In this document: piece by piece, positions 1 through 64,000 of the stretch
How positions within the stretch are numbered: position 1 is the first letter of the stretch
Layout of the letters: each line of letters starts with the position of its first letter
NCBI GenBank assembly: GCA_963804165.1
Contig: CAWDPO010000015.1
Span: forward strand, 136,377 to 200,376
Length of the DNA: 64,000 nt
DNA from: an uncultured delta proteobacterium
GTDB taxonomy: Bacteria; Desulfobacterota; Binatia; UBA9968
Direction of reading: 5' to 3'
Program-made: the position numbers and the translations under genes
Notes under the pieces: model-generated
Seen by the model: only the letters and a program-made list of their open reading frames with translations
Database searches by the model: none
What the model was told of the DNA's origin: nothing

Positions 1-643
1 CAGGACGTCCAAAAAATGGCACATAATCGCCCGCGGTCTGAGTGTCTTGATCGATTAGGAATGCCATCAACCGATTGCTGCGCAAGACTCGCAGGATCGC
101 CTTGCCGGTATTATCTCCCCGCCAAACAATTTCGAGCCCGCGTTGGGTCCGCCACTTGTGCAACCATGCCGTTATGCGGGGATCATAGAATGGCTTGGCA
201 ATGGTGGCGATCGGATAGCCCGCGGATGCGATCGCTTGCCCGAGAATTTCCCAGTTTCCGATATGGCCGGAGATGATCACGCCTCCCCTCCCCTCGGCGA
301 GAACTTCATCGAGCACCCGCCGCGCATCAGGGTCCAATTCCGGAACCTCATGACGCAAACGAGACAGCTCCCAAATCGATTCGGCGAAGTGAACAAACAT
401 TCTGCGGATGATTTTGGGCGCGTCGAGGTGTGGCATCGTGGAGTGAATCTGAGCTTGAGCGCGCCGCGCATCGCGGCGAAACACATAAGGCGCCACACAG
501 CCGACGAGGCGCAGAACACCGCGAATCGGGAAGCGCTCGGCTGCCGACCACCCGCTTCGCATTAAGTAGTAAAGGAACGAGTTTTTTAGGCGCTGGCGCC
601 ATCGCCAGCGTGCTGGCACTGCCGCCGCTTGAGAGTCTTTCAT
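1..643 (-). CDS. Lipid A biosynthesis acyltransferase (LpxL/HtrB-like), runs off the window edge
   Basis: Not in the ORF track. Hand translation from ATG at 643: MKDSQAAAVPARWRWRQRLKNSFLYYLMR...GVIISGHIGNWE...LIDQDTQ...VPFFGRP. HxGNWE, DQD and VPFFG are family motifs. Confidence 0.85.
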   Translation of the reverse strand, partial: MKDSQAAAVPARWRWRQRLKNSFLYYLMRSGWSAAERFPIRGVLRLVGCVAPYVFRRDARRAQAQIHSTMPHLDAPKIIRRMFVHFAESIWELSRLRHEVPELDPDARRVLDEVLAEGRGGVIISGHIGNWEILGQAIASAGYPIATIAKPFYDPRITAWLHKWRTQRGLEIVWRGDNTGKAILRVLRSNRLMAFLIDQDTQTAGDYVPFFGRP

Positions 644-997
644 GAGATTTCTAAAGTAGTGTGCATTCCTGAATACGCTGGCCAGCCTGCTTTCTCATGG
701 CCAGCGCAGGATCGTCAGTGTGAAGCCGTCACAACGATGTGGATATCAGAATAAGCTGAAGCGCCCATGCGAGCAATATAACATACCTATCCCTGGGTTT
801 CACTTCTTTAGCCGACGCTGAGCGTCTATATTTGGTCAAATTTGGGATTTCAAGAAAATAAAACCCGCGTTGCGCCAGGCGTCGCAGCTGGCTACGCATG
901 GCTGATTACTGCACCAAGTTTCTGATCCGAACATTTGGCCGATCCGAACTAGTTTTAGTTTGCCTAGGGGGCGATTTTGCGCTAGTAAAATCTGCCT

Positions 998-1471
998 ATG
1001 GCATCACGGGATGAGTTTTCAAAAGCTCTGCGGGTCATCGGTCAGATTCTCGAGACACAAGGAATCGATTTGTTTGATTTGAAGTGTTCCGGGGAGCAAT
1101 TCTATCTTCAGTGTGGGGATCCTGTGCCGCCGCATTTGAGCCTCGTCGAGATCCGTTATTCCACGGACCAAATCAACGCTCTCGACCAAGCAGCGCGACG
1201 TAACCGCCAGCGGTCCATTCCCTTCGTGAACTTCGACGGGCTGCCGGAAATCTTGCGTGCCATCGGACGCCGGTTTGATGTTTCCAACGGCCGGTTACTC
1301 AGCGTTAGCAATTCTGAATCGTCCACACCTTTCGAATCGATCAAGATCGAATATCAAATCCGCGGCGGAATACGGCACTCCGAAGAGTTTTTTACCGGCA
1401 CCTTGCGTGAGCAAGCCATGCGTATGTATAAAGAGCGCTCACGACGGGTGGATGGGGCGGTCTTGGAATAA
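998..1471 (+). CDS. Hypothetical protein with two internal repeat units
   Basis: 157-aa ORF. Both halves begin with LRxIG (ALRVIGQILE / ILRAIGRRFD) and end in a basic helix. Confidence 0.7.
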   Translation: MASRDEFSKALRVIGQILETQGIDLFDLKCSGEQFYLQCGDPVPPHLSLVEIRYSTDQINALDQAARRNRQRSIPFVNFDGLPEILRAIGRRFDVSNGRLLSVSNSESSTPFESIKIEYQIRGGIRHSEEFFTGTLREQAMRMYKERSRRVDGAVLE

Positions 1472-1589
1472 ACGAATCAAGCGAGCGATCGGGTCGAATC
1501 GGCGTGGCAAACTAACTCGCCAGCGCGCAGGTCTTTAGAGCCTCTCGGTCTACTTGCGGCGCTTGCATCCGCACAAAGAACCCACATTT

Positions 1590-2072
1590 TCAATCTAGGT
1601 ATTTCCACTGGCTGAATGTGGCGGCCTGGCCGTAAGGGGCGCCGCGGTCGTCGATTAAGTTCCACACGCTTGCCTGCTCGATCAGAAAATGCCGGCCGGT
1701 TTTAGAAATTCGCACCCCGCGGTAATTGTCGATATACCCTTGTCGGCTCACAGTCGCGAGCAAACAAGCCCGCTCTTGTTGGTGCGTCGGTTCAGCGGTA
1801 AGGCGCGACGGAAATGTCGTTAATTCGTTCCAATTGAGCTCGAAAAGATCCAACCCCGCCTGGTTCGCGTAGTTGAGCAGCGGGTCGGACCCGGTATCGT
1901 GCGATAACACGACGAACGGCGAATAATATAACTTGCGTGCTTGTTCGGCGGACGGCAAATCCGGTTGAACCAGATTTTTGCCCGTCCAATGGCGGTAGCT
2001 CTCGAGCAATCGAGTAACATGGTCTTTAAGGTATTGGTTTACTTCTCCCGGCTCGTTCCAGCTTGTCGTCAC
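1590..2072 (-). CDS. MEKHLA domain (PAS-like) protein
   Basis: Motifs LLESYRHWTG, PFVVLSH...DPLLNYAN, PSRLTAEP, YRGVRISKTGRHF, VWNL, GQAATF. Confidence 0.9.
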   Translation of the reverse strand: MTTSWNEPGEVNQYLKDHVTRLLESYRHWTGKNLVQPDLPSAEQARKLYYSPFVVLSHDTGSDPLLNYANQAGLDLFELNWNELTTFPSRLTAEPTHQQERACLLATVSRQGYIDNYRGVRISKTGRHFLIEQASVWNLIDDRGAPYGQAATFSQWKYLD

Positions 2073-2228
2073 AGTTTCTCCACATTAAAGCCATAGGGCA
2101 GTTACTCACGGCGAACCAAACAGCTCCGATTTTTGTCCCGCTGGTCTTGAATGCATTCTCCCCGGGATTCCCGCCTAGTGCCTCGCGGATAGAATTGACG
2201 CTTTGTTCGCTTTGGCGAGGCGCTCCGA

Positions 2229-3290
2229 CTATGGGTTCAGACTGAGCAGTTTACGTTGCGATTCGTCCGCTGGCGCCGGCCACACACCATTTTCCTTATA
2301 AAACTGTATGGCCGCCGCATGGTATGGAATTGTCGCATCGCTATCGACGGCCCGCTGCCGGGTCCAATCCTTGAAGCTCGGGTGCAGCGGAGGAAGCTTG
2401 TCCATGTTGCCCCAAATATTTTTGAGGACCATGTGAATCACCCGGTCGACGGCTCCCTTGTGGCTGGTTAAATAGATGTCATACGCGTTGACGCAAGTGT
2501 CTTCGACGATGGCCGTCGCTTGGCCGCGCTTAAGCCATTGCGGATAGTAGCCGGGCACGGCGGCGCGCAAACGCTTTTCGCCTTGCGCCGAGCAATCGAG
2601 TGAAAGATGGCGCACCCCGATGGCCGCGTCTGCTTCCTTCACCTTGGCGGAGTCGATGGCGTGCAAACCCACGTCGGCGCGCCCTTGCACCAGCGCGTCG
2701 ACTCCTTCGTTCGCGCCCGGTACTGGAACGATCTTGACGTCTTCCCATTTCATTCCGGCGCCGGCCAAAAAACCGAAAAGGTTGTACCAATTCGCGAGCT
2801 GCGCCGGATATTCCCCGGTCAGTCTTTTGCCGCGGATATCGTGAATCGTCTTCATCGTCGAATCCCTGCGCACGAGCAGCGCCGTCATCAGAACCGACCC
2901 TCGCATGACCAGGCGCACGTTCGGCGTGTGTTGAAACGGGTTGCGACCGCCGATCTTCAGTCGCTCCGGCCCCTGATAGGAAAGCGCCATGTCGACGGCA
3001 TTGTTAATGCCGAAATCGATCTCACCCGTATTCAGGAGAGGCAGGAAAGTGCTCGTTCCTGAATAAGGTTGCACGACCAACTGAAATGGCGCGCCATCGC
3101 CGGCATACTTTGCGAGGCCGCTTGCCAGTGCGTAAAAGACCGTCCCCGGCGGATTGGATCCGATCGTGAGCGAGCGCGGCAGCGATTGCGCGTTGACCGT
3201 AACCGAGGCGATGAACGCGAAACCGGATAATAGCGAACCTATGCGCAAACACTGCCGTTGCTTGAGTCGCATAGAGACCGTTCTGCCCAT
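2229..3290 (-). CDS. TAXI-family TRAP transporter solute-binding protein
   Basis: Signal peptide; LTIGSNPPGTVFYALASG; C-terminal IPYHAAAIQFYKENG. Confidence 0.9.
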   Translation of the reverse strand: MGRTVSMRLKQRQCLRIGSLLSGFAFIASVTVNAQSLPRSLTIGSNPPGTVFYALASGLAKYAGDGAPFQLVVQPYSGTSTFLPLLNTGEIDFGINNAVDMALSYQGPERLKIGGRNPFQHTPNVRLVMRGSVLMTALLVRRDSTMKTIHDIRGKRLTGEYPAQLANWYNLFGFLAGAGMKWEDVKIVPVPGANEGVDALVQGRADVGLHAIDSAKVKEADAAIGVRHLSLDCSAQGEKRLRAAVPGYYPQWLKRGQATAIVEDTCVNAYDIYLTSHKGAVDRVIHMVLKNIWGNMDKLPPLHPSFKDWTRQRAVDSDATIPYHAAAIQFYKENGVWPAPADESQRKLLSLNP

Positions 3291-3359
3291 GGGTGTTTTT
3301 AGTCCGCGTTGAAATCACCTGCGGCGTTTTTCTAACGCGCCGTGCTCAGTCGGTACTTA

Positions 3360-4370
3360 CTAACCCTCCCAACCGTACAGTCGTTTAGCGTTGTCACCGA
3401 GAAACTTTTGTTTCGACTCTGCCGTCACATCCTTGCGGTCGCGAATCGTCGAGACGACGTACGGGAACATGCCGTCCCAGTGCGGATAGTCGGACGCGAA
3501 GATAATCTTGTCATCGCCGATGCGCTCCATGACGTACGCGACAGTGCTCTCCTCGGGCTCGGCGGCGAAGAACCAGTTACCATTGGCAATGTAGTCACTC
3601 GGCTTTGCCTTGAGCAAAGGCGCTTCAGATTGTCGTTTCTCCCATTCCTCGTCCATCCGATCCATCCAGTAAGGTACCCAGCCACAGCCGCACTCGAGAA
3701 ACGCGATGCGCAACTTGGGAAACCTTTCCGGCACGCCGCCGTAAATGAGCGCAGCGCAGTCGATCAAGGTCTCGAACGGGCGGGCGATGGTGTGAGCAAA
3801 CAAAAAAGTATCGAAGCGAATTTCACCGACAGGACCTTGGCGGGAATTGTGAACCAAGAGCGGTGCGTTGAGTCTTTCGAGTTCTTCGTAGATAGGCCAA
3901 AAAGTCGGCGTGCCGAGATGATCTTTGAGGCCGAATGACGCGATTGCGATACCCGCCAGGCCGAGTTTGGTGACAGCGCGGTTGATCTCCGCGACGGCAG
4001 CCGGTACGTCCTGGAACGGCGCCAGGCCGATGCCTTTTAAGCGCGGGCTTTCTTTGCAAAGATTAGCGATCCAGTCGTTGTACCCGCGACAAAAGGCGGC
4101 GGCATAGTCCTTCTCCGGACTTTGCGTGATGCCGAACGCGCTGGTGGGAAATAGTACGGAGATGTCGATTCCTTCGCGATCCATATCGCGTAGCCGCGTC
4201 GGTACGTCGTGAATGTCCATGCTGAGTTTTCCGTACATGCTGCTATCCCATTTATCCTTGGCGACGAACGGTCCTCGTCGTCGGCAATACGGTTCCTCCA
4301 TAAATTTGCGAATCTCCGCGTCGCGATCCTGGACATGCCCATCGGCATCGATGACCTTGGCATTCTCCAT
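3360..4370 (-). CDS. Amidohydrolase_2 family metal-dependent hydrolase/decarboxylase
   Basis: IDADGH, RGYNDW, FLECGCGW, FASDYPH, GDNAKRLY. Confidence 0.9.
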   Translation of the reverse strand: MENAKVIDADGHVQDRDAEIRKFMEEPYCRRRGPFVAKDKWDSSMYGKLSMDIHDVPTRLRDMDREGIDISVLFPTSAFGITQSPEKDYAAAFCRGYNDWIANLCKESPRLKGIGLAPFQDVPAAVAEINRAVTKLGLAGIAIASFGLKDHLGTPTFWPIYEELERLNAPLLVHNSRQGPVGEIRFDTFLFAHTIARPFETLIDCAALIYGGVPERFPKLRIAFLECGCGWVPYWMDRMDEEWEKRQSEAPLLKAKPSDYIANGNWFFAAEPEESTVAYVMERIGDDKIIFASDYPHWDGMFPYVVSTIRDRKDVTAESKQKFLGDNAKRLYGWEG

Positions 4371-4611
4371 AATTGTTCCTTCCTCTGGTTGCCAATTCGC
4401 CCATTTAGATTTCAGAGTGGCTTGAGTGCGCGGGCGGCAACTCGTTTCCGATTACCACAGGGTGATCAATATGGTCAATTGGATTTCACTGTTCGTTTGC
4501 CGCCACTGACGCGAATATCGGGCCAGGGCAAAGATTTATTGAATTTGACGGCCAGCGTTGCGATCAGTTATTGGTGCACACACCATTCGGTAAGTCTCTA
4601 GGAGGTACGCG

Positions 4612-5616
4612 ATGATCAACAATCGATGGCTCCTCGCTTTCTGGGTTGCAGCTTGCTTCAGCCCACTGGCTTCCGCTGACGCCGCCGAGGTGCCGTCCTT
4701 ACGAAAAATCCGCGTAGCGATCACCTCGATATCCGGCTCTATGGCTCCGCCATGGGCAGCCCACGAGGCGGGTATTTTCAAAAGACACGGCTTGCAAGTG
4801 GAAGTGATCGCCACGCCAAGCGGCGTACAGGGCATGAACGCGCTCATCGCGGGAGAAATCGCCTTCGTACAAATTTCCGGCGGCACGACGACAGGCGCGG
4901 CGGTGGGCGGCGCCGACGTAAAGATCATCGCGACGACGATCGGCACACTCGTGCTCAATTTAGTCGTGCGTCCGGAGATCGAGAAGGCCGAGCAGTTGCG
5001 CGGCAAAAACATCGGTATCAGCCGCTACGGCACTTCGCTGCATACGGGCGCGCGATTGGCCGCGAAACATTTCGGCATGGAGCCCGGAAAAGACGTGCAC
5101 ATCGTCGAGATCGGCGCCGGAGAATGGATCGTCAGCGCTCTGCAGGGAGGCAGAGTGCAAGCGGCTGTGTTCGGATATCCGGCAACCAGCCGAGCGACAC
5201 AACTAGGCAATCGCGTGCTGCTACATATGCCGAGTCTCAATATCCCCTACGCCTCGACCGGTGTTTCGACCCGCGGAGAGATCATCCGCAATGATCCGGA
5301 TCTGGTGCGCCGCTACTTGTCGGCTCAGGTTGAGGCGATTGCGCTGATGAAGAAAGACCGTGCGTTTGCCATGAAGGTGCTGTCCAAGTACCTGCGCATC
5401 AATGATGCGAACTTGCTCGCGGAGTCTTATGATATACCGATCGCAAAATATATGATGAAGACTCCGCTGCCGACTGCGGATGCAGTGCGTGCGGTTTTAG
5501 AAGAACTCGAGGAAAGAAACCCCAAGGCTAAAGATCTCGACCCAAACAGATTCTTCGACGACCGCTTCGTGCGCCAATTGCAGGCGGGCGATTTTATCGA
5601 ATCGCTGTACCGTTAG
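4612..5616 (+). CDS. NMT1/THI5-like (SsuA/TauA-type) ABC solute-binding protein
   Basis: GGAGG RBS, signal peptide, GIFKRHGL, LRGKNIG, FDDRFV. Confidence 0.85.
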   Translation: MINNRWLLAFWVAACFSPLASADAAEVPSLRKIRVAITSISGSMAPPWAAHEAGIFKRHGLQVEVIATPSGVQGMNALIAGEIAFVQISGGTTTGAAVGGADVKIIATTIGTLVLNLVVRPEIEKAEQLRGKNIGISRYGTSLHTGARLAAKHFGMEPGKDVHIVEIGAGEWIVSALQGGRVQAAVFGYPATSRATQLGNRVLLHMPSLNIPYASTGVSTRGEIIRNDPDLVRRYLSAQVEAIALMKKDRAFAMKVLSKYLRINDANLLAESYDIPIAKYMMKTPLPTADAVRAVLEELEERNPKAKDLDPNRFFDDRFVRQLQAGDFIESLYR

Positions 5617-5664
5617 AAGATCGAAGATGCGACGAAGCGCCTCGTCTACAGGAAATCGTTCGTG

Positions 5665-7389
5665 TCACAGTTCCTTCGCCGCGTTGGTGCCAGCAATAAA
5701 GCCCTGGGTCGTGCATCGTCCCAGTCCATGCTGGTTGAAGCCTCCCGCTGATTCACCGGCGCAGTACAGGCCGCGAATCGTCTGGCCGTTCATGTCCATC
5801 ACCTGACACTTGCCATTGATTCTTAAGCCCGAGCGCGTGTCGTGTACGTTCGGCGTCGCCCACGCCGCATAGAATGGCGGGGTCTGTATCTTGTGTTTCG
5901 GCGCCGGTTTGCCGAAATCACTATCCTTGCCGGCATCGACGAACGAGTTGTACCGGTCTACCACGGCCTGCAAGATCGCGCCGTTCATCGGCTTTGCCTG
6001 ATACTCGTTCTTAATTGCGGCGGCGAGATCTGAAAGCGTGTTCGCGCTGAAGAAATAACCGTCTGGATCGACGTACGGCGGCGTCACCTTCCAGCCTTCC
6101 CGTTTGACCGCGTCAGCGTCGAAGATCGCCCAGATCGGACCAGCGGAATAATCCGGCGGTTCGGAATACTCGTTCATCGCTACCGCGGCGTTGAAGAAAT
6201 TATACTTGTTGGGATGGTAGTCGATTTTCTCGTTATTGCGATAATCGTTGGGCGTGTAGGGATTGAAATCGTTGTACACATTGCCATGCGGGTAATCGCC
6301 CTTGGTTTCGTCGTAGAATCGTTTCCCGACTTGGTTGACAAGAATCAAATCGTGCCAGTCTTTTACGCTGAGTCCGGTGGAGCGCACGAGCGGGAAGATC
6401 GGACACTCCAGCTCCCAAGTCATGTAATTCCACTTCGTGGCGAGCACCCGTTGAGTTCGGATATTGTCGCCGTTTTCCAGTGTCTGGTTCACCAGCCCCC
6501 AAAGCGAAGCGCCGATCGCCATCGCTGCCAGCTCGCCGCTGGCATCCTGATAGCTGTAGGGCTCACCGGCGACGGTCAGAACCGCGGTCAATCGCGGATC
6601 GAACATGCGGCGAAAATTCAAGTTGCTCGTCATGCCGCCGGTGGCGACGATGACGGCTTTGTTCGCGCGGATTCGCATCGTCGGTTTGGTGCTGTCGATG
6701 TTGCCGTCCGAACGAAAGCTTTTTAGCGGGGTCGATTGCCCGGGCATGATTCGCGGTGTGTACTCAGCCGTGATGCCGATCACACGTCCGCTGTTCTGCC
6801 TTTCGCGGTGAAAGCTTATCATTTTGTAGTTCAATAAAAACTTAACGCCTTTGGCGCGAGCGCTGTTTTCCAACGGTCGAATCACGCCGGTTCCCGCCCG
6901 GTTATTCGGACTTTCATAACCCGGACCTTTGGTCCAAAACGCATGATTTTCGCGCGGCGCGGAGTTGCCTAAATTATGCCCCCCTTGATTGTCCGGCGCG
7001 ACTTCTTTGAACTTGACGCCGTTTTCAAGCAGAAACTCATAGGTCAACGCGCAATGATCGGCAAACGCGCGCATCACCGCGCGGTCGTTGTAACGGTAAT
7101 CCGGCCAGCCGTTGGGCTGCACGATCGTCCAGTCAGTGAGGTCCGAGAAAACCGTGTCGGGCGTATCCTGAATACCGTACTTCTTCTGCGCGCTCGTGCC
7201 GCCGCCAAGGGGCACGTTGCCGCCGCTGATAATCGCGTGGCCGCCGATATCGTAATTGGCCTCGACAACGATCACGGACGCGCCAGCGTCCGCGGCCTTA
7301 ATCGCCGCCGGTAACCCGGCGGCTCCCGACCCGATAATGACGACGTCGGTCTCAAGATCCCAGCTCTGATCTGTTGCTGCTTGCGCCAT
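5665..7389 (-). CDS. FAD-dependent oxidoreductase, fumarate reductase/flavocytochrome c/KstD superfamily
   Basis: GSGAAG Rossmann motif, ATGG, DxDFGK, GLYCAGE. The fumarate-reductase HHTMGG and NRLGG motifs are replaced by HDTRSG and NQHGLG. Confidence 0.85.
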   Translation of the reverse strand: MAQAATDQSWDLETDVVIIGSGAAGLPAAIKAADAGASVIVVEANYDIGGHAIISGGNVPLGGGTSAQKKYGIQDTPDTVFSDLTDWTIVQPNGWPDYRYNDRAVMRAFADHCALTYEFLLENGVKFKEVAPDNQGGHNLGNSAPRENHAFWTKGPGYESPNNRAGTGVIRPLENSARAKGVKFLLNYKMISFHRERQNSGRVIGITAEYTPRIMPGQSTPLKSFRSDGNIDSTKPTMRIRANKAVIVATGGMTSNLNFRRMFDPRLTAVLTVAGEPYSYQDASGELAAMAIGASLWGLVNQTLENGDNIRTQRVLATKWNYMTWELECPIFPLVRSTGLSVKDWHDLILVNQVGKRFYDETKGDYPHGNVYNDFNPYTPNDYRNNEKIDYHPNKYNFFNAAVAMNEYSEPPDYSAGPIWAIFDADAVKREGWKVTPPYVDPDGYFFSANTLSDLAAAIKNEYQAKPMNGAILQAVVDRYNSFVDAGKDSDFGKPAPKHKIQTPPFYAAWATPNVHDTRSGLRINGKCQVMDMNGQTIRGLYCAGESAGGFNQHGLGRCTTQGFIAGTNAAKEL

Positions 7390-7729
7390 CGCTTTGTCCT
7401 CCGCGGAAAATTTACTTAAATCTGCAATCGATTACATCCGTGGAGAAAAAAATGCAAGCTATGAAGGAACACAACGACATGAACGTTCAGATTCTCTTAA
7501 CGAAAATACGCATTGGTGTGTGTGATCCGCCGATGTCTATACCGAGGAGAAACGTCGATGGCACGTTGGCGTGAGATCTATGAAGTGACACCCGCACGGA
7601 ACAGCGGAAATTTTTATTGGGGAGATGCGCGTGCGCTGTCGGATTTTACGTGATGGTCCCCATGACGCTCAATGCCTTTGAGATGCGCCGCCTCCTGGGG
7701 CAGAAAATGCCAGTCCAGCGCTCGTCAAC

Positions 7730-7864
7730 CTACGACTTCTTGAATTCTTCCGGTTTTGCCTCCGGATGCTTGCCGATCTGTTCGCCTTTCGGTAGATGCT
7801 CATACTTTTGTGTCACCCGACTATCCATTGCAGCGTATTTTCGCGCCCAGTCTTCGTCGCTCAT
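7730..7864 (-). CDS. Possible small protein (44 aa) or gene remnant
   Basis: MSDEDWARKYAAMDSRVTQKYEHLPKGEQIGKHPEAKPEEFKKS; GGAGG upstream; no recognisable family. Confidence 0.25.
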   Translation of the reverse strand: MSDEDWARKYAAMDSRVTQKYEHLPKGEQIGKHPEAKPEEFKKS

Positions 7865-8148
7865 CGCTAGAAACTCCTCCACGTAGAATTCCTTGATAGC
7901 TTTTTGTCTGAACGTCGCTCGCTCTTCAAGCAGCGCTCATGTCCGGCCGACATCATGTTATGATTGTGCTTCATATAGCAAACGGACAAATCCTCGGACG
8001 ATCTCAGCTCAGGGCTTGCAGCGTGAGGCGATGGAAGGCCAAATGATCGGTTTTGAAAACGCTGGCGGTAGTTTCGAGAGGAATTTTGGCAGACAGTTCA
8101 GAAAAGCAAGAGGGATCGAAAGCGCGGCTTGGGAGCTAAACTGGTGGC

Positions 8149-8379
8149 TCAATCAGCCTTCAAAGGAATCTTCTCAGGGTTGTCTGGTTCGCTGAGATGC
8201 TCGGTCGGCTGGGTCCCAACCAATGGTCTGCGACGCTGTTCGTGTTCCCTTGCTTTGAGAGCATTGAGGCGTTCGCGGAACCAAGTTTTCTCGGGCCATT
8301 GCCAGTTTTGATCAAGACTAGGATAACTATTCGATTGTTTCATGGCGATTCTCTTGAGAAATCGAGGAGCAAGCTTCAT
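8149..8379 (-). CDS. Hypothetical small protein
   Basis: 76-aa ORF with no motifs; the start is uncertain. Confidence 0.35.
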   Translation of the reverse strand: MKLAPRFLKRIAMKQSNSYPSLDQNWQWPEKTWFRERLNALKAREHEQRRRPLVGTQPTEHLSEPDNPEKIPLKAD

Positions 8380-8599
8380 ACCATCCGTAAGCAGTTAATT
8401 TATTGGCACTTTGCCCAGGCTTAAAATTATTTGTTTGAACAAAAATTGTCCCTAGCGGCCAGAAATCGTTATCTGATGGGCAGTTACGTGGCGCGGGATT
8501 GATTGCTAAAACCCCATGCCTTGGCGAGTTTTTGTTGATTCCGCTTGAGTCAAACCTGGGTCGTGACGTATACGAATATCAGGGTCGAGGAGCGCTGCT

Positions 8600-9232
8600 A
8601 TGACACATTTGACGATGTTTCGTCTGACAAGCATGACACTCGCTGGCGGGATAGGGATGATTCTCTTGGCCTCGTCCCCAGGATTTCCGCAGACCGCTGG
8701 CACGACGGTCAGAGGCAAAGTCACTTCATTTAAAGGCCAAGAATTGATCGTGAGCAGCGCTAGCGGAGACGTGAAAGCGGTCTTAACGGACAAGACCGTA
8801 ATTCGCGCAGAGGTGCCGATTAAACTTTCGGAGATCGGCTCGGGGATGTATCTCGGGACTACGGCGACCAAGCAATCTGACGGGACGTTTCTTGCCTCGG
8901 AAGTCCATGTTTTCTCGGAGGATCAGCGCGGTACCGGGGAGGGGCATCGTCCCCTAGGCTCGGCGCTACAGAGCGGCGCGACGATGACCAACGCCAATGT
9001 CGAACACGTCGAAGATGTCGCGATAAAGGATATCAAAGGAAGGCAAATTACTCTCAAGTACAAAGGCGGCGAGGTCAAGGTTCAGGTCCCGCCGGATATC
9101 CCGCTCGTCAAACGCGTGATCAGCGACCGAAACTCACTGAAAAGCGGCGTCGAAGTCTCACTTCAAGGAACCCAAGATTCCGCCGGAGCGCTATCAGCGA
9201 CCCAGATCACCGTGAGGGCGGCGGGGAAATGA
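8600..9232 (+). CDS. Secreted protein with DUF5666-like OB-type repeats
   Basis: GAGGAG RBS, signal peptide; repeated units ending DGTFLASEV / AGALSATQI. Confidence 0.7.
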   Translation: MTHLTMFRLTSMTLAGGIGMILLASSPGFPQTAGTTVRGKVTSFKGQELIVSSASGDVKAVLTDKTVIRAEVPIKLSEIGSGMYLGTTATKQSDGTFLASEVHVFSEDQRGTGEGHRPLGSALQSGATMTNANVEHVEDVAIKDIKGRQITLKYKGGEVKVQVPPDIPLVKRVISDRNSLKSGVEVSLQGTQDSAGALSATQITVRAAGK

Positions 9233-9308
9233 ATCTTTAGACTGTAAGCACTCGCGTTTTAACCCTAGTTCGCTTCAGTCTCGATCAGGCAAACAGACGC
9301 CAGTTCTA

Positions 9309-9914
9309 TTACGATTTGTCAGCATACAGCTTAACGTCGTCCAGCCGAACGGTAATTCCCCGCTGAGCGAAATAGTCGGCAATTGGTTTCAAAGACATGC
9401 CCACAGCGGCGAAATAGTCACCGCTGATCGATTCGACAAGCCTGCTCCCCTGCCCTTGGATCGAGTACGCACCGGCTTTGTCGTGGGACTCATCGCAGCA
9501 AAGATAACGCTCAATTTCAATTTCGGTATAAGGGCGCATTGTGACGGACACCTTCTCCACCGTCCGCATCCCAGGTCCGCCAAAGCCGTCAAGGATCGCC
9601 AGGCTGGTGTAAATCTCGTGCGTCTTGCCGGCCAGCGCGCGCAATATCCGCGCGGCATCGTCGCGGTCGACGGGTTTGCCGATTTTCTCGCCGTCGAGCG
9701 AAATCATCGTATCACCCCCGATCACAAGGCTATGGGGATTTTTACTGCTTACCGAGCGCGCCTTCCCGACGGCGAATGCGAGAACTTCCTCTTCGATCGA
9801 TAAATGACGGGAAACCCGTTCGTCGAATTCGGGCGCGATCACTTCAAACGGCACGCCGAGCGAGGCTAAAATCTCGCGTCGCCGCGGCGAAGTGGAAGCA
9901 AGAATCAAGCGCAT
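9309..9914 (-). CDS. maf: Maf family nucleoside triphosphate pyrophosphatase
   Basis: LILASTSPRRREIL, GGDT, GKP, DKAGAYSIQG. Confidence 0.95.
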   Translation of the reverse strand: MRLILASTSPRRREILASLGVPFEVIAPEFDERVSRHLSIEEEVLAFAVGKARSVSSKNPHSLVIGGDTMISLDGEKIGKPVDRDDAARILRALAGKTHEIYTSLAILDGFGGPGMRTVEKVSVTMRPYTEIEIERYLCCDESHDKAGAYSIQGQGSRLVESISGDYFAAVGMSLKPIADYFAQRGITVRLDDVKLYADKS

Positions 9915-9926
9915 GGAATGATCGAA

Positions 9927-11105
9927 TCAGGGAGCGACGAGACTTTCCGGTAAACCGGCTTCAGGATCGGCGGCTGACGACCGGCGCGCGCTTGTACCGG
10001 GAAATGCGCAAGACATAAATTCTGTTAAACAGGCGCGCACCTCTGCGGCGCTATTTGCCCGAGTCATCCGTGCGCGCATCTCCGCCGCGCCGCGAAAATT
10101 ACGGCAGTACCATGTCAAGTGCTTACGCATAGCCATGAAGCGCGAGCGCCCGCAGAGTCGTTCAAAATGCTCGCTGTGCTCGGCGATCACGGCAAATCTT
10201 TCGTCAAGGCTGATGAGCGGATCGGTACAAAGTAATTCGCGGCCAGCGCTGAGTGCTTCCTTGACGGCATGCTTATTTCGAAAGAGCCACGGATTGCCCT
10301 GCGCGCCACGGCCGATCAGCACGCCATCGACCCCCGTATCACGAACGCGCCGAAAAGCATCGCGCAAGTCCTGTACGTCACCGTTGCCAAGAATCAGCGT
10401 GCCCGATCCTTTGGCGATTTCGACAGCGCAAGCAATCGCGTGCCAATTCGCTTCGCCTTTGTACCCTTGCTCTAACGTGCGGCCGTGGAGGGAGATTGCC
10501 GCCGGCTCCTCTTGCAAGAGCGTCTTCAGCCAATCTTCTATCACGATCCGGTCATAGCCGAGTCGGGTTTTTACGGAGACCGGAATAAGCCGCCGTTCCA
10601 ACGGTGTTGTCCAGCCGCTTCGCTGTCGATTCACCTGTCTAACTTGTTCGATCACCTCGCCACAAAAATCGAGGTTTCCCAGGGTCTGGCCACCGTGCCA
10701 GTCTCTGATCCCTCGGTGCGCAGCTCGGATAATTTCACGGGCCAGATCCGGCGCGCGTATAAGCGCCGCGCCACAGCCGCTGGCGGCAACTTTCTTTGCC
10801 GGACAGCCCATATTGATATCCAAGCCGTCGAATCCAAGCTCACAGACGACGTGCGCAACTTTATAAAAAAGCTCCGGTGTCCTGCCGTAAATCTGCGCGA
10901 CCACCGGCCGCTCGACTTCAGAATAGGTAAAATCCTTGAGCAAGGTATGTGGCGAGTAGAACGCCGATTGGATATTGACGAACTCAGTCAGGGTCACATC
11001 CGGCGCGCCGTGGTTGGCCGTGATGAAACGGAACGACGCGTCCGTAATGCCGTCCATTGGGGAGAGCCCGATGATCGGCTTAATTATGTTCCGCCAAAAA
11101 TTCAT
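9927..11105 (-). CDS. dus: tRNA-dihydrouridine synthase
   Basis: SPMDG, DINMGCP, VSVKTRLG, LHGRT, GNGDV, IGRG, GNPW. Confidence 0.93.
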   Translation of the reverse strand: MNFWRNIIKPIIGLSPMDGITDASFRFITANHGAPDVTLTEFVNIQSAFYSPHTLLKDFTYSEVERPVVAQIYGRTPELFYKVAHVVCELGFDGLDINMGCPAKKVAASGCGAALIRAPDLAREIIRAAHRGIRDWHGGQTLGNLDFCGEVIEQVRQVNRQRSGWTTPLERRLIPVSVKTRLGYDRIVIEDWLKTLLQEEPAAISLHGRTLEQGYKGEANWHAIACAVEIAKGSGTLILGNGDVQDLRDAFRRVRDTGVDGVLIGRGAQGNPWLFRNKHAVKEALSAGRELLCTDPLISLDERFAVIAEHSEHFERLCGRSRFMAMRKHLTWYCRNFRGAAEMRARMTRANSAAEVRACLTEFMSCAFPGTSARRSSAADPEAGLPESLVAP

Positions 11106-11195
11106 GCCCTTAATTCACATTATCATCGCCGCATTCTCCTCTCAAACCAGCGGCCAGTGGAGTCCGCGGATCGACAACCTCATATCCTCGGATCG

Positions 11196-11459
11196 TCAAT
11201 CGCGCCGTTTGAGAATCTCTTCCAGCTTCTTGCGGTCTTCTTCGAGGATCTTCTCTCGCGGCCGCTTGGTCGGCGCGGATTCGCTCCGATTCGATTTAGC
11301 GGCCGGCTTGAGCTGTTCATTGGCCGGCGTGAACGAGGCAGCGATTTCGCGCCAGTAGAACCAAATGGCAAACGCTATCAACCAAACAACGAGCGGAACG
11401 AACGTATAGAGAAGAAGCGTCTTGAGCCAGCTCCGCTTCTTGCGCTTTCGGGTAGCCAC
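11196..11459 (-). CDS. Small single-TM membrane protein
   Basis: Basic N-terminus, one hydrophobic helix, charged tail; co-oriented downstream of glpX. Confidence 0.7.
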   Translation of the reverse strand: MATRKRKKRSWLKTLLLYTFVPLVVWLIAFAIWFYWREIAASFTPANEQLKPAAKSNRSESAPTKRPREKILEEDRKKLEEILKRRD

Positions 11460-11489
11460 TTTCAGCGCGGATCAACTGAACGTGGAACT

Positions 11490-12440
11490 TTAGTAATTGG
11501 GCTTGTGCTCAAAATAATGGGTCGCATTGATAACGCGAATGGTTTTGGTCTTGGAGCGCATCACCACGGACTGAGTGGTCGCCCCGCCCGAGAAAAAGTG
11601 CACGCCGCGCAGGTAATCGCCATCCGTGACTCCCGTCGCCGCGAACATGACATCCCCGGCAGCCAGCTCCTCGATCTGGAATTTTTTCTTGATGTCCTTG
11701 ACGCCCATCTTTTTGGCCCGCTCGATCTCTTCATCGTTGCGCGGCGCCAAACGGCCCTGAAACGCGCCGCCGACGCAGCGCAGGGCGGCCGCGGCCAGCA
11801 CGCCTTCCGGGGCGCCGCCAATCCCCATCAGCAGATCGATGCCGGTTTCCGGCTTCGTCGTCGCTATCGCAGCCGAAACGTCGCCGTCGCCGATCAAGCG
11901 AATGCGTGCGCCGGCTTTGCGCACTTCCGCGATGAGCGCTTCGTGGCGCGGGCGCGATAAAATGATCACCGTTAAATCTTCGACCTTGCAACGCTTCGCT
12001 TCCGCCAGGGCGTGCAGGTTTTCCGTCGGTGATTTATCGAGGTCGATCACCCCGTTACCGACCGGACCGGCGGCGATCTTGGCCATGTACGTATCCGGGC
12101 AATGCAGCAAATTACCGCCGTCTGCCATGGCGATGACCGCGAGTGCATTCGGCGCTCCCGTCGCGCAAATCGTCGTGCCTTCAAGCGGATCGAGCGCGAT
12201 ATCGACCTTCGGACCACCGGAACCGACTTTCTCGCCGATGTAGAGCATCGGCGCTTCGTCGCGCTCGCCTTCGCCGATCACCACCGTGCCGTCGATCGAC
12301 AGCGCATCGAACGCCTTACGCATGGCGTCGACGGCCGCCTGGTCCGCGGCTTTTTCGTTGCCGCGACCGGTCCAGTGTGCGCAGTTCAATGCCGCTGCTT
12401 CAGTTACTCGAATAGCCTCCAGAGCTAAATTTCGGTCCAT
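11490..12440 (-). CDS. glpX: Class II fructose-1,6-bisphosphatase
   Basis: VIGEGERDEAPMLYIGE, DPLEGT, DGDV, GGAPEGVL. Confidence 0.97.
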   Translation of the reverse strand: MDRNLALEAIRVTEAAALNCAHWTGRGNEKAADQAAVDAMRKAFDALSIDGTVVIGEGERDEAPMLYIGEKVGSGGPKVDIALDPLEGTTICATGAPNALAVIAMADGGNLLHCPDTYMAKIAAGPVGNGVIDLDKSPTENLHALAEAKRCKVEDLTVIILSRPRHEALIAEVRKAGARIRLIGDGDVSAAIATTKPETGIDLLMGIGGAPEGVLAAAALRCVGGAFQGRLAPRNDEEIERAKKMGVKDIKKKFQIEELAAGDVMFAATGVTDGDYLRGVHFFSGGATTQSVVMRSKTKTIRVINATHYFEHKPNY

Positions 12441-13645
12441 GTCGGCCTCCCTTCAATCAGCGCTTCCATTAATCGATAGGCTTTCCTGGCTACAATACCG
12501 GTTTTTAGCGCGTCAATCTCGTTGTAGCCGAGATTGCCATTTTCTTGCGGCGCGTCGGCGGAAAACAAAACAAACGGCACCGGATCGGCGACGTGGGTCT
12601 TGAGCGCGATGGCAGTCGGATGATCCGGCATCAATAGAATTCGATAATCTTTGCGGTGCGCCATTCCCTTCAATACCGTGCCGACGACTTTTTCATCGAA
12701 ATCTTCCAGCGCTTGAATCTTTTTTTCCACGTCACCCATGTGGCCGGCTTCGTCGGTGGCCTCGACGTGGATGAACACGAAGTCGTTTTTTTCGAGCGAG
12801 CGCACGCCGTATTCACCTTTGCCGACGTAATTGGTGTCGAGAAAACCGGTAATGCCCGGCACATCGATTCGCTCCAGCCCGGCATAAACACCGAGCCCGT
12901 GGATAATATCGACGGCCGAGATGACGCCGCCTTTGATGCCGAAGCGTTTGGTCAAGGGTGGTAGCTGCGGCGCTCTCCCCTGCCCCCAGAGCCAAATCGT
13001 CGTCGCCTGGCGCTGTCCGGCTGCTTGACGTTTTAGATTCACCGGATGATTTGCCACTACTGGCTGCGAAGCTCGCATGAGTTGCAGCAAGCGTTCCGCA
13101 CCGTCGCCTTTCGGCATATACGAGGCAATTTTTTGCTCGGTGATGTCGTGCGGCGGTGTGGTGGTCATCTGCTCTTTGCCGTCACGCCAGACCATCAAGT
13201 GGCGGTAACTCACACCGGGGAAAAATTCGATGCCGTCGCCGCCGAGCTCGCGTCCGAGGTCGCGGATGATCACAGCGGCTTCTTCGGTCGAAATATGGCC
13301 GGAGGTGAAATCCTCCATGAAAGTTTCATCGCCGTCGCCGCCCAGCGTCACGAGATTACAGCGAAATGCGATATCCTTCGGCCCCAAAGCCACCCCCATG
13401 CTTGCCGCTTCGAGTGGCGAGCGCCCGGTGTGATAAATCGCCGGGTCGTAACCCATGATGCTCATGTTACCGACGTCACTGCCCGGAGGAAAACCTTCTG
13501 GGATCACATGAGCAATGCCATATACGCCGTGCCGCGCAAGCCAGTCCATGTTCGGCGTGCGCGCCGCTTGCAGCGGTGTTCGCCCGCCCAAAACCTCGAG
13601 CGGATAGTCGGCCATGCCGTCGCCTTGCAGAATAATGTACTTCAC
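12425..13645 (-). CDS. apgM: ApgM-type cofactor-independent phosphoglycerate mutase (possible alternative homoserine kinase)
   Basis: GDGMAD, PGSDV, GRSPLEA, HVEATDEAGH, PDHPT; likely GTG start at 13645. Confidence 0.9.
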   Translation of the reverse strand: MKYIILQGDGMADYPLEVLGGRTPLQAARTPNMDWLARHGVYGIAHVIPEGFPPGSDVGNMSIMGYDPAIYHTGRSPLEAASMGVALGPKDIAFRCNLVTLGGDGDETFMEDFTSGHISTEEAAVIIRDLGRELGGDGIEFFPGVSYRHLMVWRDGKEQMTTTPPHDITEQKIASYMPKGDGAERLLQLMRASQPVVANHPVNLKRQAAGQRQATTIWLWGQGRAPQLPPLTKRFGIKGGVISAVDIIHGLGVYAGLERIDVPGITGFLDTNYVGKGEYGVRSLEKNDFVFIHVEATDEAGHMGDVEKKIQALEDFDEKVVGTVLKGMAHRKDYRILLMPDHPTAIALKTHVADPVPFVLFSADAPQENGNLGYNEIDALKTGIVARKAYRLMEALIEGRPTWTEI

Positions 13646-13665
13646 GCTTGCTCCCAATGCGAAAA

Positions 13666-13721
13666 GTTCCGGGTTTCAGGTTCAAAGTTCAACGTTGAAC
13701 TCGGAACCTTGAACGTTGAAC
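13666..13721. repeat. Palindromic array of eight heptamers
   Basis: GTTCCGG GTTTCAG GTTCAAA GTTCAAC followed by GTTGAAC TCGGAAC CTTGAAC GTTGAAC, in the hom-apgM spacer. Confidence 0.75.
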
Positions 13722-13741
13722 CGCGCGACAGCGCCGCCGCG

Positions 13742-15136
13742 CTATTTCCCGCCCCAAATCGGAAACCAAACCGGATCAATTACGATATAATCTCGATTTC
13801 GGATGGAATCCAGAGCCCTGCGCATTTGCCGCAAAGTGGTGCGCTCCAAGGTCATAACGAAGGGTAGCATGCCCTGATATTTTTGCTTGAGCTTAGCGCT
13901 CTGCTTCAAGCTCTGTATCTCTTCCTCGACGTGCCGAAGCTGCCAAATTTCTGAAATGTTCACACCGATACGGCCGAAAGTCCGGCCGATATCGCCGACT
14001 ATCCCGGCACGATCTTTGACCACGAAGCGCACGTAAAACGGCACGTCGATGTCGTTTTCGGCTTGAAGCTTGAGCATCCGCGGTGGAATGAGGCTAGGCA
14101 CACCGCTAAATTTGCGTTCGCTGCGCGCCAGCTCGCACACATCGCCGAGCACCGCCACGGCCGTCGGACCACCGCCCGCGCCCGGCCCGACGAGAACATA
14201 ATCGCAGTCGCGCTCGCCGCGCCCGCCGCTGCTGCTCTTCCCCGCGAAACAGATCGCGTTGGTCGCACCGTCGACGCTCGCCAGAAAATTTTCTCTTGCC
14301 ACCAACGCCGGCGAGACAAAAACTTGCACCACTTGGCCTTTGCGCCGAGCCACCGCGAGCTGCTTAATTGTGCTGCCACCGATGCGTGCGGCATAGCGAA
14401 AATCCACAGCTTGAATACCTTCTATGCCCTTGCGCCAGATCCTGCCGGGTTGGATCTGCAGACCAAAGGCAACCAAACTCAAGAGCAGCAGTTTGGCCTC
14501 GGCATCGCTGCCGTTCACATCCGACGCCGGATTCGTTTCCGCGTAGCCCTTTTCCTGGGCTTCTTTTAGCGCCTCGGCGTACGGTTTGCCGCTCTTTTCC
14601 ATCTGCGAAAGGATGTAGTTACAGGTGCCGTTGACGATGCCGAAGATCGATTCCGGTTCTTCGATCGCGAAGCTCTCGCTGAGCGAGCGAATCACCGGGA
14701 TGCCGCCGCCGACGCAGGCTTCGAAGCGCAGCTGCTGTCCGGACTTTTTCGCCGCCGACCAAATTTCCTTGCCGTAGCGCGCCAGAACCGCTTTGTCGGA
14801 AGTGACGACGGATTTTCCGTTGCGAAAAGCGCGCAGGATATAGTCGCGAAACTGCGGCAGCTGCCGAGCGGACTGAAAGCCCAAGGCCTCGATCACGATA
14901 TCCACGCCGGGATGATCGAGCACTTCTTCGGGGCGGCTTGTGAACAGCGGCCGGCGCTTGCTGTACCATTTTTTCCCCTTGGGATTGCGTGTGTAGATCT
15001 TGCGGAGCTCAAGGCCGATTTCTTTGCCTAGCGCACCGCTGAGGTCGCGAAAAAGAATATCCTGGATCGCTTCGCCGACCACGCCCGAACCGAGCAGGCC
15101 GACGCCGACTTTTCGTCGTGTGTTCACTGATGCCAT
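13742..15136 (-). CDS. hom: Homoserine dehydrogenase with C-terminal ACT domain
   Basis: GSGVVG, FEACVGGGIP, GIVNGTCNYIL, GPGAG, ACT motif DRAGIVG. Confidence 0.93.
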   Translation of the reverse strand: MASVNTRRKVGVGLLGSGVVGEAIQDILFRDLSGALGKEIGLELRKIYTRNPKGKKWYSKRRPLFTSRPEEVLDHPGVDIVIEALGFQSARQLPQFRDYILRAFRNGKSVVTSDKAVLARYGKEIWSAAKKSGQQLRFEACVGGGIPVIRSLSESFAIEEPESIFGIVNGTCNYILSQMEKSGKPYAEALKEAQEKGYAETNPASDVNGSDAEAKLLLLSLVAFGLQIQPGRIWRKGIEGIQAVDFRYAARIGGSTIKQLAVARRKGQVVQVFVSPALVARENFLASVDGATNAICFAGKSSSGGRGERDCDYVLVGPGAGGGPTAVAVLGDVCELARSERKFSGVPSLIPPRMLKLQAENDIDVPFYVRFVVKDRAGIVGDIGRTFGRIGVNISEIWQLRHVEEEIQSLKQSAKLKQKYQGMLPFVMTLERTTLRQMRRALDSIRNRDYIVIDPVWFPIWGGK

Positions 15137-15178
15137 TGTAAGTCTTCTGAAGTATTCGAGAGCTTATTGAAACGCCGG

Positions 15179-16357
15179 CTAGTCGAGAAGTTCGCCGAGC
15201 GCGCGCTTGATCTTTCGAACGGCTTGTTTCGTCCGATGCTCATTTTCGATCAGCGCGAAGCGCACATGCTCGTCGCCGTATTGGCCGAAGCCGATGCCCG
15301 GCGACACCGCCACCTGGGCTTCCTGGAGCAAATATTTGGAAAACTCCACCGAACCCATTTTTCGCGCCGGCTCGGGGATCTTCGCCCACACGAACATGGT
15401 TCCCTTGGGTTTGGGAATGTACCAGCCGGCGCGCTCGAGACCATCGATCAAGGAGTCGCGGCGTTTCTGATACATCAAGCGAATGTCTTCGACGCAATCC
15501 TGTGATCCGTTCAAGGCTTGAATCGCAGCGATTTGAATCGGCTGGAAGATCCCGTAGTCAAGATAGCTCTTGATCCGCGCCAGCGCATGGACGACGTCTT
15601 TGTTGCCGACGCAAAAGCCGACGCGCCAGCCCGGCATGTTGTAGCTTTTCGATAGCGAAAAGAATTCTACGCCGACCTCTTTGGCCCCCGGCACCTGAAG
15701 AAAGCTCGGCGCTTCATAACCGTCAAAGGTGATATCCGCGTAAGCGAGATCGTGAACCACGATGAAGCCATGCTCCTGGGCGGCCTTCACGACGCGCTCG
15801 AAAAAATCGAGTTCGACGACTTCCGTGGTCGGATTATGCGGAAAACTGATGATCAGCATTTTTGGCTTGGGCCAGGTCTGGCGAATCGCCTCTTCCAGGT
15901 GGGCGAAGAACGTTTCACTCGTCGTCAACGGAATGCAGCGCAGATCGCCGCCGGCTAAAACCACGGCGTACTGATGAATCGGGTAAGTCGGGCTCGGGCA
16001 AAGTACCACGTCGCCAGGGTCGATGGTCGCCCACGCAAGATGGGAGATGCCCTCTTTAGCGCCGATGGTGACGATCGCTTCGGCGTCCGGATCGAGGCTC
16101 ACTTGGTAGCGTCGCTGATACCAGTCGCATATCGCCACCCGCAGTTTGTAGATGCCGCGTGACACCGAATAGCGGTGATTCTGCGGCTTGCTCGCGGCTT
16201 CGACGAGCTTAGCGACGACGTGCGGCGGGGTTGGCAAATCAGGGTTGCCCATGCCGAAGTCGACAATATCTTCACCACGATGACGCGCCGCCATTTTCAT
16301 GCCATCGATGATGCTAAAAACGTAGGGCGGCAGCCGCTTAATCCGTTGAAATTCCAC
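15179..16357 (-). CDS. alaC: PLP-dependent class I/II aminotransferase (AlaC/YfdZ-like)
   Basis: [36 protein letters not shown]. Confidence 0.85.
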
Positions 16358-16475
16358 GCGTGGTTACCTGATCCCTTCTAAGCAAATAATTCTTTCATTT
16401 TATAAAGCATCGTCGTAGCCGGCGCAACTAAAACGTTTCTCGCGTGATGGTTCCACTTACCTACACCGACGCGGC

Positions 16476-16543
16476 GTTGTAGGGGCCGACCTGCGTGTTG
16501 GCGCTATCGGTCAGGCAACGGAATCGGGTCGCTCCTACGCAAC
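16476..16543. repeat. GTAG-type REP-like palindromic element
   Basis: GTAGGGGCCGACC...GGGTCGCTCCTAC inverted ends downstream of recG. Confidence 0.6.
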
Positions 16544-16578
16544 GACCGGCGTTGATGACGCCGAAAATTGCGCTGTGT

Positions 16579-18771
16579 TCATCCGACCAAGCCCAACTGC
16601 AATGTCATTCCCCAGCGGTGCCGAAGGATTTGCTTCATGCCTGCCGAAGCTTTGCTTTTCAGCTCTGGGTCCTTGTCCAGCCAGGCAAGAGCCTCCTTGC
16701 GCGCCTCGGCGAGCAAGCGCGTATCGCGCGCCAAATTGGCGAAGCGAAAGTCAACGAGCCCGGATTGCCGCGCGCCAAGCATTTCCCCAGGACCGCGCAG
16801 GCGCAGATCGGCTTCAGCGATCTTAAAGCCGTCGCGCTCATTTTCCATTACGCGAAGACGTTCGGCAGCCAGGGCGCTGCCTGTGCCGCGATTGACCAAT
16901 AGGCAGTGACCCGACGCGGAACCCCGTCCGACGCGGCCGCGCAGCTGGTGCAATTGCGCCAGTCCGAAGCGCTCGGCGTGCTCGACCACCATGACCGTGG
17001 CGTTGGGAATATCGATGCCGACTTCGATCACGGTCGTCGCGACCAGAAGTCCGAGCTTGCCGTCGCGAAACGAGCGCATGATTTGCTCGCGCTCTTCGGT
17101 CTTTAAGCGGCCGTGGACCAGGCCGATGCCGTAGTCTTTGAACAGCGTCTGGCGCATTTTCTCCGCCATCTGAGTGGCGTCGCGCACTTGTTGAAGCTGT
17201 TCCGAGGCCTCTACCAGAGGCAATACGACAAATGCCTGATGGCCGCGTTTTAATTCGTCAAGCACGGTGGCGTAGACTTGCCGGCGCTCGCGCTCGGTGA
17301 AAACTTTGGTTTGCACCGGCGTTCGTCCCGGCGGCATTTCGTCGACGAACGAAACTTCCATATCGCCGTAAAGCACCATCGCCAAGCTGCGCGGGATCGG
17401 CGTCGCGCTCATCATCAGCATATGCGGTTGACGGCTCGACGGCGACGCGGTTTCCGAGCCGTCGATCAGGCGCTGGAGCGAGAGGCGCTGCATGACGCCG
17501 AAGCGATGTTGTTCGTCGATCACACCCAAGCCCATGCGCGGCGCGCGCACTTCTTCTTGGATCAAGGCGTGGGTGCCGACAACGAAAGAAATCTCGCCGC
17601 GCGAGATCCGTCCAAGCAGCAATCGTTTCTCTTTTACCGGCGTCGCCGCGGTCAGCAGCGCTGCCGAGACGCCCAGAGTATCGGCAAACTTTTTCAAGTT
17701 GCGGAAATGCTGCTCGGCCAAGATTTCCGTGGGCGCCATCCAGAGCGCTTGATAGCCGTTGTCGATCGCCTGCAGTGACGCCAACCAAGCGACCATGGTT
17801 TTTCCCGAACCCACGTCGCCTTGGACGAGGCGCTGCATCGGTTGATCGCCGCTCATGTCTTCGCTTATTTCCTTTAGAACGCGTTGCTGTGCGGCGGTGA
17901 GTTTGAACGGCAAGCGCTCGCGCATGCGAGCGCCGAGCGGCGCGCTTGGAGCCATAAAGCGAATCCCCGCGCTCTTGGCGCGGGATCGCTTACGCAGACC
18001 CAGTCCGAGTTGAAGATAGAATAGCTCGTCAAAGATGACCGTTCGGTGTGCCGGTGAAGCAAATTCGTTGAACGCGCGGATATCGATTTCAAGCGGCGTC
18101 TCGTGCAATTGCGCGAGCGCATCAGCGACCGTCATCAAACGGTGACGTTGAACGATTTCCTCGGGCAGACGGTATGAAAAATAGCGGCCGTATTCGCACA
18201 ACGCCTGGGCCATCCACCGACGCATCAGAGACAACGGCAGGCCCGTTGGTCGAACGTACATCGGCAGGATGCGTTGCAGCTGTTGCTCTTCTATTGTTTC
18301 GATGACTTCGAAATCCGGATGAACAATGCGCAGCCGCCCCGGCATTCCTGGTTCGACTTTGCCGTGGACTAAAAGCGTCTGGCCGTTGGTGAGGCCATTG
18401 GCCAGGTATCCCGGCGCGCGATACCAGATCAAATCGACGCTGCCGGTGTCATCCTGCAGCGCCCCGAGAAGCAGTTGACTACGGCGGCGCGGGTTATATT
18501 TCTTTTGCAAAGCGAGCAAACGGCCGACAAAGCTCGACTCCTCGCCCGGCGTCGCGCTGGCGATTTTCCTAATCTGGCGCCGATCTTCATAGCGAAACGG
18601 CAAGTGATAGAGCAGATCTTCGATGGTCGTCAGTCCGAAGGATTCGAGCTGGCTCGCGCGCTTCGGACCGACGCCTTTGAGACTTTGAATCGGCGTGCCG
18701 AAGGCGCGCAGGCAAGCTCGAACGCCAATGGGCGACGGATGAGTGGCGGAATCTGCGCCGGACGGCTTCAT
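16579..18771 (-). CDS. recG: ATP-dependent DNA helicase RecG
   Basis: PFRYEDR, QGDVGSGKT, DEQHRFG, SATPIPR, QLHQLRGRVGRG; start placed at ATG 18771 to avoid overlap with carB. Confidence 0.97.
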   Translation of the reverse strand: MKPSGADSATHPSPIGVRACLRAFGTPIQSLKGVGPKRASQLESFGLTTIEDLLYHLPFRYEDRRQIRKIASATPGEESSFVGRLLALQKKYNPRRRSQLLLGALQDDTGSVDLIWYRAPGYLANGLTNGQTLLVHGKVEPGMPGRLRIVHPDFEVIETIEEQQLQRILPMYVRPTGLPLSLMRRWMAQALCEYGRYFSYRLPEEIVQRHRLMTVADALAQLHETPLEIDIRAFNEFASPAHRTVIFDELFYLQLGLGLRKRSRAKSAGIRFMAPSAPLGARMRERLPFKLTAAQQRVLKEISEDMSGDQPMQRLVQGDVGSGKTMVAWLASLQAIDNGYQALWMAPTEILAEQHFRNLKKFADTLGVSAALLTAATPVKEKRLLLGRISRGEISFVVGTHALIQEEVRAPRMGLGVIDEQHRFGVMQRLSLQRLIDGSETASPSSRQPHMLMMSATPIPRSLAMVLYGDMEVSFVDEMPPGRTPVQTKVFTERERRQVYATVLDELKRGHQAFVVLPLVEASEQLQQVRDATQMAEKMRQTLFKDYGIGLVHGRLKTEEREQIMRSFRDGKLGLLVATTVIEVGIDIPNATVMVVEHAERFGLAQLHQLRGRVGRGSASGHCLLVNRGTGSALAAERLRVMENERDGFKIAEADLRLRGPGEMLGARQSGLVDFRFANLARDTRLLAEARKEALAWLDKDPELKSKASAGMKQILRHRWGMTLQLGLVG

Positions 18772-18779
18772 GACGCCCG

Positions 18780-21700
18780 CTACGGCAAGACCGGCGCCTC
18801 GTAGTCTTGTAAGGCTTTGACTTCGAAGTCGCACTGCAACAAGAATTCGATTCCATCGGCGGCGGCATCGGCTCCCGCCATCGTCGTAAAGTACGGCACC
18901 TGGTAATCTAAAGCGCAGCGCCGGATCGCGTAGGAATCCGCCTGGGAGCGGCTATCCTCGGGAGTGTTGATCACTATTGCGATCTCGCCGCTTTTGATCT
19001 GGTCGCCGATATGCGGGCTGCCGTCCTGTATCTTGTTGACGACCTCAGTGGGAATTTGCCGCTCTTCGAAACAGAGCGCCGTGCCACGTGTTGCAACGAT
19101 TTGAAAACCGATGCGGTACAGTTTCCGCGCGACAAAAGTCGCCATCACCTTGTCGTCGTCGCGTACGCTGATAAACACTTTCCCGCTCCGCGGCAAGCGC
19201 ATGCCGCTGCCGAGTTGCGCTTTGGCGAATGCGATGCCGAAATAATCGTCGATCCCCATGACCTCGCCGGTGGATTTCATTTCCGGACCCAGCAGTGTAT
19301 CGACGCCGGGGAATTTATTGAAAGGAAACACCGCCTCTTTGACAGACACATGCTTCGGCACAATCTCTTTGGTTAAACCCAGATCCTTAAGTTTCTTTCC
19401 GACCATGATGCGCGCGGCGATTTTCGCGAGAGGTACCCCGATGGCTTTGCTGACGAACGGCACCGTGCGCGACGCCCGCGGATTCACTTCCAGCACGAAA
19501 ACATTATCTCCCTGGACCGCAAACTGAGCGTTCATCAAACCCCGAACATTGAGCGCGATGGCGATCGCGACAGTGTGCCGGCGAATTTCATCTTGAATAT
19601 CCGGGTGGATCGACTTCGGCGGCAGACTGCAGGCGCTATCTCCCGAGTGAACCCCAGCCCGCTCGATATGTTCCATGATCCCGCCGATGATCACCTGCTC
19701 GCCGTCGCCCAGCGCGTCGACATCGACTTCGATCGCGTCGTCGAGGAATTTGTCGATCAGCACCGGGTGCTCCGGCGACGCTGACACGGCGCGCGTCATA
19801 TATTCTCTTAGCGCGTCGCCGTCGTAGACGATTTGCATCGCACGCCCGCCGAGCACGTAGGAGGGCCGCACTAAAACCGGGTAACCCAACCCCTCGGCGA
19901 TCTTGAACGCTTCGGCGTAGGAACGCGCGATACCGTTTTCTGGCTGTTTGATATCCAGTTTTTTAATTAATTGGGAAAAACGCTCACGGTCCTCCGCAAG
20001 ATCGATACTGTCCGGCGACGTGCCGATGATCGGCACGCCGGCGCGTTCCAAGGGCAGCGCCAGCTTGAGCGGGGTCTGGCCGCCGAATTGGACGATGACT
20101 CCGTCCGGCTTTTCGCGGTCGACGATATTCATCACCTCTTCCATGGTCAGGGGCTCAAAATAGAGTTTATCCGAGGTATCGTAATCGGTGCTCACGGTTT
20201 CAGGATTACAATTCACCATGATGGTCTCGTAACCCTCTTCCCTGAGCGCAAAGGCGGCATGCACGCAGCAGTAGTCGAATTCGATGCCTTGGCCGATGCG
20301 ATTCGGGCCGCCGCCCAAGATCATGATCTTCTTGCGTGACGTCGGGTTCGATTCATCCTCGCCTTCATAGGTTGAATAGAGATAGGGAGTAAAAGCCTGA
20401 AATTCCGCGCCGCAGGTATCGACGGAATTGAACACCGCCTCAACGCCCTTGGCTTTCCTGGTGTTTCGAACTTCAGCTTCGCTCGCACCGATGAGAGTGG
20501 CGATACGCGCGTCGGCAAATCCCCATTGCTTCCACTGCCGCAATAATCTCGCATCTAATTGAGTCAGCGACCCTGTGGCGCGAGCGATGTCATTTTCGGT
20601 CGCGATGATCTCGCAAATCTTTTCGAGAAACCAGGGATCGATGGCGGAGAGCTGAAAAATCTCGTCCGTGGTCATACCGACCCGGTAAGCGTCACCCAAG
20701 TACCAAAGACGCTGCGCGTTGGGCTGCTTTAGTTTTTCACGCACGATCGCGAGCGACTCCGATCGGGCCGCTTCGGCCAAGTCGACTTTTGGTTCGAAGC
20801 CAAAGGAGCCGGTTTCCAACGAGCGCATCGCCTTTTGCAGCGATTCTTTGAACGTTCGTCCGATGGCCATCGCTTCGCCCACGGACTTCATTTGCGGCGT
20901 CAACAGGTCTCTGGCTTGAGGAAATTTCTCGAAGGTAAAGCGCGGAACCTTGACGACGACGTAATCGATGGTCGGCTCGAAACAAGCGGGTGTTTCGCGC
21001 GTAATGTCGTTGCGAATCTCGTCGAGGGTGTAACCGACCGCGAGCTTCGCCGCGATCTTGGCGATGGGAAAGCCCGTCGCTTTGCTCGCCAGCGCGGAGC
21101 TGCGCGAGACACGCGGATTCATTTCGATGACCACCATGCGACCGTTTTCGGGGTTCACGGCAAATTGAATGTTCGAACCGCCGGTGTCGACGCCGATCTC
21201 ACGAATCACCCTTAGCGCGGCGTCGCGCATGATTTGATACTCTTTATCGGTCAGGGTTTGCGCCGGCGCGACGGTGATCGAGTCGCCGGTATGGATGCCC
21301 ATGGGATCGAAGTTTTCGATCGAGCAGATGATCACCACGTTGTCTTTATGGTCGCGCATCACTTCGAGCTCGAACTCTTTCCAGCCGAGCACCGACTCTT
21401 CGATCAACACTTCGTGCACCGGCGAAATACTTAAACCCGCCTGAACGACTTCTTTAAAATCGTCTGCTCCATAGGCAAAGTTCCCACCGCTGCCGCCGAG
21501 CGTGCGCGACGCGCGGATGATTACCGGAAAGTTCAAGCGCTTTTGAATGCGCATGGCGTCGCGCATGCTGCGCGCGTAGCCGCTGCGCGGCAGATCGAGG
21601 CCGATGCGTCGCATGGCTTCTTTGAACAGATCGCGGTCTTCGGCTTTTTTGATCGAATCGATCTTGGCGCCGATCATCTCGACGCCGTAGCGCTCGAGAA

Positions 21701-22019
21701 TTCCTTTCTCGGCGAGATCGATGGCGAGATTGAGCGCCGTTTGACCGCCCAGGGTCGGGAGAATCGCGTCGGGCTTTTCCTTGGCGATGATCTTTTCGAC
21801 GATGTCGGTTGTAATTGGCTCGATGTACGTGCGCGCGGCAAATCCAGGATCGGTCATGATTGTCGCTGGATTAGAGTTGACGAGAATGACCCTGTAGCCT
21901 TCTTCTTTGAGAGCTTTCAAGGCTTGCGTGCCGGAATAGTCGAACTCGCAGGCTTGGCCGATAATGATCGGTCCAGCACCGATCAGCAGAATCGATTCGA
22001 TATCCGTTCGTTTCGGCAT
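18780..22019 (-). CDS. carB: Carbamoyl-phosphate synthase large subunit
   Basis: MPKRTDI...[10 protein letters not shown], duplicated ATP-grasp domains, MGS domain. Confidence 0.99.
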
Positions 22020-22024
22020 GGGTG

Positions 22025-23191
22025 TTACTTGCCTCGATGCTTTGCCATCATGTCGGTAAATCGCTTGAACAAATAATTAGCGTCATGCGGCCCAGGCGAA
22101 GACTCGGGATGATATTGCACGGAAAAGATCGGCAACTCGCGATGCACCAGGCCTTCGACGGTGTTGTCGTTCAAGTTCAGGTGCGTTACCTCCGCCGCCC
22201 CTTTGAGTGAATCCGCGTCGACGGCAAAACCGTGGTTTTGCGCAGTGATCTCGACTTTGCGCGTGGTCAGATCCATCACCGGCTGGTTGCCGCCGTGATG
22301 CCCGAACTTGAGCTTGTAAGTTGTGCCGCCGAGGGCGAGTCCCATGATCTGATGGCCGAGGCAAATGCCGAATACCGGCTTCTTGCCGATCAACTTCTGC
22401 ACGTTTTCCTTGGCATAAGGCACGGCGTCGGGATCACCCGGGCCATTGGAAAGAAAAATGCCGTCCGGATTCAGCGCCAACACATCTTCAGCCGGAGCCG
22501 CCGCAGGCACGACTCTGACCCGACAGCCGGCCTCGGTGAGATTGCGCAGAATGTTGTATTTGATGCCGTAGTCGTAGGCGACTACGAAATACGCCGGCGA
22601 GTCAAACGTTCCTTTCCGTCTGCGCGTCGAAGCAGTACTCGAAACGTCGCGCTGCTTATAGCCATCGTCAAGTCGCCACATCCCCTGATCCCAGTCATAC
22701 GCTTCGTCGCAGGTCACCTCGCGGACAAGATCGACGCCGACCAAACCCGGCGCAGCTTTGGCTTTTGCGGCGAGGTCATCGGCGTTGCCGGTCAATGTCG
22801 AAATAATACCTTCTTGGGAACCATGATCGCGCAGGTGGCGCACCAGCGAGCGGGTGTCGATGCCGTGGATGCCGACGATACCATGCGCTTTCATGTACTC
22901 ATGCAGCGGCTGGGCCGCGCGCCAATTACTCGGCTGCGGCGTATAATCTTTGACGATAAAACCGTTCATAAAAGGGCGGCGCGACTCGACATCCTCGGAA
23001 TTGACCCCGACGTTGCCGATCTCCGGGTAGGTCATGGCGACAAGTTGACCTTGGTAGGAGGGGTCGGTGAGGATTTCCTGATAGCCGGTCATGCTGGTGT
23101 TAAAAACCACTTCGCCGGACGCCTCGCCTTCGGCGCCAAATGCAACCCCTTCGAAGAATCGTCCATCCGCCAGAGCTAAAAACGCCTTCAT
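22025..23191 (-). CDS. carA: Carbamoyl-phosphate synthase small subunit
   Basis: [26 protein letters not shown]. Confidence 0.99.
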
Positions 23192-23195
23192 AAAA

Positions 23196-25145
23196 CTACT
23201 TCGTAGCAGTCATCACCGCGTCACCCGATGGCTGGAATCCTTCTTCGCTCGGATTGATAATCGAATACATCACGACCTGATCGCGTTCCTCCTGGTCAAG
23301 CTCGCGCAGTTTGACGCGCACCCGATCTTTTTCCGAGCTGGGTATATTTTTGCCGACGTAATTGGGGCGCACCGGCACCTCGCGATGGCCGCGGTCAATC
23401 AAGACGGCCAAGCGCACCGACTGCGGCCTGCCGGAGCGAAAAATAATGCTCAGCGCGCTCTTGACGGTTCTACCGGTGAAGATGACGTCATCGACGAGAA
23501 TGACTTCGCGGTCTTTTAAATTCAGCGGTCCAGCGTCGGGATCGCCCGGCGGGATCCGTCGCAGTTCTTCGCCGCCGCTATAAATCTCAATCTCGCCGAC
23601 CTCCGGCTTGCGCCCGCGTTGCTTCTCGATCTCCGTTGTCAGGCGTTGCGCCAAGTATGAACCGACGCTGCGCACGCCCAATATCAGCAAGCGATCCGGA
23701 TTGCGGCAGTCGCGCAAAATTTGCCCGCTCATTTCCACAATGGCATTTTTGATCTCCGGTTCGGCCATCAAGACGCGCTGGGGGCCGCTCTTGAAGGGCT
23801 CGTAGCCCAACTCTTCCGCTTCTTTGATCGAGTCGAAGATGGCGAGCTCGCCATTATTCAACCATTGGTTGAGGTTCGCCGCGATTGCGTTCTCGTAGGA
23901 ACAGTACCGTTTGGATTTTGTGTTACCGACGAATTGCACCTTGGAACGGTGATCGCAATACGCGCAACCGAGAATCAGCGTGCCGGATTCGCCGGCTGTG
24001 AAAAGTTCGAAGCGCTTGCCGGTGGACAGCGGTTCCTTCAATGTGACGCAATTTGGATTGTGACAGTGTGGGCCGATCGCTTCGCGGCTTTTGTAGGGGA
24101 TCGCGTTGCTTTTCGAGGCAGGCCGCTTTTCTTCTCTGTGGTCGAATAGAAACTTGAGCAGCGCCATGCGCACCGGTACGCCGTAAGCGGCTTGCTTGAA
24201 ATAAATACCGCGACGGTCTTGATCGACTTCGGGCGACAGCTCGTCAACCCGCGGCAGCGGATGCATCACCACAGTGTCCTGAAACCGCTGCTCGCGGAGA
24301 AAATCCGCGCCGATCATCGGATAATTGCTGTCGTTGGCGCCTTCCTTCATGCGCTCTTTTTGTTTTCGGGTCATATAAAAGGCATCATAGCGCAATCCGG
24401 TAGCCATCGTGTTCAGGCGCGCTTGAATGATTTGGTCGACCTGCGTAAAAAGCGCCAATTGATGCGGCTGTTTGGGCGTCAGATAAAGCGCATCAGTTTC
24501 GGTCACTACCGCGCTAAGATCATCGGCGGCGACCGGCGCAAGACCGTAGCCGTATTCCTGTTCTAAACGTTCGATCACATACTGCGGCAACTCCATCCCG
24601 TTCGCCGCCAGGGTCACCACATTGGCGCCGAATCGCGCGAGCGCGAACACCAGCGAATGGATCGTGCGGCCATTTTTCAAATCACCGCACACGACCACGG
24701 TAAGTCCCTTGAGCGCGCCTTTTTCTTGGCGCAGCGTGTACAGATCGCACAAGGTCTGGGTCGGATGCTCGTGGCCGCCGTCGCCGGCGTTGACCACCGG
24801 TACGTCGGCATGCTCCGCCATCGCCTGCACCGCGCCATCCCAATTGTGGCGCACGACCAATACGTCGGCGTAGCTCGAAACGACCTTGGCGGTATCTGCA
24901 ACCGTTTCGCCTTTCGCGGTTGATGATGCTTTCATATCAGAACAGCTGATCACCGAACCGCCCAACCTTTGCATAGCCGACTCGAACGATAACCGAGTTC
25001 GCGTGCTCGGCTCATAGAAAAGCGTAGCCATGATCTGCCCGCTCGCAGCCTTGGTGGCACGCAGTTGATCCGCGCCATCCGCCAACGAAAAGATCTCTTC
25101 GATCTCTTCATTGGTCAGGTCCGCTATCGAAATCAAGTTACGCAT
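23196..25145 (-). CDS. pyrB: Fusion protein: aspartate carbamoyltransferase catalytic chain + PyrI-type Zn domain + Ada-like module + PyrR/PRTase domain
   Basis: ATCase motifs [39 protein letters not shown]; then CHNPNC...CAYC; then [23 protein letters not shown]. One uninterrupted frame; likely ATG at 25145. Confidence 0.92.
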
Positions 25146-25162
25146 CACTTCAGATGCCCAGC

Positions 25163-25720
25163 TTAGAGAGCACTTTTTCCTTGCCAATTGGCGAGAGTTA
25201 CCTGATCGATTCCATCCGACTCCTCAAGCAATACATTAACCCTTTGGCCGTCACCGGCGCCGACGTTCTTGCCGACGATGTCGGCACGGATCGGCAGCTC
25301 GCGGGAACCGCGATCGATCAAGACGGCAACGAGAATCCGTTTGGGCTGGCCGAGCCGCTCCACAGCCTCCATGGCCGCCCGAATCGTGCGCCCGCGGAAA
25401 ATCACGTCATCGACCAGGACGACGGTTTTGTCGTCTACAGCTGCTTGAATTTCGAAAGCGCCGACGGGCGGCAACCCTTGCCCTTGAGCTCGATCATCCC
25501 GGTATGGCGTCACGTCGATGACAGCGACCGGCGGGGAAAAATTGCTGATCTCGTCGATCCTTCGCGCTAGGCGCCGTGCCAAATGCACGCCCCGTGAGCG
25601 AATGCCGATCAGGACCAATTCTCCGGGCTTCGCGCTTTTCTCGATAATCTCGTGCGCCATCCGGCCGACGGTCCTGCCGAGATCGGCCTGTTCCAGGAGT
25701 ATTTGTGTTGCGTCGGCCAT
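25163..25720 (-). CDS. pyrR: PyrR attenuation regulator / uracil PRTase-fold protein
   Basis: RMAHEIIE, GIRSRG, PYRDD, VDDVIFRGRT, DRGSRELP, GKN. Confidence 0.93.
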   Translation of the reverse strand: MADATQILLEQADLGRTVGRMAHEIIEKSAKPGELVLIGIRSRGVHLARRLARRIDEISNFSPPVAVIDVTPYRDDRAQGQGLPPVGAFEIQAAVDDKTVVLVDDVIFRGRTIRAAMEAVERLGQPKRILVAVLIDRGSRELPIRADIVGKNVGAGDGQRVNVLLEESDGIDQVTLANWQGKSAL

Positions 25721-25753
25721 AAAAAAACCCTCCCGGGTTACCGAGAGGGTTTT
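25721..25753 (-). terminator. Attenuator terminator hairpin abutting the pyrR start and sequestering its RBS
   Basis: Minus strand AAAACCCTCTCGGTAACCCGGGAGGGTTTTTTT immediately followed by ATG. Confidence 0.85.
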
Positions 25754-25792
25754 GGAGCAAGCGTAAATTGCTGGATTAATTCTGTCATGGCG

Positions 25793-25825
25793 CCTTTTCC
25801 GACCTCGCAGGATCGAATTAAAAGG
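25793..25825 (-). promoter_or_regulatory. PyrR-binding RNA element
   Basis: Minus strand CCUUUUAA-UUC-GAUCCUGCGAGGUC-GGAAAAGG fits the PyrR-loop consensus (UUUAA plus ARUCCnGnGAGGYU in a CCUUUU/AAAAGG stem). Confidence 0.88.
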
Positions 25826-25836
25826 TTGCTATGCAA

Positions 25837-25865
25837 TTAGTAGCGCGCACGTATGTTAAAGTCAA
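25837..25865 (-). promoter_or_regulatory. Sigma70-type promoter of the pyr operon
   Basis: TTGACT-17 nt-TACTAA just upstream of the PyrR element. Confidence 0.6.
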
Positions 25866-25876
25866 TAAAGTTGATG

Positions 25877-26350
25877 TCAAATCTTCAGCTCGATAATTTT
25901 TACCCGCACCTTTTGTCCGTGTATGGTCAGCTGGCTCACCGCCACCGGCAACTTGAAGCGGCGCGGTCCCGCGCTCCCTGGATTAACAAAAATAATACCA
26001 TCGCGAGAAGCCACGCCGGGCTTGTGCGAGTGACCGCTGATCACGGTGTGAAAGCCTTTCGCCCCAGGATCAATATCCAGATCGTTGACGTTGTGGATGA
26101 TGTATAAGCGAGCGCCGTTTATTCGCAGATTTAAAATGTCCGGTATTTTTTTTGCCCACGCCTCCCGGTCATTGTTACCTCGAATCGCGAGCACCGGCGC
26201 GATCGAGCCAAGCAAGGTAAGGACTTCGGGCTTGCCGATGTCGCCGGCGTGGATGATTAATTCCGAATCCTTCAGTGCCGCCAGCGCCTCGGGACGAAGC
26301 AAGCCGTGGGTGTCGGAAATCACGCCGATTCGACCTGATTTCAACGTCAT
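25877..26350 (-). CDS. Metallophosphoesterase (YfcE/MJ0936 family)
   Basis: ISDTHG, HAGD, RGNND, SGHSH, NPGS; likely ATG at 26350. Confidence 0.92.
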   Translation of the reverse strand: MTLKSGRIGVISDTHGLLRPEALAALKDSELIIHAGDIGKPEVLTLLGSIAPVLAIRGNNDREAWAKKIPDILNLRINGARLYIIHNVNDLDIDPGAKGFHTVISGHSHKPGVASRDGIIFVNPGSAGPRRFKLPVAVSQLTIHGQKVRVKIIELKI

Positions 26351-26441
26351 ATGCTTTTGTCGCGTGGTGAACATCGTTTTTGATTTAGCTTGATTCGCGC
26401 CGCCGCGCAATTCTATAGTGACAGTCGCGGATGGAGGTCCT

Positions 26442-26945
26442 ATGTTTCCACACTTAAAAGGGTTCAATCTCAAAAAATGGATCGATGAAAACCGCGGCGA
26501 CTGGGGCCAGCGCCGGGTCATTTGGCAGGACTCGGACTTCATCGCGTTTGTCACCCGCGGCCCCAACCGGCGCAAGGATTTTCATATTAATCCGGGCGAC
26601 GAGATCTTCTATCAGCTCGAAGGCGACCTTAATCTTCACTATATCAAAGACAACAAGCGCGAGTTGGCGACGCTCCAAGCCGGCGATATTTTTCTGCTGC
26701 CCAAGAACACGCCGCATTCGCCGCGGCGCGCCGATGGATCGTGGACTTACGTCGTGGAACGCCAGCGCGGCAAAGAGGAAATCGACAGGTTTATCTGGCC
26801 CTGCGAAAAATGCGGCAATAATCTTTATGAGACTGAAGTTCGTTTCGACGATCCTGGCGACGCAGTCAGCCGCGCCACAAACTCGCTCAAGTCAAATCCC
26901 GCGTTGGTCACATGCAAGCAGTGCGGCGAAGTCTTGGATGTTTAG
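26442..26945 (+). CDS. nbaC: 3-hydroxyanthranilate 3,4-dioxygenase-like cupin
   Basis: GGAGG RBS; GPNxRxDFH, EIFYQLEG, PHSP, two CxxC pairs (CEKC, CKQC). Confidence 0.82.
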   Translation: MFPHLKGFNLKKWIDENRGDWGQRRVIWQDSDFIAFVTRGPNRRKDFHINPGDEIFYQLEGDLNLHYIKDNKRELATLQAGDIFLLPKNTPHSPRRADGSWTYVVERQRGKEEIDRFIWPCEKCGNNLYETEVRFDDPGDAVSRATNSLKSNPALVTCKQCGEVLDV

Positions 26946-27020
26946 CTTCGATAGTCGCTATTGAGTCGCCATGTCGAAAGCTCAAGTGATTCTTCCGAAT
27001 AGTTAAAGCTGTAGATGAAG

Positions 27021-29315
27021 CTAGGATTTGGCCTGCATGGCTCGCCAGACCTTCGGCGGCGTGAGGGGCAGCTCTTGAATGCGCACGCCAACGGCGCGCG
27101 ATACTGCGTTGGCAACCGCGGAAGCAACGGGCAGCAAACCGCCTTCGCCGATACCCTTCGAGCCGAACGGACCGGGGCCGTTGCCATTCTCAATTAAGAT
27201 TGTGTCGAGCGTGTCTGGGACATCGGTGAATCTCGGCACGCTATAGTCGACAAGATTACCGTTCAGCAGTTGGCCATCTTCGTAGATCATTTCTTCCATC
27301 AGCGTGTGGCCGATGCCGAACATCACCGCGCCCTCGTCCTGGCCGATACACTGCTCGGGATTAATCGCTTTGCCGGTATCGCAGGCGGAAACATATTTGA
27401 GCAGATGAATTACGCCCGTGTCAGGGTCGACCTCGATTTCGACGCCGCCCCAACCGACTTCCCAGAAGGTCGTGGTCGAACCTAGGACCGCCTTGGCACT
27501 ACGCTTGTCTTTATAGAGACCTTTGCCGATAATTTCTCCGGCCTTGCTGCCAAAGAAATCGACGATCACTTTACTGAATGAAATTGTCGGACGTTCACCG
27601 ACGACGACATGACCGTTATGCAATCTCATGTTGCCGACCTTCTGCTTGAGTACCGTTGCGGCGCATTGCAGCAGTTGTTTTTTGGCGTCCTGTGCCGCGC
27701 GCATAACCGCCGTACCCATCACCACCATCGAGCTGCTGGCGCTGGTGGAAATATCGTAGGGTGTCACGTCGGTGTCGAGCTGCGCCACACCGATCTGATC
27801 CATGGGCACGGAAAGTTCTTCGGACACGACTTGGCTCAGAGCAGTACGCGGCCCTTGTCCCATTTCAACCGTGCCCGTAAGTAGCATGACACTGCCGTCC
27901 GATGACATTTTCACCGTGGCGCCAGCGACTTTGTAGGTGCCGCCGGCATCTTTGATGCAGCAGCTGAGGCCTTTGGCGCGATTGGGCTTCGTGCTTTTTT
28001 CTTGCCAGTTGATCGCGTCGGCAACTTTCATCAGTCCCTCTTTGAGATCGCAATCAACAGGCGTATCGCCGACCGTGTAGACGTCGCCTTTCTTGAGCAG
28101 ATTTTTGATGCGAAATTCCAAGGGATCGAGACCGAGCCGCTCGGCGATCATATCCATCTGCGATTCATACGCCCAAGTGACTTGCAGCGCGCCGAAGCCG
28201 CGAAACGCCCCGGCGGGCACAGTGTTGGTATAAACGCCGTAGGCTTCGACGTTGGCGTACGGAATTTTATACGGACCCAAAGAACGATAGGCAGCTTTTT
28301 GAGTTACCCGAGGGCCGGCGTCCGCGTAGGCACCGGTATCCATGCAGACCTGGCAATCACGTGCGATCAGTTTGCCATCTTTGGTTACGCCGGTTTTCAC
28401 CGTGACCCGCGCCGGATGGCGCGTGACCGTCTTGAAGCTTTCATTGACCGAGAACTGAAGCTTTACCGGCCGCCGGGTCATCCAAGAGAGCGCCGCCGAT
28501 ATCGGCTCAGCCTTGACGTAGAGTTTGCCGCCGTAGCCGCCGCCGACGTACGGCACGATGACGCGAATGCGACTGAGCGGCAGCCGAAAGATCCCCGAGA
28601 GATGGTCGCGCAAGGTAAACGGATCCTGGCAAGATGCCCACACCGTCAGTTTCTCGCCGTCGTAATAGGCGACGTTATTGTGCGCTTCGAGAGAATAATG
28701 CTGCACTTTTTGAAAACGGAAAGTGTCTTCGAAAATATGCTCCGCCTTGGCAAAACCCTTCGCAACTTCTTTGCGGCCGAAAGTTAAATAATAGCAGACG
28801 TTGGTGCCGTTGAATCTTTCCGGCGCGCCGTAAACCGAGCCGCGCAACTCGGCGCGGGCAACTCCAGCTTCGTGCACCAGAGCAGCGCCCGGCGCCGTGG
28901 CGTCTTCGATATTCGTGACTTTCGAAAGTTCTTCGTACTCGACTTCGATCAGCTCCAGCGCCTGCTCCGCCGTCGCCGGATCGTCGGCCAACACCGCCGC
29001 CACGGGGTCGCCGACGTAGCGGACTTTGTCGACGGCAACGATCGATTGATCTTTGTAGGTTGCGCCGTATTTGTAATTGAATCCCTGAATATCATCGCGC
29101 GTCAGGGTCGCGATGACCCCAGGAAACTCCTTGGCCTTCGATGCGTCGACTCTGGCCAGCTTTGCATGCGCGACCGGGCTTCTGAGTATGCGCGCGTGTG
29201 CCATGCCCGGAAGTTGGATATCGCTCGTATAGATCGCTTTACCGGTGACTTTCTCAACACCATCGACTCTGTGCGCGCTCGTACCGACGACAGAATAAGC
29301 TTGTTTCGTTTTCAT
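27021..29315 (-). CDS. Xanthine dehydrogenase-family molybdopterin-binding large subunit
   Basis: DGVEKVTG, VGGGYGGK, GAFRGFG, EMGQG, KGIGEGG; likely ATG at 29315. Confidence 0.93.
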   Translation of the reverse strand: MKTKQAYSVVGTSAHRVDGVEKVTGKAIYTSDIQLPGMAHARILRSPVAHAKLARVDASKAKEFPGVIATLTRDDIQGFNYKYGATYKDQSIVAVDKVRYVGDPVAAVLADDPATAEQALELIEVEYEELSKVTNIEDATAPGAALVHEAGVARAELRGSVYGAPERFNGTNVCYYLTFGRKEVAKGFAKAEHIFEDTFRFQKVQHYSLEAHNNVAYYDGEKLTVWASCQDPFTLRDHLSGIFRLPLSRIRVIVPYVGGGYGGKLYVKAEPISAALSWMTRRPVKLQFSVNESFKTVTRHPARVTVKTGVTKDGKLIARDCQVCMDTGAYADAGPRVTQKAAYRSLGPYKIPYANVEAYGVYTNTVPAGAFRGFGALQVTWAYESQMDMIAERLGLDPLEFRIKNLLKKGDVYTVGDTPVDCDLKEGLMKVADAINWQEKSTKPNRAKGLSCCIKDAGGTYKVAGATVKMSSDGSVMLLTGTVEMGQGPRTALSQVVSEELSVPMDQIGVAQLDTDVTPYDISTSASSSMVVMGTAVMRAAQDAKKQLLQCAATVLKQKVGNMRLHNGHVVVGERPTISFSKVIVDFFGSKAGEIIGKGLYKDKRSAKAVLGSTTTFWEVGWGGVEIEVDPDTGVIHLLKYVSACDTGKAINPEQCIGQDEGAVMFGIGHTLMEEMIYEDGQLLNGNLVDYSVPRFTDVPDTLDTILIENGNGPGPFGSKGIGEGGLLPVASAVANAVSRAVGVRIQELPLTPPKVWRAMQAKS

Positions 29316-29325
29316 GATCGAACTG

Positions 29326-29365
29326 AGAAAAAGAAGAGGGCCACGGCGACCTTTCACCGTGGCCC
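29326..29365 (-). terminator. Intrinsic terminator after the UbiD and Zn-ribbon genes
   Basis: GGGCCACGGTGA-AAGG-TCGCCGTGGCCC followed by TCTTCTTTTTCT on the minus strand. Confidence 0.75.
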
Positions 29366-29375
29366 ATGCCTAAAG

Positions 29376-29522
29376 CTACTTGCGGATTTTCGGGCTGTCT
29401 TTTTCCGGAAAGTATAGATCGCAAAACGGGCAATGAAAGTTCATTCCCGATCCCAGCATATGGGGATTCACGACGAAGATTTTCTTACAGTTTGGACATG
29501 TAATTTCGACCGCCTGACCCAT
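29376..29522 (-). CDS. 48-aa zinc-ribbon protein (not in the ORF track)
   Basis: MGQAVEITCPNCKKIFVVNPHMLGSGMNFHCPFCDLYFPEKDSPKIRK; GAGGAGG RBS; two CPxC motifs. Confidence 0.82.
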   Translation of the reverse strand: MGQAVEITCPNCKKIFVVNPHMLGSGMNFHCPFCDLYFPEKDSPKIRK

Positions 29523-29565
29523 GATTCCTCCTCAATAATGTATATCGACTCGATGCCGCAACCGC

Positions 29566-31011
29566 CTATGCCCAATAGGTCGTCCGGTCCATCGGAATAT
29601 GTTGCAACACTTCGCCCGGCACGTACTCTTCCAGTTTAATGCGCGCCATCGCTTCATCCGGGCACTTGGACACCGGCGAGAACGGCCGATCCAACGGCTT
29701 GGTCGCGTCGACTATCATGCCCGATGTTTTGATCTCGTCGACCAAAGACGGATCCAAAAAGTTGCCGCGGAAAAGCGGCTGCAGGATCGACACCTGGCGG
29801 TGCGGCTGGACCCGCGTCGCAAATGCCCAAAGAATATCGGTCGGATTGAACACATCGATATCGTCGTCGAACACGAAGACATTTTTTGTATGATCGAAGG
29901 TCAGCGCAGCAGCGGCGGCGCGCCCGGGATCGCCTTCGGACATTTTTTTCATAGAGATAAAAACATTGTAGTGCGCGTGGCGTCCTTGCTTACAAACTGC
30001 CGTCACACCCGGCACTGCCTCGCGGCAGCGGCGCAGATAGGCGCCTTCGCGCGGCAGATCCATCCACGGCTTGTCGCCTTCCGGCGTAATGACCGATTGA
30101 TACATCGCGCCATTGCGATAATTAATGGCCTTCACTTCGTAATGAACGCAAGTCGTGTACCGTTGCGGTCCGAGATATCCGGGCGCTTCGCCGAACGGTC
30201 CTTCGACAACCCGGCCGCCCGGTTTCAGCACTCCCTCGATTACAAGTTCAGCGTCGGCCGGGATCAGCAGGTCATCGCCAAAAGTTTCCGACGCCACCAG
30301 CCGCAACGGTTCACCGAGATAGCCGCCGATAACATCGTATTCACTGACTTCGAACGGCCCGCTGTAACAGGCGCCCATGTGAAACGCCGGATGGTGGCCC
30401 AGTACGGTGGCGACCGGCATCTCCATGTTGTTCTCTTCGTAATCTTTGAAGATCTTCCACAGGTGACGCGGTGAAGCGTAAAGAGCCGTCGAATTTTTCG
30501 ATTTGACCTCCATACGATGATACGACAGATTGTAGATCCCCGATTTGCGGTCTTTCGTAATCGTCGACAAGACGATATACGGTCCGCCGTCCATCTCGTG
30601 ATGGCGCATGATCGGGATCTGGTAAAGGTCGACGTCTTTGCCGACCATGGTATTTTCTTTTATCGGCGCGTCTTTCTTGCCGACGATCGTCGGCGGCACG
30701 CGATGCTCTTCCATTTCTAGACATTTTTCCGCCATTTGTGGCCGCGTCGCGGTACGCGGCATGCCCAAGGCGATCTGGGTTTTCCCCTGGGAGATTTCGC
30801 AGTTCATGGTCAGCTTGATAGGGCCGACTTTGCCGTTTAAGTTAAGCGGATTGTCAAAAATAATGACAGGAAACTTCTTTTGCGCCCCGAGATGTTTAAT
30901 GATCGCGGTCACATCGTAATTCGCCGGGTTGACTTGTTTGGTGATGTGAATCACTTCGCCCGGCAGCTCGCGCTGGCAGTCTGCAATGAAAGTTCTGAGA
31001 TCCTTAGCCAT
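29566..31011 (-). CDS. UbiD-family prenylated-FMN-dependent (de)carboxylase
   Basis: HEMDGGPYI, YHRME, EGPFGE, VFDDDID, WAFATR, VDATKP. Confidence 0.93.
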   Translation of the reverse strand: MAKDLRTFIADCQRELPGEVIHITKQVNPANYDVTAIIKHLGAQKKFPVIIFDNPLNLNGKVGPIKLTMNCEISQGKTQIALGMPRTATRPQMAEKCLEMEEHRVPPTIVGKKDAPIKENTMVGKDVDLYQIPIMRHHEMDGGPYIVLSTITKDRKSGIYNLSYHRMEVKSKNSTALYASPRHLWKIFKDYEENNMEMPVATVLGHHPAFHMGACYSGPFEVSEYDVIGGYLGEPLRLVASETFGDDLLIPADAELVIEGVLKPGGRVVEGPFGEAPGYLGPQRYTTCVHYEVKAINYRNGAMYQSVITPEGDKPWMDLPREGAYLRRCREAVPGVTAVCKQGRHAHYNVFISMKKMSEGDPGRAAAAALTFDHTKNVFVFDDDIDVFNPTDILWAFATRVQPHRQVSILQPLFRGNFLDPSLVDEIKTSGMIVDATKPLDRPFSPVSKCPDEAMARIKLEEYVPGEVLQHIPMDRTTYWA

Positions 31012-31112
31012 GTCGGCCTCCTACTAATGTTATGAAAAAGTTTATGCAAAAAGATTTATCCAATGCTCCCAAGATTGTCAATCGAACTTCCGTGCGCGGT
31101 GAGTTCTTTTGG

Positions 31113-31643
31113 CTATTGGCAGCCGTTGCGCAGAAGATATTGCGGGTTGGCGGGATTCCAAATCATGCCCGGATCGCTTGAGTTCGATTTCAGTTCCTGT
31201 TTGAGATTGCTCACGATTTGCCAACTGAGATCGTCCCACTGGTTATCGCGTGGAGGAAATCTCGTGAGGGCCTGTTGGCCCAGCAGGAACAGGAGGAAGC
31301 GAGCCCCGTTCACCGCCTGAGCCCGCGCCATGGAGCCGTCGGGTTTCCGCTCCAACGCGACGATCATGTGCACCAGCGCGTGAGTGTCCTGCGGCGAGAC
31401 CGACAGCGAGCAATAAACCTGTTTGACCGTCTCGAACGTCACCCGAAAGCTCGGCGAGATGATCGCGTGCCCTGTCCAGGTCCACTGCATTTCGCGCGCA
31501 AGCGCTTTGCAAATCTCCTGCTCGCGCGGCGCCGTCCAACGATCACAAGACAGATTCCGAGTGTACAGCGAATCTGCCGCCACAGCTGATGAATTTGCCA
31601 GCGCGAAAAACAAGCAGAAAAGCGCCAAAGCGAGTTTCTTCAT
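31113..31643 (-). CDS. Hypothetical secreted protein
   Basis: Signal peptide; ATGA overlap with the purU stop; four Cys in the mature part. Confidence 0.65.
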   Translation of the reverse strand: MKKLALALFCLFFALANSSAVAADSLYTRNLSCDRWTAPREQEICKALAREMQWTWTGHAIISPSFRVTFETVKQVYCSLSVSPQDTHALVHMIVALERKPDGSMARAQAVNGARFLLFLLGQQALTRFPPRDNQWDDLSWQIVSNLKQELKSNSSDPGMIWNPANPQYLLRNGCQ

Positions 31644-32494
31644 TCGGGATGCGTTCCATACTCGAAAATAATCGTCCGGTTGCCGTGCAAAAATACGCGC
31701 TCCTCGAACATCAACTTCACCGCCCGTGCCAGAACGATTTTCTCGACATCCCGCCCCGCCTGCACCATAGCCGCCGCGGTGTGCGCGTGATTCACGGGAA
31801 TCACACTTTGGGCAATGATTGGGCCGGTATCGAGATCGTCGGTCACGATATGGGCTGTCGCGCCGATAATCTACACACCTCGTTCGTACGCCTGATGATA
31901 CGGCTTGGCGCCGATAAAGGCTGGCAAGAAGGAGTGATGAATATTGATCATCTGGTTTGGATACCGCGCGACAAATTTCGGCGACAGGATGCGCATGTAC
32001 TTCGCGAGCACGATATATTCTGGCGCATACCCGGCCAACACATCGGCGACCCGGTCTTCGTGCACTGTCCGTTCGAGATTCTGATGGCTGATGTACTGAA
32101 ACGGGATGCCGAATTGCTCCACCAGTGATTTTAATTTTTCATGATTGCTGACCACCGCGCGAATCTCGCCCGGGAGCTCGCCCGAATAGTGGCGGATCAA
32201 CAAATCACCGAGGCAATGCGCTTCCGTCGTCGTCATAATGACCACCGGTTGGTGCTCTCCGGCGGTTAATTTCACGACAGCATTTTTCGGAAGAATCTGT
32301 TCGAGGTAAGAAACCACCCGATCCGGCGACGTCGGACCCTCGAACGCCGTGCGCATAAAGAAATGCTTTGCTTCCGAGTCGACAAACTCTTGATTGCTCA
32401 GAATATTATAGCCGGCGTTATAGAGCACCCCGGTGATCTTGTGCACTAAACCGGGTTCATCGGGACAGTCGATGCGAAGAACATGTGGGGGCAC
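31640..32494 (-). pseudogene. purU: Formyltetrahydrofolate deformylase with an in-frame TAG at 31871-31873
   Basis: ACT domain, [32 protein letters not shown]...DLDTGPII; the same frame continues after the TAG. Confidence 0.88.
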
Positions 32495-32586
32495 AATCGG
32501 AGCTCCATTTCGTCAAAAAATCACCGTAAGTATGGCATGCTCCGGTAGGGAGATAAACGGTCGCGCGGACCATCACACGACGGTGG

Positions 32587-33039
32587 TCACTCTCCTGAAC
32601 TTATCTCAAAGACAGGATAGCGCCCAACCAAAGACTCAAACTCTTTTAACGCCGATCCTGCGGAAATGGGAAAGTATCGCTGCACCGTGAGCCTGTACCG
32701 ATCAAGGTACGCTTTTAGAATTTCCGGCTTTGCGTCTGCAGCGATCGCGTGCAGATGAATGTCTTCTCTTTTGCCCCTCTTGACTAGAGTTGCCTTTTGA
32801 CTGACTGCGACATTTCTGACCCACTGAGTATCTCCACGCGGCGCAACGAGATACCTCTTGTTTTTATGAGTGAGCACATTGACTGGAGTCGAGTAGATGC
32901 GTCCACTCTTCCGACCTTGAACCTCCAGCAGAAAGTTATGCGCCAGCCCAATGCCGATCTTGACCAGAAAGCCGAATATGTGGTTGATGATTCGGTCAAC
33001 CAGACTCGGCTGCATGAACTCTATTCGCGATTGTGCCAT
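32587..33039 (-). CDS. Deazaflavin (F420)-dependent nitroreductase family protein
   Basis: LLEVQGRKSGRIYSTPV, WVRN, YPVFEI. Confidence 0.82.
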   Translation of the reverse strand: MAQSRIEFMQPSLVDRIINHIFGFLVKIGIGLAHNFLLEVQGRKSGRIYSTPVNVLTHKNKRYLVAPRGDTQWVRNVAVSQKATLVKRGKREDIHLHAIAADAKPEILKAYLDRYRLTVQRYFPISAGSALKEFESLVGRYPVFEISSGE

Positions 33040-33149
33040 ATCGATCGCAGCACGCACGCACCGACAATGGAGAATCTACTTGGTGGACATTGCCCAAAAT
33101 CGTCGCTGTATCCCTACCTAATTCGCCACGATCATTTTGCGGGGGACAT

Positions 33150-33536
33150 TTAGGAGTCCGGGTAATGCGAGACTTCGATCAAATTCATGTCAGGGTCACG
33201 GAAATACACCGACATCATCAATCCTCTCGCCCCATTTCTTTCCACCGGCCCGCCGACCAACTTCACACCACAAGAATTCAGGTGCTCAACAACATTGCCA
33301 AGAGGCAGGGAAGTCACAAAGCAGATGTCGCCAGAACCAGATGTGGGCTTGTCGGCGATCAGAGTGCTCTCGCGTCCCACTCGTTGCAGGTTAATCTTCT
33401 GTGTACCAAAGGTCAGAGCTTTCCTGCCTTCGCCAAAGACGTCGATCTCCATGCCCAGCACCTTCGAGTAGAACTCGCAGGTTGCTTCAATGTCTTTGAC
33501 CGTCAAAACTACGTGATCGATGCCGTCGATTTTCAT
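33150..33536 (-). CDS. VOC/glyoxalase family protein
   Basis: IDHVVLTV, QKINL, GSGDICF, SVYFRDPDMNLIE. Confidence 0.92.
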   Translation of the reverse strand: MKIDGIDHVVLTVKDIEATCEFYSKVLGMEIDVFGEGRKALTFGTQKINLQRVGRESTLIADKPTSGSGDICFVTSLPLGNVVEHLNSCGVKLVGGPVERNGARGLMMSVYFRDPDMNLIEVSHYPDS

Positions 33537-33572
33537 TGCTTCTCCGCGACAGGCGCCTCTACAAGTTTTTCG

Positions 33573-34688
33573 TTAGTGCTTTGCAGTGCTGTTCCCATCT
33601 AACCCAAACATTTTCATCGCATTGCCGCCAAGAATTTTTTCTTTGTCGACCTCTGACAAATTCTTCATCTGCTTGATCACATCGACCGTTCTCGGCCACG
33701 TGGCGACGGCGTCGCCATGATCGAAGTCGCTGCCGATGATAATGTTGTGATTCGGCCAACCGTTGACGGTGTCCGCGAGATACGACTCCCACGAGACGCA
33801 GGCGATATAGAATTGATCGAAGTACTGGCTCGGCATTTTTTTGATGCCTTTTTTGCCTTCGAAGAACTGCTGCACGGCGACGGAGATAGTTGCCTCGTTC
33901 GGCATATGGGCGTCGAGCGTGTGCATGATCCACGGCACCCAGCCGACGCCGCCTTCGAAGAAACCGAACTTCAATGTGGGAAAGCGGTCCAGCGTGCCGC
34001 TGAAGATCAACCGCGCCGCGCTGACCATGTAGGTCAGCGGAAAACCGAGCGCGGTCGGAAAATGCTGAAAGCCCTGGAAACGCTCGGCACCAACCAGCCA
34101 CGGATGACTGTGTTGCAATTCGAATACGCGCGCCGCGGGATGAAGCAGAATGGGAATATCGAGATCGGCGATTTCTTCATAAAGTGGAAATAGAACTTCA
34201 TTGTCCAAGTCGCCATCGCCCCAGCCGCCGTTGAACTTGACCGCTTTGAGACCGAGTTCTTTGACCGCGCGCCGCAATTCCTTGATCGACTCGTTGATAT
34301 CCGGCAGATAGATCCACGCCACACCGATGAAACGATCGTCCCCTTGGATATCTTCCGCGACAGTATCGTTGTATGCACGCGCCAATTGCCGGCCGAGCTC
34401 GGCGTCGACTTCATAAATCAGCTGCCGATTATCAGGAATCAGTACCTGCACGTCGAAGCCGTCTTTTTTCATAAATTCGGCCCGCAACGAGAGACTCCAG
34501 CGTCCTTCTTTGAAAGAGTGAATCTTTTTACCGTCGCGATAATAGGTCGCAACCTTACCCGGCACAACTTCGCCGTAACGAACCATGTCGCCTTTGTCTT
34601 CGACCACTTCCAGATGGCCGCGCCCCGGGTGTTTGACCTTGTCAATGAAACGCAGCGGCCAGTAATGTGTATCGCCATCGATGTACAT
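33573..34688 (-). CDS. Amidohydrolase_2 family protein
   Basis: IDGDTH, ARAYND, LLHP, FFEGGVGW, GSDFDH, GGNA. Confidence 0.9.
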   Translation of the reverse strand: MYIDGDTHYWPLRFIDKVKHPGRGHLEVVEDKGDMVRYGEVVPGKVATYYRDGKKIHSFKEGRWSLSLRAEFMKKDGFDVQVLIPDNRQLIYEVDAELGRQLARAYNDTVAEDIQGDDRFIGVAWIYLPDINESIKELRRAVKELGLKAVKFNGGWGDGDLDNEVLFPLYEEIADLDIPILLHPAARVFELQHSHPWLVGAERFQGFQHFPTALGFPLTYMVSAARLIFSGTLDRFPTLKFGFFEGGVGWVPWIMHTLDAHMPNEATISVAVQQFFEGKKGIKKMPSQYFDQFYIACVSWESYLADTVNGWPNHNIIIGSDFDHGDAVATWPRTVDVIKQMKNLSEVDKEKILGGNAMKMFGLDGNSTAKH

Positions 34689-34775
34689 GTGTACTTCTCC
34701 TAACTGTTTCAGCGTCTAGAATCTTGCGTTCTCGGCGTTGACGTGAGACACAGACTCTAAACTCCAGACGCGTAT

Positions 34776-35790
34776 CTATTTTACCCCGTATCTCGCATAC
34801 ATCTCGTCGATGAAGCCGCTCTGATCGAGTTTTTTCATGAAACGGTCGTCTACCAGTTCTTCGACTTTGACCTTTTCCACCGCCGGATTGCGCAGCTTCA
34901 TCAGCCGCTGTACGTTTCTTAGTCCATCTAAGCTCGCGTGTGGTTTGCGATCCAACCCCGTGATCACATCCTTGTATCCTTCCTCCGCCTCCTGGTCGTT
35001 GATTCTCAAGTATTTCTTGAGGATGGTCATCGCCCTGCCCTTATTGGTGGCCCGAAGATAAATGCCTCGCTTTCCAAAAGTGCCCTCAGCAGATTCTCGA
35101 TGATTTGCGGATTGCTCTGAATAAAGCTTCCCTCGGCAACGATCCCAACACTTGAAATTGGGATGTTGGACTTGCTCAGTTCGGCGAGGATCGGATAGCC
35201 GTTTTCACGTAACGTGCGGCTCATGACTCCGTCGAGCACCGTCGCATCGATGGTTCCGGTCACCAGAGCCTGCGCCAGTACCGATTGATCGCCCGCCGCA
35301 ATCAGGCTGATCTTATCTCTGTTCGGATCGAGACCGAAATGTTCCAAAGCGAGAATGGCGCCCATCCAAACCGTGCCGCCGATGCTCTGGACGCCGAAAA
35401 TCTTGCCGCGCAGGTCTTCAGGGGTCTTGATATGCTTTCGCGCCACGACGTCATAGGTCACGCGATTGGTGAAGGCCGCGAGAATTTTTAGATCCGATCC
35501 GCTCGCCGCCGCTCCCAACACCGCTGTGCCACCGGTGTAGCCGATCTGGATATCGCCGGACGTCAAGGCAGCGACAAGTGTCGGTGCCTGTCGTATGAAA
35601 ATCATGTCGGCGGGGACGCCGTACTTGTTGAAGAACCCTTGTTCTTTAGCCGTCCAAAGGGGAAGGACTCTGGCGTTAACCGCGGCATGGGCGATGATAC
35701 TCTTAGCCGGCGCCGACGCCGCGTCGAGAGATTTGATTGGCAGCAGATAAATCAGGAGCGCCGAAACCAGACAACCCGGTATCTCCCCAT
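34776..35790 (-). pseudogene. NMT1-like solute-binding protein with two frameshifts (about 35760 and 35050)
   Basis: GGAGG RBS and ATG at 35790; the fragments EQGFFNKYG, DLRGK and VDDRFMKKLDQSGFI lie in different frames. Confidence 0.8.
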
Positions 35791-35848
35791 CGCTTCCTCC
35801 TCTCTCGCGTGGCGAACAGAGTAACGTCGATATCTGGATCCGCGATTC

Positions 35849-36941
35849 CTAAAGCCCCAAGCCTAAGAGATTGATCGCGTTCTCGCCCAGCACTTTTCGC
35901 TTGTTCTCCGGGGAAATCTTGGTGCTTTTGGCCACCGGGCCCGTCACTTGTCCGGGTTTGGAAGAATCCCAATGCGGCGAGTCGGTCGCCAGCACCAGTC
36001 GATCACCGCCCAAATATTCCACCGCCCATTCGAATAGGCCGTCTTCGAACGGCTCACAGCCGACAAACACGCTCTGGTTAAAAATATCCGACGGCTTGCG
36101 CTTCTGCCAGGGCACCAGATGCGGCAGTTTTTCCCAATGCTCGTCCATGCGCGATAGCCACCAAGGCATCTGCGAGGCGCCGGTTTCGAGGCAAATGATT
36201 TTCAGATCCGGGTGTTTTTCCATGACGCCGCCGCAAAGGTAAACCATCAAGCAGACCATGCTCTCGATGGTGCGCCCGACCATGTGCGAGAAGAAAAAGT
36301 TCTCGGCGAAGCGTTCCTGGCCCATCGAACCCGTTTTGGTATCGTGAAAAATAATCGGCGTATTGGTTTTTTCCAGTTCGTCAAAGATCGGGTCGAAGTA
36401 CGGGTCCCACCACTCCTTGCCCGGAATCGGCGTCGCCTTGACGTTGAGCGCCTTGCTGCCCAATTCGCGCGATCGATGCAGTTCCTTGATCGCTTCTTTA
36501 GGGTCTTGCAGGGGAATGACACCGGCCCACATGAGCCGTCCCTGCTGCTGCGAGGCGTACCAGTTCATGTAATTGTTTTGCGCCCGCGCATATGCCGCAC
36601 CGAGCTCCGCATCGTCCACAAACCAGAGAATGTCGAGCGCCGGCGAGTTGGGCGAGAGCACCGCCACGTCGATGCCGTCCAAGTTCATATTTCTTACGCG
36701 CCCCTCGCGGCGTGAGGTCCGCCTCGGTGACCCATTCTTTCTTGTCCGCCTTTTGCCGTCCGAGCTCCGAGCCGATCATGATCCGGTTGCCGATCAGCGT
36801 TTTGCGCCGCTCGTTGTCTTTGGTCGGCAACTTGCGCGGCAAAAACTCTTTATATTGCGCTTCGACCGTTTGATGCCAACTTTCCAGATCGCCCACCAAG
36901 TGACTGTCGAGATCGATCACCTTCATTCCATCGATTGCCAT
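35849..36941 (-). pseudogene. Amidohydrolase_2 family protein with one frameshift (about 36705)
   Basis: N-terminal IDLDSH in ORF 36498-36941; the remainder (ATDSPH, GENA) is in ORF 35849-36688. Confidence 0.85.
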
Positions 36942-36958
36942 AACGCCGTCCTTTCTAG

Positions 36959-37973
36959 TTAACGCAACGCGGTCTTGCCGCCCAATGCCTGGTCAAGAAA
37001 CCCGCTTTTTTCCATTTCACGGAGCAAACTCTCGTCAATCAATCGTTCCAAATTGATGTCACCGATCTTTGGATTGCGAAGTTTCATAAAGCGCTGAATA
37101 TTTTTTAACCCGTCGACCGCAACGAACCCCCGCCGATCACTACGCCGCAGGTATTCTTCATAGCCATCGTTCGCCGCGACCGGATCAGTGACGACCGAGC
37201 TTCTTCGTCATGATTTCAACTACGGTCGGCTTGTTCGCGGGGTTGAGGACAAAACCATGGCCTTCGATCAGCGCTCGCAAGGCGTTGCGGACGATCAAAG
37301 CGTGGTGGGAAAGATAGTCGGTCTTTACCACGACGCTGGTGCCGACCAGAGGAATCTTTTCCAGATCACCGAGAAAATTGTAGCCCGCGCGCTTTAGCCG
37401 CCGACTGAAAACACCCGCGAGCGACCCACCCTGAATCGTATTCGCCTCCAGCGCCTGGCTGATGACGCGCTGGTCGCCAAAGGCCGCGAGGGAAATTTTG
37501 TCGCGCTCGGGGTTCAAGCCGACCTGCTCCAGTCCCAACATCGTCGACATCCAGCCGGTGCCGCCGATGCTGGTGACGCCGATCCGTTTACCTTTGGCAT
37601 CGGCCGGGCTTTTGACATCCGGCCTTACCACAAGATCACTTTGAATATAGTTGGCGAAAGCGGCGATGATTTTTACATCGAGTCCGCCGACTGCGGCGCC
37701 CAGCGTGGCCGTGCCGCCGGTGTAACCGAGGTGCACGTCGCCGGTGTTGAGCGAGGCAATCAAGGTCGGCGAGCCGGGAATAAAAATGGACTGTACGTCG
37801 AGGCCGTTCTTGGCGAAAAATCCCTTCTCCTGGGCTACCCAAAGGGTCGTAACGACGGAGCTCATCGACGCATAGCCGACGACGATTTTCGTGCGCGTTT
37901 GAGCATCGGCGGTATTAGAAAAGACAAAAAGAAACAGCAGGATCGTGGAAAGTCGAAAACGCTTTTGCAGCAT
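36959..37973 (-). pseudogene. NMT1-like solute-binding protein with one frameshift (about 37195)
   Basis: Signal peptide, EKGFFAKNGL; the C-terminus VTDPVAANDGYEEY...MEKSGFLDQALGGKTALR continues in another frame. Confidence 0.82.
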
Positions 37974-38219
37974 TGCGGGAATTACCTCTTGCTGTAAACC
38001 TGTTGTGGGGATAACAAAGCCGTTGCCGGGTGTCAATCAAACGCGCCGCTGGCCGATGATAGTTCGATCCGGTTCTCCATCGTGCTTGACCGATTTGATT
38101 GACAATGTTTTCGTCAAAGTCTACTTCATCACTATTCGCCAAGAGATTTTTGCGGCGAAGAGGATTATTTAATACGTTATTGTTTGTTGGCGATGACCCC
38201 CACGACTGGGCGACCGGAA

Positions 38220-39246
38220 ATGAAACTGATTGTTTTCCTGATATTACTTTCGTTACTACCGGACACCGTCCGCGCCCAGGAAACTTTCTACAGCGGCAAA
38301 ACTTTGCGGGTCATCGTCGGCAGCAGCGCTGGCAACACTCAGGATCAGATGACCCGCCTAGTCACGCGATATCTGCCGAAATATCTACCTGGTCATCCCA
38401 ACGTCATCGTCGAAAACATGAGCGGCGCCAGTTCGTTGATCGCCGCGAATTACCTTTTCAAAGTCGCCAAAGGCGACGGATTGACTCTCGGCACGGTGTC
38501 CCGCGCGCTCTATTTTGACCAACTTGTTGGCCGGAAGGAGGTTCAATTCGACTGGGCGAAATTCACCTGGATCGGCACCCCGGTCGAAGGTCACGAGTTG
38601 CTTTTCATCGCCGGCAGCGCGCCTTACAAGAGCATCCGCGACTTGGTTGGCGCCGCCCAATCGCTCAAGTGCGGCGCATCTGGAACGACATCGACCGGTT
38701 ATTATATTCCCAAGCTCGTCAACGAAATTTTTGGCACGAAATTTCAAATTGTCACCGGCTACGGCGGCGGCGCTGAGCTCGATCTCGCCGTGCAGCGCGG
38801 CGAGACCCAGTGCCGCGCGACGAGCGTCTCGGGCTTTACCGGGTTCGGCGCTTTCCGTGATTGGCGCCAGTCCGGCTCAGCGCGGGTATTGATGCAAACC
38901 GGTCGCAAGCGAGACGTCAAATTGACCGATGTCCCCACCGTGTATGAGCTCATGGACGATTCTAAAACGCCTGAGTGGGGCCGGCGCCTCGCGGCGGTGA
39001 TGCTGTACCCCGGCGAATTTGGCTGGCCCATGGTCGCTCCGCCCGGAGTATCGTCAGACAAGGTCAAGTTACTGCGTGCGGCGTTTAAAAATGCGCTCAG
39101 CCGACTCCGAGTTAGTTTCCGAGGCCAAGAAACGACAGTTAGAGCTGACACCGTCAGGGGGTGAAGAGCTTGAAAATCTCGCGAAGGAAGTGATAGCCCA
39201 ACCTCGGGATGTCGTCGACCGCATGAAGGCAGTGCTTGGCAACTAA
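38220..39246 (+). pseudogene. Bug/TctC-family solute-binding protein with one frameshift (about 39100)
   Basis: FYSGKTLRVIVG, VENMSGA, DGLTLG, APPGV; the tail is in ORF 39019-39246. Confidence 0.82.
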
Positions 39247-39354
39247 TCAAGAAAGTAAGAGCAAATAGTGAATCGCTTGTACGCGGAGACCGTGTTCCAA
39301 CCGTGTCGTTCAAAGCAGCGCGGACCATCTCGCAGTTCTGGCAGGTGAAAAGTC

Positions 39355-39408
39355 GAGATCCCTCGGCGGAGTCTATCCTGAGCATCGTCGAAGGACCTCA
39401 GAATGACA
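39355..39408. repeat. Composite REP-like element
   Basis: GAGATCCCTCG...CTCAGAATGACA with an embedded ATCCTGAGCATCGTCGAAGGA, related to the elements at 51756 and 54924. Confidence 0.6.
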
Positions 39409-39445
39409 TCACGGCACGACCTCTCACCCACAAGGAGGACCCACC

Positions 39446-40507
39446 TTGAAACTAAGAGTCGGTAACGCCTGCTGGCACGCCTTTCACGTGCAACATGCCG
39501 CTGTAGCGCTCGAAGCAGGTTTTTTTGCACAAGAAGGGATCGACGTCGAGATCGTCCACGCCAAGATCAATCCCAAAGCGATATCGTCGAGTCGGCCGGG
39601 CGGCGAACGCTACGATGAAGTCGGCACGGTGGTTCGCGATATGATCGCTTACGGCATAGATATTATCCCCGATGTCCATGTGCGCACGCCGTTCGCCGAG
39701 CGCGCCCTGGGCAATGATGAGGTGCGTATCATCGGCGGTTGGCGTAGCCAATTCCGCGGCAGTCTCGTCGCTGCCCCCGGCATCAAGTCGCTGCAAGATT
39801 TGCGCGGCAAGCGCATCGGCGACTGGTATAAAGGAGGCATCGCCACTATGTGGTTCGAGCAGCAACTGCGTAAATCCGAGATCGATCCTGAGCGCGATGT
39901 CGAGTGGAAGATCGGCTACAAGTACGGGTCGTTGCGCGAGGCTTGGAAGCCTCTGCTCGCCGGCGAAACCGACGCGGCCATCGTGCAGAACCCGTTCGTG
40001 CCGCAATTACTGGAGCGCGGCTTTAACCGGCTTTACGATTTTGTCGAGGACAACAAGCCGCATGGACGGCCCGATCGTGTGACCGTGGCGCGCAAGTCGT
40101 TCATCGAGCGCAATCCGGAAATGATCAAACGCTACTGGAAAGCTTCGATTCGCGCCTATCAGTTCATGCGCATCAAGGAAAACTATCCGTTATTTCGCGC
40201 CGTCGAAGCCCGGCTGCGGGTCAACAATCCCGACGAAGCGGAACGTACCCGCGACTTGTTCCCGATAATGCTGATGGACGATCATTTCTTTCCGCTGGAC
40301 GGGCAAGTCAGCAGCGAGGGGATCTGGCGCATTCTCGAAGAACACAAATCCGGCGGCGCGCTGCCAGCTTCCTTGCGGCGCGCCGACGTCGACGAAGTGC
40401 GCCGCACGGAGCTCGTCGAAGAAGCCTGGGCGGAAGTCTCACAAACCGACGAAGTCAAACGCAACCTAGAGCGGCTGCGGCCGGTGATCGAAAAAGTGGG
40501 ATTTTAA
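39446..40507 (+). CDS. NMT1/THI5-fold protein lacking a signal peptide
   Basis: AAGGAGG RBS then TTG; GFFAQEGIDVE, DLRGKRIG, GETDAA; no hydrophobic leader. Confidence 0.8.
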   Translation: MKLRVGNACWHAFHVQHAAVALEAGFFAQEGIDVEIVHAKINPKAISSSRPGGERYDEVGTVVRDMIAYGIDIIPDVHVRTPFAERALGNDEVRIIGGWRSQFRGSLVAAPGIKSLQDLRGKRIGDWYKGGIATMWFEQQLRKSEIDPERDVEWKIGYKYGSLREAWKPLLAGETDAAIVQNPFVPQLLERGFNRLYDFVEDNKPHGRPDRVTVARKSFIERNPEMIKRYWKASIRAYQFMRIKENYPLFRAVEARLRVNNPDEAERTRDLFPIMLMDDHFFPLDGQVSSEGIWRILEEHKSGGALPASLRRADVDEVRRTELVEEAWAEVSQTDEVKRNLERLRPVIEKVGF

Positions 40508-40527
40508 GGCGTCCACCGTTCGTCGAT

Positions 40528-40560
40528 TTGAACGGCTTGAACGATTGGAACGTATTGAGC
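40528..40560. repeat. Short 9-mer tandem repeat between convergent genes
   Basis: TTGAACGGC TTGAACGAT TGGAACGTA TTGAGC. Confidence 0.55.
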
Positions 40561-40563
40561 TCT

Positions 40564-41544
40564 TTATAATCCTAATTCCTTCTGTGCTTGTTTAACGAAA
40601 CTCTGGTCGGCGTATTTTTCCGGACTCGGCAGCGGCTCTTTGAGAATGCCATCTCTAAATTGCACTTCGATATTCACTTTCAGCCCGTCGAGGGTCACCG
40701 ACCCGTCGATGGGAAAAACTTTGTTTTTGGTAAAATAGTCGATGCCGCGGCGCGCGTAGGGTTGCTTCACGCCCATCTCGCTCGTGAATAACTCCGCGGC
40801 CAGCTCTGGCTGCTCGTGGATCCAGCGCAGCGAACGAATGTGCGCTTTGAGGAATTTCACCACGGTGGCGCGGTTTTTCTCCGCCCACGGCGGATTCACC
40901 GTGATGCCGTTGAATTGGTACGTCGGAATCAATTCCATCGTGTCGCCGAGCTTGTTAAAGCCTTGATCGATGGCGATATCCGAATATGGAATGCCGAGAA
41001 TGCCGGCGGCGATCGCGCCGCTCTCCAGCGCGGTCAGCCGCGCCGCTGTGCCGCCGGAGATCACGCTGAAGGTGTAGTCGCGCGGATAGTGCAGCCCTTT
41101 GCTTTTGAGGTAATCCACGAGAATGGAAGTCGCGCCGCCGCGCAAGCCTGAGACTCCCAGACGCGCGCCTTTGAGGTCGTCGAGTTTTTTGTATGCCTTG
41201 CCGCCGACAAGTATATACGGCGCGGCGTTGTCGACACCGGCGATGACTTTGAGATTACCGCCCTTCTCGTTGACTAGAATCACGCCGTCGGAATTGAGCG
41301 TGCCGAAGTTAATCTCGCCGGCGATCAGTGCTTGCAGTTGCACATCGCTGCGGCCGATGAGAATCAATTCGACTTTAAGATTCTCCGCGTTGTAAAAACC
41401 CTTTTTTTGCCCGATGTAAAACGGCAAATAGAAAAGCGTCTTCGAGGTCATGCCGACTTTAAGCGATTGCGCCAGCGCTTGCGGCGCCGGGATCAAATTG
41501 ATGATGAACAGCAAAACGATCGCCAGGGGGGATATCATTGGCAT
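40564..41544 (-). CDS. NMT1-like ABC solute-binding protein
   Basis: Signal peptide, KGFYNAENL, DLKGARLG, DQSFV. Confidence 0.87.
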   Translation of the reverse strand: MPMISPLAIVLLFIINLIPAPQALAQSLKVGMTSKTLFYLPFYIGQKKGFYNAENLKVELILIGRSDVQLQALIAGEINFGTLNSDGVILVNEKGGNLKVIAGVDNAAPYILVGGKAYKKLDDLKGARLGVSGLRGGATSILVDYLKSKGLHYPRDYTFSVISGGTAARLTALESGAIAAGILGIPYSDIAIDQGFNKLGDTMELIPTYQFNGITVNPPWAEKNRATVVKFLKAHIRSLRWIHEQPELAAELFTSEMGVKQPYARRGIDYFTKNKVFPIDGSVTLDGLKVNIEVQFRDGILKEPLPSPEKYADQSFVKQAQKELGL

Positions 41545-41677
41545 CGATCCTCCTTCGCTCCGGATATGGCCTGTAGCAGTCTCCGCGGACTTGGCGGCAA
41601 TGTAGTATATCGACTTCTACCTTGACAATGCTGACCGGGGGGTTGTATGCCGCAGACTCGGAGGGAGACGGCCGCGT

Positions 41678-42706
41678 ATGAAAACTCTTATTGCCGCTCT
41701 GACCATGCTCACCTTCGTCAGTCTGCCGATTCTCGGGCACGCCAACCCATACCTTGCCAAACCGGGAGAATCGCCAACCACGGTCCGCGTCGCCGCCTGC
41801 GCGATCACCGGCGGTTTCATTCATCTGTATGCCGCCCTCGATAACGGCCTCTTCGATAAGTACGGTATGAAGGTTGAATCTGTCTCGATTCGTGGCAGCG
41901 GCGTTGCTTTGGCGGCGTTGGCCGCCGACGAGATTCAATTCCTCTATTGCGCCGCCGACGCGACGATACCCGGAATGGCCGCCGGCAGCGACGCGAAGCT
42001 GATCGCTTCTCCGCTCGTCGGTCTGCCCTGGGTCATGCTCGCTCGCAAAGACATCAAGAGGCCGGAAGATTTGAAAGGCAAAAGTATCGCGGTGACGAGG
42101 GCCGGCGATCTGACCTTCCGATTGGCGCGCGCGCTGCTCAAGAAATTCAATCTCAGCGAGAATGACGTGAACATTCGCACCGTCGGCGGCACCGGCCAAG
42201 TGGAACCGTTCAACGCCATGCATGCCGGTATCGCGGAAGCGGCTCTGGTGACGCCGCCGCTCGACGTCCGCGGGCGACGCAATGGCTTCAACGTGATTTA
42301 TCGTCTGAACGATCTCGGCGTGCCGGCGGTCTACAGTTCGCTGCACACCAATGCCAAGTCGCTCAAAGAGCGTCCTGCCCTGGTGCAAAGATGGACCGCC
42401 GCGCTGGCGGAATCGATCCATTTTGTCGAGAAGAATCCGGACAAAGGCAAAGCCGCCGTGAGCAAGGCGCTCAAGCTCAACGATGCCGACGCGCTGCAAT
42501 CGGCGTACGACGCTTATGCGAAGTTGCTGGTCAACCGCCGCTTGATCGTGCCCGAAGGCACGGTCGCAGGCGTGATCGAAGTGGCGCGCGAGCAAGGCAC
42601 CAACGTGCGCCGCAAGGCTGCGGAGATGATCGACAACCGCTTCGCCGAAGATTTGGACAAGAGTGGTTTCCTCAAAGAGCTATGGGGCGGAGAAGTCGCC
42701 CGCTAG
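41678..42706 (+). CDS. NMT1-like ABC solute-binding protein
   Basis: Signal peptide, GLFDKYG, DLKGKSI, IDNRF...SGFL. Confidence 0.87.
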   Translation: MKTLIAALTMLTFVSLPILGHANPYLAKPGESPTTVRVAACAITGGFIHLYAALDNGLFDKYGMKVESVSIRGSGVALAALAADEIQFLYCAADATIPGMAAGSDAKLIASPLVGLPWVMLARKDIKRPEDLKGKSIAVTRAGDLTFRLARALLKKFNLSENDVNIRTVGGTGQVEPFNAMHAGIAEAALVTPPLDVRGRRNGFNVIYRLNDLGVPAVYSSLHTNAKSLKERPALVQRWTAALAESIHFVEKNPDKGKAAVSKALKLNDADALQSAYDAYAKLLVNRRLIVPEGTVAGVIEVAREQGTNVRRKAAEMIDNRFAEDLDKSGFLKELWGGEVAR

Positions 42707-42719
42707 AAGGAGTCGATTA

Positions 42720-43685
42720 ATGTTACGCCAATTCATCGTTTGGCTTTTTATTCCATCACTATTCTCCTTACCGCAAATCCTTTGGGCGCAAGCTTATCCC
42801 AGGCAGCCGATCAACCTCGTAATTCCCCTTGCTCCGGGCGACACGACCGATGTGGCGGGACGTCTGATCGGCGAGGAGTTGTCCAAGCAGCTCAAAGTGC
42901 CGGTCGTGCCGGTAAATCGGCCCGGTGCGGGAGGAACGCTGGGAACCGACACGGCTGTGAAAGCGGCCAAGGACGGCTACACGATTCTCATTACCAACAA
43001 CGCATCGCTGGTCTATAACCGGATTCTCACGCCGGAGACGGTGCCCTACGACCCGTTCAAAGATCTGGCGGCTTTGGGCTTGGCGGGGCGCACGCCCATA
43101 ATGCTGGCCGTTCGCAGCGACGCTCCTTACAAAAATTTCAACGAGATGGTGGATTTTGCGAAGAAGAATCCAGGTGGCATGCGCATCGGCACGGTGGGCG
43201 TTGGATCGGTCGGCCATTTTACTGTCGAAATCATCAACTCACTCACCGGCGCCGGGATCACAATGGTCCCATTCAAGGGAGCGGGACCGGGCGTCACCGC
43301 TACCCTGGGCGGCCACATCGAGGGAGTGGTCGTCGCGCAGGGCGTCGCGGCCAGCCACCTCAAAGCCGGAACAATGCGGGGAATTCTCATATCGACCAAG
43401 GCGCCGGAATTTCCCGAAATCCCGACGTTAGCGCAGCTCGGTTATAAACAGAACCTGCTCGGCGTTTGGTCGGCTTTCTTCGCTCCGGCAGGCGTGCCGG
43501 CCGAAGTATCAAAGACGCTGATTGGCGCGCTTGAAAAAGCTATCAAAGAACCGTCTGTTGGATCGCGGCTCGGGAATGTCGGCATGGTCGCCGAGTACCT
43601 CCCGCCGGAGAGGCTGGTTGCAGAGATTCGCGAAGAACATCGGGTCGTGCAGGAGATCGCCAAAAAAGCCGGACTCGCTAAATAG
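42720..43685 (+). CDS. Bug/TctC tripartite tricarboxylate transporter solute-binding protein
   Basis: YPRQPINLVIP, NRPGAGG, DGYT, VPFKG, APAGVP; ATG at 42720. Confidence 0.92.
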   Translation: MLRQFIVWLFIPSLFSLPQILWAQAYPRQPINLVIPLAPGDTTDVAGRLIGEELSKQLKVPVVPVNRPGAGGTLGTDTAVKAAKDGYTILITNNASLVYNRILTPETVPYDPFKDLAALGLAGRTPIMLAVRSDAPYKNFNEMVDFAKKNPGGMRIGTVGVGSVGHFTVEIINSLTGAGITMVPFKGAGPGVTATLGGHIEGVVVAQGVAASHLKAGTMRGILISTKAPEFPEIPTLAQLGYKQNLLGVWSAFFAPAGVPAEVSKTLIGALEKAIKEPSVGSRLGNVGMVAEYLPPERLVAEIREEHRVVQEIAKKAGLAK

Positions 43686-43790
43686 CCGGTGCGCGGGCTC
43701 GACGTTTCAGCCATCGCCCATCTCCACGCCCGAAACAAAGCCTACCGTTTTTTTCGCCGGACAAGGCTTGCTGGGAATCAAATCCACCAA

Positions 43791-44885
43791 TTACAAATTC
43801 AACAACTTGGCGGCGTTCTCGCCGCAGATCTTTTCTTTTTGACGCTTCGTCAAATCCGACCGTTCCATGATGCCCGACACCGTGTGCGGAAACTCCGAAT
43901 CGAAGTGCGGATAATCGGTGGCCATCAGGATGTGATCTTCGCCGACTTCTTTGAGTGATTGGCTCATGTCGCCTTCGTCCGCTTCGCAAGTGACGTAGCA
44001 GTTTCGTTTAACGTATTCCGACGGCGGCATCTTGAGCTGGCCGGAGATCTGCGGAAAGTCTTTCGCCCATTCCCAGTCGTCGTCCATGCGGTGCATCCAG
44101 TATAGCGGCCACTCGGCGCTGCACTCGAAGAACGCAACTTTGAGCTTGGGAAACATTTCGAAGACGCCGCCGAGCACAAGCGCGACCAAGGCCGGCGTGC
44201 AATTCATCACCCGGCCGAGCACGTGGGTCTTGAAAAAATTGTCGAAGCGGTCGGTCAAATCGCCGTTGCTGTTGGGATGACAGAAAAGCGGCACGCCCAA
44301 CTCCTCTGCAGCCTGGTAGTACGGATAAAAACTCGGATGATCGACGTTTCGCCTGCCGATGTAGGGCACAAGATGAGACGCTTTAAAGCCAAGTTCTTTC
44401 ACGCAGCGGCGCAGTTCGTTGGCCATTTCTTCCGGGCACCCGGCCGGCGCCATGGCGACCGGCAGAAATACATCTTCATGCCCTTTGACGAGTTTCTTGA
44501 CCCAGTTGTTGTACCCTTGTGCGCAAGCGAGTCCAAGTCCGCCGACGTTTTCCGTGGCGACATTGATGCCTGTGGGAAAGAGGATCTGCTTATCGAGACC
44601 TTCCTTCTTGATGTCGTTATAGCGAAACTCCATGTCGTGGCCGGCGATCTGGCGCGCCGCGATCTCACCGTTGCGCCAGTTCACTTTGGGATCGTAGATA
44701 TAAGGATGGCGATGCGCGGCGCGTCCCTGCGGGTCGCCGGGATCGAGCTGGTGAATCCACTTGGTGTTATGGTTTCTGCCCTCGCCGGCTTTTTGCGGCG
44801 TAAAGCGCGCGTAGGGTTCGGGCAAGTCGTAAACTTCGTCCATGAAGTAACCTTCACGCAAATGGGAATCGAGATCGATAATCAT
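43791..44885 (-). CDS. Amidohydrolase_2 family protein
   Basis: IDLDSH, YNNW, FCHP, FFEC, ATDYPH, GENA. Confidence 0.9.
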   Translation of the reverse strand: MIIDLDSHLREGYFMDEVYDLPEPYARFTPQKAGEGRNHNTKWIHQLDPGDPQGRAAHRHPYIYDPKVNWRNGEIAARQIAGHDMEFRYNDIKKEGLDKQILFPTGINVATENVGGLGLACAQGYNNWVKKLVKGHEDVFLPVAMAPAGCPEEMANELRRCVKELGFKASHLVPYIGRRNVDHPSFYPYYQAAEELGVPLFCHPNSNGDLTDRFDNFFKTHVLGRVMNCTPALVALVLGGVFEMFPKLKVAFFECSAEWPLYWMHRMDDDWEWAKDFPQISGQLKMPPSEYVKRNCYVTCEADEGDMSQSLKEVGEDHILMATDYPHFDSEFPHTVSGIMERSDLTKRQKEKICGENAAKLLNL

Positions 44886-44908
44886 AGCGCCCTCCTGCTT
44901 GGACCGAC

Positions 44909-45859
44909 TTACTTCCCCCCTAACATTTTGATGAACGAGCGGTCAACCATGTCGTCGAGGGTCACTTTCTTTTTTATTCGTCCCGTTTGGAATTCCTCTT
45001 CGATCACAACGGGAATTACTTTTTCGGAGATTTGGCCGTTGAGCGGAAACGAATCGCGATACTCGTCATAACCCGCCGGAGCGTAGGCGGGATCCAACTT
45101 GACATATTTCCCCATGATTCGCACCGCATCGGCCTTGTTCTCATGGGTATACTTGACGCCCTTTTGATAGGCGCGAAGAAATTTCGTGACTTGATCTTTT
45201 TCCTTGCTGAGATAAGACTCCCTGGCGGCAAATGTTTCATAGGGCCATTCCGGAAAGACTTCTTTCAAGTCGAGGAGCTTATTGTATCCCTGTGCTTTCG
45301 CGATCTCCGTCACCGGGAACCACACCAGGGAAGCGTCCACGCCCTTTGCCGACAATGCGGCGAAGCGTGCCGGCGTGCTGCCAATCTGGAGAATCGTTAC
45401 GTCCTTCTCATCCACGCGAAAGTGGCGCAAACTCGATCGCGTCAAAAAGTCCGTGAGCGACCCGAAGCGGCTGATCGCGAACCGTTTGCCTTTGGCTTGC
45501 TTCATCGACTTGAAATCCGGCTGCGAGTAAAGCTGGAACGGCATGATATTGGAGACGCCCCAAAAATTCTTGATATCGACCCCCGCGGCGCGCCCGCCGA
45601 TCGTTTCCACGAAGGCGCTGCCCATGATCTGCACATCGCCGCCGATGAGCGCCTGGAGATTCGTTGCCCCGGCATTGAACAAAACCAGCAGAACATCGAG
45701 CCCTTCGTCTTTAAAGAATCCCTTGGCTTCGGTAACGTAAACCGGTAAGAAAGCTACGTTGACCGACGACAGCCCGACTATGATTTTAGCCGAGCTCGAT
45801 TGTGGCAAGACACCCAGCAGCAACAGTGTGGCTAGCGCCAGCATTCTAATTGGTTTCAT
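44909..45859 (-). CDS. NMT1-like ABC solute-binding protein
   Basis: Signal peptide, KGFFKDEGL, ISRFGS, VDRSFI; likely ATG at 45859. Confidence 0.87.
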   Translation of the reverse strand: MKPIRMLALATLLLLGVLPQSSSAKIIVGLSSVNVAFLPVYVTEAKGFFKDEGLDVLLVLFNAGATNLQALIGGDVQIMGSAFVETIGGRAAGVDIKNFWGVSNIMPFQLYSQPDFKSMKQAKGKRFAISRFGSLTDFLTRSSLRHFRVDEKDVTILQIGSTPARFAALSAKGVDASLVWFPVTEIAKAQGYNKLLDLKEVFPEWPYETFAARESYLSKEKDQVTKFLRAYQKGVKYTHENKADAVRIMGKYVKLDPAYAPAGYDEYRDSFPLNGQISEKVIPVVIEEEFQTGRIKKKVTLDDMVDRSFIKMLGGK

Positions 45860-45889
45860 CGTATTTTCCTTTCTCGTCGAGTCCCGCAA

Positions 45890-48164
45890 CTATACACCCG
45901 TCTTCGCCTGCTTCGCATTCTGAAATGCGCGCCAAACACGTTCGGGTGTCAGCGGCAATTCGCGGATGCGTATACCAGCCGCACGATAAAGCGCATTGCC
46001 GACCGCCGGCGCCACGGAGACGATTCCCGACTCGCCCATTCCCTTGGCGCCGTAGGGGCCGGGACCATCATGATTCTCTATCAATATTGAGTCAAACCGG
46101 TCCGGCAAATCGGTGAAGCGGGGCACGCGGTAGTCGATCAAGCCGGCATTGAGCGGTTGCCCATTCTCATACACCAGGGACTCGAACAAGGTGTGGCCGA
46201 AGCCTTGGATCGCCGCGCCTTCGTCCTGGCCTTCTGCCTGGATTGGATTGATCGCCTTACCGACGTCGGCCACGGTAACGTAGCGTTTGATCCGCAGCTC
46301 GCCGGTTTCGCCATCCACGTCTATTTCTGCTGCGCCCATACCGGTTTCCCAAAACAGCGGGAATGTCGAACCAAGCCCGCTGCCGGGGCGCATGTAGCCG
46401 CGGCCGATCAATTCACCTCCGGGCATACCGAAGTAAGCGCTCACGATCTTGCTGTAGTCGAGGCGCTTGCCCGCTGAACAAGCTTCCCCGTCTTTCAACG
46501 TGATCGTGTTCGTGGTCGTGTCAAGAATTTCCGCCGCGGCGCAGATCAATTGCTTGCGCAGATCCTCAGCGGCGGCTTTGACGGCGCTACCCATAACCGT
46601 GGTCGAACGGCTCGCACCGGTGGAGCGATCGAAGGGCGTCACACCGGTATCCGTGCCGCGCATCGACACCCGCTCGACGGGCACCGATAATTCATGCGCG
46701 ACGATTTGACAGAGAACGGTGCGCGCGCCTTGGCCGACTTCAGTGCTCCCGGCGAGCAGAAGCATGCTGCCGTCGGCGAGCAATCGCACCAGCGCAACGG
46801 ACACCGGCATCGCCTCCGAATCGGAAACGCCGACGGCAACACCGGCACCGCTGTGTTTGGAACTGCGGGCATGCAGGCAATTCAAAGACTCCACGGCGGC
46901 CTTTGTGCCCTGGCATAGATCGGCGTCAATCGGGGTCGCTCCGGGTTTCAAGACTTCGCCGCGCCGCAGGAGATTGCGCAGGCGAAATGAAATCGGGTCG
47001 GCACCGAGTCGCGCTGCGATCGTGTCCATGTGCGATTCCAGCGACCAAATCGTTTGCGGCCCGCCGATGGAGCGCATCGAGCCCGCCGGGACAGTATTAG
47101 TGTAAAGCGCCAACACATCGACCTCGCAGTGATCGAGTTTGTACGGACCGATCATGCGGCTGATCGCGCGTTTCGCGACCCGCGGGCCGTTGTCGGCATA
47201 GGCGCCGGTATCGAGCAATACTTCCGCTTCGCGCGCGAGCAAAGTTCCGTCGCGCTTGACGCCGGTCTTGATCCGCACGCGCGCCGAATGGCGGCGTGTC
47301 GTCAGCATCGATTCGGCAACGCTTTGAACAACACGCACCGGCCTGCCGCCGGTTTTGCGCGCCAGCGCGACGACCAGCGGTTCGATTTTGAAATAGGACT
47401 TACTGCCGTAGGCGCCGCCGACAAAAGGCACCACCACTTCCACTTTTGAGTGCGGCAAGTGAAACATATGCGCCAGCTCGGAACGAACCAAGAACGGGTG
47501 CGCGGATGAGCTCGACAGAGTGATGCCGTCAGGAGTCACCTGGGCGATCGTCGTGTGGGGCTCCATTGCATACTGGCAGACCATCGGAAACGTGAAAGTT
47601 TCTTCGATGATCACTTCGGCTTGCGCGAAACCAAAAGGGGGATCGCCTTTGACGAATTGCTCGCGATGACAGATGTTGCCGCCGAAGTCAGTGCCGACGC
47701 CAGCTAACGTCGTGGAATTCACCGCTGCGCGCCATGTGATCGTGCAGACGCGGCGCGCCGTCGGCAAGCGCGGCGTCGATATCAGCCACGCAGAGCAATT
47801 CCTGATAGCGCACGTCGATCAGTGACAGCGCCTCTTCTGCGGTCAGCGCGTCTTCAGCAGCAACAACGGCCACGGGTTCGCCGACGAAGCGAACCCGGTC
47901 GATCGCAACCACCGCGCGATCGCGCAGGCAATTGCCATAATATGGATCGATGTCTTTGAGATCATCTCGGGTCAAAATTGCCACGACGCCGGGAAGCGCC
48001 CCGGCCTTACTCGTGTCGATCGATTCGATCAGCGCGTGCGGCAACGGGCTGCGCAGCACTTTGGCCTCGAGCAGACCGGGCATGGCGAGATCGCCGGTAA
48101 ATTTCGCCGCACCGGTCACCTTCTCAACGCCGTCAATGCGTGGAATCGAAGCACCGACTATCAT
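45890..48164 (-). pseudogene. Second xanthine dehydrogenase-family Mo large subunit with one frameshift (about 47705)
   Basis: N-terminal DGVEKVTG in ORF 47688-48164; VGGAYGSK, EVGQG and KGMGESG in ORF 45890-47767. Confidence 0.88.
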
Positions 48165-48241
48165 GATAGATAGGCGCTGGTAGATCGCGCTGGAAAAGCC
48201 AAATTCAAATGAAAATAAGCACTAGCGAGCTCAGAAAGGTA

Positions 48242-48336
48242 CCTTCTCCCTCGACGGGGGAAGGTAAGGATGGGGGTGCCAGCATACTGCAATGGATGGA
48301 CACCCCCACCTTCATCCTCCCCCGTCGAGGGAGAGG
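48242..48336. repeat. Long inverted repeat (REP-like)
   Basis: CTCCCTCGACGGGGGAAGGTAAGGATGGGGGTG ... CACCCCCACCTTCATCCTCCCCCGTCGAGGGAG. Confidence 0.8.
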
Positions 48337-48397
48337 AAAGATCCTTGCGCAGGCATTCATCGCGGATCAAATGTGACGTCATGCGAATTCGCGCAAG

Positions 48398-49429
48398 TCA
48401 GATCACCGACTGCTCAGGCAGGATCGTCTTCAGCACCCGCAAGTAATTCTCGCCGAGGATCAATTTGATGTCCTCATCCTTGTAGCCATGGCGCTGCAAG
48501 CCGCCGATCAGATTCGGCAAATCTTCGATTTCCTCGAAGCCTTTGATCAGCGGGTCCTTGTGCAGCGGATGGTGACGATCCTTGAGCGTGCGCGGCCCGT
48601 CGTATTTGACAAAGTCCATTCCCAACGCGAGATGCTCGATGCCGACCAGATTGATCATGTAGTCCATGTGCTTGAGCATATCTTCGATCGCTACTTCGCC
48701 TTTCCCTACACGCTCGGGCAAGGCCAGGATTCCAACCAGGCCGCCCTGGTTTGCGATCGCCTTGATTTGATCGTCGGCGAGATTGCGCGGGTTGTCGAGC
48801 ATGCCGCAGGCGTTCGCATGGCTCACGAGCAACGGCGCCGTAGCCGCGTCCAACGCCTGAAAAAATCCCTCGCGGTTCATATGCGACAGATCGACGACCA
48901 TTCCCAAGCGATTCGCCTCTTTGATCACTTCAACGCCGAAATTCGTCAGGCCGCCGCCAGTGCGGTTTTCCCAGACGCCATCGCCCAGTTCGTTGCGAAA
49001 ATTCCACACGGGCTGTAGCGAGCGCAATCCCATGCGGTAAAAGTTTCTGAGGTTATGGATGCTGCCGCGCAGCGGCATGCAGCCTTCGAAGTGGAGCAAA
49101 AATTTAACACTCCCCGGCTCGACTTTTTCCGGCAGATCGCCGCGCGTCTTGACCATCTGGATCATACCCTCTGAGCGCGGTGCCTCTTCGAGAAACTGGT
49201 CGATCTGATCGAGCGCGGTTTCCAGATAGCGTCCGGTGTTTTGCGAATGGGAATAGGAATCGCCGCTGATGGCGTAGACGGTCATGTTGATGCCGTCGCG
49301 AATCAGCCTGGGTGCCACGGCATCGCGGATCGGCGATTTTTCACCGATGGAGATCCGATAGAGCTGCTCGTAAACGTCGCGGTGCCCCTCGATGACCAGG
49401 CTATTCGCCAATAAATCTTTTGCATCCAT
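48398..49429 (-). CDS. Peptidase M19 (membrane dipeptidase-like) family protein
   Basis: EGHRD, HFEG, GGLTNFG, DLSH, SHAN, PRNL, GMDF, GEN. Confidence 0.88.
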   Translation of the reverse strand: MDAKDLLANSLVIEGHRDVYEQLYRISIGEKSPIRDAVAPRLIRDGINMTVYAISGDSYSHSQNTGRYLETALDQIDQFLEEAPRSEGMIQMVKTRGDLPEKVEPGSVKFLLHFEGCMPLRGSIHNLRNFYRMGLRSLQPVWNFRNELGDGVWENRTGGGLTNFGVEVIKEANRLGMVVDLSHMNREGFFQALDAATAPLLVSHANACGMLDNPRNLADDQIKAIANQGGLVGILALPERVGKGEVAIEDMLKHMDYMINLVGIEHLALGMDFVKYDGPRTLKDRHHPLHKDPLIKGFEEIEDLPNLIGGLQRHGYKDEDIKLILGENYLRVLKTILPEQSVI

Positions 49430-49512
49430 AGGACCGATCCCTTTCTTGAAGGCGTTCCAGTATTGCGGTAGTAATACCGGCTAACACCCTTACAAGCAAG
49501 ATAGATATTTCT

Positions 49513-51117
49513 TTGCTTCGACGACAAACATTCCAACTATTATTGCATCTGTCGGCGATCACTCTCGCTCTCGCCGCCTTGCTGAGCGCATGCAAATCGA
49601 CGACGAAAAGCGGCGGCGGAATCCAGTTCCGGGTCAACCTCGGCACCGAACCGCCCAGTCTGGATTGGTCGCTGGCGACCGATCACGTGTCGTTTAACGT
49701 GATAGCGAACCTCATGGTTGGCCTCACCGAGTTCGATAAAGACTTAAAGCCCGCACCGGTGATCGCCAAAAATTGGGACTTCTTAGATAAGGGCACGAAA
49801 ATAGTTTTTCATTTGCGCGACGACGTGCAGTGGAGCGACGGCAAGAAAGTGCGTGCGCAAGACTTCGAGTATTCGTGGAAACGTTTGCTCAACCCGAAAA
49901 CTGCATCCCAGTACGCATATATTCTTTTCGATATTGCCAATGCTCAAGAGTATGCCGAGGGCAAAATTAAAGACGCTTCGGCAGTCGGCGTCCAAGCGCC
50001 GGACGATCAAACCTTGGTCGTCACTTTGCGCCACCCTGCCGCTTACTTTCTCGCCATCACTACTTTCGAAGTCACTTACCCACAGCGCCAGGATGTCATC
50101 GAGAAATTCGACAACCGGTGGACCGAGCCTGGGAATCTGCTCACCAATGGGCCCTATCGCTTGACGTCCTGGAAACACGAGAACGAAATCGAGCTCAGCG
50201 CGAACCCGAGCTACTTTCGCGGCAAGCCGGCGATCGACAAAGTCACCATGGTCATGATCAACGAAAAGACCACGGCAGTGGCGATGTACGAGCAAGGCAA
50301 TTTGGATTTCATAGACGAGTCACACAGCATCCCGACTTTGGATAAACCGCGGTTGGCGAAAATGCCCGGCTACAAAGTTGTGCCGCAACTACGCGGCGAA
50401 TATTACGGCTTTGCTGTCGACCGCAAGCCCTTCGACAATCCGAAACTACGCAAGGCCTTTGCGATGGCCATCGACCGAAACGTCTTCCCCAAAATCCTCC
50501 AGGGCGGACAGACACCGGCGACATCTTGGATTCCGCCCGGCATGCTGGCGCATAATCCCGAGATCGGTCTGGCATTCAATCCAAACGAAGCCAAGCGGCT
50601 TTTGACCGAAGCCGGCTATCCCGACGGCAAGGGATTGCCGCCGATCGTTTTTGGCTACAACACGCAGGACGATCACAAGCTGGTAGCCGAAGCGGTGCAG
50701 GGCATGTGGCAAAAATATTTGAACGTGATCGTGAGGATCGAAAATCAGGAGTGGAAAGTTTACCTAAAAAAGCTGCAGAATGATCCCTTCGTGGTGCACC
50801 GCGCCGGCTGGGGCGCCGACTACCCGGACCCCGATAATTTTATGAAGCTTTTCACTTCCAACAGCGGCAACAATCACGGTCGGTGGAAAAATCCGCGCTA
50901 CGACCAATTGCTCGAACAAGCGGCGCGCGAACAAGACAACACGAAGCGCAGCCGGCTCTACGATGAAGCACAAACAATTCTTACTGAAACCGGTGCCGCG
51001 ATCGCGCCGCTGTTTTGGAAAAGCGAAGCGACCCTGCTGAGCCCGAAGTTTACCGGGTTGGAATACAATTCGATGGCCCGGATGGATCTGCGCAATGTGA
51101 AGCCCGCGGCAAAATAG
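49513..51117 (+). CDS. oppA: Oligopeptide ABC transporter lipoprotein solute-binding protein
   Basis: Lipobox LSAC, EPPSLD, WSDG, NGPY, LRKAFAMAIDR, WGADYPDP. Confidence 0.92.
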   Translation: MLRRQTFQLLLHLSAITLALAALLSACKSTTKSGGGIQFRVNLGTEPPSLDWSLATDHVSFNVIANLMVGLTEFDKDLKPAPVIAKNWDFLDKGTKIVFHLRDDVQWSDGKKVRAQDFEYSWKRLLNPKTASQYAYILFDIANAQEYAEGKIKDASAVGVQAPDDQTLVVTLRHPAAYFLAITTFEVTYPQRQDVIEKFDNRWTEPGNLLTNGPYRLTSWKHENEIELSANPSYFRGKPAIDKVTMVMINEKTTAVAMYEQGNLDFIDESHSIPTLDKPRLAKMPGYKVVPQLRGEYYGFAVDRKPFDNPKLRKAFAMAIDRNVFPKILQGGQTPATSWIPPGMLAHNPEIGLAFNPNEAKRLLTEAGYPDGKGLPPIVFGYNTQDDHKLVAEAVQGMWQKYLNVIVRIENQEWKVYLKKLQNDPFVVHRAGWGADYPDPDNFMKLFTSNSGNNHGRWKNPRYDQLLEQAAREQDNTKRSRLYDEAQTILTETGAAIAPLFWKSEATLLSPKFTGLEYNSMARMDLRNVKPAAK

Positions 51118-51236
51118 GCGACTGCCGCATTTTAAGCAATTTTAAAAAGTGTCTGTCATCGCTCTCACTGTGGTTTGCCAAGCACGGCGAAATCGCATAA
51201 GAAATAAAACCAATCAACTCGGAGGAAGGCCCGCAA

Positions 51237-51725
51237 ATGGAACTCAGCGAAGATGATGTCTTGCACATACTGAAACTGATCGACGAATCCAAGTTCGATT
51301 ACTTTCAGCTCGAAGTCGGCGAGCTCAAGATCACGGTGAGCAAAGGCGATCCGATTCCTATCGCTGGCACATCGCAGCCGGTTGCCGTAACCGCGGCGCC
51401 CAGCCCGGCACCCGCAGCGCCGAAGCCGGCCGCTGCAGCGGCCGCCGTCGCGCCGCAGGCGGCCAAGCCGGTGGTGGTTCCCGAGGGCATGTTAGCGATC
51501 ACTGCGCCGCTGCTCGGAACATTTTATGTTGCCCCGGAACCCGGCGCGCCGCCGTTCGTCAAAATCGGCCAGCAGATCACGGAAGACACCACCGTCGGAC
51601 TGATCGAAGTCATGAAAGTTTTCAACAGCGTACGCTCAGCCGTTAACGGCACGATCGTTGAACTGGTTGTGCAGAACGGTCAATTCATCGAGTTCGGTCA
51701 GACGTTATTCATCGTCAAGCCGTAA
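51237..51725 (+). CDS. accB: Biotin carboxyl carrier protein
   Basis: Ala/Pro linker, APLLGTFY, IEVMK biotinylation motif, EFGQTL. Confidence 0.9.
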   Translation: MELSEDDVLHILKLIDESKFDYFQLEVGELKITVSKGDPIPIAGTSQPVAVTAAPSPAPAAPKPAAAAAAVAPQAAKPVVVPEGMLAITAPLLGTFYVAPEPGAPPFVKIGQQITEDTTVGLIEVMKVFNSVRSAVNGTIVELVVQNGQFIEFGQTLFIVKP

Positions 51726-51755
51726 GCCAGCAGAAAGCTGAAAAAGCGAAGAATG

Positions 51756-51831
51756 CTTCGACGAGCTCAGCATGAACGGAAATTCTTATACGATTTCAAT
51801 CTTGTGTCCGTTCGTCCTGAGCTTGTCGAAG
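51756..51831. repeat. REP-like inverted repeat
   Basis: CTTCGACGAGCTCAGCATGAACGGA ... TCCGTTCGTCCTGAGCTTGTCGAAG. Confidence 0.8.
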
Positions 51832-51932
51832 GACTCCAACAAAGTTTTTCGCCATCCTGCTAGACACTTTTCGATCCCGTCAAGAAACCGTCTGCTCTTC
51901 TATTTGTACTTGATATATTTCTCGGAGCATCC

Positions 51933-53303
51933 ATGAGTGTCACTCGCGTATTGGTCGCCAATCGCGGCGAAATTGCCGTCCGTGTCATTAAAGCTTGCCA
52001 AAGTTTGGGTATCGAAACGGTTGCTGCGGTATCGGACGCGGACCGAGAAAGCATGGCTGCTCAAATGGCCACCCGCGCGGTGTGTATCGGTCCGGCGCGC
52101 TCGACAGATAGTTACTTGAAGGTCGAAAACCTGATCGCCGCTGCGCACGGCACAGGGTGCGACGCGCTCCATCCGGGCTACGGTTTTCTCTCGGAACGGG
52201 CGGCCTTAGCCCAAGCATGTAGTGAAAACAAAATTACTTTCGTCGGGCCGAGCGCTGAAAATATCAGCATGATGGGCGACAAGCTCGAGGCGCGTAAAAT
52301 CGCGCGCGAAGCCGGAGTGCCGTTGGTTCCGGGATCCGATCACGCCAAGAATCCGGACGAAGCAGCCGAGCTCGCCGAACAAATTGGCTATCCCTTGCTG
52401 CTCAAGGCGTCGGCCGGCGGCGGTGGACGGGGGATTAAGCTCGTCACCAATCCCAGCGAGATTGAAGACACGTTTCGCACCGCAGCGGCCGAAGCGCGCG
52501 CTGCCTTCGGCAATGATACGCTTTACATGGAAAAATACGTCGGCAACGCGCGCCACATCGAAGTGCAGATTCTCGGCGACGAGCAGGGTAACGTCATCCA
52601 TCTCGGCGAGCGCGATTGTTCGCTGCAGCGGCGCCATCAGAAAATCATCGAAGAAGCACCGGCGTATGCCGTGCCGCCCGAAGTTCGGGCCAAGATTTGC
52701 AGCGCCGCGGCGACCTTGGCGCGGAGCATCGGCTACCGCAGCGCCGGCACCATCGAATTCATCTACGACAACGATACCGCCGATTTTTACTTTCTAGAAA
52801 TGAATACGCGCATCCAGGTCGAACATCCGGTGACAGAAATGATCACCGGCGTCGACCTCGTGGCGCAGCAGTTGCACATCGCGCGCAGCGAGCCGTTGCC
52901 GTTCAAGCAATCGGACATCAACTTTACCGGCCACGCCATCGAATGCCGCATCAACGCCGAGTCGCCGCAGCATGGCTTTCGCCCCTGCCCCGGTCGGATT
53001 ACCGAATGGCTCGCCCCTCAGGGACAAGGAATTCGCTTGGATACGCACTGCTACCCCGGCTATTTCGTGCCGCCCTACTACGATTCTCTGCTCGCCAAGT
53101 TGATCGTTCACGCCGTTTCGCGCGATGCTGCCGCGGATCACACCGCCAAAGCCTTGGATAGTTTTCATGTCAGCGGCATCGACACGCTCATTCCATTCTT
53201 GAAAACCGTGATCGCCGATTCCGACTATCGCCGCGGCGCGGTCAACACCCGTTGGCTGGAAAAGAAGCTGGAAGAATATTCTGCGGCACTTACCGCGCCA
53301 TAG
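51933..53303 (+). CDS. accC: Biotin carboxylase
   Basis: ANRGEIA, HPGYGFLSE, GGGGRG, ERDCSLQRR, EMNTRIQVEH, YYDSL. Confidence 0.95.
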   Translation: MSVTRVLVANRGEIAVRVIKACQSLGIETVAAVSDADRESMAAQMATRAVCIGPARSTDSYLKVENLIAAAHGTGCDALHPGYGFLSERAALAQACSENKITFVGPSAENISMMGDKLEARKIAREAGVPLVPGSDHAKNPDEAAELAEQIGYPLLLKASAGGGGRGIKLVTNPSEIEDTFRTAAAEARAAFGNDTLYMEKYVGNARHIEVQILGDEQGNVIHLGERDCSLQRRHQKIIEEAPAYAVPPEVRAKICSAAATLARSIGYRSAGTIEFIYDNDTADFYFLEMNTRIQVEHPVTEMITGVDLVAQQLHIARSEPLPFKQSDINFTGHAIECRINAESPQHGFRPCPGRITEWLAPQGQGIRLDTHCYPGYFVPPYYDSLLAKLIVHAVSRDAAADHTAKALDSFHVSGIDTLIPFLKTVIADSDYRRGAVNTRWLEKKLEEYSAALTAP

Positions 53304-53372
53304 TTGAAATGGTTCAAGCGAGCCTTTGCAAACGTGGCGTTCTCTGCGATTAAACAAGCGGAATCAAAAATC

Positions 53373-54845
53373 ATGAGCGAAGTAAAGTTTGTCGATACAA
53401 CATTGCGTGACGGTCAAGCGAGCCTGTGGGCCGAGAACATGCGCACCGGCATGATGCTTGCCGTCGCCGATCGCATCGATAACGCGGGCTTTCAGGCAAT
53501 CGAGCTGATCGCTTCGAGCCACATCAAAAAGTGCGTGCGCGAATTGCGCGAGGATCCGTTCGAGCGCATGCGCGTGGTGGCGAAGAAAATCACCCGGACC
53601 CCGCTGCGCGCCATCGGCTCGGAACGGCTAAGCGCCTTTGAGTTGACTCCCGATTCGGTGAACGATCTCTGGTTCGAGCGCATGGTCGCCAACGGCATCA
53701 AACAGATTCGTATCTCGAATCCGTCCAACGATCCGGCGGGCTGGAAAAAGTCCGTTACGCGGGCCAATCGCAACGGGTTACGGACGGTGTTGAATCTGAT
53801 TTTTTCAGTCTCGCCGAAACATTCGGACGAATATTACGCGCGCAAGGCGCGCGCTGCCGCCGCGCTCAAGCCCGACTTCATCTGTCTCAAAGATCCCGGT
53901 GGCTTGCTGACCCCGGAGCGCACCATTGTGTTGATTCAAGTGATACAGCGCGAGGCGCCGGGATTTCCCATCGAGCTCCATGTGCACTGTACCACGGGGC
54001 TCGGCCCGCTGTGCGCGCTGGAAGCGATCAGGCTCGGCGTCGAGATCATCGACACTTCGGTACCGCCGTTGGCTAACGCTTCATCGAATCCGTCGATTTT
54101 CAATGTCGCGCAAAACTGCCGCGCGCTCGGCTATTCCCCGATCATCGATGAAAAAGCTTTGAAATCAGTCGAAGCGGATCTGACGTTTATCGCCAAGCGA
54201 GAGAACATGCCGCTCGGCGCTCCGGTGGAATACGACTACAGCCAATACGTTCATCAAGTCCCCGGCGGGATGATCTCTAACTTGCATTTTCAGCTCAAGA
54301 ACTTGAGTATGCTCGATCGCCTTCCGGAAGTCCTGGAAGAATGCGTGCGGGTGCGCGAAGAATTGGGCTTCCCGATCATGGTGACGCCGCTCTCGCAATT
54401 CGTCGGCAGCCAAGCCGCCATCAACGTCATCAAAGGCGAGCGCTACGCTCAGGTGACCGATCAAGTGATCCAATACGCCACCGGCCACTGGGGCGAGGAG
54501 GCGGCAGCTGAAGTCGAGCCGAGCATCAAAGCAAAGATTTTGGACCGGTCGCGCGCCAAGGAGTTTGCCAAATGGCAACCCCCGCAGCCGACGATTCAAG
54601 AATTGCGCGCCAACCTCGGCGGCCCGAGCTTGAGCGACGACGAATTGCTGATGCGCTACGTCGTCGGCAACGACGACGTCCAGGCCATGCGCGCCGCTGG
54701 GGCGCCTAAAGACTATAGCGACACTCGCAACCCGCTTCTCGCCTTATTGCGCGAACTGACTCAACGTCAGGATTGTAGCCAGATCTACATCCGCAAGGAC
54801 GGGTTTTCGTTGGCGTTGGAAAAGCACAGAAATTCCCCTGGCTGA
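53373..54845 (+). CDS. Pyruvate carboxylase / oxaloacetate decarboxylase-type carboxyltransferase without a biotinyl domain
   Basis: DTTLRDG, LKDPGG, LHVHCTTG, HQVPGGMISN, MVTPLSQ; ATG at 53373. Confidence 0.88.
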   Translation: MSEVKFVDTTLRDGQASLWAENMRTGMMLAVADRIDNAGFQAIELIASSHIKKCVRELREDPFERMRVVAKKITRTPLRAIGSERLSAFELTPDSVNDLWFERMVANGIKQIRISNPSNDPAGWKKSVTRANRNGLRTVLNLIFSVSPKHSDEYYARKARAAAALKPDFICLKDPGGLLTPERTIVLIQVIQREAPGFPIELHVHCTTGLGPLCALEAIRLGVEIIDTSVPPLANASSNPSIFNVAQNCRALGYSPIIDEKALKSVEADLTFIAKRENMPLGAPVEYDYSQYVHQVPGGMISNLHFQLKNLSMLDRLPEVLEECVRVREELGFPIMVTPLSQFVGSQAAINVIKGERYAQVTDQVIQYATGHWGEEAAAEVEPSIKAKILDRSRAKEFAKWQPPQPTIQELRANLGGPSLSDDELLMRYVVGNDDVQAMRAAGAPKDYSDTRNPLLALLRELTQRQDCSQIYIRKDGFSLALEKHRNSPG

Positions 54846-54923
54846 TTTTAGTTAGTCCGATATCTTCTAGCGACTGGCCGTCGGCAATCCGCTGAATCCT
54901 TCTGGAAAACAACGCACGACTTA

Positions 54924-55046
54924 TGTCATCCTGAGCATCGGACCGTGCGAAAGCACCGACAGAAGTGAAATACTTATGCGTTCGCGCTGAGCGCGGTCGA
55001 GGGCTCCGACAGGGTTTTCAAACAGTCTGGCATCGCGAAGGATCTC
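54924..55046. repeat. Nested REP-like elements
   Basis: TGTCATCCTGAGC ... GCGAAGGATCTC split by an insert containing GTTCGCGCTGAGCGCGGTCGAGGG, similar to the right arm of the 51756 element. Confidence 0.55.
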
Positions 55047-55089
55047 ATCCTAATTTCTGCCTGGAAGGAAAACTAACCTTGACAGTCAG

Positions 55090-56007
55090 ATGATCTCCCT
55101 GCTGCTCAAACGTTTCTCGCACGGCGTCGTCGTCCTGTGGGCCGTGGCCACACTCACCTTTGCCCTATTACGAGTCGCGCCCGGCGGTCCCTTCGACAGC
55201 GAGCGAAAGCTACCGCCGGAAATCATCGCCAATCTTGAAGCTAAATATCATCTCAATGAACCGTTGTGGGAGCAGTATCTACGCTATCTCGCCGGAATTG
55301 CCCGCGGCGATCTCGGCCCCTCTTATAAATATCTCGACCGCGCCGTGACCCAAATCATCGCCGATACTTTACCGACGTCGGCGTTGCTCGGGACGCTCGC
55401 GCTCATATTCGCGCTGCTGGTCGCGTTTCCGCTCGGACTGTGCGCCGCCTATTATCGCGATTCGATCGTCGACCGTTGTTGCATTTTCGTGGCGACGCTC
55501 GGCATCTCGCTGCCTAACTTTATTCTCGGCGCTTTACTGATTTGGGCGGTTGCTTTGCAACTCGGCTGGCTTCAGGCCGGCCGTTGGGATGCCTGGAGCA
55601 GCGTGATCCTGCCTACGATGACCCTCGGCGCGGCGCCGGCGGCTTATCTCGCCGCGCTCTTGCGCTCCACGTTGATCGACACCTTCGGCGAAGATTTTGT
55701 GCGCACAGCGCGCGCCAAGGGAGTTACCGAGTCCGCGGTAGTGGTGAAACACGCGTTGAGCAATTCGCTGATCCCCGTTCTAACCGTGATGGGCCCGCTT
55801 ACCGCCGCTCTGCTCACAGGTTCTTTCGTGGTCGAATACGTTTTCGCCATACCCGGCATGGGGCGATATTTCATTACTGCCGTCACCGACCGCGACTATC
55901 CGCTGATCATGGGGGTGACTCTGATCTATACGGTGATCTTGGTGGGCGCTAATTTTCTCGTCGATGTTTTGTACGGCTACGTCGACCCACGAATTCGTAC
56001 CGAATAA
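55090..56007 (+). CDS. oppB: Oligopeptide ABC permease
   Basis: APGGPF, GDLGPS, TARAKG, FAIPGMG, RDYP, DPRIR. Confidence 0.93.
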   Translation: MISLLLKRFSHGVVVLWAVATLTFALLRVAPGGPFDSERKLPPEIIANLEAKYHLNEPLWEQYLRYLAGIARGDLGPSYKYLDRAVTQIIADTLPTSALLGTLALIFALLVAFPLGLCAAYYRDSIVDRCCIFVATLGISLPNFILGALLIWAVALQLGWLQAGRWDAWSSVILPTMTLGAAPAAYLAALLRSTLIDTFGEDFVRTARAKGVTESAVVVKHALSNSLIPVLTVMGPLTAALLTGSFVVEYVFAIPGMGRYFITAVTDRDYPLIMGVTLIYTVILVGANFLVDVLYGYVDPRIRTE

Positions 56008-56038
56008 AATCCTGGCGAGACGCAAGCGAACCGAATTC

Positions 56039-56872
56039 ATGAATTCCTATCAAAGACCACACAATCGGCTTCTCGGCGTCAGCGCCGGATTTGTTTTGCT
56101 CGTCGTGCTCTTGGCAGCGTTCGCGCCATGGCTTTCCGCTTATACCGTCGGAGGGCTCGAGGAAAAACGTTTACTGGAAGCGCCCAGCGCGGCGCATTGG
56201 ATGGGCACGGACGGCCTCGGCCGCGATCTTTTGACGCGCGTGTTGTACGGCGCACGCGTGTCAATCGCCGTAGGTCTAGGTACCGCATTTATCGCCCTGA
56301 TTATCGGTACAACCTACGGCCTGATCGCCGGCTTCAAAGGCGGCAACTGGGATCACGCGATGATGCGTATTGTCGATCTCTTTTACGGTTTACCCGACAT
56401 GTTGATCTTCATTTTGCTGTCGCTGGTATTCGGCAGAAACATCGGCGGGCTGCTGGTCGCATTGGGTTTGGTCACCTGGGTGCGTTTCGCGCGCATTGTC
56501 CGTGGCCAGGTGCTGCAAGCCAAAGAATTTCTTTTCGTCGAGAGCGCCCAGGCGCTCGGTGCATCGCGCCGCCGAATCGTCTTGCGCCACATCCTGCCCA
56601 ATATCATCGGTCCGATCATCGTTACGCTGACGTTCAGTATTCCGTCCGCGATACTCGCCGAGTCGACGCTGAGCTTCATCGGCATCGGTATCAACGACCC
56701 CTACAGCGCTTGGGGCACCAGCTGGGGCACGCTCGTGCAGGACGGCTACCGCGCCATGCGCAGTTATCCGCACGTCATCGCGTTTCCCGCGGCGGCGATT
56801 TTTTTGACGATTCTGTCGCTGAATATTTTGGGCAACGGTTTGCGCGACATTCTCGACCCGAAGCAACGTTAA
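56039..56872 (+). CDS. oppC: Oligopeptide ABC permease
   Basis: HWMGTDGLGRD, EAA-like ESAQALGA, HILPN, GLRDILDP. Confidence 0.93.
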   Translation: MNSYQRPHNRLLGVSAGFVLLVVLLAAFAPWLSAYTVGGLEEKRLLEAPSAAHWMGTDGLGRDLLTRVLYGARVSIAVGLGTAFIALIIGTTYGLIAGFKGGNWDHAMMRIVDLFYGLPDMLIFILLSLVFGRNIGGLLVALGLVTWVRFARIVRGQVLQAKEFLFVESAQALGASRRRIVLRHILPNIIGPIIVTLTFSIPSAILAESTLSFIGIGINDPYSAWGTSWGTLVQDGYRAMRSYPHVIAFPAAAIFLTILSLNILGNGLRDILDPKQR

Positions 56873-57057
56873 GGCGGTGATTAAAACCCGAGCTCGTGAC
56901 CCGTGACCGAGCTCCATTGCGAACATGACAAACGAACTCGGTTCACGATATTGACGCGCCCGCAGCGGAGACATTGTGAACACCTGCGAAGACAGTTAAC
57001 CTCATGTAAGGTTTTGATTCTCGAACCTTTTCTGCACCTAATTTTGCAGTAGAATGT

Positions 57058-57086
57058 TTGACTTAACTGCGCATTACCGTTATTAA
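57058..57086 (+). promoter_or_regulatory. Sigma70-type promoter for the tRNA pair
   Basis: TTGACT-17 nt-TATTAA, 22 nt before tRNA-Lys. Confidence 0.65.
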
Positions 57087-57108
57087 AGATGGGTTGAATT
57101 CCGCCAGC

Positions 57109-57184
57109 GAGCCGTTAGCTCAGTCGGTAGAGCATCTGCCTTTTAAGCAGAGGGTCGCCGGTTCGAATCCGGCACGGCTCACCA
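57109..57184 (+). tRNA. tRNA-Lys (TTT)
   Basis: GAGCCGT/ACGGCTC acceptor stem, anticodon loop CTTTTAA, GGTTCGAATCC T-arm, encoded CCA. Confidence 0.97.
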
Positions 57185-57188
57185 GTAC

Positions 57189-57266
57189 GTCCCCGTCGTC
57201 TAGCTCGGCCCAGGACACCGGCCTTTCACGCCGATAACACGGGTTCAAATCCCGTCGGGGACGCCA
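57189..57266 (+). tRNA. tRNA-Glu (TTC)
   Basis: GTCCCCG/CGGGGAC acceptor stem, anticodon loop CTTTCAC, GGTTCAAATCC T-arm, encoded CCA. Confidence 0.97.
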
Positions 57267-57818
57267 AACTTTCATAAATCTATTTGCGGTCGTGAATTAA
57301 GCTTCACGATCTCTTCGTCATCGCGGCGCGAGTTGGCGAAACCAGCACGAGGGTTGGAGACTTCACTTAGTGCCGTGCGCGAAATTTAAAGGTCGTTTTA
57401 AAAAAATGTCAAATCCAGTTGCTCGGACTAACGTGAGATCGGTGTTCCAGAGTGAATTAAGTTATTAGAGTTAAGCGGGTCAGATATAGATACCTCCAGC
57501 TTAAACCAAGGCTTCACTGACTGCTGAATGTACATCGGCGATTACTCTTTGAGATAGGCCTATCTTGCTATGATCGTCAGTGGTCCGAGATCTGCCGAAT
57601 CCATGGTCTCGGGTCACCATCGGGGGCCTGCGGCTGGACAAATTCGGACATCCAACCATGATCTTCACGCGACTGTATGAAAAGTAAACAGAGTCACTTT
57701 GGTTCCTTTCGACGGCCGCAACTTACCCAGTGATCCAACAAATTCCGCCAAACCTGCCCAGGTGGGGCTCATCGACCTAGGAAGTCGCTCGGCACATTAA
57801 ATGCTAATAAGCTGGCTC

Positions 57819-58268
57819 ATGGGTGGCAAGAATCGGATACTGGTTGTTGAAGACAATTCCGACGTTAGAGAACTTCTTGTCTTTCTTCTACGAAGATCGG
57901 GCTACGAGGTCATTGAAGCGGCAACGGGACTGGAAGCCCTAGTTCAGACGCGCGCGGCGCAACCCGATCTCATCATCATGGATCTCGGCTTGCCCGAGAT
58001 GACGGGCGACGAAGCAACGGCCCGGATCAAAGCTGATCCGTCCACCAAACATATACCTGTAATCGTCAATACCGCCTTTAATCCCAAGGCGGACTTTGTT
58101 GAGCGCGCGATTGCGGCTGGGGCCGCTGAAATAATGCACAAGCCAACCGAGTTGAAGGTTATCTTGCAGATGGTGCGCCGATATTTATCGCCGCAAATCG
58201 ACCGCTCCGGCGTACCGATGCAACCGGGGGCATCTAGCTTTCAGCCTGCTGTCGTCACCCAAAGATAA
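57819..58268 (+). CDS. Single-domain response regulator (CheY/DivK-like)
   Basis: ILVVEDN, PDLIIMDLGLP, TA, KP; no output domain. Confidence 0.9.
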   Translation: MGGKNRILVVEDNSDVRELLVFLLRRSGYEVIEAATGLEALVQTRAAQPDLIIMDLGLPEMTGDEATARIKADPSTKHIPVIVNTAFNPKADFVERAIAAGAAEIMHKPTELKVILQMVRRYLSPQIDRSGVPMQPGASSFQPAVVTQR

Positions 58269-58555
58269 TTCTACCGGGGAAAATTCACACCCACCACCTA
58301 CGAACGGTGGCACTCGACTATCGATCTTTATGCAGCTGCATGAAGATTCTTGTTTCTAACTGAATCTTAAAACCTTAAAGACGAGTTCGGCCAATCAAGA
58401 ACTGGCAAGCGTCATTCTCCGCTCCGCGAGGATGCACAGGGGTGGCGTCGTCACAAAACTGAAATTTGATGACAACTCGACGACCAAAACGGTAATTCAC
58501 GCGGAACTGTGACAAGTCGAAAGCGACTGCCACAACCCTCGACACGAGGTGGGTG

Positions 58556-59176
58556 ATGCCTAAGCGAAACATCCTCATCGCGATCTGGCTGTTATTCGGT
58601 CTGCTAACGCTAGGGGCCATCGTCACGCAACTCGTTCTCCATGTTCACAGTGGCTTCAACGTCGTCAACTTCTTCAGCTACTTCACCAATTTGTCCAACA
58701 TCTTTGCCGCCGTCGTCATGATTGTCGGTGCGATCGCCCTCTTCAACCGTCGGCAGCCAACCCCGACCGATGACATCATTCGCGGGACATCAGTGGTTTG
58801 TATGGCCCTTGTCGGTATTGTCTTCAGCGTCTTGCTCCGGAACGAGGATCTGGGCAACCTTTTGCCGTGGGTGAACATCGTGCTTCACTACATTATGCCC
58901 GTAGTTGTGGTGCTGGAGTGGCTCATCCAGCCGCCGCACTCGGGGCTTGAAGTGAATCAGATAGTCTACTGGCTGATCTATCCGCTGATGTACCTAGCCT
59001 ATTCGATTATCCGCGGCGCAATCATGGGCTTCTACGCATACCCGTTCTTTAACCCCGGCAGAGTGGGCGGCTACAGTGGCGTTTTTCTCTACTGTGTCGC
59101 GATTCTCGCGGTATTTCTCTTCGTCAGCTGGCTGCTGCTGAAACTAGGGAACAAACTCAGGTCGACGGTGGGTTGA
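58556..59176 (+). CDS. Pr6Pr / FAR-17a-AIG1-like integral membrane protein
   Basis: FFSYFTNLSN, LHYIMP, YAYPFF; about six TM helices. Confidence 0.82.
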   Translation: MPKRNILIAIWLLFGLLTLGAIVTQLVLHVHSGFNVVNFFSYFTNLSNIFAAVVMIVGAIALFNRRQPTPTDDIIRGTSVVCMALVGIVFSVLLRNEDLGNLLPWVNIVLHYIMPVVVVLEWLIQPPHSGLEVNQIVYWLIYPLMYLAYSIIRGAIMGFYAYPFFNPGRVGGYSGVFLYCVAILAVFLFVSWLLLKLGNKLRSTVG

Positions 59177-59236
59177 GCGATATCGAGCATGTTTTTGATC
59201 GGCGCGCGCTTCTCCGCCGGCGCACACACAGCGCGG

Positions 59237-60232
59237 TCACAGCTGGACTAGACTTTTGGCGGGCGACGACAGGTCGCCGTCACAGGCTTGCCATCTCGCG
59301 ATGGCACTGGAAGGATCCGTAAATTCACAATCCGCCAGCGCCGGATGCTTCACCAAATGATTCGTTGTCTGTAAAAAGTTCTCGAGGCAGCCGCTTTTCG
59401 ACAAGTCACCGGTTCGGACTACGATCACCAGCGGGACCTTCGATTGAAGATTCAATTGGTCCCGCAGGTGCGGCCAGACAAAAGATGAACTGAGCGCGAG
59501 ATTGGGTGCGCGACTTGCCTTGATCAAGTAAGGTGGGTGTCGCCTCAACCGCCAGAGGGGAGCGGTTGTGGTTAGCGGCACGATCCATAAAGAGTCCTCG
59601 TTCACTTCCCCGTTTTGCGCGACGAGAAAATTTTCTCTGGAGGGGCGATATGGCTCGCGTGGCGTTTCTCTGTAGTCGGGCAACCAGCCGGTGGCGTGCG
59701 GGTCGTCGAATACGGGCTCATCCGGCAAACCCGGCTCGACCGTCAGATCGAACCGAATGCCGGAGGCGTGCATCAGCTCTACGGCATGTTGATTCAGCCA
59801 TCGATCACCGAATCGACAGGAGTCGGGTGAACGGCCGAAGATTTTTTCGAAAGCTTGTATTGAACTGTTCAGGCATTCGGCCGTCCAATCGCGATCGTTG
59901 AACTCGCTGAACCACTCACCGCGACGTGCGTCCCAACGCCAAAGATGAGGGTGGATGCCGCATCCGTCACCGTGCTCCTTGATTGTCTTGATAATCTCGG
60001 GACACGCCTTGGCGACACAGTCCGCCCTGCCGTAACTTTTCTGGATCTGCGGATCGGCGCGAATAAACCAGTTGAACAATACCGGACTGCGTGTGTGTTT
60101 TTCGACTTGTCGTCTGAGCGCTTGGAGATTCGCCAGCGCACTCTGAGAACCTGCCCACTCCTCCGCGGTTCCACGCGTTTTTCGTGGCTCCGGTTCGACA
60201 TCGATCAACAGCAGGATGGAACGACCCGTCAT
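59237..60232 (-). CDS. Polysaccharide deacetylase-like (NodB/CE4 superfamily) protein
   Basis: LIDVE, GIHPH and PDSCRFGDRW resemble CE4 motifs. Confidence 0.6.
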   Translation of the reverse strand: MTGRSILLLIDVEPEPRKTRGTAEEWAGSQSALANLQALRRQVEKHTRSPVLFNWFIRADPQIQKSYGRADCVAKACPEIIKTIKEHGDGCGIHPHLWRWDARRGEWFSEFNDRDWTAECLNSSIQAFEKIFGRSPDSCRFGDRWLNQHAVELMHASGIRFDLTVEPGLPDEPVFDDPHATGWLPDYRETPREPYRPSRENFLVAQNGEVNEDSLWIVPLTTTAPLWRLRRHPPYLIKASRAPNLALSSSFVWPHLRDQLNLQSKVPLVIVVRTGDLSKSGCLENFLQTTNHLVKHPALADCEFTDPSSAIARWQACDGDLSSPAKSLVQL

Positions 60233-60483
60233 GCCAGCCCGTGCGCGTTCGTCATTGCAAAAAACGTTTTCACTAAGTTTGGAAGTTCATAATTCTGAAT
60301 CGCGCGCCTCTTGAATGAAATGAGCAAGCGGCGGCGCCACGATGCGTCAATTTCGAGCTGATCGCAGATCCAGAGAGACGAACCAGGTTCCGACTCAAAC
60401 CACAGACGGGCGGAGTGTCGAACGTATCGGCGAGTAATCAAGACGACGCTCCACAGGCGCCTTGTGTCGATCATGGCGCGCAA
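60229..60483 (-). CDS. Hypothetical protein
   Basis: 84-aa ORF whose stop overlaps the deacetylase start (ATGA). Confidence 0.35.
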   Translation of the reverse strand: MRAMIDTRRLWSVVLITRRYVRHSARLWFESEPGSSLWICDQLEIDASWRRRLLISFKRRAIQNYELPNLVKTFFAMTNAHGLA

Positions 60484-60820
60484 TTATAGCACAGTTCTCT
60501 ACGGGCGATACTTTATTCGAATAATCGATCGACAAGGACATGGTAAATCGAGCAGGTCGTTACCCGTCGGAGACGATACATCTGGTTAGAGAAACAGTTC
60601 GACGTCAATATTACTCCGGATGACGAACAATTTTTGATTGCTAGGTGTTTTCTCGAGTTCTACATCGATCACCTCCAAAGTCTTTTAAAACCAACGGCCG
60701 CCTTAGGAGCAGCTTGGCTAAAGCCAGACATAGTGTCTAGCTTCGCTTAAGTTTGAACTGCCCCAAGTACTTCCTTCAACGTTGACTTTGCACCGGAACA
60801 CGATGAAAATGGGATCTAGA

Positions 60821-62806
60821 ATGAGCGAGTTCCGTCGAAAAGATATGACGTTGCCTACCGCGCAAGAGGCGATTCGGGCGAAGTGTTTTCACCCGACGGG
60901 ACCTTTTGTTGAATTTGAGGAAATAGAAATCAACCAGTCTATCCCGGAACGGTTCGAAAGGATTGTACGCAGGTATCCTGACCGTCCGGCAGTCAGGACG
61001 AAGAACGGCAGTTTAAACTATGATCAATTGAATAAGGCCGCCAATCGTCTAGCGCGCGCGATTTTGGCCAGGAGAGGAGAAGGCCAAGAGCCGGTGGCGC
61101 TTTTAGTGAAGGACGGTGTCGGCTTGTTGACCGCGCATTTGGCGGTACTGAAGGCCGGGAAGTTTTCCCTGGGGATCGATCCCCTCGCTCCCGATGCCAG
61201 AACCGCCCACATTTTGGATGATTCGCAGGCCCCTCTTATCATTGCGGATAGCAGCACTGGTTTGGCAGCAAGCAAATGGGCCAAGGGTGAAAAGCAATTG
61301 ATCAACGCGGACGATCTCGACCCCGCCCTCAGTGAAGAGAATATACAGACCTCGGTATCGCCTGACGCCTACTCTCATATTCGCTACACGTCGGGTTCGA
61401 CAGGGCAAGCAAAAGGAGGATTGAAGACGCATCGCCACGTACTGCATGCGGTTATGAACGCGACGAACTATTTCCACATCTGTGCGGAAGATCGATCAGT
61501 AGTTCTCACCCGCGATTCTTGCTTCGGCAAATACGCATTTGAGATCTTGCTCAATGGCGCTGCCCTCTGCCCGTTTTACGTGAAGGAAGAGGGCCTGGTC
61601 GGACTGGCCGATTGGCTGATCCAAGAACAGATGACTTTCTACTACTCATTTCCGACGGCATTTCGTCATTTCCTAAACTCTCTTTCTGACAAGAAAGGCT
61701 TTCCAAAGCTACGCTTGATCCGTTTAGAAGGGGAGCCTGTATACGCGAGCGATGTCGCACTTTACAGGACGCATTTCTCCTCGGAATGCCTGCTCGTCAA
61801 TTCGTTTTCTTCAACCGAAACGGGCCCTGTCTGTCTCTATTATCTCGACAAGGACACTCGGTTAAGCGGAACGAGTGTGCCTGCTGGCTATCCGGTCGAG
61901 GGGATGGATTTCTCCCTGTTAGATGAGTTTGGCAGGGAAGTCGAATTCAATCAGCCTGGTGAAATCGCAGTGAAGAGTCCTTTCCTTTCCTCAGGCTATT
62001 GGCGAAGACCGGATCTGACCCAAACCAAATTCTTGCCGCAATCAGGGCCGGATGACGAACGGGTTTACCTTACCGGCGATCTGGGGCGAAGGTCCGAAGA
62101 TGGCTGTCTGGAATTGATCGGCCGCAAAGATTTCCAGGTGAAGATCAGAAGTTTTCGGGTCGATATCGGCGAGGTAGAGGCAGTGCTAACGGTCCATCCA
62201 CAGGTAAAGGAAGTTACGATCATCGCGATGAATAACCAAACCGACGATACGAAGCTGGTAGCGTACTTTGTCGCAAATACTCAACCGCCGCCTACTACCA
62301 CGAACCTCGGAAATTTTTTGAAGGAGAGGCTTCCCGATTACATGATTCCCGCTAACTTCGTGGCTCTGGACAACCTCCCACTCTTTCTACGGGAAAGGTT
62401 GACCGACGTGCTTTGCCGGAACCCGGAAATAAGCGACCCTCTCTCGATACATCCTTCGTAGCCCCAAGTACGCCGATCGAAGATGAACTGTCAAAGCTAT
62501 GGGCCAACATTCTGTCTTTGGACCACGTTGGTATCCATGACAACTTCTTTGACCTCGGGGGGCATTCCCTAGCGGCCACACGATTGATTTCCAAGGTTGT
62601 CGAGCAATTCAAACTAAAGGTGCCGCTTCAATCTCTGTTTCAATCTCCAACCGTGGCAGAGATGGCAACTGTTATTATCGAGCATTCAGGGAAAGCAGTT
62701 AAACGAGAGTGAATTACAAGCGATCTTAGCTGAAGTGGAGGCGCTAACAGACGAAGAAGCACTGCGGCTTCTAGGCGAAAAAACAACGAAGGAGCCAATC
62801 AACTAA
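60821..62806 (+). pseudogene. NRPS-like adenylation + PCP didomain with an acidic C-terminal docking helix; two frameshifts (about 62385 and 62692)
   Basis: YTSGSTGQAKG, STETG, GYW, YLTGDLG, GRKDFQVKIR; next frame GKVDRRALP and FFDLGGHSL; next frame ILAEVEALTDEEA. The start is uncertain (60782-60846). Confidence 0.85.
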
Positions 62807-63247
62807 ATAGTCGCTTTGCTCTGAGTTCAGACACAGCCCAGGATCTCAGTTCATTGGCCCGGAAAGAGGACCGACTCAAACCTCCCCTACCCGGCGAATT
62901 TCAGGTATTTGGTTATTTGCTGCTGCATCTCTGGAGGTTGGCGCATGAGAGCTATGAACCCTCTCAAGGTCTCATCCCCGGAGAGATGTTTGACACCCGC
63001 AACAGGCGTCAGGAAAATAATTCACCGCCTGTAAGGCCCCGACCACCCACACCAGCTGCCCGCGATTTTTTTTCAAAAGTGTCCAATATTGGACCGTTTT
63101 CAATCCCCTTTACGCTAAACTCACGCAAAATAGACATTCTCGCGCAGGTTTTTTTGCGAGGGGCAAGGCACCGTTGAGCCGTGAAAGAATTCGCCAAATG
63201 ACAAACACTACTGTCACGGTAATTCGCGGCAAAAGCACGGAGAGTTT

Positions 63248-63570
63248 ATGGAAACACTAGAAAAAAGAATATCCTCCAGGACGTTCTAACCGAGCAGGGG
63301 TATTCCGGATGGTATGTGATCGAGCCGCCCCAATTCATTCCTGACAACTGCTTCTTATTGCTCAATCCTAAAGAGAAAAAAATAGGCGAGGTTTCAATTC
63401 CTGATGAGTGGCTAGACAACCCAAGCCGACGCAGCGCAATCGGAGAATTGTTCGCGTCGACGATCCCAATTTGTAGTGACGTTCCGCGAGCGCACTTAAG
63501 TCCTTCTACTACTGGCGTCGAACATCAAAGCAGTGCGCATAATATCGAATACCGAAAAAGTCGAGGATGA
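63248..63570 (+). CDS. Hypothetical protein with a probable frameshift in the A-run near 63265
   Basis: ATG at 63248 (METLEK) joins the frame KNILQDVLTEQGYSGWYVIEPP... after a poly-A run. Confidence 0.4.
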
Positions 63571-63776
63571 TGCCAATTAACACCAATTGTGTGCTCGATA
63601 AAGAGCGTGACCAGGAAGTTTTCGAGACCGTGACAGAGGAAGAAATCATTCATCTATGGCGCTCGATCAAAGGACGTGGCATTTCCGAGAACGAAGCATG
63701 GAATGTGGTGTTGACCGGATTTGCTCTCGACGTGGCGTTCGCCAAGAGCAAAACGTGTAAGCAGATCGAACACTAG
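63567..63776 (+). CDS. Hypothetical small protein
   Basis: 69-aa ORF coupled to the upstream stop (ATGA). Confidence 0.4.
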   Translation: MMPINTNCVLDKERDQEVFETVTEEEIIHLWRSIKGRGISENEAWNVVLTGFALDVAFAKSKTCKQIEH

Positions 63777-64000
63777 GCAGTAGACACCGCTCCTGCTGTT
63801 TGGACTGGGATCACAAACCAGGGTTTAGCCATGACGTATTAATTCTGCTTCATCATACTCTGTTACAACACTAGGGTGCATTTACGGCGTCCGTGGAAAA
63901 AATCGATATTGATTTTTGACGCTGGATTCCTTTCACCAAGCAAGGTTTCTCCGACTCATTCTCATTTCGCATAATAACCTGCGACGGTAGTCGAGACCTG

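Follow-up and report, generated by a model that had tools for sequence, protein, structure and literature searches.

Aspartate carbamoyltransferase (ATCase) is a textbook model of allosteric regulation. In the stretch of DNA analysed here (the window, 64,000 nucleotides), one gene of a soil bacterium joins an ATCase chain to a zinc domain of the PyrI type and to a domain resembling the attenuation protein PyrR, and the question raised by this locus is whether the enzyme has been provided with a nucleotide sensor other than that of PyrI. The accepted bacterial ATCase classes comprise enzymes with dihydroorotase, enzymes with PyrI and bare trimers, according to PMC6022934. A full-text search of largely open-access literature returned no description of the order ATCase–zinc domain–module–PyrR, in line with the original prediction, and the architecture is apparently undescribed. 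The analysis suggests that a textbook allosteric enzyme has probably been given a different nucleotide sensor.

Domain architecture of the fusion protein

The fusion gene and its parts have the following positions in the window:

23196–25145, reverse strand: fusion gene, 649 residues plus stop, single open frame
24132–25145, reverse strand: ATCase catalytic part, residues 1–338 (Pfam, NCBIfam, structure match)
24387–24476, reverse strand: insertion of about 30 residues (about 224–253) in the aspartate-binding domain (alignment to P. abyssi)
23922–24101, reverse strand: PyrI-type zinc domain, residues about 349–408 (PF02748, PyrI profile match, fold)
23781–23921, reverse strand: strand-helix-strand-helix module, residues about 409–455 (conservation, predicted secondary structure)
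23196–23780, reverse strand: PyrR-type phosphoribosyltransferase (PRTase) domain, residues 456–649 plus stop (NF003549, structure matches)

A longer frame (23196–25187, reverse strand) is also uninterrupted and would yield 663 residues from a TTG codon, adding 14; the start was placed at the ATG at 25145, and the limits 23196–25145 proposed originally are right, because relatives begin at the equivalent position. The domain order from N- to C-terminus is ATCase, PyrI-type four-cysteine zinc domain, a module of 47 residues and PyrR-type phosphoribosyltransferase. In the numbering of the 663-residue frame, the Pfam models matched were OTCace_N (residues 16–154, E 1.8e-50, 171.3 bits against a cut-off of 29.9), PyrI_C (PF02748, residues 374–414, 25.4 bits with the cut-off at 23.4, and 29.3 bits in a second search) and Pribosyltran (residues 476–613, E 5.5e-17); OTCace matched in two stretches (E 4.6e-21, 75.9 bits, cut-off 29.4). 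The NCBIfam ATCase model TIGR00670 scored 294.9 (cut-off 236.95) and the PyrR model NF003549 scored 153.7 bits (cut-off 138; residues 470–635 in the same numbering), which places the protein in both families; the other four NCBIfam PyrR models all stayed under their own cut-offs. The claim that a PyrB chain, a zinc domain, a linker and PyrR are read in one frame is thus confirmed by Pfam, NCBIfam and the single open reading frame. A model of the full-length protein by AF2 had a pTM of 0.73 and a mean pLDDT of 78.7.

The closest scores for the catalytic part were those of the PyrB of M. jannaschii (251.5 bits) and P. abyssi (244.8 bits), followed by E. coli (about 208 bits) and B. subtilis (138 bits), and the ATC domain of human CAD superimposed with a Z of 32.5 (rmsd 2.3 Å over 280 residues). 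The motifs S-T-R-T-R, H-P-x-Q (HPTQ in the fusions), R-x-Q-x-E-R and H-P-L-P-R, which bind carbamoyl phosphate and aspartate, align with those of the M. jannaschii and P. abyssi enzymes. In an alignment of 110 sequences (A1) each of their residues is either invariant or conserved to 90% or more. The source genome is a draft of 46 contigs (81% complete, 5% contamination). OTCace_N matched twice in it, in the fusion and in an OTCase-like gene beside an aminotransferase gene, and the fusion is the only ATCase found in this 81% complete genome. Being the sole ATCase-like gene found there, its catalytic part would be expected to be active.

The insertion in the aspartate-binding domain consists of a locally duplicated copy of the D-x-x-Y-x-T-[RP]-x-Q strand and immediately precedes the motif equivalent to R229/Q231; P. 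abyssi residues 221–232 align twice, with residues 218–227 and 252–263 of the query. Its sequence is well conserved, yet its pLDDT is low. It also occurs in a short form of the protein (see below), and in plain ATCases of sister families the family-model match runs uninterrupted across the site.

The cysteines of the zinc domain, predicted at about 24065–23955, correspond to C361, C366, C394 and C397, and every one of the 110 aligned sequences has all four; the C-x-N-x-N-C motif is invariant or nearly so. A profile of this region matched PyrI chains only (12 distinct sequences, E 9.4e-5 to 0.01), covering residues 108–150 of E. coli PyrI, and the PyrI of Moritella superimposed with a Z of 5.8 (rmsd 2.5 Å over 49 residues). 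The fusion therefore has the four-cysteine regulatory zinc domain, homologous to PyrI_C, that marks class B ATCases. Judged from sequence and fold, the zinc domain is PyrI-derived and sits on the PyrI-associated type of catalytic part. The N-terminal allosteric (nucleotide-binding) domain of PyrI is absent, as the original prediction had it: PF01948 had no match in the fusion protein and none across the 81% complete genome, in a search whose control was positive in 7 of 14 known genomes. The fused PyrB-PyrI model NF009916, with a cut-off of 800, gave 87.2 bits and covered the catalytic part only (54–211), and the protein does not belong to that family.

What had been called a linker is a conserved module of 47 residues and not a spacer. 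W428, L434, F437, A443 and P450 are invariant in the 110 aligned sequences, the secondary structure is predicted confidently, and the module begins at the point where E. coli PyrI stops. It has no conserved cysteine ligands and matched neither Pfam (at E ≤ 0.1) nor PDB sequences. Foldseek with a model of zinc domain plus module found nothing at E ≤ 0.001, the best rows being E. coli PyrI at E ≥ 0.33. Weak likeness to the N-terminal domain of Ada (1u8b_A, Z 4.9, rmsd 2.6 Å over 48 residues, model residues 58–110; 1eyf_A, Z 4.3) lies within the noise range of the method for both matches.

A search for free-standing chains of zinc domain with PyrR, or of zinc domain with module, found none. The tail-only matches of 139–327 residues have other explanations: P0122, P0127, P0125, P0128, P0156, P0168 and others begin at a Met inside the final helix of ATCase, are frameshifted or are cut, and P0142 (514 residues) is a frameshifted fusion. 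A rare short form, consisting of ATCase, zinc domain and module, was present in four proteins. This form lacks PyrR; the zinc module would therefore work independently of PyrR, which may be dispensable.

The fused PyrR domain

Structures of PyrR matched the fused domain with E-values down to 7.1e-37. The M. tuberculosis protein superimposed with a Z of 24.1 (rmsd 2.1 Å over 164 residues), against at most 17.2 for other PRTases. In type I PRTases, PRPP and nucleotides are bound by a core made up of DDV, GRP and DRGHRE. In the 110 fused sequences LVDDV, G-R-P and a 12-residue stretch are conserved, and the loop V-D-D-V-x-x-T-G-R-T is found together with D-R-G-H-R-E. When 13 deep fused lineages were compared, DDV was kept in all 13 and DRGHRE in 12. 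The arginine of TGRT was kept in 8, and the other 5 have W or M there; conservation of the ligand site is therefore not uniform.

The positions compared in helix 1 are those of T18, R19, H22 and R27 of B. subtilis PyrR, of which T18, H22 and R27 were reportedly identified as RNA-binding residues by Savacool and Switzer in 2002. If these three are the RNA-binding residues, the fused domain has lost the helix-1 part of the RNA surface: a basic residue at the helix-1 arginine position was seen in only 2 of the 13 fused lineages, the histidine in none, and four positions on, at the R27 equivalent, the R/K has mostly given way to D or E. In addition, RAD is changed to RPN or QPQ in all 13. The neighbouring free PyrRs have the arginine and RAD in 5 of 5 cases and the histidine in 3 of 5. 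R588, R/K593 and K599 correspond to R141, R146 and K152 of B. subtilis PyrR, which are RNA-binding residues as well, and are kept in the fused domain. A basic concave surface is involved in RNA binding by PyrR, according to PMC7430163.

The Y-R-D-D motif of the flexible loop is intact in only 2 of the 13 lineages (P0138 and P0154, the most divergent fusions), and in the clade of the fusion at 23196–25145 the loop has lost four residues in length. Among free PyrRs the frequencies are 0.96 (R), 0.95 (D) and 0.95 (D), in a set of 83 sequences that included two misfiled fusion fragments (P0168 and P0196).

Two copies of the tail were modelled together, with an ipSAE of 0.48 (median of three runs) compared to 0.00 for the best of three controls. 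The runs agreed in at least 90% of the contacts and the pLDDT of the partner was at least 76. The predicted dimer is symmetric and its interface lies wholly within the PyrR domain:

residues 550, 561–562, 565–566, 569, 575–579 and 588–595: dimer interface in the two-copy tail model

Of the proteins whose structures are one-chain pairs, 20 of 30 attain the mark set for the dimer score, compared with 1 of 23 whose structures are single chains; since PyrR dimers have already been solved, the pass may only mirror that likeness. Five of the 18 positions that distinguish fused from free PyrR fall inside the 19-residue interface, compared to 1.95 expected (P = 0.03, post hoc). The fused domain is thus predicted to form a symmetric dimer of the PyrR type.

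Operon, distribution and origin

The gene order of the operon is pyrR–fusion–carA–carB, with the following features around the fusion:

25853–25880, reverse strand: promoter-like site ahead of the leader, TTGACA-16 nt-TAACAT, 10/12 consensus matches
25719–25828, reverse strand: PyrR-binding leader RNA (RF00515), full-length match, hairpin at about 25793–25825
25724–25753, reverse strand: terminator hairpin with a 13-bp stem, followed by a T-run abutting the pyrR ATG (sequence and fold)
25163–25720, reverse strand: free-standing pyrR, 185 residues (NF003549, 197.2 bits, cut-off 138)
22025–23191, reverse strand: carA, 388 residues (CPSase_sm_chain E 1.2e-54, GATase E 6.6e-57)
18780–22019, reverse strand: carB-like open reading frame, 1079 residues, last gene of the operon, named by sequence and by its place after carA

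Promoter-like sites numbered two in positions 18500–26200, against 3.9 expected from shuffles, and therefore only the position of this one is suggestive. The RF00515 match covers model positions 1–115 of 115 (51.0 bits, gathering score 54; E 8.8e-6 and 1.8e-6), and the operon leader is the single match in the 7.5-Mb genome (E 1.3e-5). The leader hairpin loop reads AUCCUGCGAGGUC; the PyrR-binding loop consensus published in PMC7430163 is ARUCCAGAGAGGYU. Besides this operon, 4 of 5 relatives with loci covering the region have PyrR-binding RNA ahead of pyrR (67.5 bits in L016, 56.3 in L013, 54.5 in L014 and 53.6 in L012). The terminator fold has an energy of −41.2 kcal/mol (z −3.38; none of 200 shuffles was equally stable), it was also called in a shorter form (25739..25726), and its 3′ arm holds the sole GGAGG near the pyrR start codon.

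The free PyrR keeps the helix-1 R..H..K residues and YRDD. In each of the 4 full-fusion genomes compared, which represent three families, the gene immediately upstream of the fusion is a free pyrR (197–210 bits). This separate pyrR with its own leader RNA had not figured in the original prediction. With a free pyrR and an attenuator RNA adjacent to the fusion, the picture shifts to a division of labour.

In the loci compared, the fusion gene is invariably beside carA or pyrC. The pyrC gene, noted as missing, is absent only locally: it scored above the curated cut-off on another contig, and in other families it follows the fusion. A missing pyrC as a design feature was rejected on these grounds.

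A search of metagenomic proteins with the fusion gave 759 matches at E ≤ 1e-3; among the 120 listed, 105 span 635–665 residues. The architecture is uninterrupted in several metagenomic sources, on contigs of up to 1.6 Mb. Representatives of full-length clusters have tail identities down to 55, 37 and 32%. Within the class, a fusion-type zinc-domain match was found in 30 of 101 sampled genomes; in 29 of the 30 it lies inside a frame of 624–827 residues and in the 30th the frame ends at the contig edge. By family the distribution is all-or-none: f1 5/5, f113 1/1, f8 1/1, f6 11/11 (including one unpublished genome, G474) and f116 11/11, with 0 of 71 genomes in 14 other families. The fusion thus recurs in independent genomes, one of the checks originally proposed, and in continuous frames.

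No sequencing run contained more than 0.19 of the query words, and the reads neither strengthen nor weaken the evidence from relatives. Contigs from four studies supplied short pieces, several identical to the window and free of indels or joints; none of these pieces spans the module–PyrR junction. An artefact, whether mis-assembly, two genes joined by a frameshift or a pseudogene in decay, has a negligible probability. The draft state of the genome (46 contigs, 81% complete, 5% contamination) aside, no point in its favour was found, and it is opposed by the same continuous architecture in at least 105 full-length metagenomic proteins and 29 other genomes of the class, by the invariant catalytic and zinc motifs, and by the intact contig pieces. 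The fusion is real and not an artefact.

The fused domain did not arise recently from the adjacent pyrR: the two share 35% identity and stand apart in both trees, and the identity value rules out a recent tandem duplication of the neighbouring pyrR. A cleaned quick tree, in which 40 of 82 free rows were retained and the two misfiled fragments removed, grouped 12 of 13 fused domains (SH-aLRT 83), while P0154 joined weakly (62) beside the free PyrR P0260. A single clade of the five neighbouring free PyrRs appeared in the first tree (95*) and is absent from the cleaned one. A single origin of the fused domains is only moderately supported by these trees.

Possible function and comparison with known systems

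We consider it somewhat more likely than not that the fused PyrR is a ligand-sensing and dimerising regulatory domain that acts via the zinc domain, with RNA control handled by the free PyrR. The gene would then encode the working ATCase of the organism with a built-in regulatory tail. The PyrI-derived zinc domain would dock this tail onto the catalytic trimer in the manner of class B enzymes, and the 47-residue module would connect it to a PyrR-derived domain that would no longer be an RNA-binding attenuator. This domain would still bind PRPP and/or nucleotides (UMP/UTP versus GMP/GTP/PRPP, to which PyrR binds) and would pair with a second copy. Three PyrR dimers could join two catalytic trimers, giving a hexamer of fusion chains, and the pyrimidine/purine signal would be passed to the active sites, the role played by the dimers of the PyrI allosteric domain. 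Control of the operon at the RNA level would be left to the upstream free PyrR, acting on the leader attenuator. Docking, hexamer formation, ligand identity and the allosteric effect are what we infer; the regulatory role is partly supported, as it would fit the retained nucleotide/PRPP core, the lost RNA-surface residues and the dimer predicted by modelling. The proposal that PyrR replaces the allosteric domain holds in that the PyrI sensor is gone, but there is no simple swap, because the new sensor is attached at the opposite end of the zinc domain, following it by way of an extra module. PyrI has its sensor N-terminal and the fusion C-terminal, and therefore the geometry of signal transfer is not transferable from E. 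coli.

The fusion could also be a bifunctional enzyme, in which an active UPRTase is joined to ATCase so that salvage and de novo synthesis are co-expressed, with no allosteric coupling. The PRPP loop is kept in the fused domain, no Upp-family UPRTase scored above the cut-off in the 81% complete genome, so that one PyrR copy may act catalytically in salvage, and B. subtilis PyrR is one of the two UPRTases of its host (PMC7430163), but we regard this reading as unlikely. The YRDD loop is intact in just the two divergent lineages and shortened by four residues in the clade of this fusion, the UPRTase activity of M. tuberculosis PyrR is weak according to PMC3570474, the adjacent free PyrR keeps YRDD and could provide the activity, and mere co-expression leaves the intervening zinc domain and module unexplained. 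About equally unlikely is a role as scaffold only, PyrR serving as a dimerisation handle that joins two trimers, for stability or for channelling with CPSase or DHOase, and senses nothing. It would agree with the predicted symmetric dimer, the lean of fused-specific substitutions to its interface, the loss of the GRT arginine in 5 of 13 lineages and the constant neighbourhood of carA or pyrC; however, DDV, GRP and DRGHRE are conserved down to 32–37% identity, which a bare handle would not need.

Even less credit is due to a moonlighting RNA regulator, an enzyme whose PyrR domain binds pyr mRNA, which would tie attenuation to the level or occupancy of the enzyme. NF003549 is passed, R588, R/K593 and K599 (equivalents of B. 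subtilis RNA-binding residues) are kept and the operon leader contains PyrR-binding RNA, yet the basic and His residues of helix 1 are gone in most or all fused lineages and kept by the free neighbour, the genome has one PyrR RNA site only, and a dedicated free PyrR stands beside every full fusion examined (4/4).

Returning to PyrR as the regulatory domain, we would tentatively go further, at somewhat less than even confidence, and propose a fourth kind of bacterial ATCase. A PyrR attenuator would have been duplicated and exapted as the allosteric domain of an enzyme whose operon PyrR regulates; three PyrR-type dimers would bridge two trimers, and the balance of UMP/UTP against GMP/GTP/PRPP (perhaps ppGpp) would set the activity through a PyrI zinc domain used in reverse order. 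The PyrI docking domain would have been kept and its sensor exchanged for an unrelated fold, one that elsewhere serves to sense nucleotides of both the pyrimidine and the purine kind. If true, the same ligand-sensing fold controls one pathway twice, at the level of RNA and at that of the enzyme. The fusion would be a natural test of the modularity of allostery and a case of an RNA regulator turned enzyme domain. The family is abundant in soil metagenomes (the 759 matches), where it is annotated merely as 'catalytic subunit', and the short form and the pair of free and fused PyrR are ready material for comparison.

Compared with class B ATCase (E. coli PyrB6-PyrI6), the fusion has a catalytic part of the same lineage (about 208 bits for E. 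coli, 245–251 for archaeal PyrB) and a four-cysteine zinc domain homologous to PyrI 108–150. The regulatory element is dimeric in class B and predicted to be so here, and the logic of balancing pyrimidines against purines is presumed to be common. In contrast, the PyrI allosteric domain is missing and a PRTase-fold PyrR domain would serve as sensor; it lies behind the zinc domain via the extra module, whereas the class B sensor precedes it. All parts of the fusion are in one chain, and the aspartate-binding domain has its insertion of about 30 residues. PyrB-PyrI fusions, known from Thermotoga and Treponema, likewise have catalytic and regulatory parts in one polypeptide, but they contain a whole PyrI with the allosteric domain first. 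Regulatory subunits occur 'fused or unfused', in the words of PMC6022934.

The fused domain has in common with Bacillus-type PyrR (attenuation protein/UPRTase) the fold, the family score, the PRPP/nucleotide loop and DRGHRE, and a dimer of the same type is predicted. Here, however, it is a domain on an enzyme, with the helix-1 Arg/His and RAD altered and YRDD mostly lost, and attenuation is assigned to the separate canonical PyrR with its RNA site. The zinc domain of PyrI, when isolated, reportedly binds and modifies the catalytic trimer on its own (Markby, Zhou and Schachman, 1991). The short form looks like a natural analogue of that engineered fragment, here fused and extended by the conserved module. 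In plants, ATCase belongs to class C (PDB 6ypo) and is described in PMC6022934 as an effector-sensitive trimer. It offers another PyrI-free route to feedback of the UMP type: UMP inhibits at the active site, within the catalytic chain and with no added domain.

Fusion gene and operon

The fusion is encoded by a single uninterrupted frame, and translation from the ATG at 25145, an equivalent of which is the start point in relatives, yields the 649-residue P0001. Pfam recognized OTCace_N, OTCace in two stretches, PyrI_C (25.4 bits versus a cut-off of 23.4) and Pribosyltran in this region. By NCBIfam, the N-terminal part is an ATCase (TIGR00670, 294.9 versus a cut-off of 236.95) and the C-terminal part a PyrR (NF003549, 153.7 versus 138). 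The original prediction of one open frame was thus borne out, and its placement of the cysteines and the PyrR domain is right. The gene is flanked by a free-standing pyrR on one side and by carA and carB on the other.

Features of the window in and around the operon
23196..25187, minus strand: fusion ORF, uninterrupted (ORF listing of the window)
25163..25720: free-standing pyrR (NF003549, 197.2 bits)
25719..25828, minus strand: PyrR-binding leader RNA RF00515, full-length match (51 bits, gathering score 54; E 8.8e-6)
25877..26575, minus strand: Metallophos_2 phosphoesterase, upstream neighbour
26418..26945, plus strand: 3-hydroxyanthranilate 3,4-dioxygenase with a C-terminal CxxC...CxxC tail, upstream neighbour
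27021..29357, minus strand: molybdopterin-binding oxidoreductase large subunit, upstream neighbour
57109..57181, plus strand: tRNA gene (Rfam, 77.7 bits)
57189..57263, plus strand: tRNA gene adjacent to the preceding one (Rfam, 56.8 bits)

The same three upstream neighbours flank the operon at loci L012-L015; the phosphoesterase and dioxygenase ORFs, which run in opposite directions, overlap when each is counted from its most upstream start codon. Besides the fusion, the genome (7.5 Mb, 46 contigs, 81% complete) holds one carbamoyltransferase, assigned as OTCase because it adjoins an aminotransferase gene of the acetylornithine type; the fusion is the only ATCase found. The predicted absence of the PyrI nucleotide-binding domain held in a search of this 81%-complete genome, which yielded no PyrI N-domain and no PyrI_C other than the fusion's own. 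The pyrC gene, thought to be missing, is indeed absent from the operon but was found above cut-off on another contig.

A genome-wide search gave this RF00515 match alone (E 1.3e-5), and of 14 control genomes just two, those of B. subtilis and L. lactis, gave matches. The 5' hairpin has a loop near the published recognition consensus; the 3' hairpin is a 13-bp terminator with its T-run abutting the pyrR ATG, and the GGAGG in its 3' arm is the only Shine-Dalgarno-like site before pyrR. A promoter-like site lies 25 nt upstream of the element. The survey of relatives covered L012-L016, the loci that include this flank: the element also precedes pyrR in L016, L013, L014 and L012, and L015 gave no match at E ≤ 0.01. 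With its binding hairpin and terminator this is a PyrR attenuator of the Bacillus type, in an organism whose nearest named relatives are Binatia or 'deltaproteobacterial' MAGs.

Distribution and domains of the fusion protein

A search with P0001 residues 330-649 matched 759 proteins at E ≤ 1e-3; 105 of the 120 matches listed are 635-665 residues long and the remaining 15 are 356-592. Their source names are only 'aspartate carbamoyltransferase catalytic subunit' or 'pyrimidine operon attenuation protein'. Named records with the full tail (zinc domain, module and PyrR domain) are MAGs labelled Candidatus Binatia, 'delta proteobacterium', Syntrophobacteraceae and Deltaproteobacteria; among the matches listed there are also MAGs that the source labels Methylomirabilota, Chloroflexota and Verrucomicrobiae. 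An exhaustive tail search gave full-length cluster representatives with tail identities of 55, 37 and 32% (P0124, P0138 and P0154). Across an alignment of 110 sequences there is no variation in the four zinc cysteines or in the D-D-V core of the PRTase, and the ATCase motifs are invariant or at least 90% conserved.

The zinc-module stretch occurs in 8 of 401 genomes sampled from the phylum. Of 101 genomes sampled from the class, 30 gave a PyrI_C match, in 29 cases within a frame of 624-827 residues (the 30th frame ends at a contig end); no PyrI-sized frame with PyrI_C was found among the 30. The fusion is all-or-none by family (f1 5/5, f113 1/1, f8 1/1, f6 11/11, f116 11/11), and the 14 other families gave no PyrI_C match in 71 genomes. 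One f6 genome, G474, is unpublished; omitting it, the counts are 29/100 and 10/10. The fusion is not an artefact, and its presence in independent genomes, proposed as a check in the original prediction, is confirmed by the protein search and the phylum and class samples. The next gene after the fusion is pyrC, not carA, in families f6 and f8. G418, from the same order as the window's genome (f112; one contig, 99% complete), has no PyrI_C, and its best TIGR00670 match (145.7 bits, below cut-off) is probably an OTCase; this genome either encodes a highly divergent ATCase or lacks the de novo pathway.

The catalytic part (fold match Z 32.5, human CAD ATC domain) is, by sequence comparison, closest to ATCases that pair with PyrI: it scored 251.5 bits with M. 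jannaschii, 244.8 with P. abyssi, about 208 with E. coli and 138 with B. subtilis. This lineage corresponds to ATC II of the ATCase scheme. In sister families that lack the fusion, the operon is a plain pyrR-pyrB-pyrC-carA (L113-L116, in G143, G110, G038 and G076). The PyrB encoded there shares only 32-37% identity (129-140 bits) with the catalytic part of the fusion, and the latter is nearer to the PyrB of archaea and E. coli. An ATCase of the PyrI-associated lineage thus occupies a Gram-positive-style operon slot, which suggests that a gene from a different lineage has replaced the pyrB once present there. The Asp domain carries an insertion of about 30 residues (224-253), conserved in sequence and poorly modelled, that duplicates the strand before the R229/Q231-equivalent motif. 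As it sits beside what corresponds to the 240s loop of the E. coli enzyme, it is a candidate contact for the tail.

When searched against the PDB, a zinc-module profile from 11 diverse loci hit PyrI chains and nothing else (12 distinct sequences, E 9.4e-5 to 0.01), spanning E. coli PyrI residues 108-150 and reaching its C-terminus; the best structural match of the zinc domain was Moritella PyrI (Z 5.8, rmsd 2.5 Å over 49 residues). What had been called a linker is a 47-residue strand-helix-strand-helix module with invariant W428, L434, F437, A443 and P450. It has no match in Pfam or among PDB sequences, and only a weak likeness to the Ada N-terminal domain (Z 4.9 and 4.3). A rare short form, also with the insertion, consists of ATCase, zinc domain and module: four proteins (P0272-P0275, 452-473 residues, tail identity 44-100%) end within about 12 residues after the module, so the zinc-module unit is self-sufficient. 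One is encoded at L099 (G006:C352, 1510..2949, minus strand), in a genome from another class of the phylum; pyrC follows, and no PyrR was found in this 84%-complete genome. Judged from these sequences, PyrR was either added to the zinc-module unit or lost from it.

Fused and free PyrR

Residues 455-628 match M. tuberculosis PyrR (Z 24.1, rmsd 2.1 Å over 164 residues, 40% identity); the next PRTases reach Z ≤ 17.2. In 4/4 full-fusion genomes from three families, the gene directly upstream of the fusion is a free pyrR. In the window, the fused domain and its free neighbour are 35% identical. The two groups separate in both quick trees, and 12 of 13 fused domains cluster together (SH-aLRT 83, cleaned tree). 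Both trees place P0260, of free-standing length (175 residues), beside P0154, the fused domain that has diverged most; support was 89 in the first tree, and the node was open in the second. P0260 may have been freed secondarily from a fusion, may be a fragment, or may sit there through long-branch attraction.

A first comparison set 83 'free' PyrRs (including two misfiled fusion fragments, P0168 and P0196) against 110 fused domains, a second 13 fused domains from deep lineages against five free neighbours. The fused domain retains L-V-D-D-V, G-R-P and [13 protein letters not shown] (DRGHRE in 12/13). At the helix-1 Arg position, 0.78 of the free PyrRs have R but only 2/13 fused domains have a basic residue; the helix-1 His is present in 0/13, and the R/K after it is mostly D/E. 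R-A-D has become R-P-N or Q-P-Q in 13/13, Y-R-D-D is intact only in P0138 and P0154 (2/13), and the GRT Arg is W or M in 5/13. The free neighbours keep the helix-1 Arg, RAD and [YR]-R-D-D (5/5 each). Trp or Met in place of the Arg of the T-G-R-T loop (S-G-W-T, T-G-W-T, T-G-M-T) was seen at L094-L098 and in P0130, all from f6 and f8, and at L093 (G291). Savacool and Switzer reportedly found in 2002 that T18, H22 and R27 (helix 1), R141, R146 and K152 of B. subtilis PyrR matter for RNA binding; the fused domain retains the equivalents of R141, R146 and K152.

The full-length model of P0001 has a pTM of 0.73. Two copies of the tail (345-649) gave an ipSAE of 0.48 (median of three runs; best of three controls 0.00), with at least 90% of contacts agreeing and partner pLDDT of at least 76. 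The score threshold was reached by 20/30 proteins solved as pairs of one chain and 1/23 solved as single chains, counts that are only approximate here because our own alignment was supplied. The predicted interface is two-fold symmetric and lies within the PyrR domain only; as PyrR dimers are already solved, the score indicates likeness rather than proof. Of the 18 fused-specific positions, five belong to the 19-residue interface, where 1.95 would be expected (P = 0.03, post hoc).

Proposed function and relation to known ATCases

On balance we favour, by a modest degree, a division of labour in which the free PyrR exerts RNA control and the fused PyrR enzyme control via the zinc domain. The free PyrR and the leader RNA would set transcription and translation of the operon. 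PyrR-RNA binding involves a basic concave surface and is promoted by UMP/UTP and antagonized by GMP, according to a review (PMC7430163). The fused PyrR, with much of the RNA surface gone and the ligand core and predicted dimer kept, would act on the enzyme through the PyrI zinc domain. The kept ligand core is also what a bifunctional UPRTase would have, a reading that we consider unlikely; the predicted dimer is what a pure scaffold would offer, an alternative with a slightly poorer chance. That the fusion is an RNA-binding enzyme is less probable still, given the altered RNA surface, even with the R141, R146 and K152 equivalents in place.

The original prediction knew of no description of this arrangement, and a full-text literature search, with most subscription journals outside its reach, likewise returned no description of the ATCase-Zn-PyrR architecture, which is undescribed as far as searched; its function is proposed from sequences and models. 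A review (PMC6022934) lists ATCase classes A, B (regulatory subunits 'fused or unfused') and C only. The enzyme would work like a class B ATCase, but the PyrI allosteric domain, a defining feature of this class, is missing from the fusion, and the order of zinc domain and sensor is reversed.
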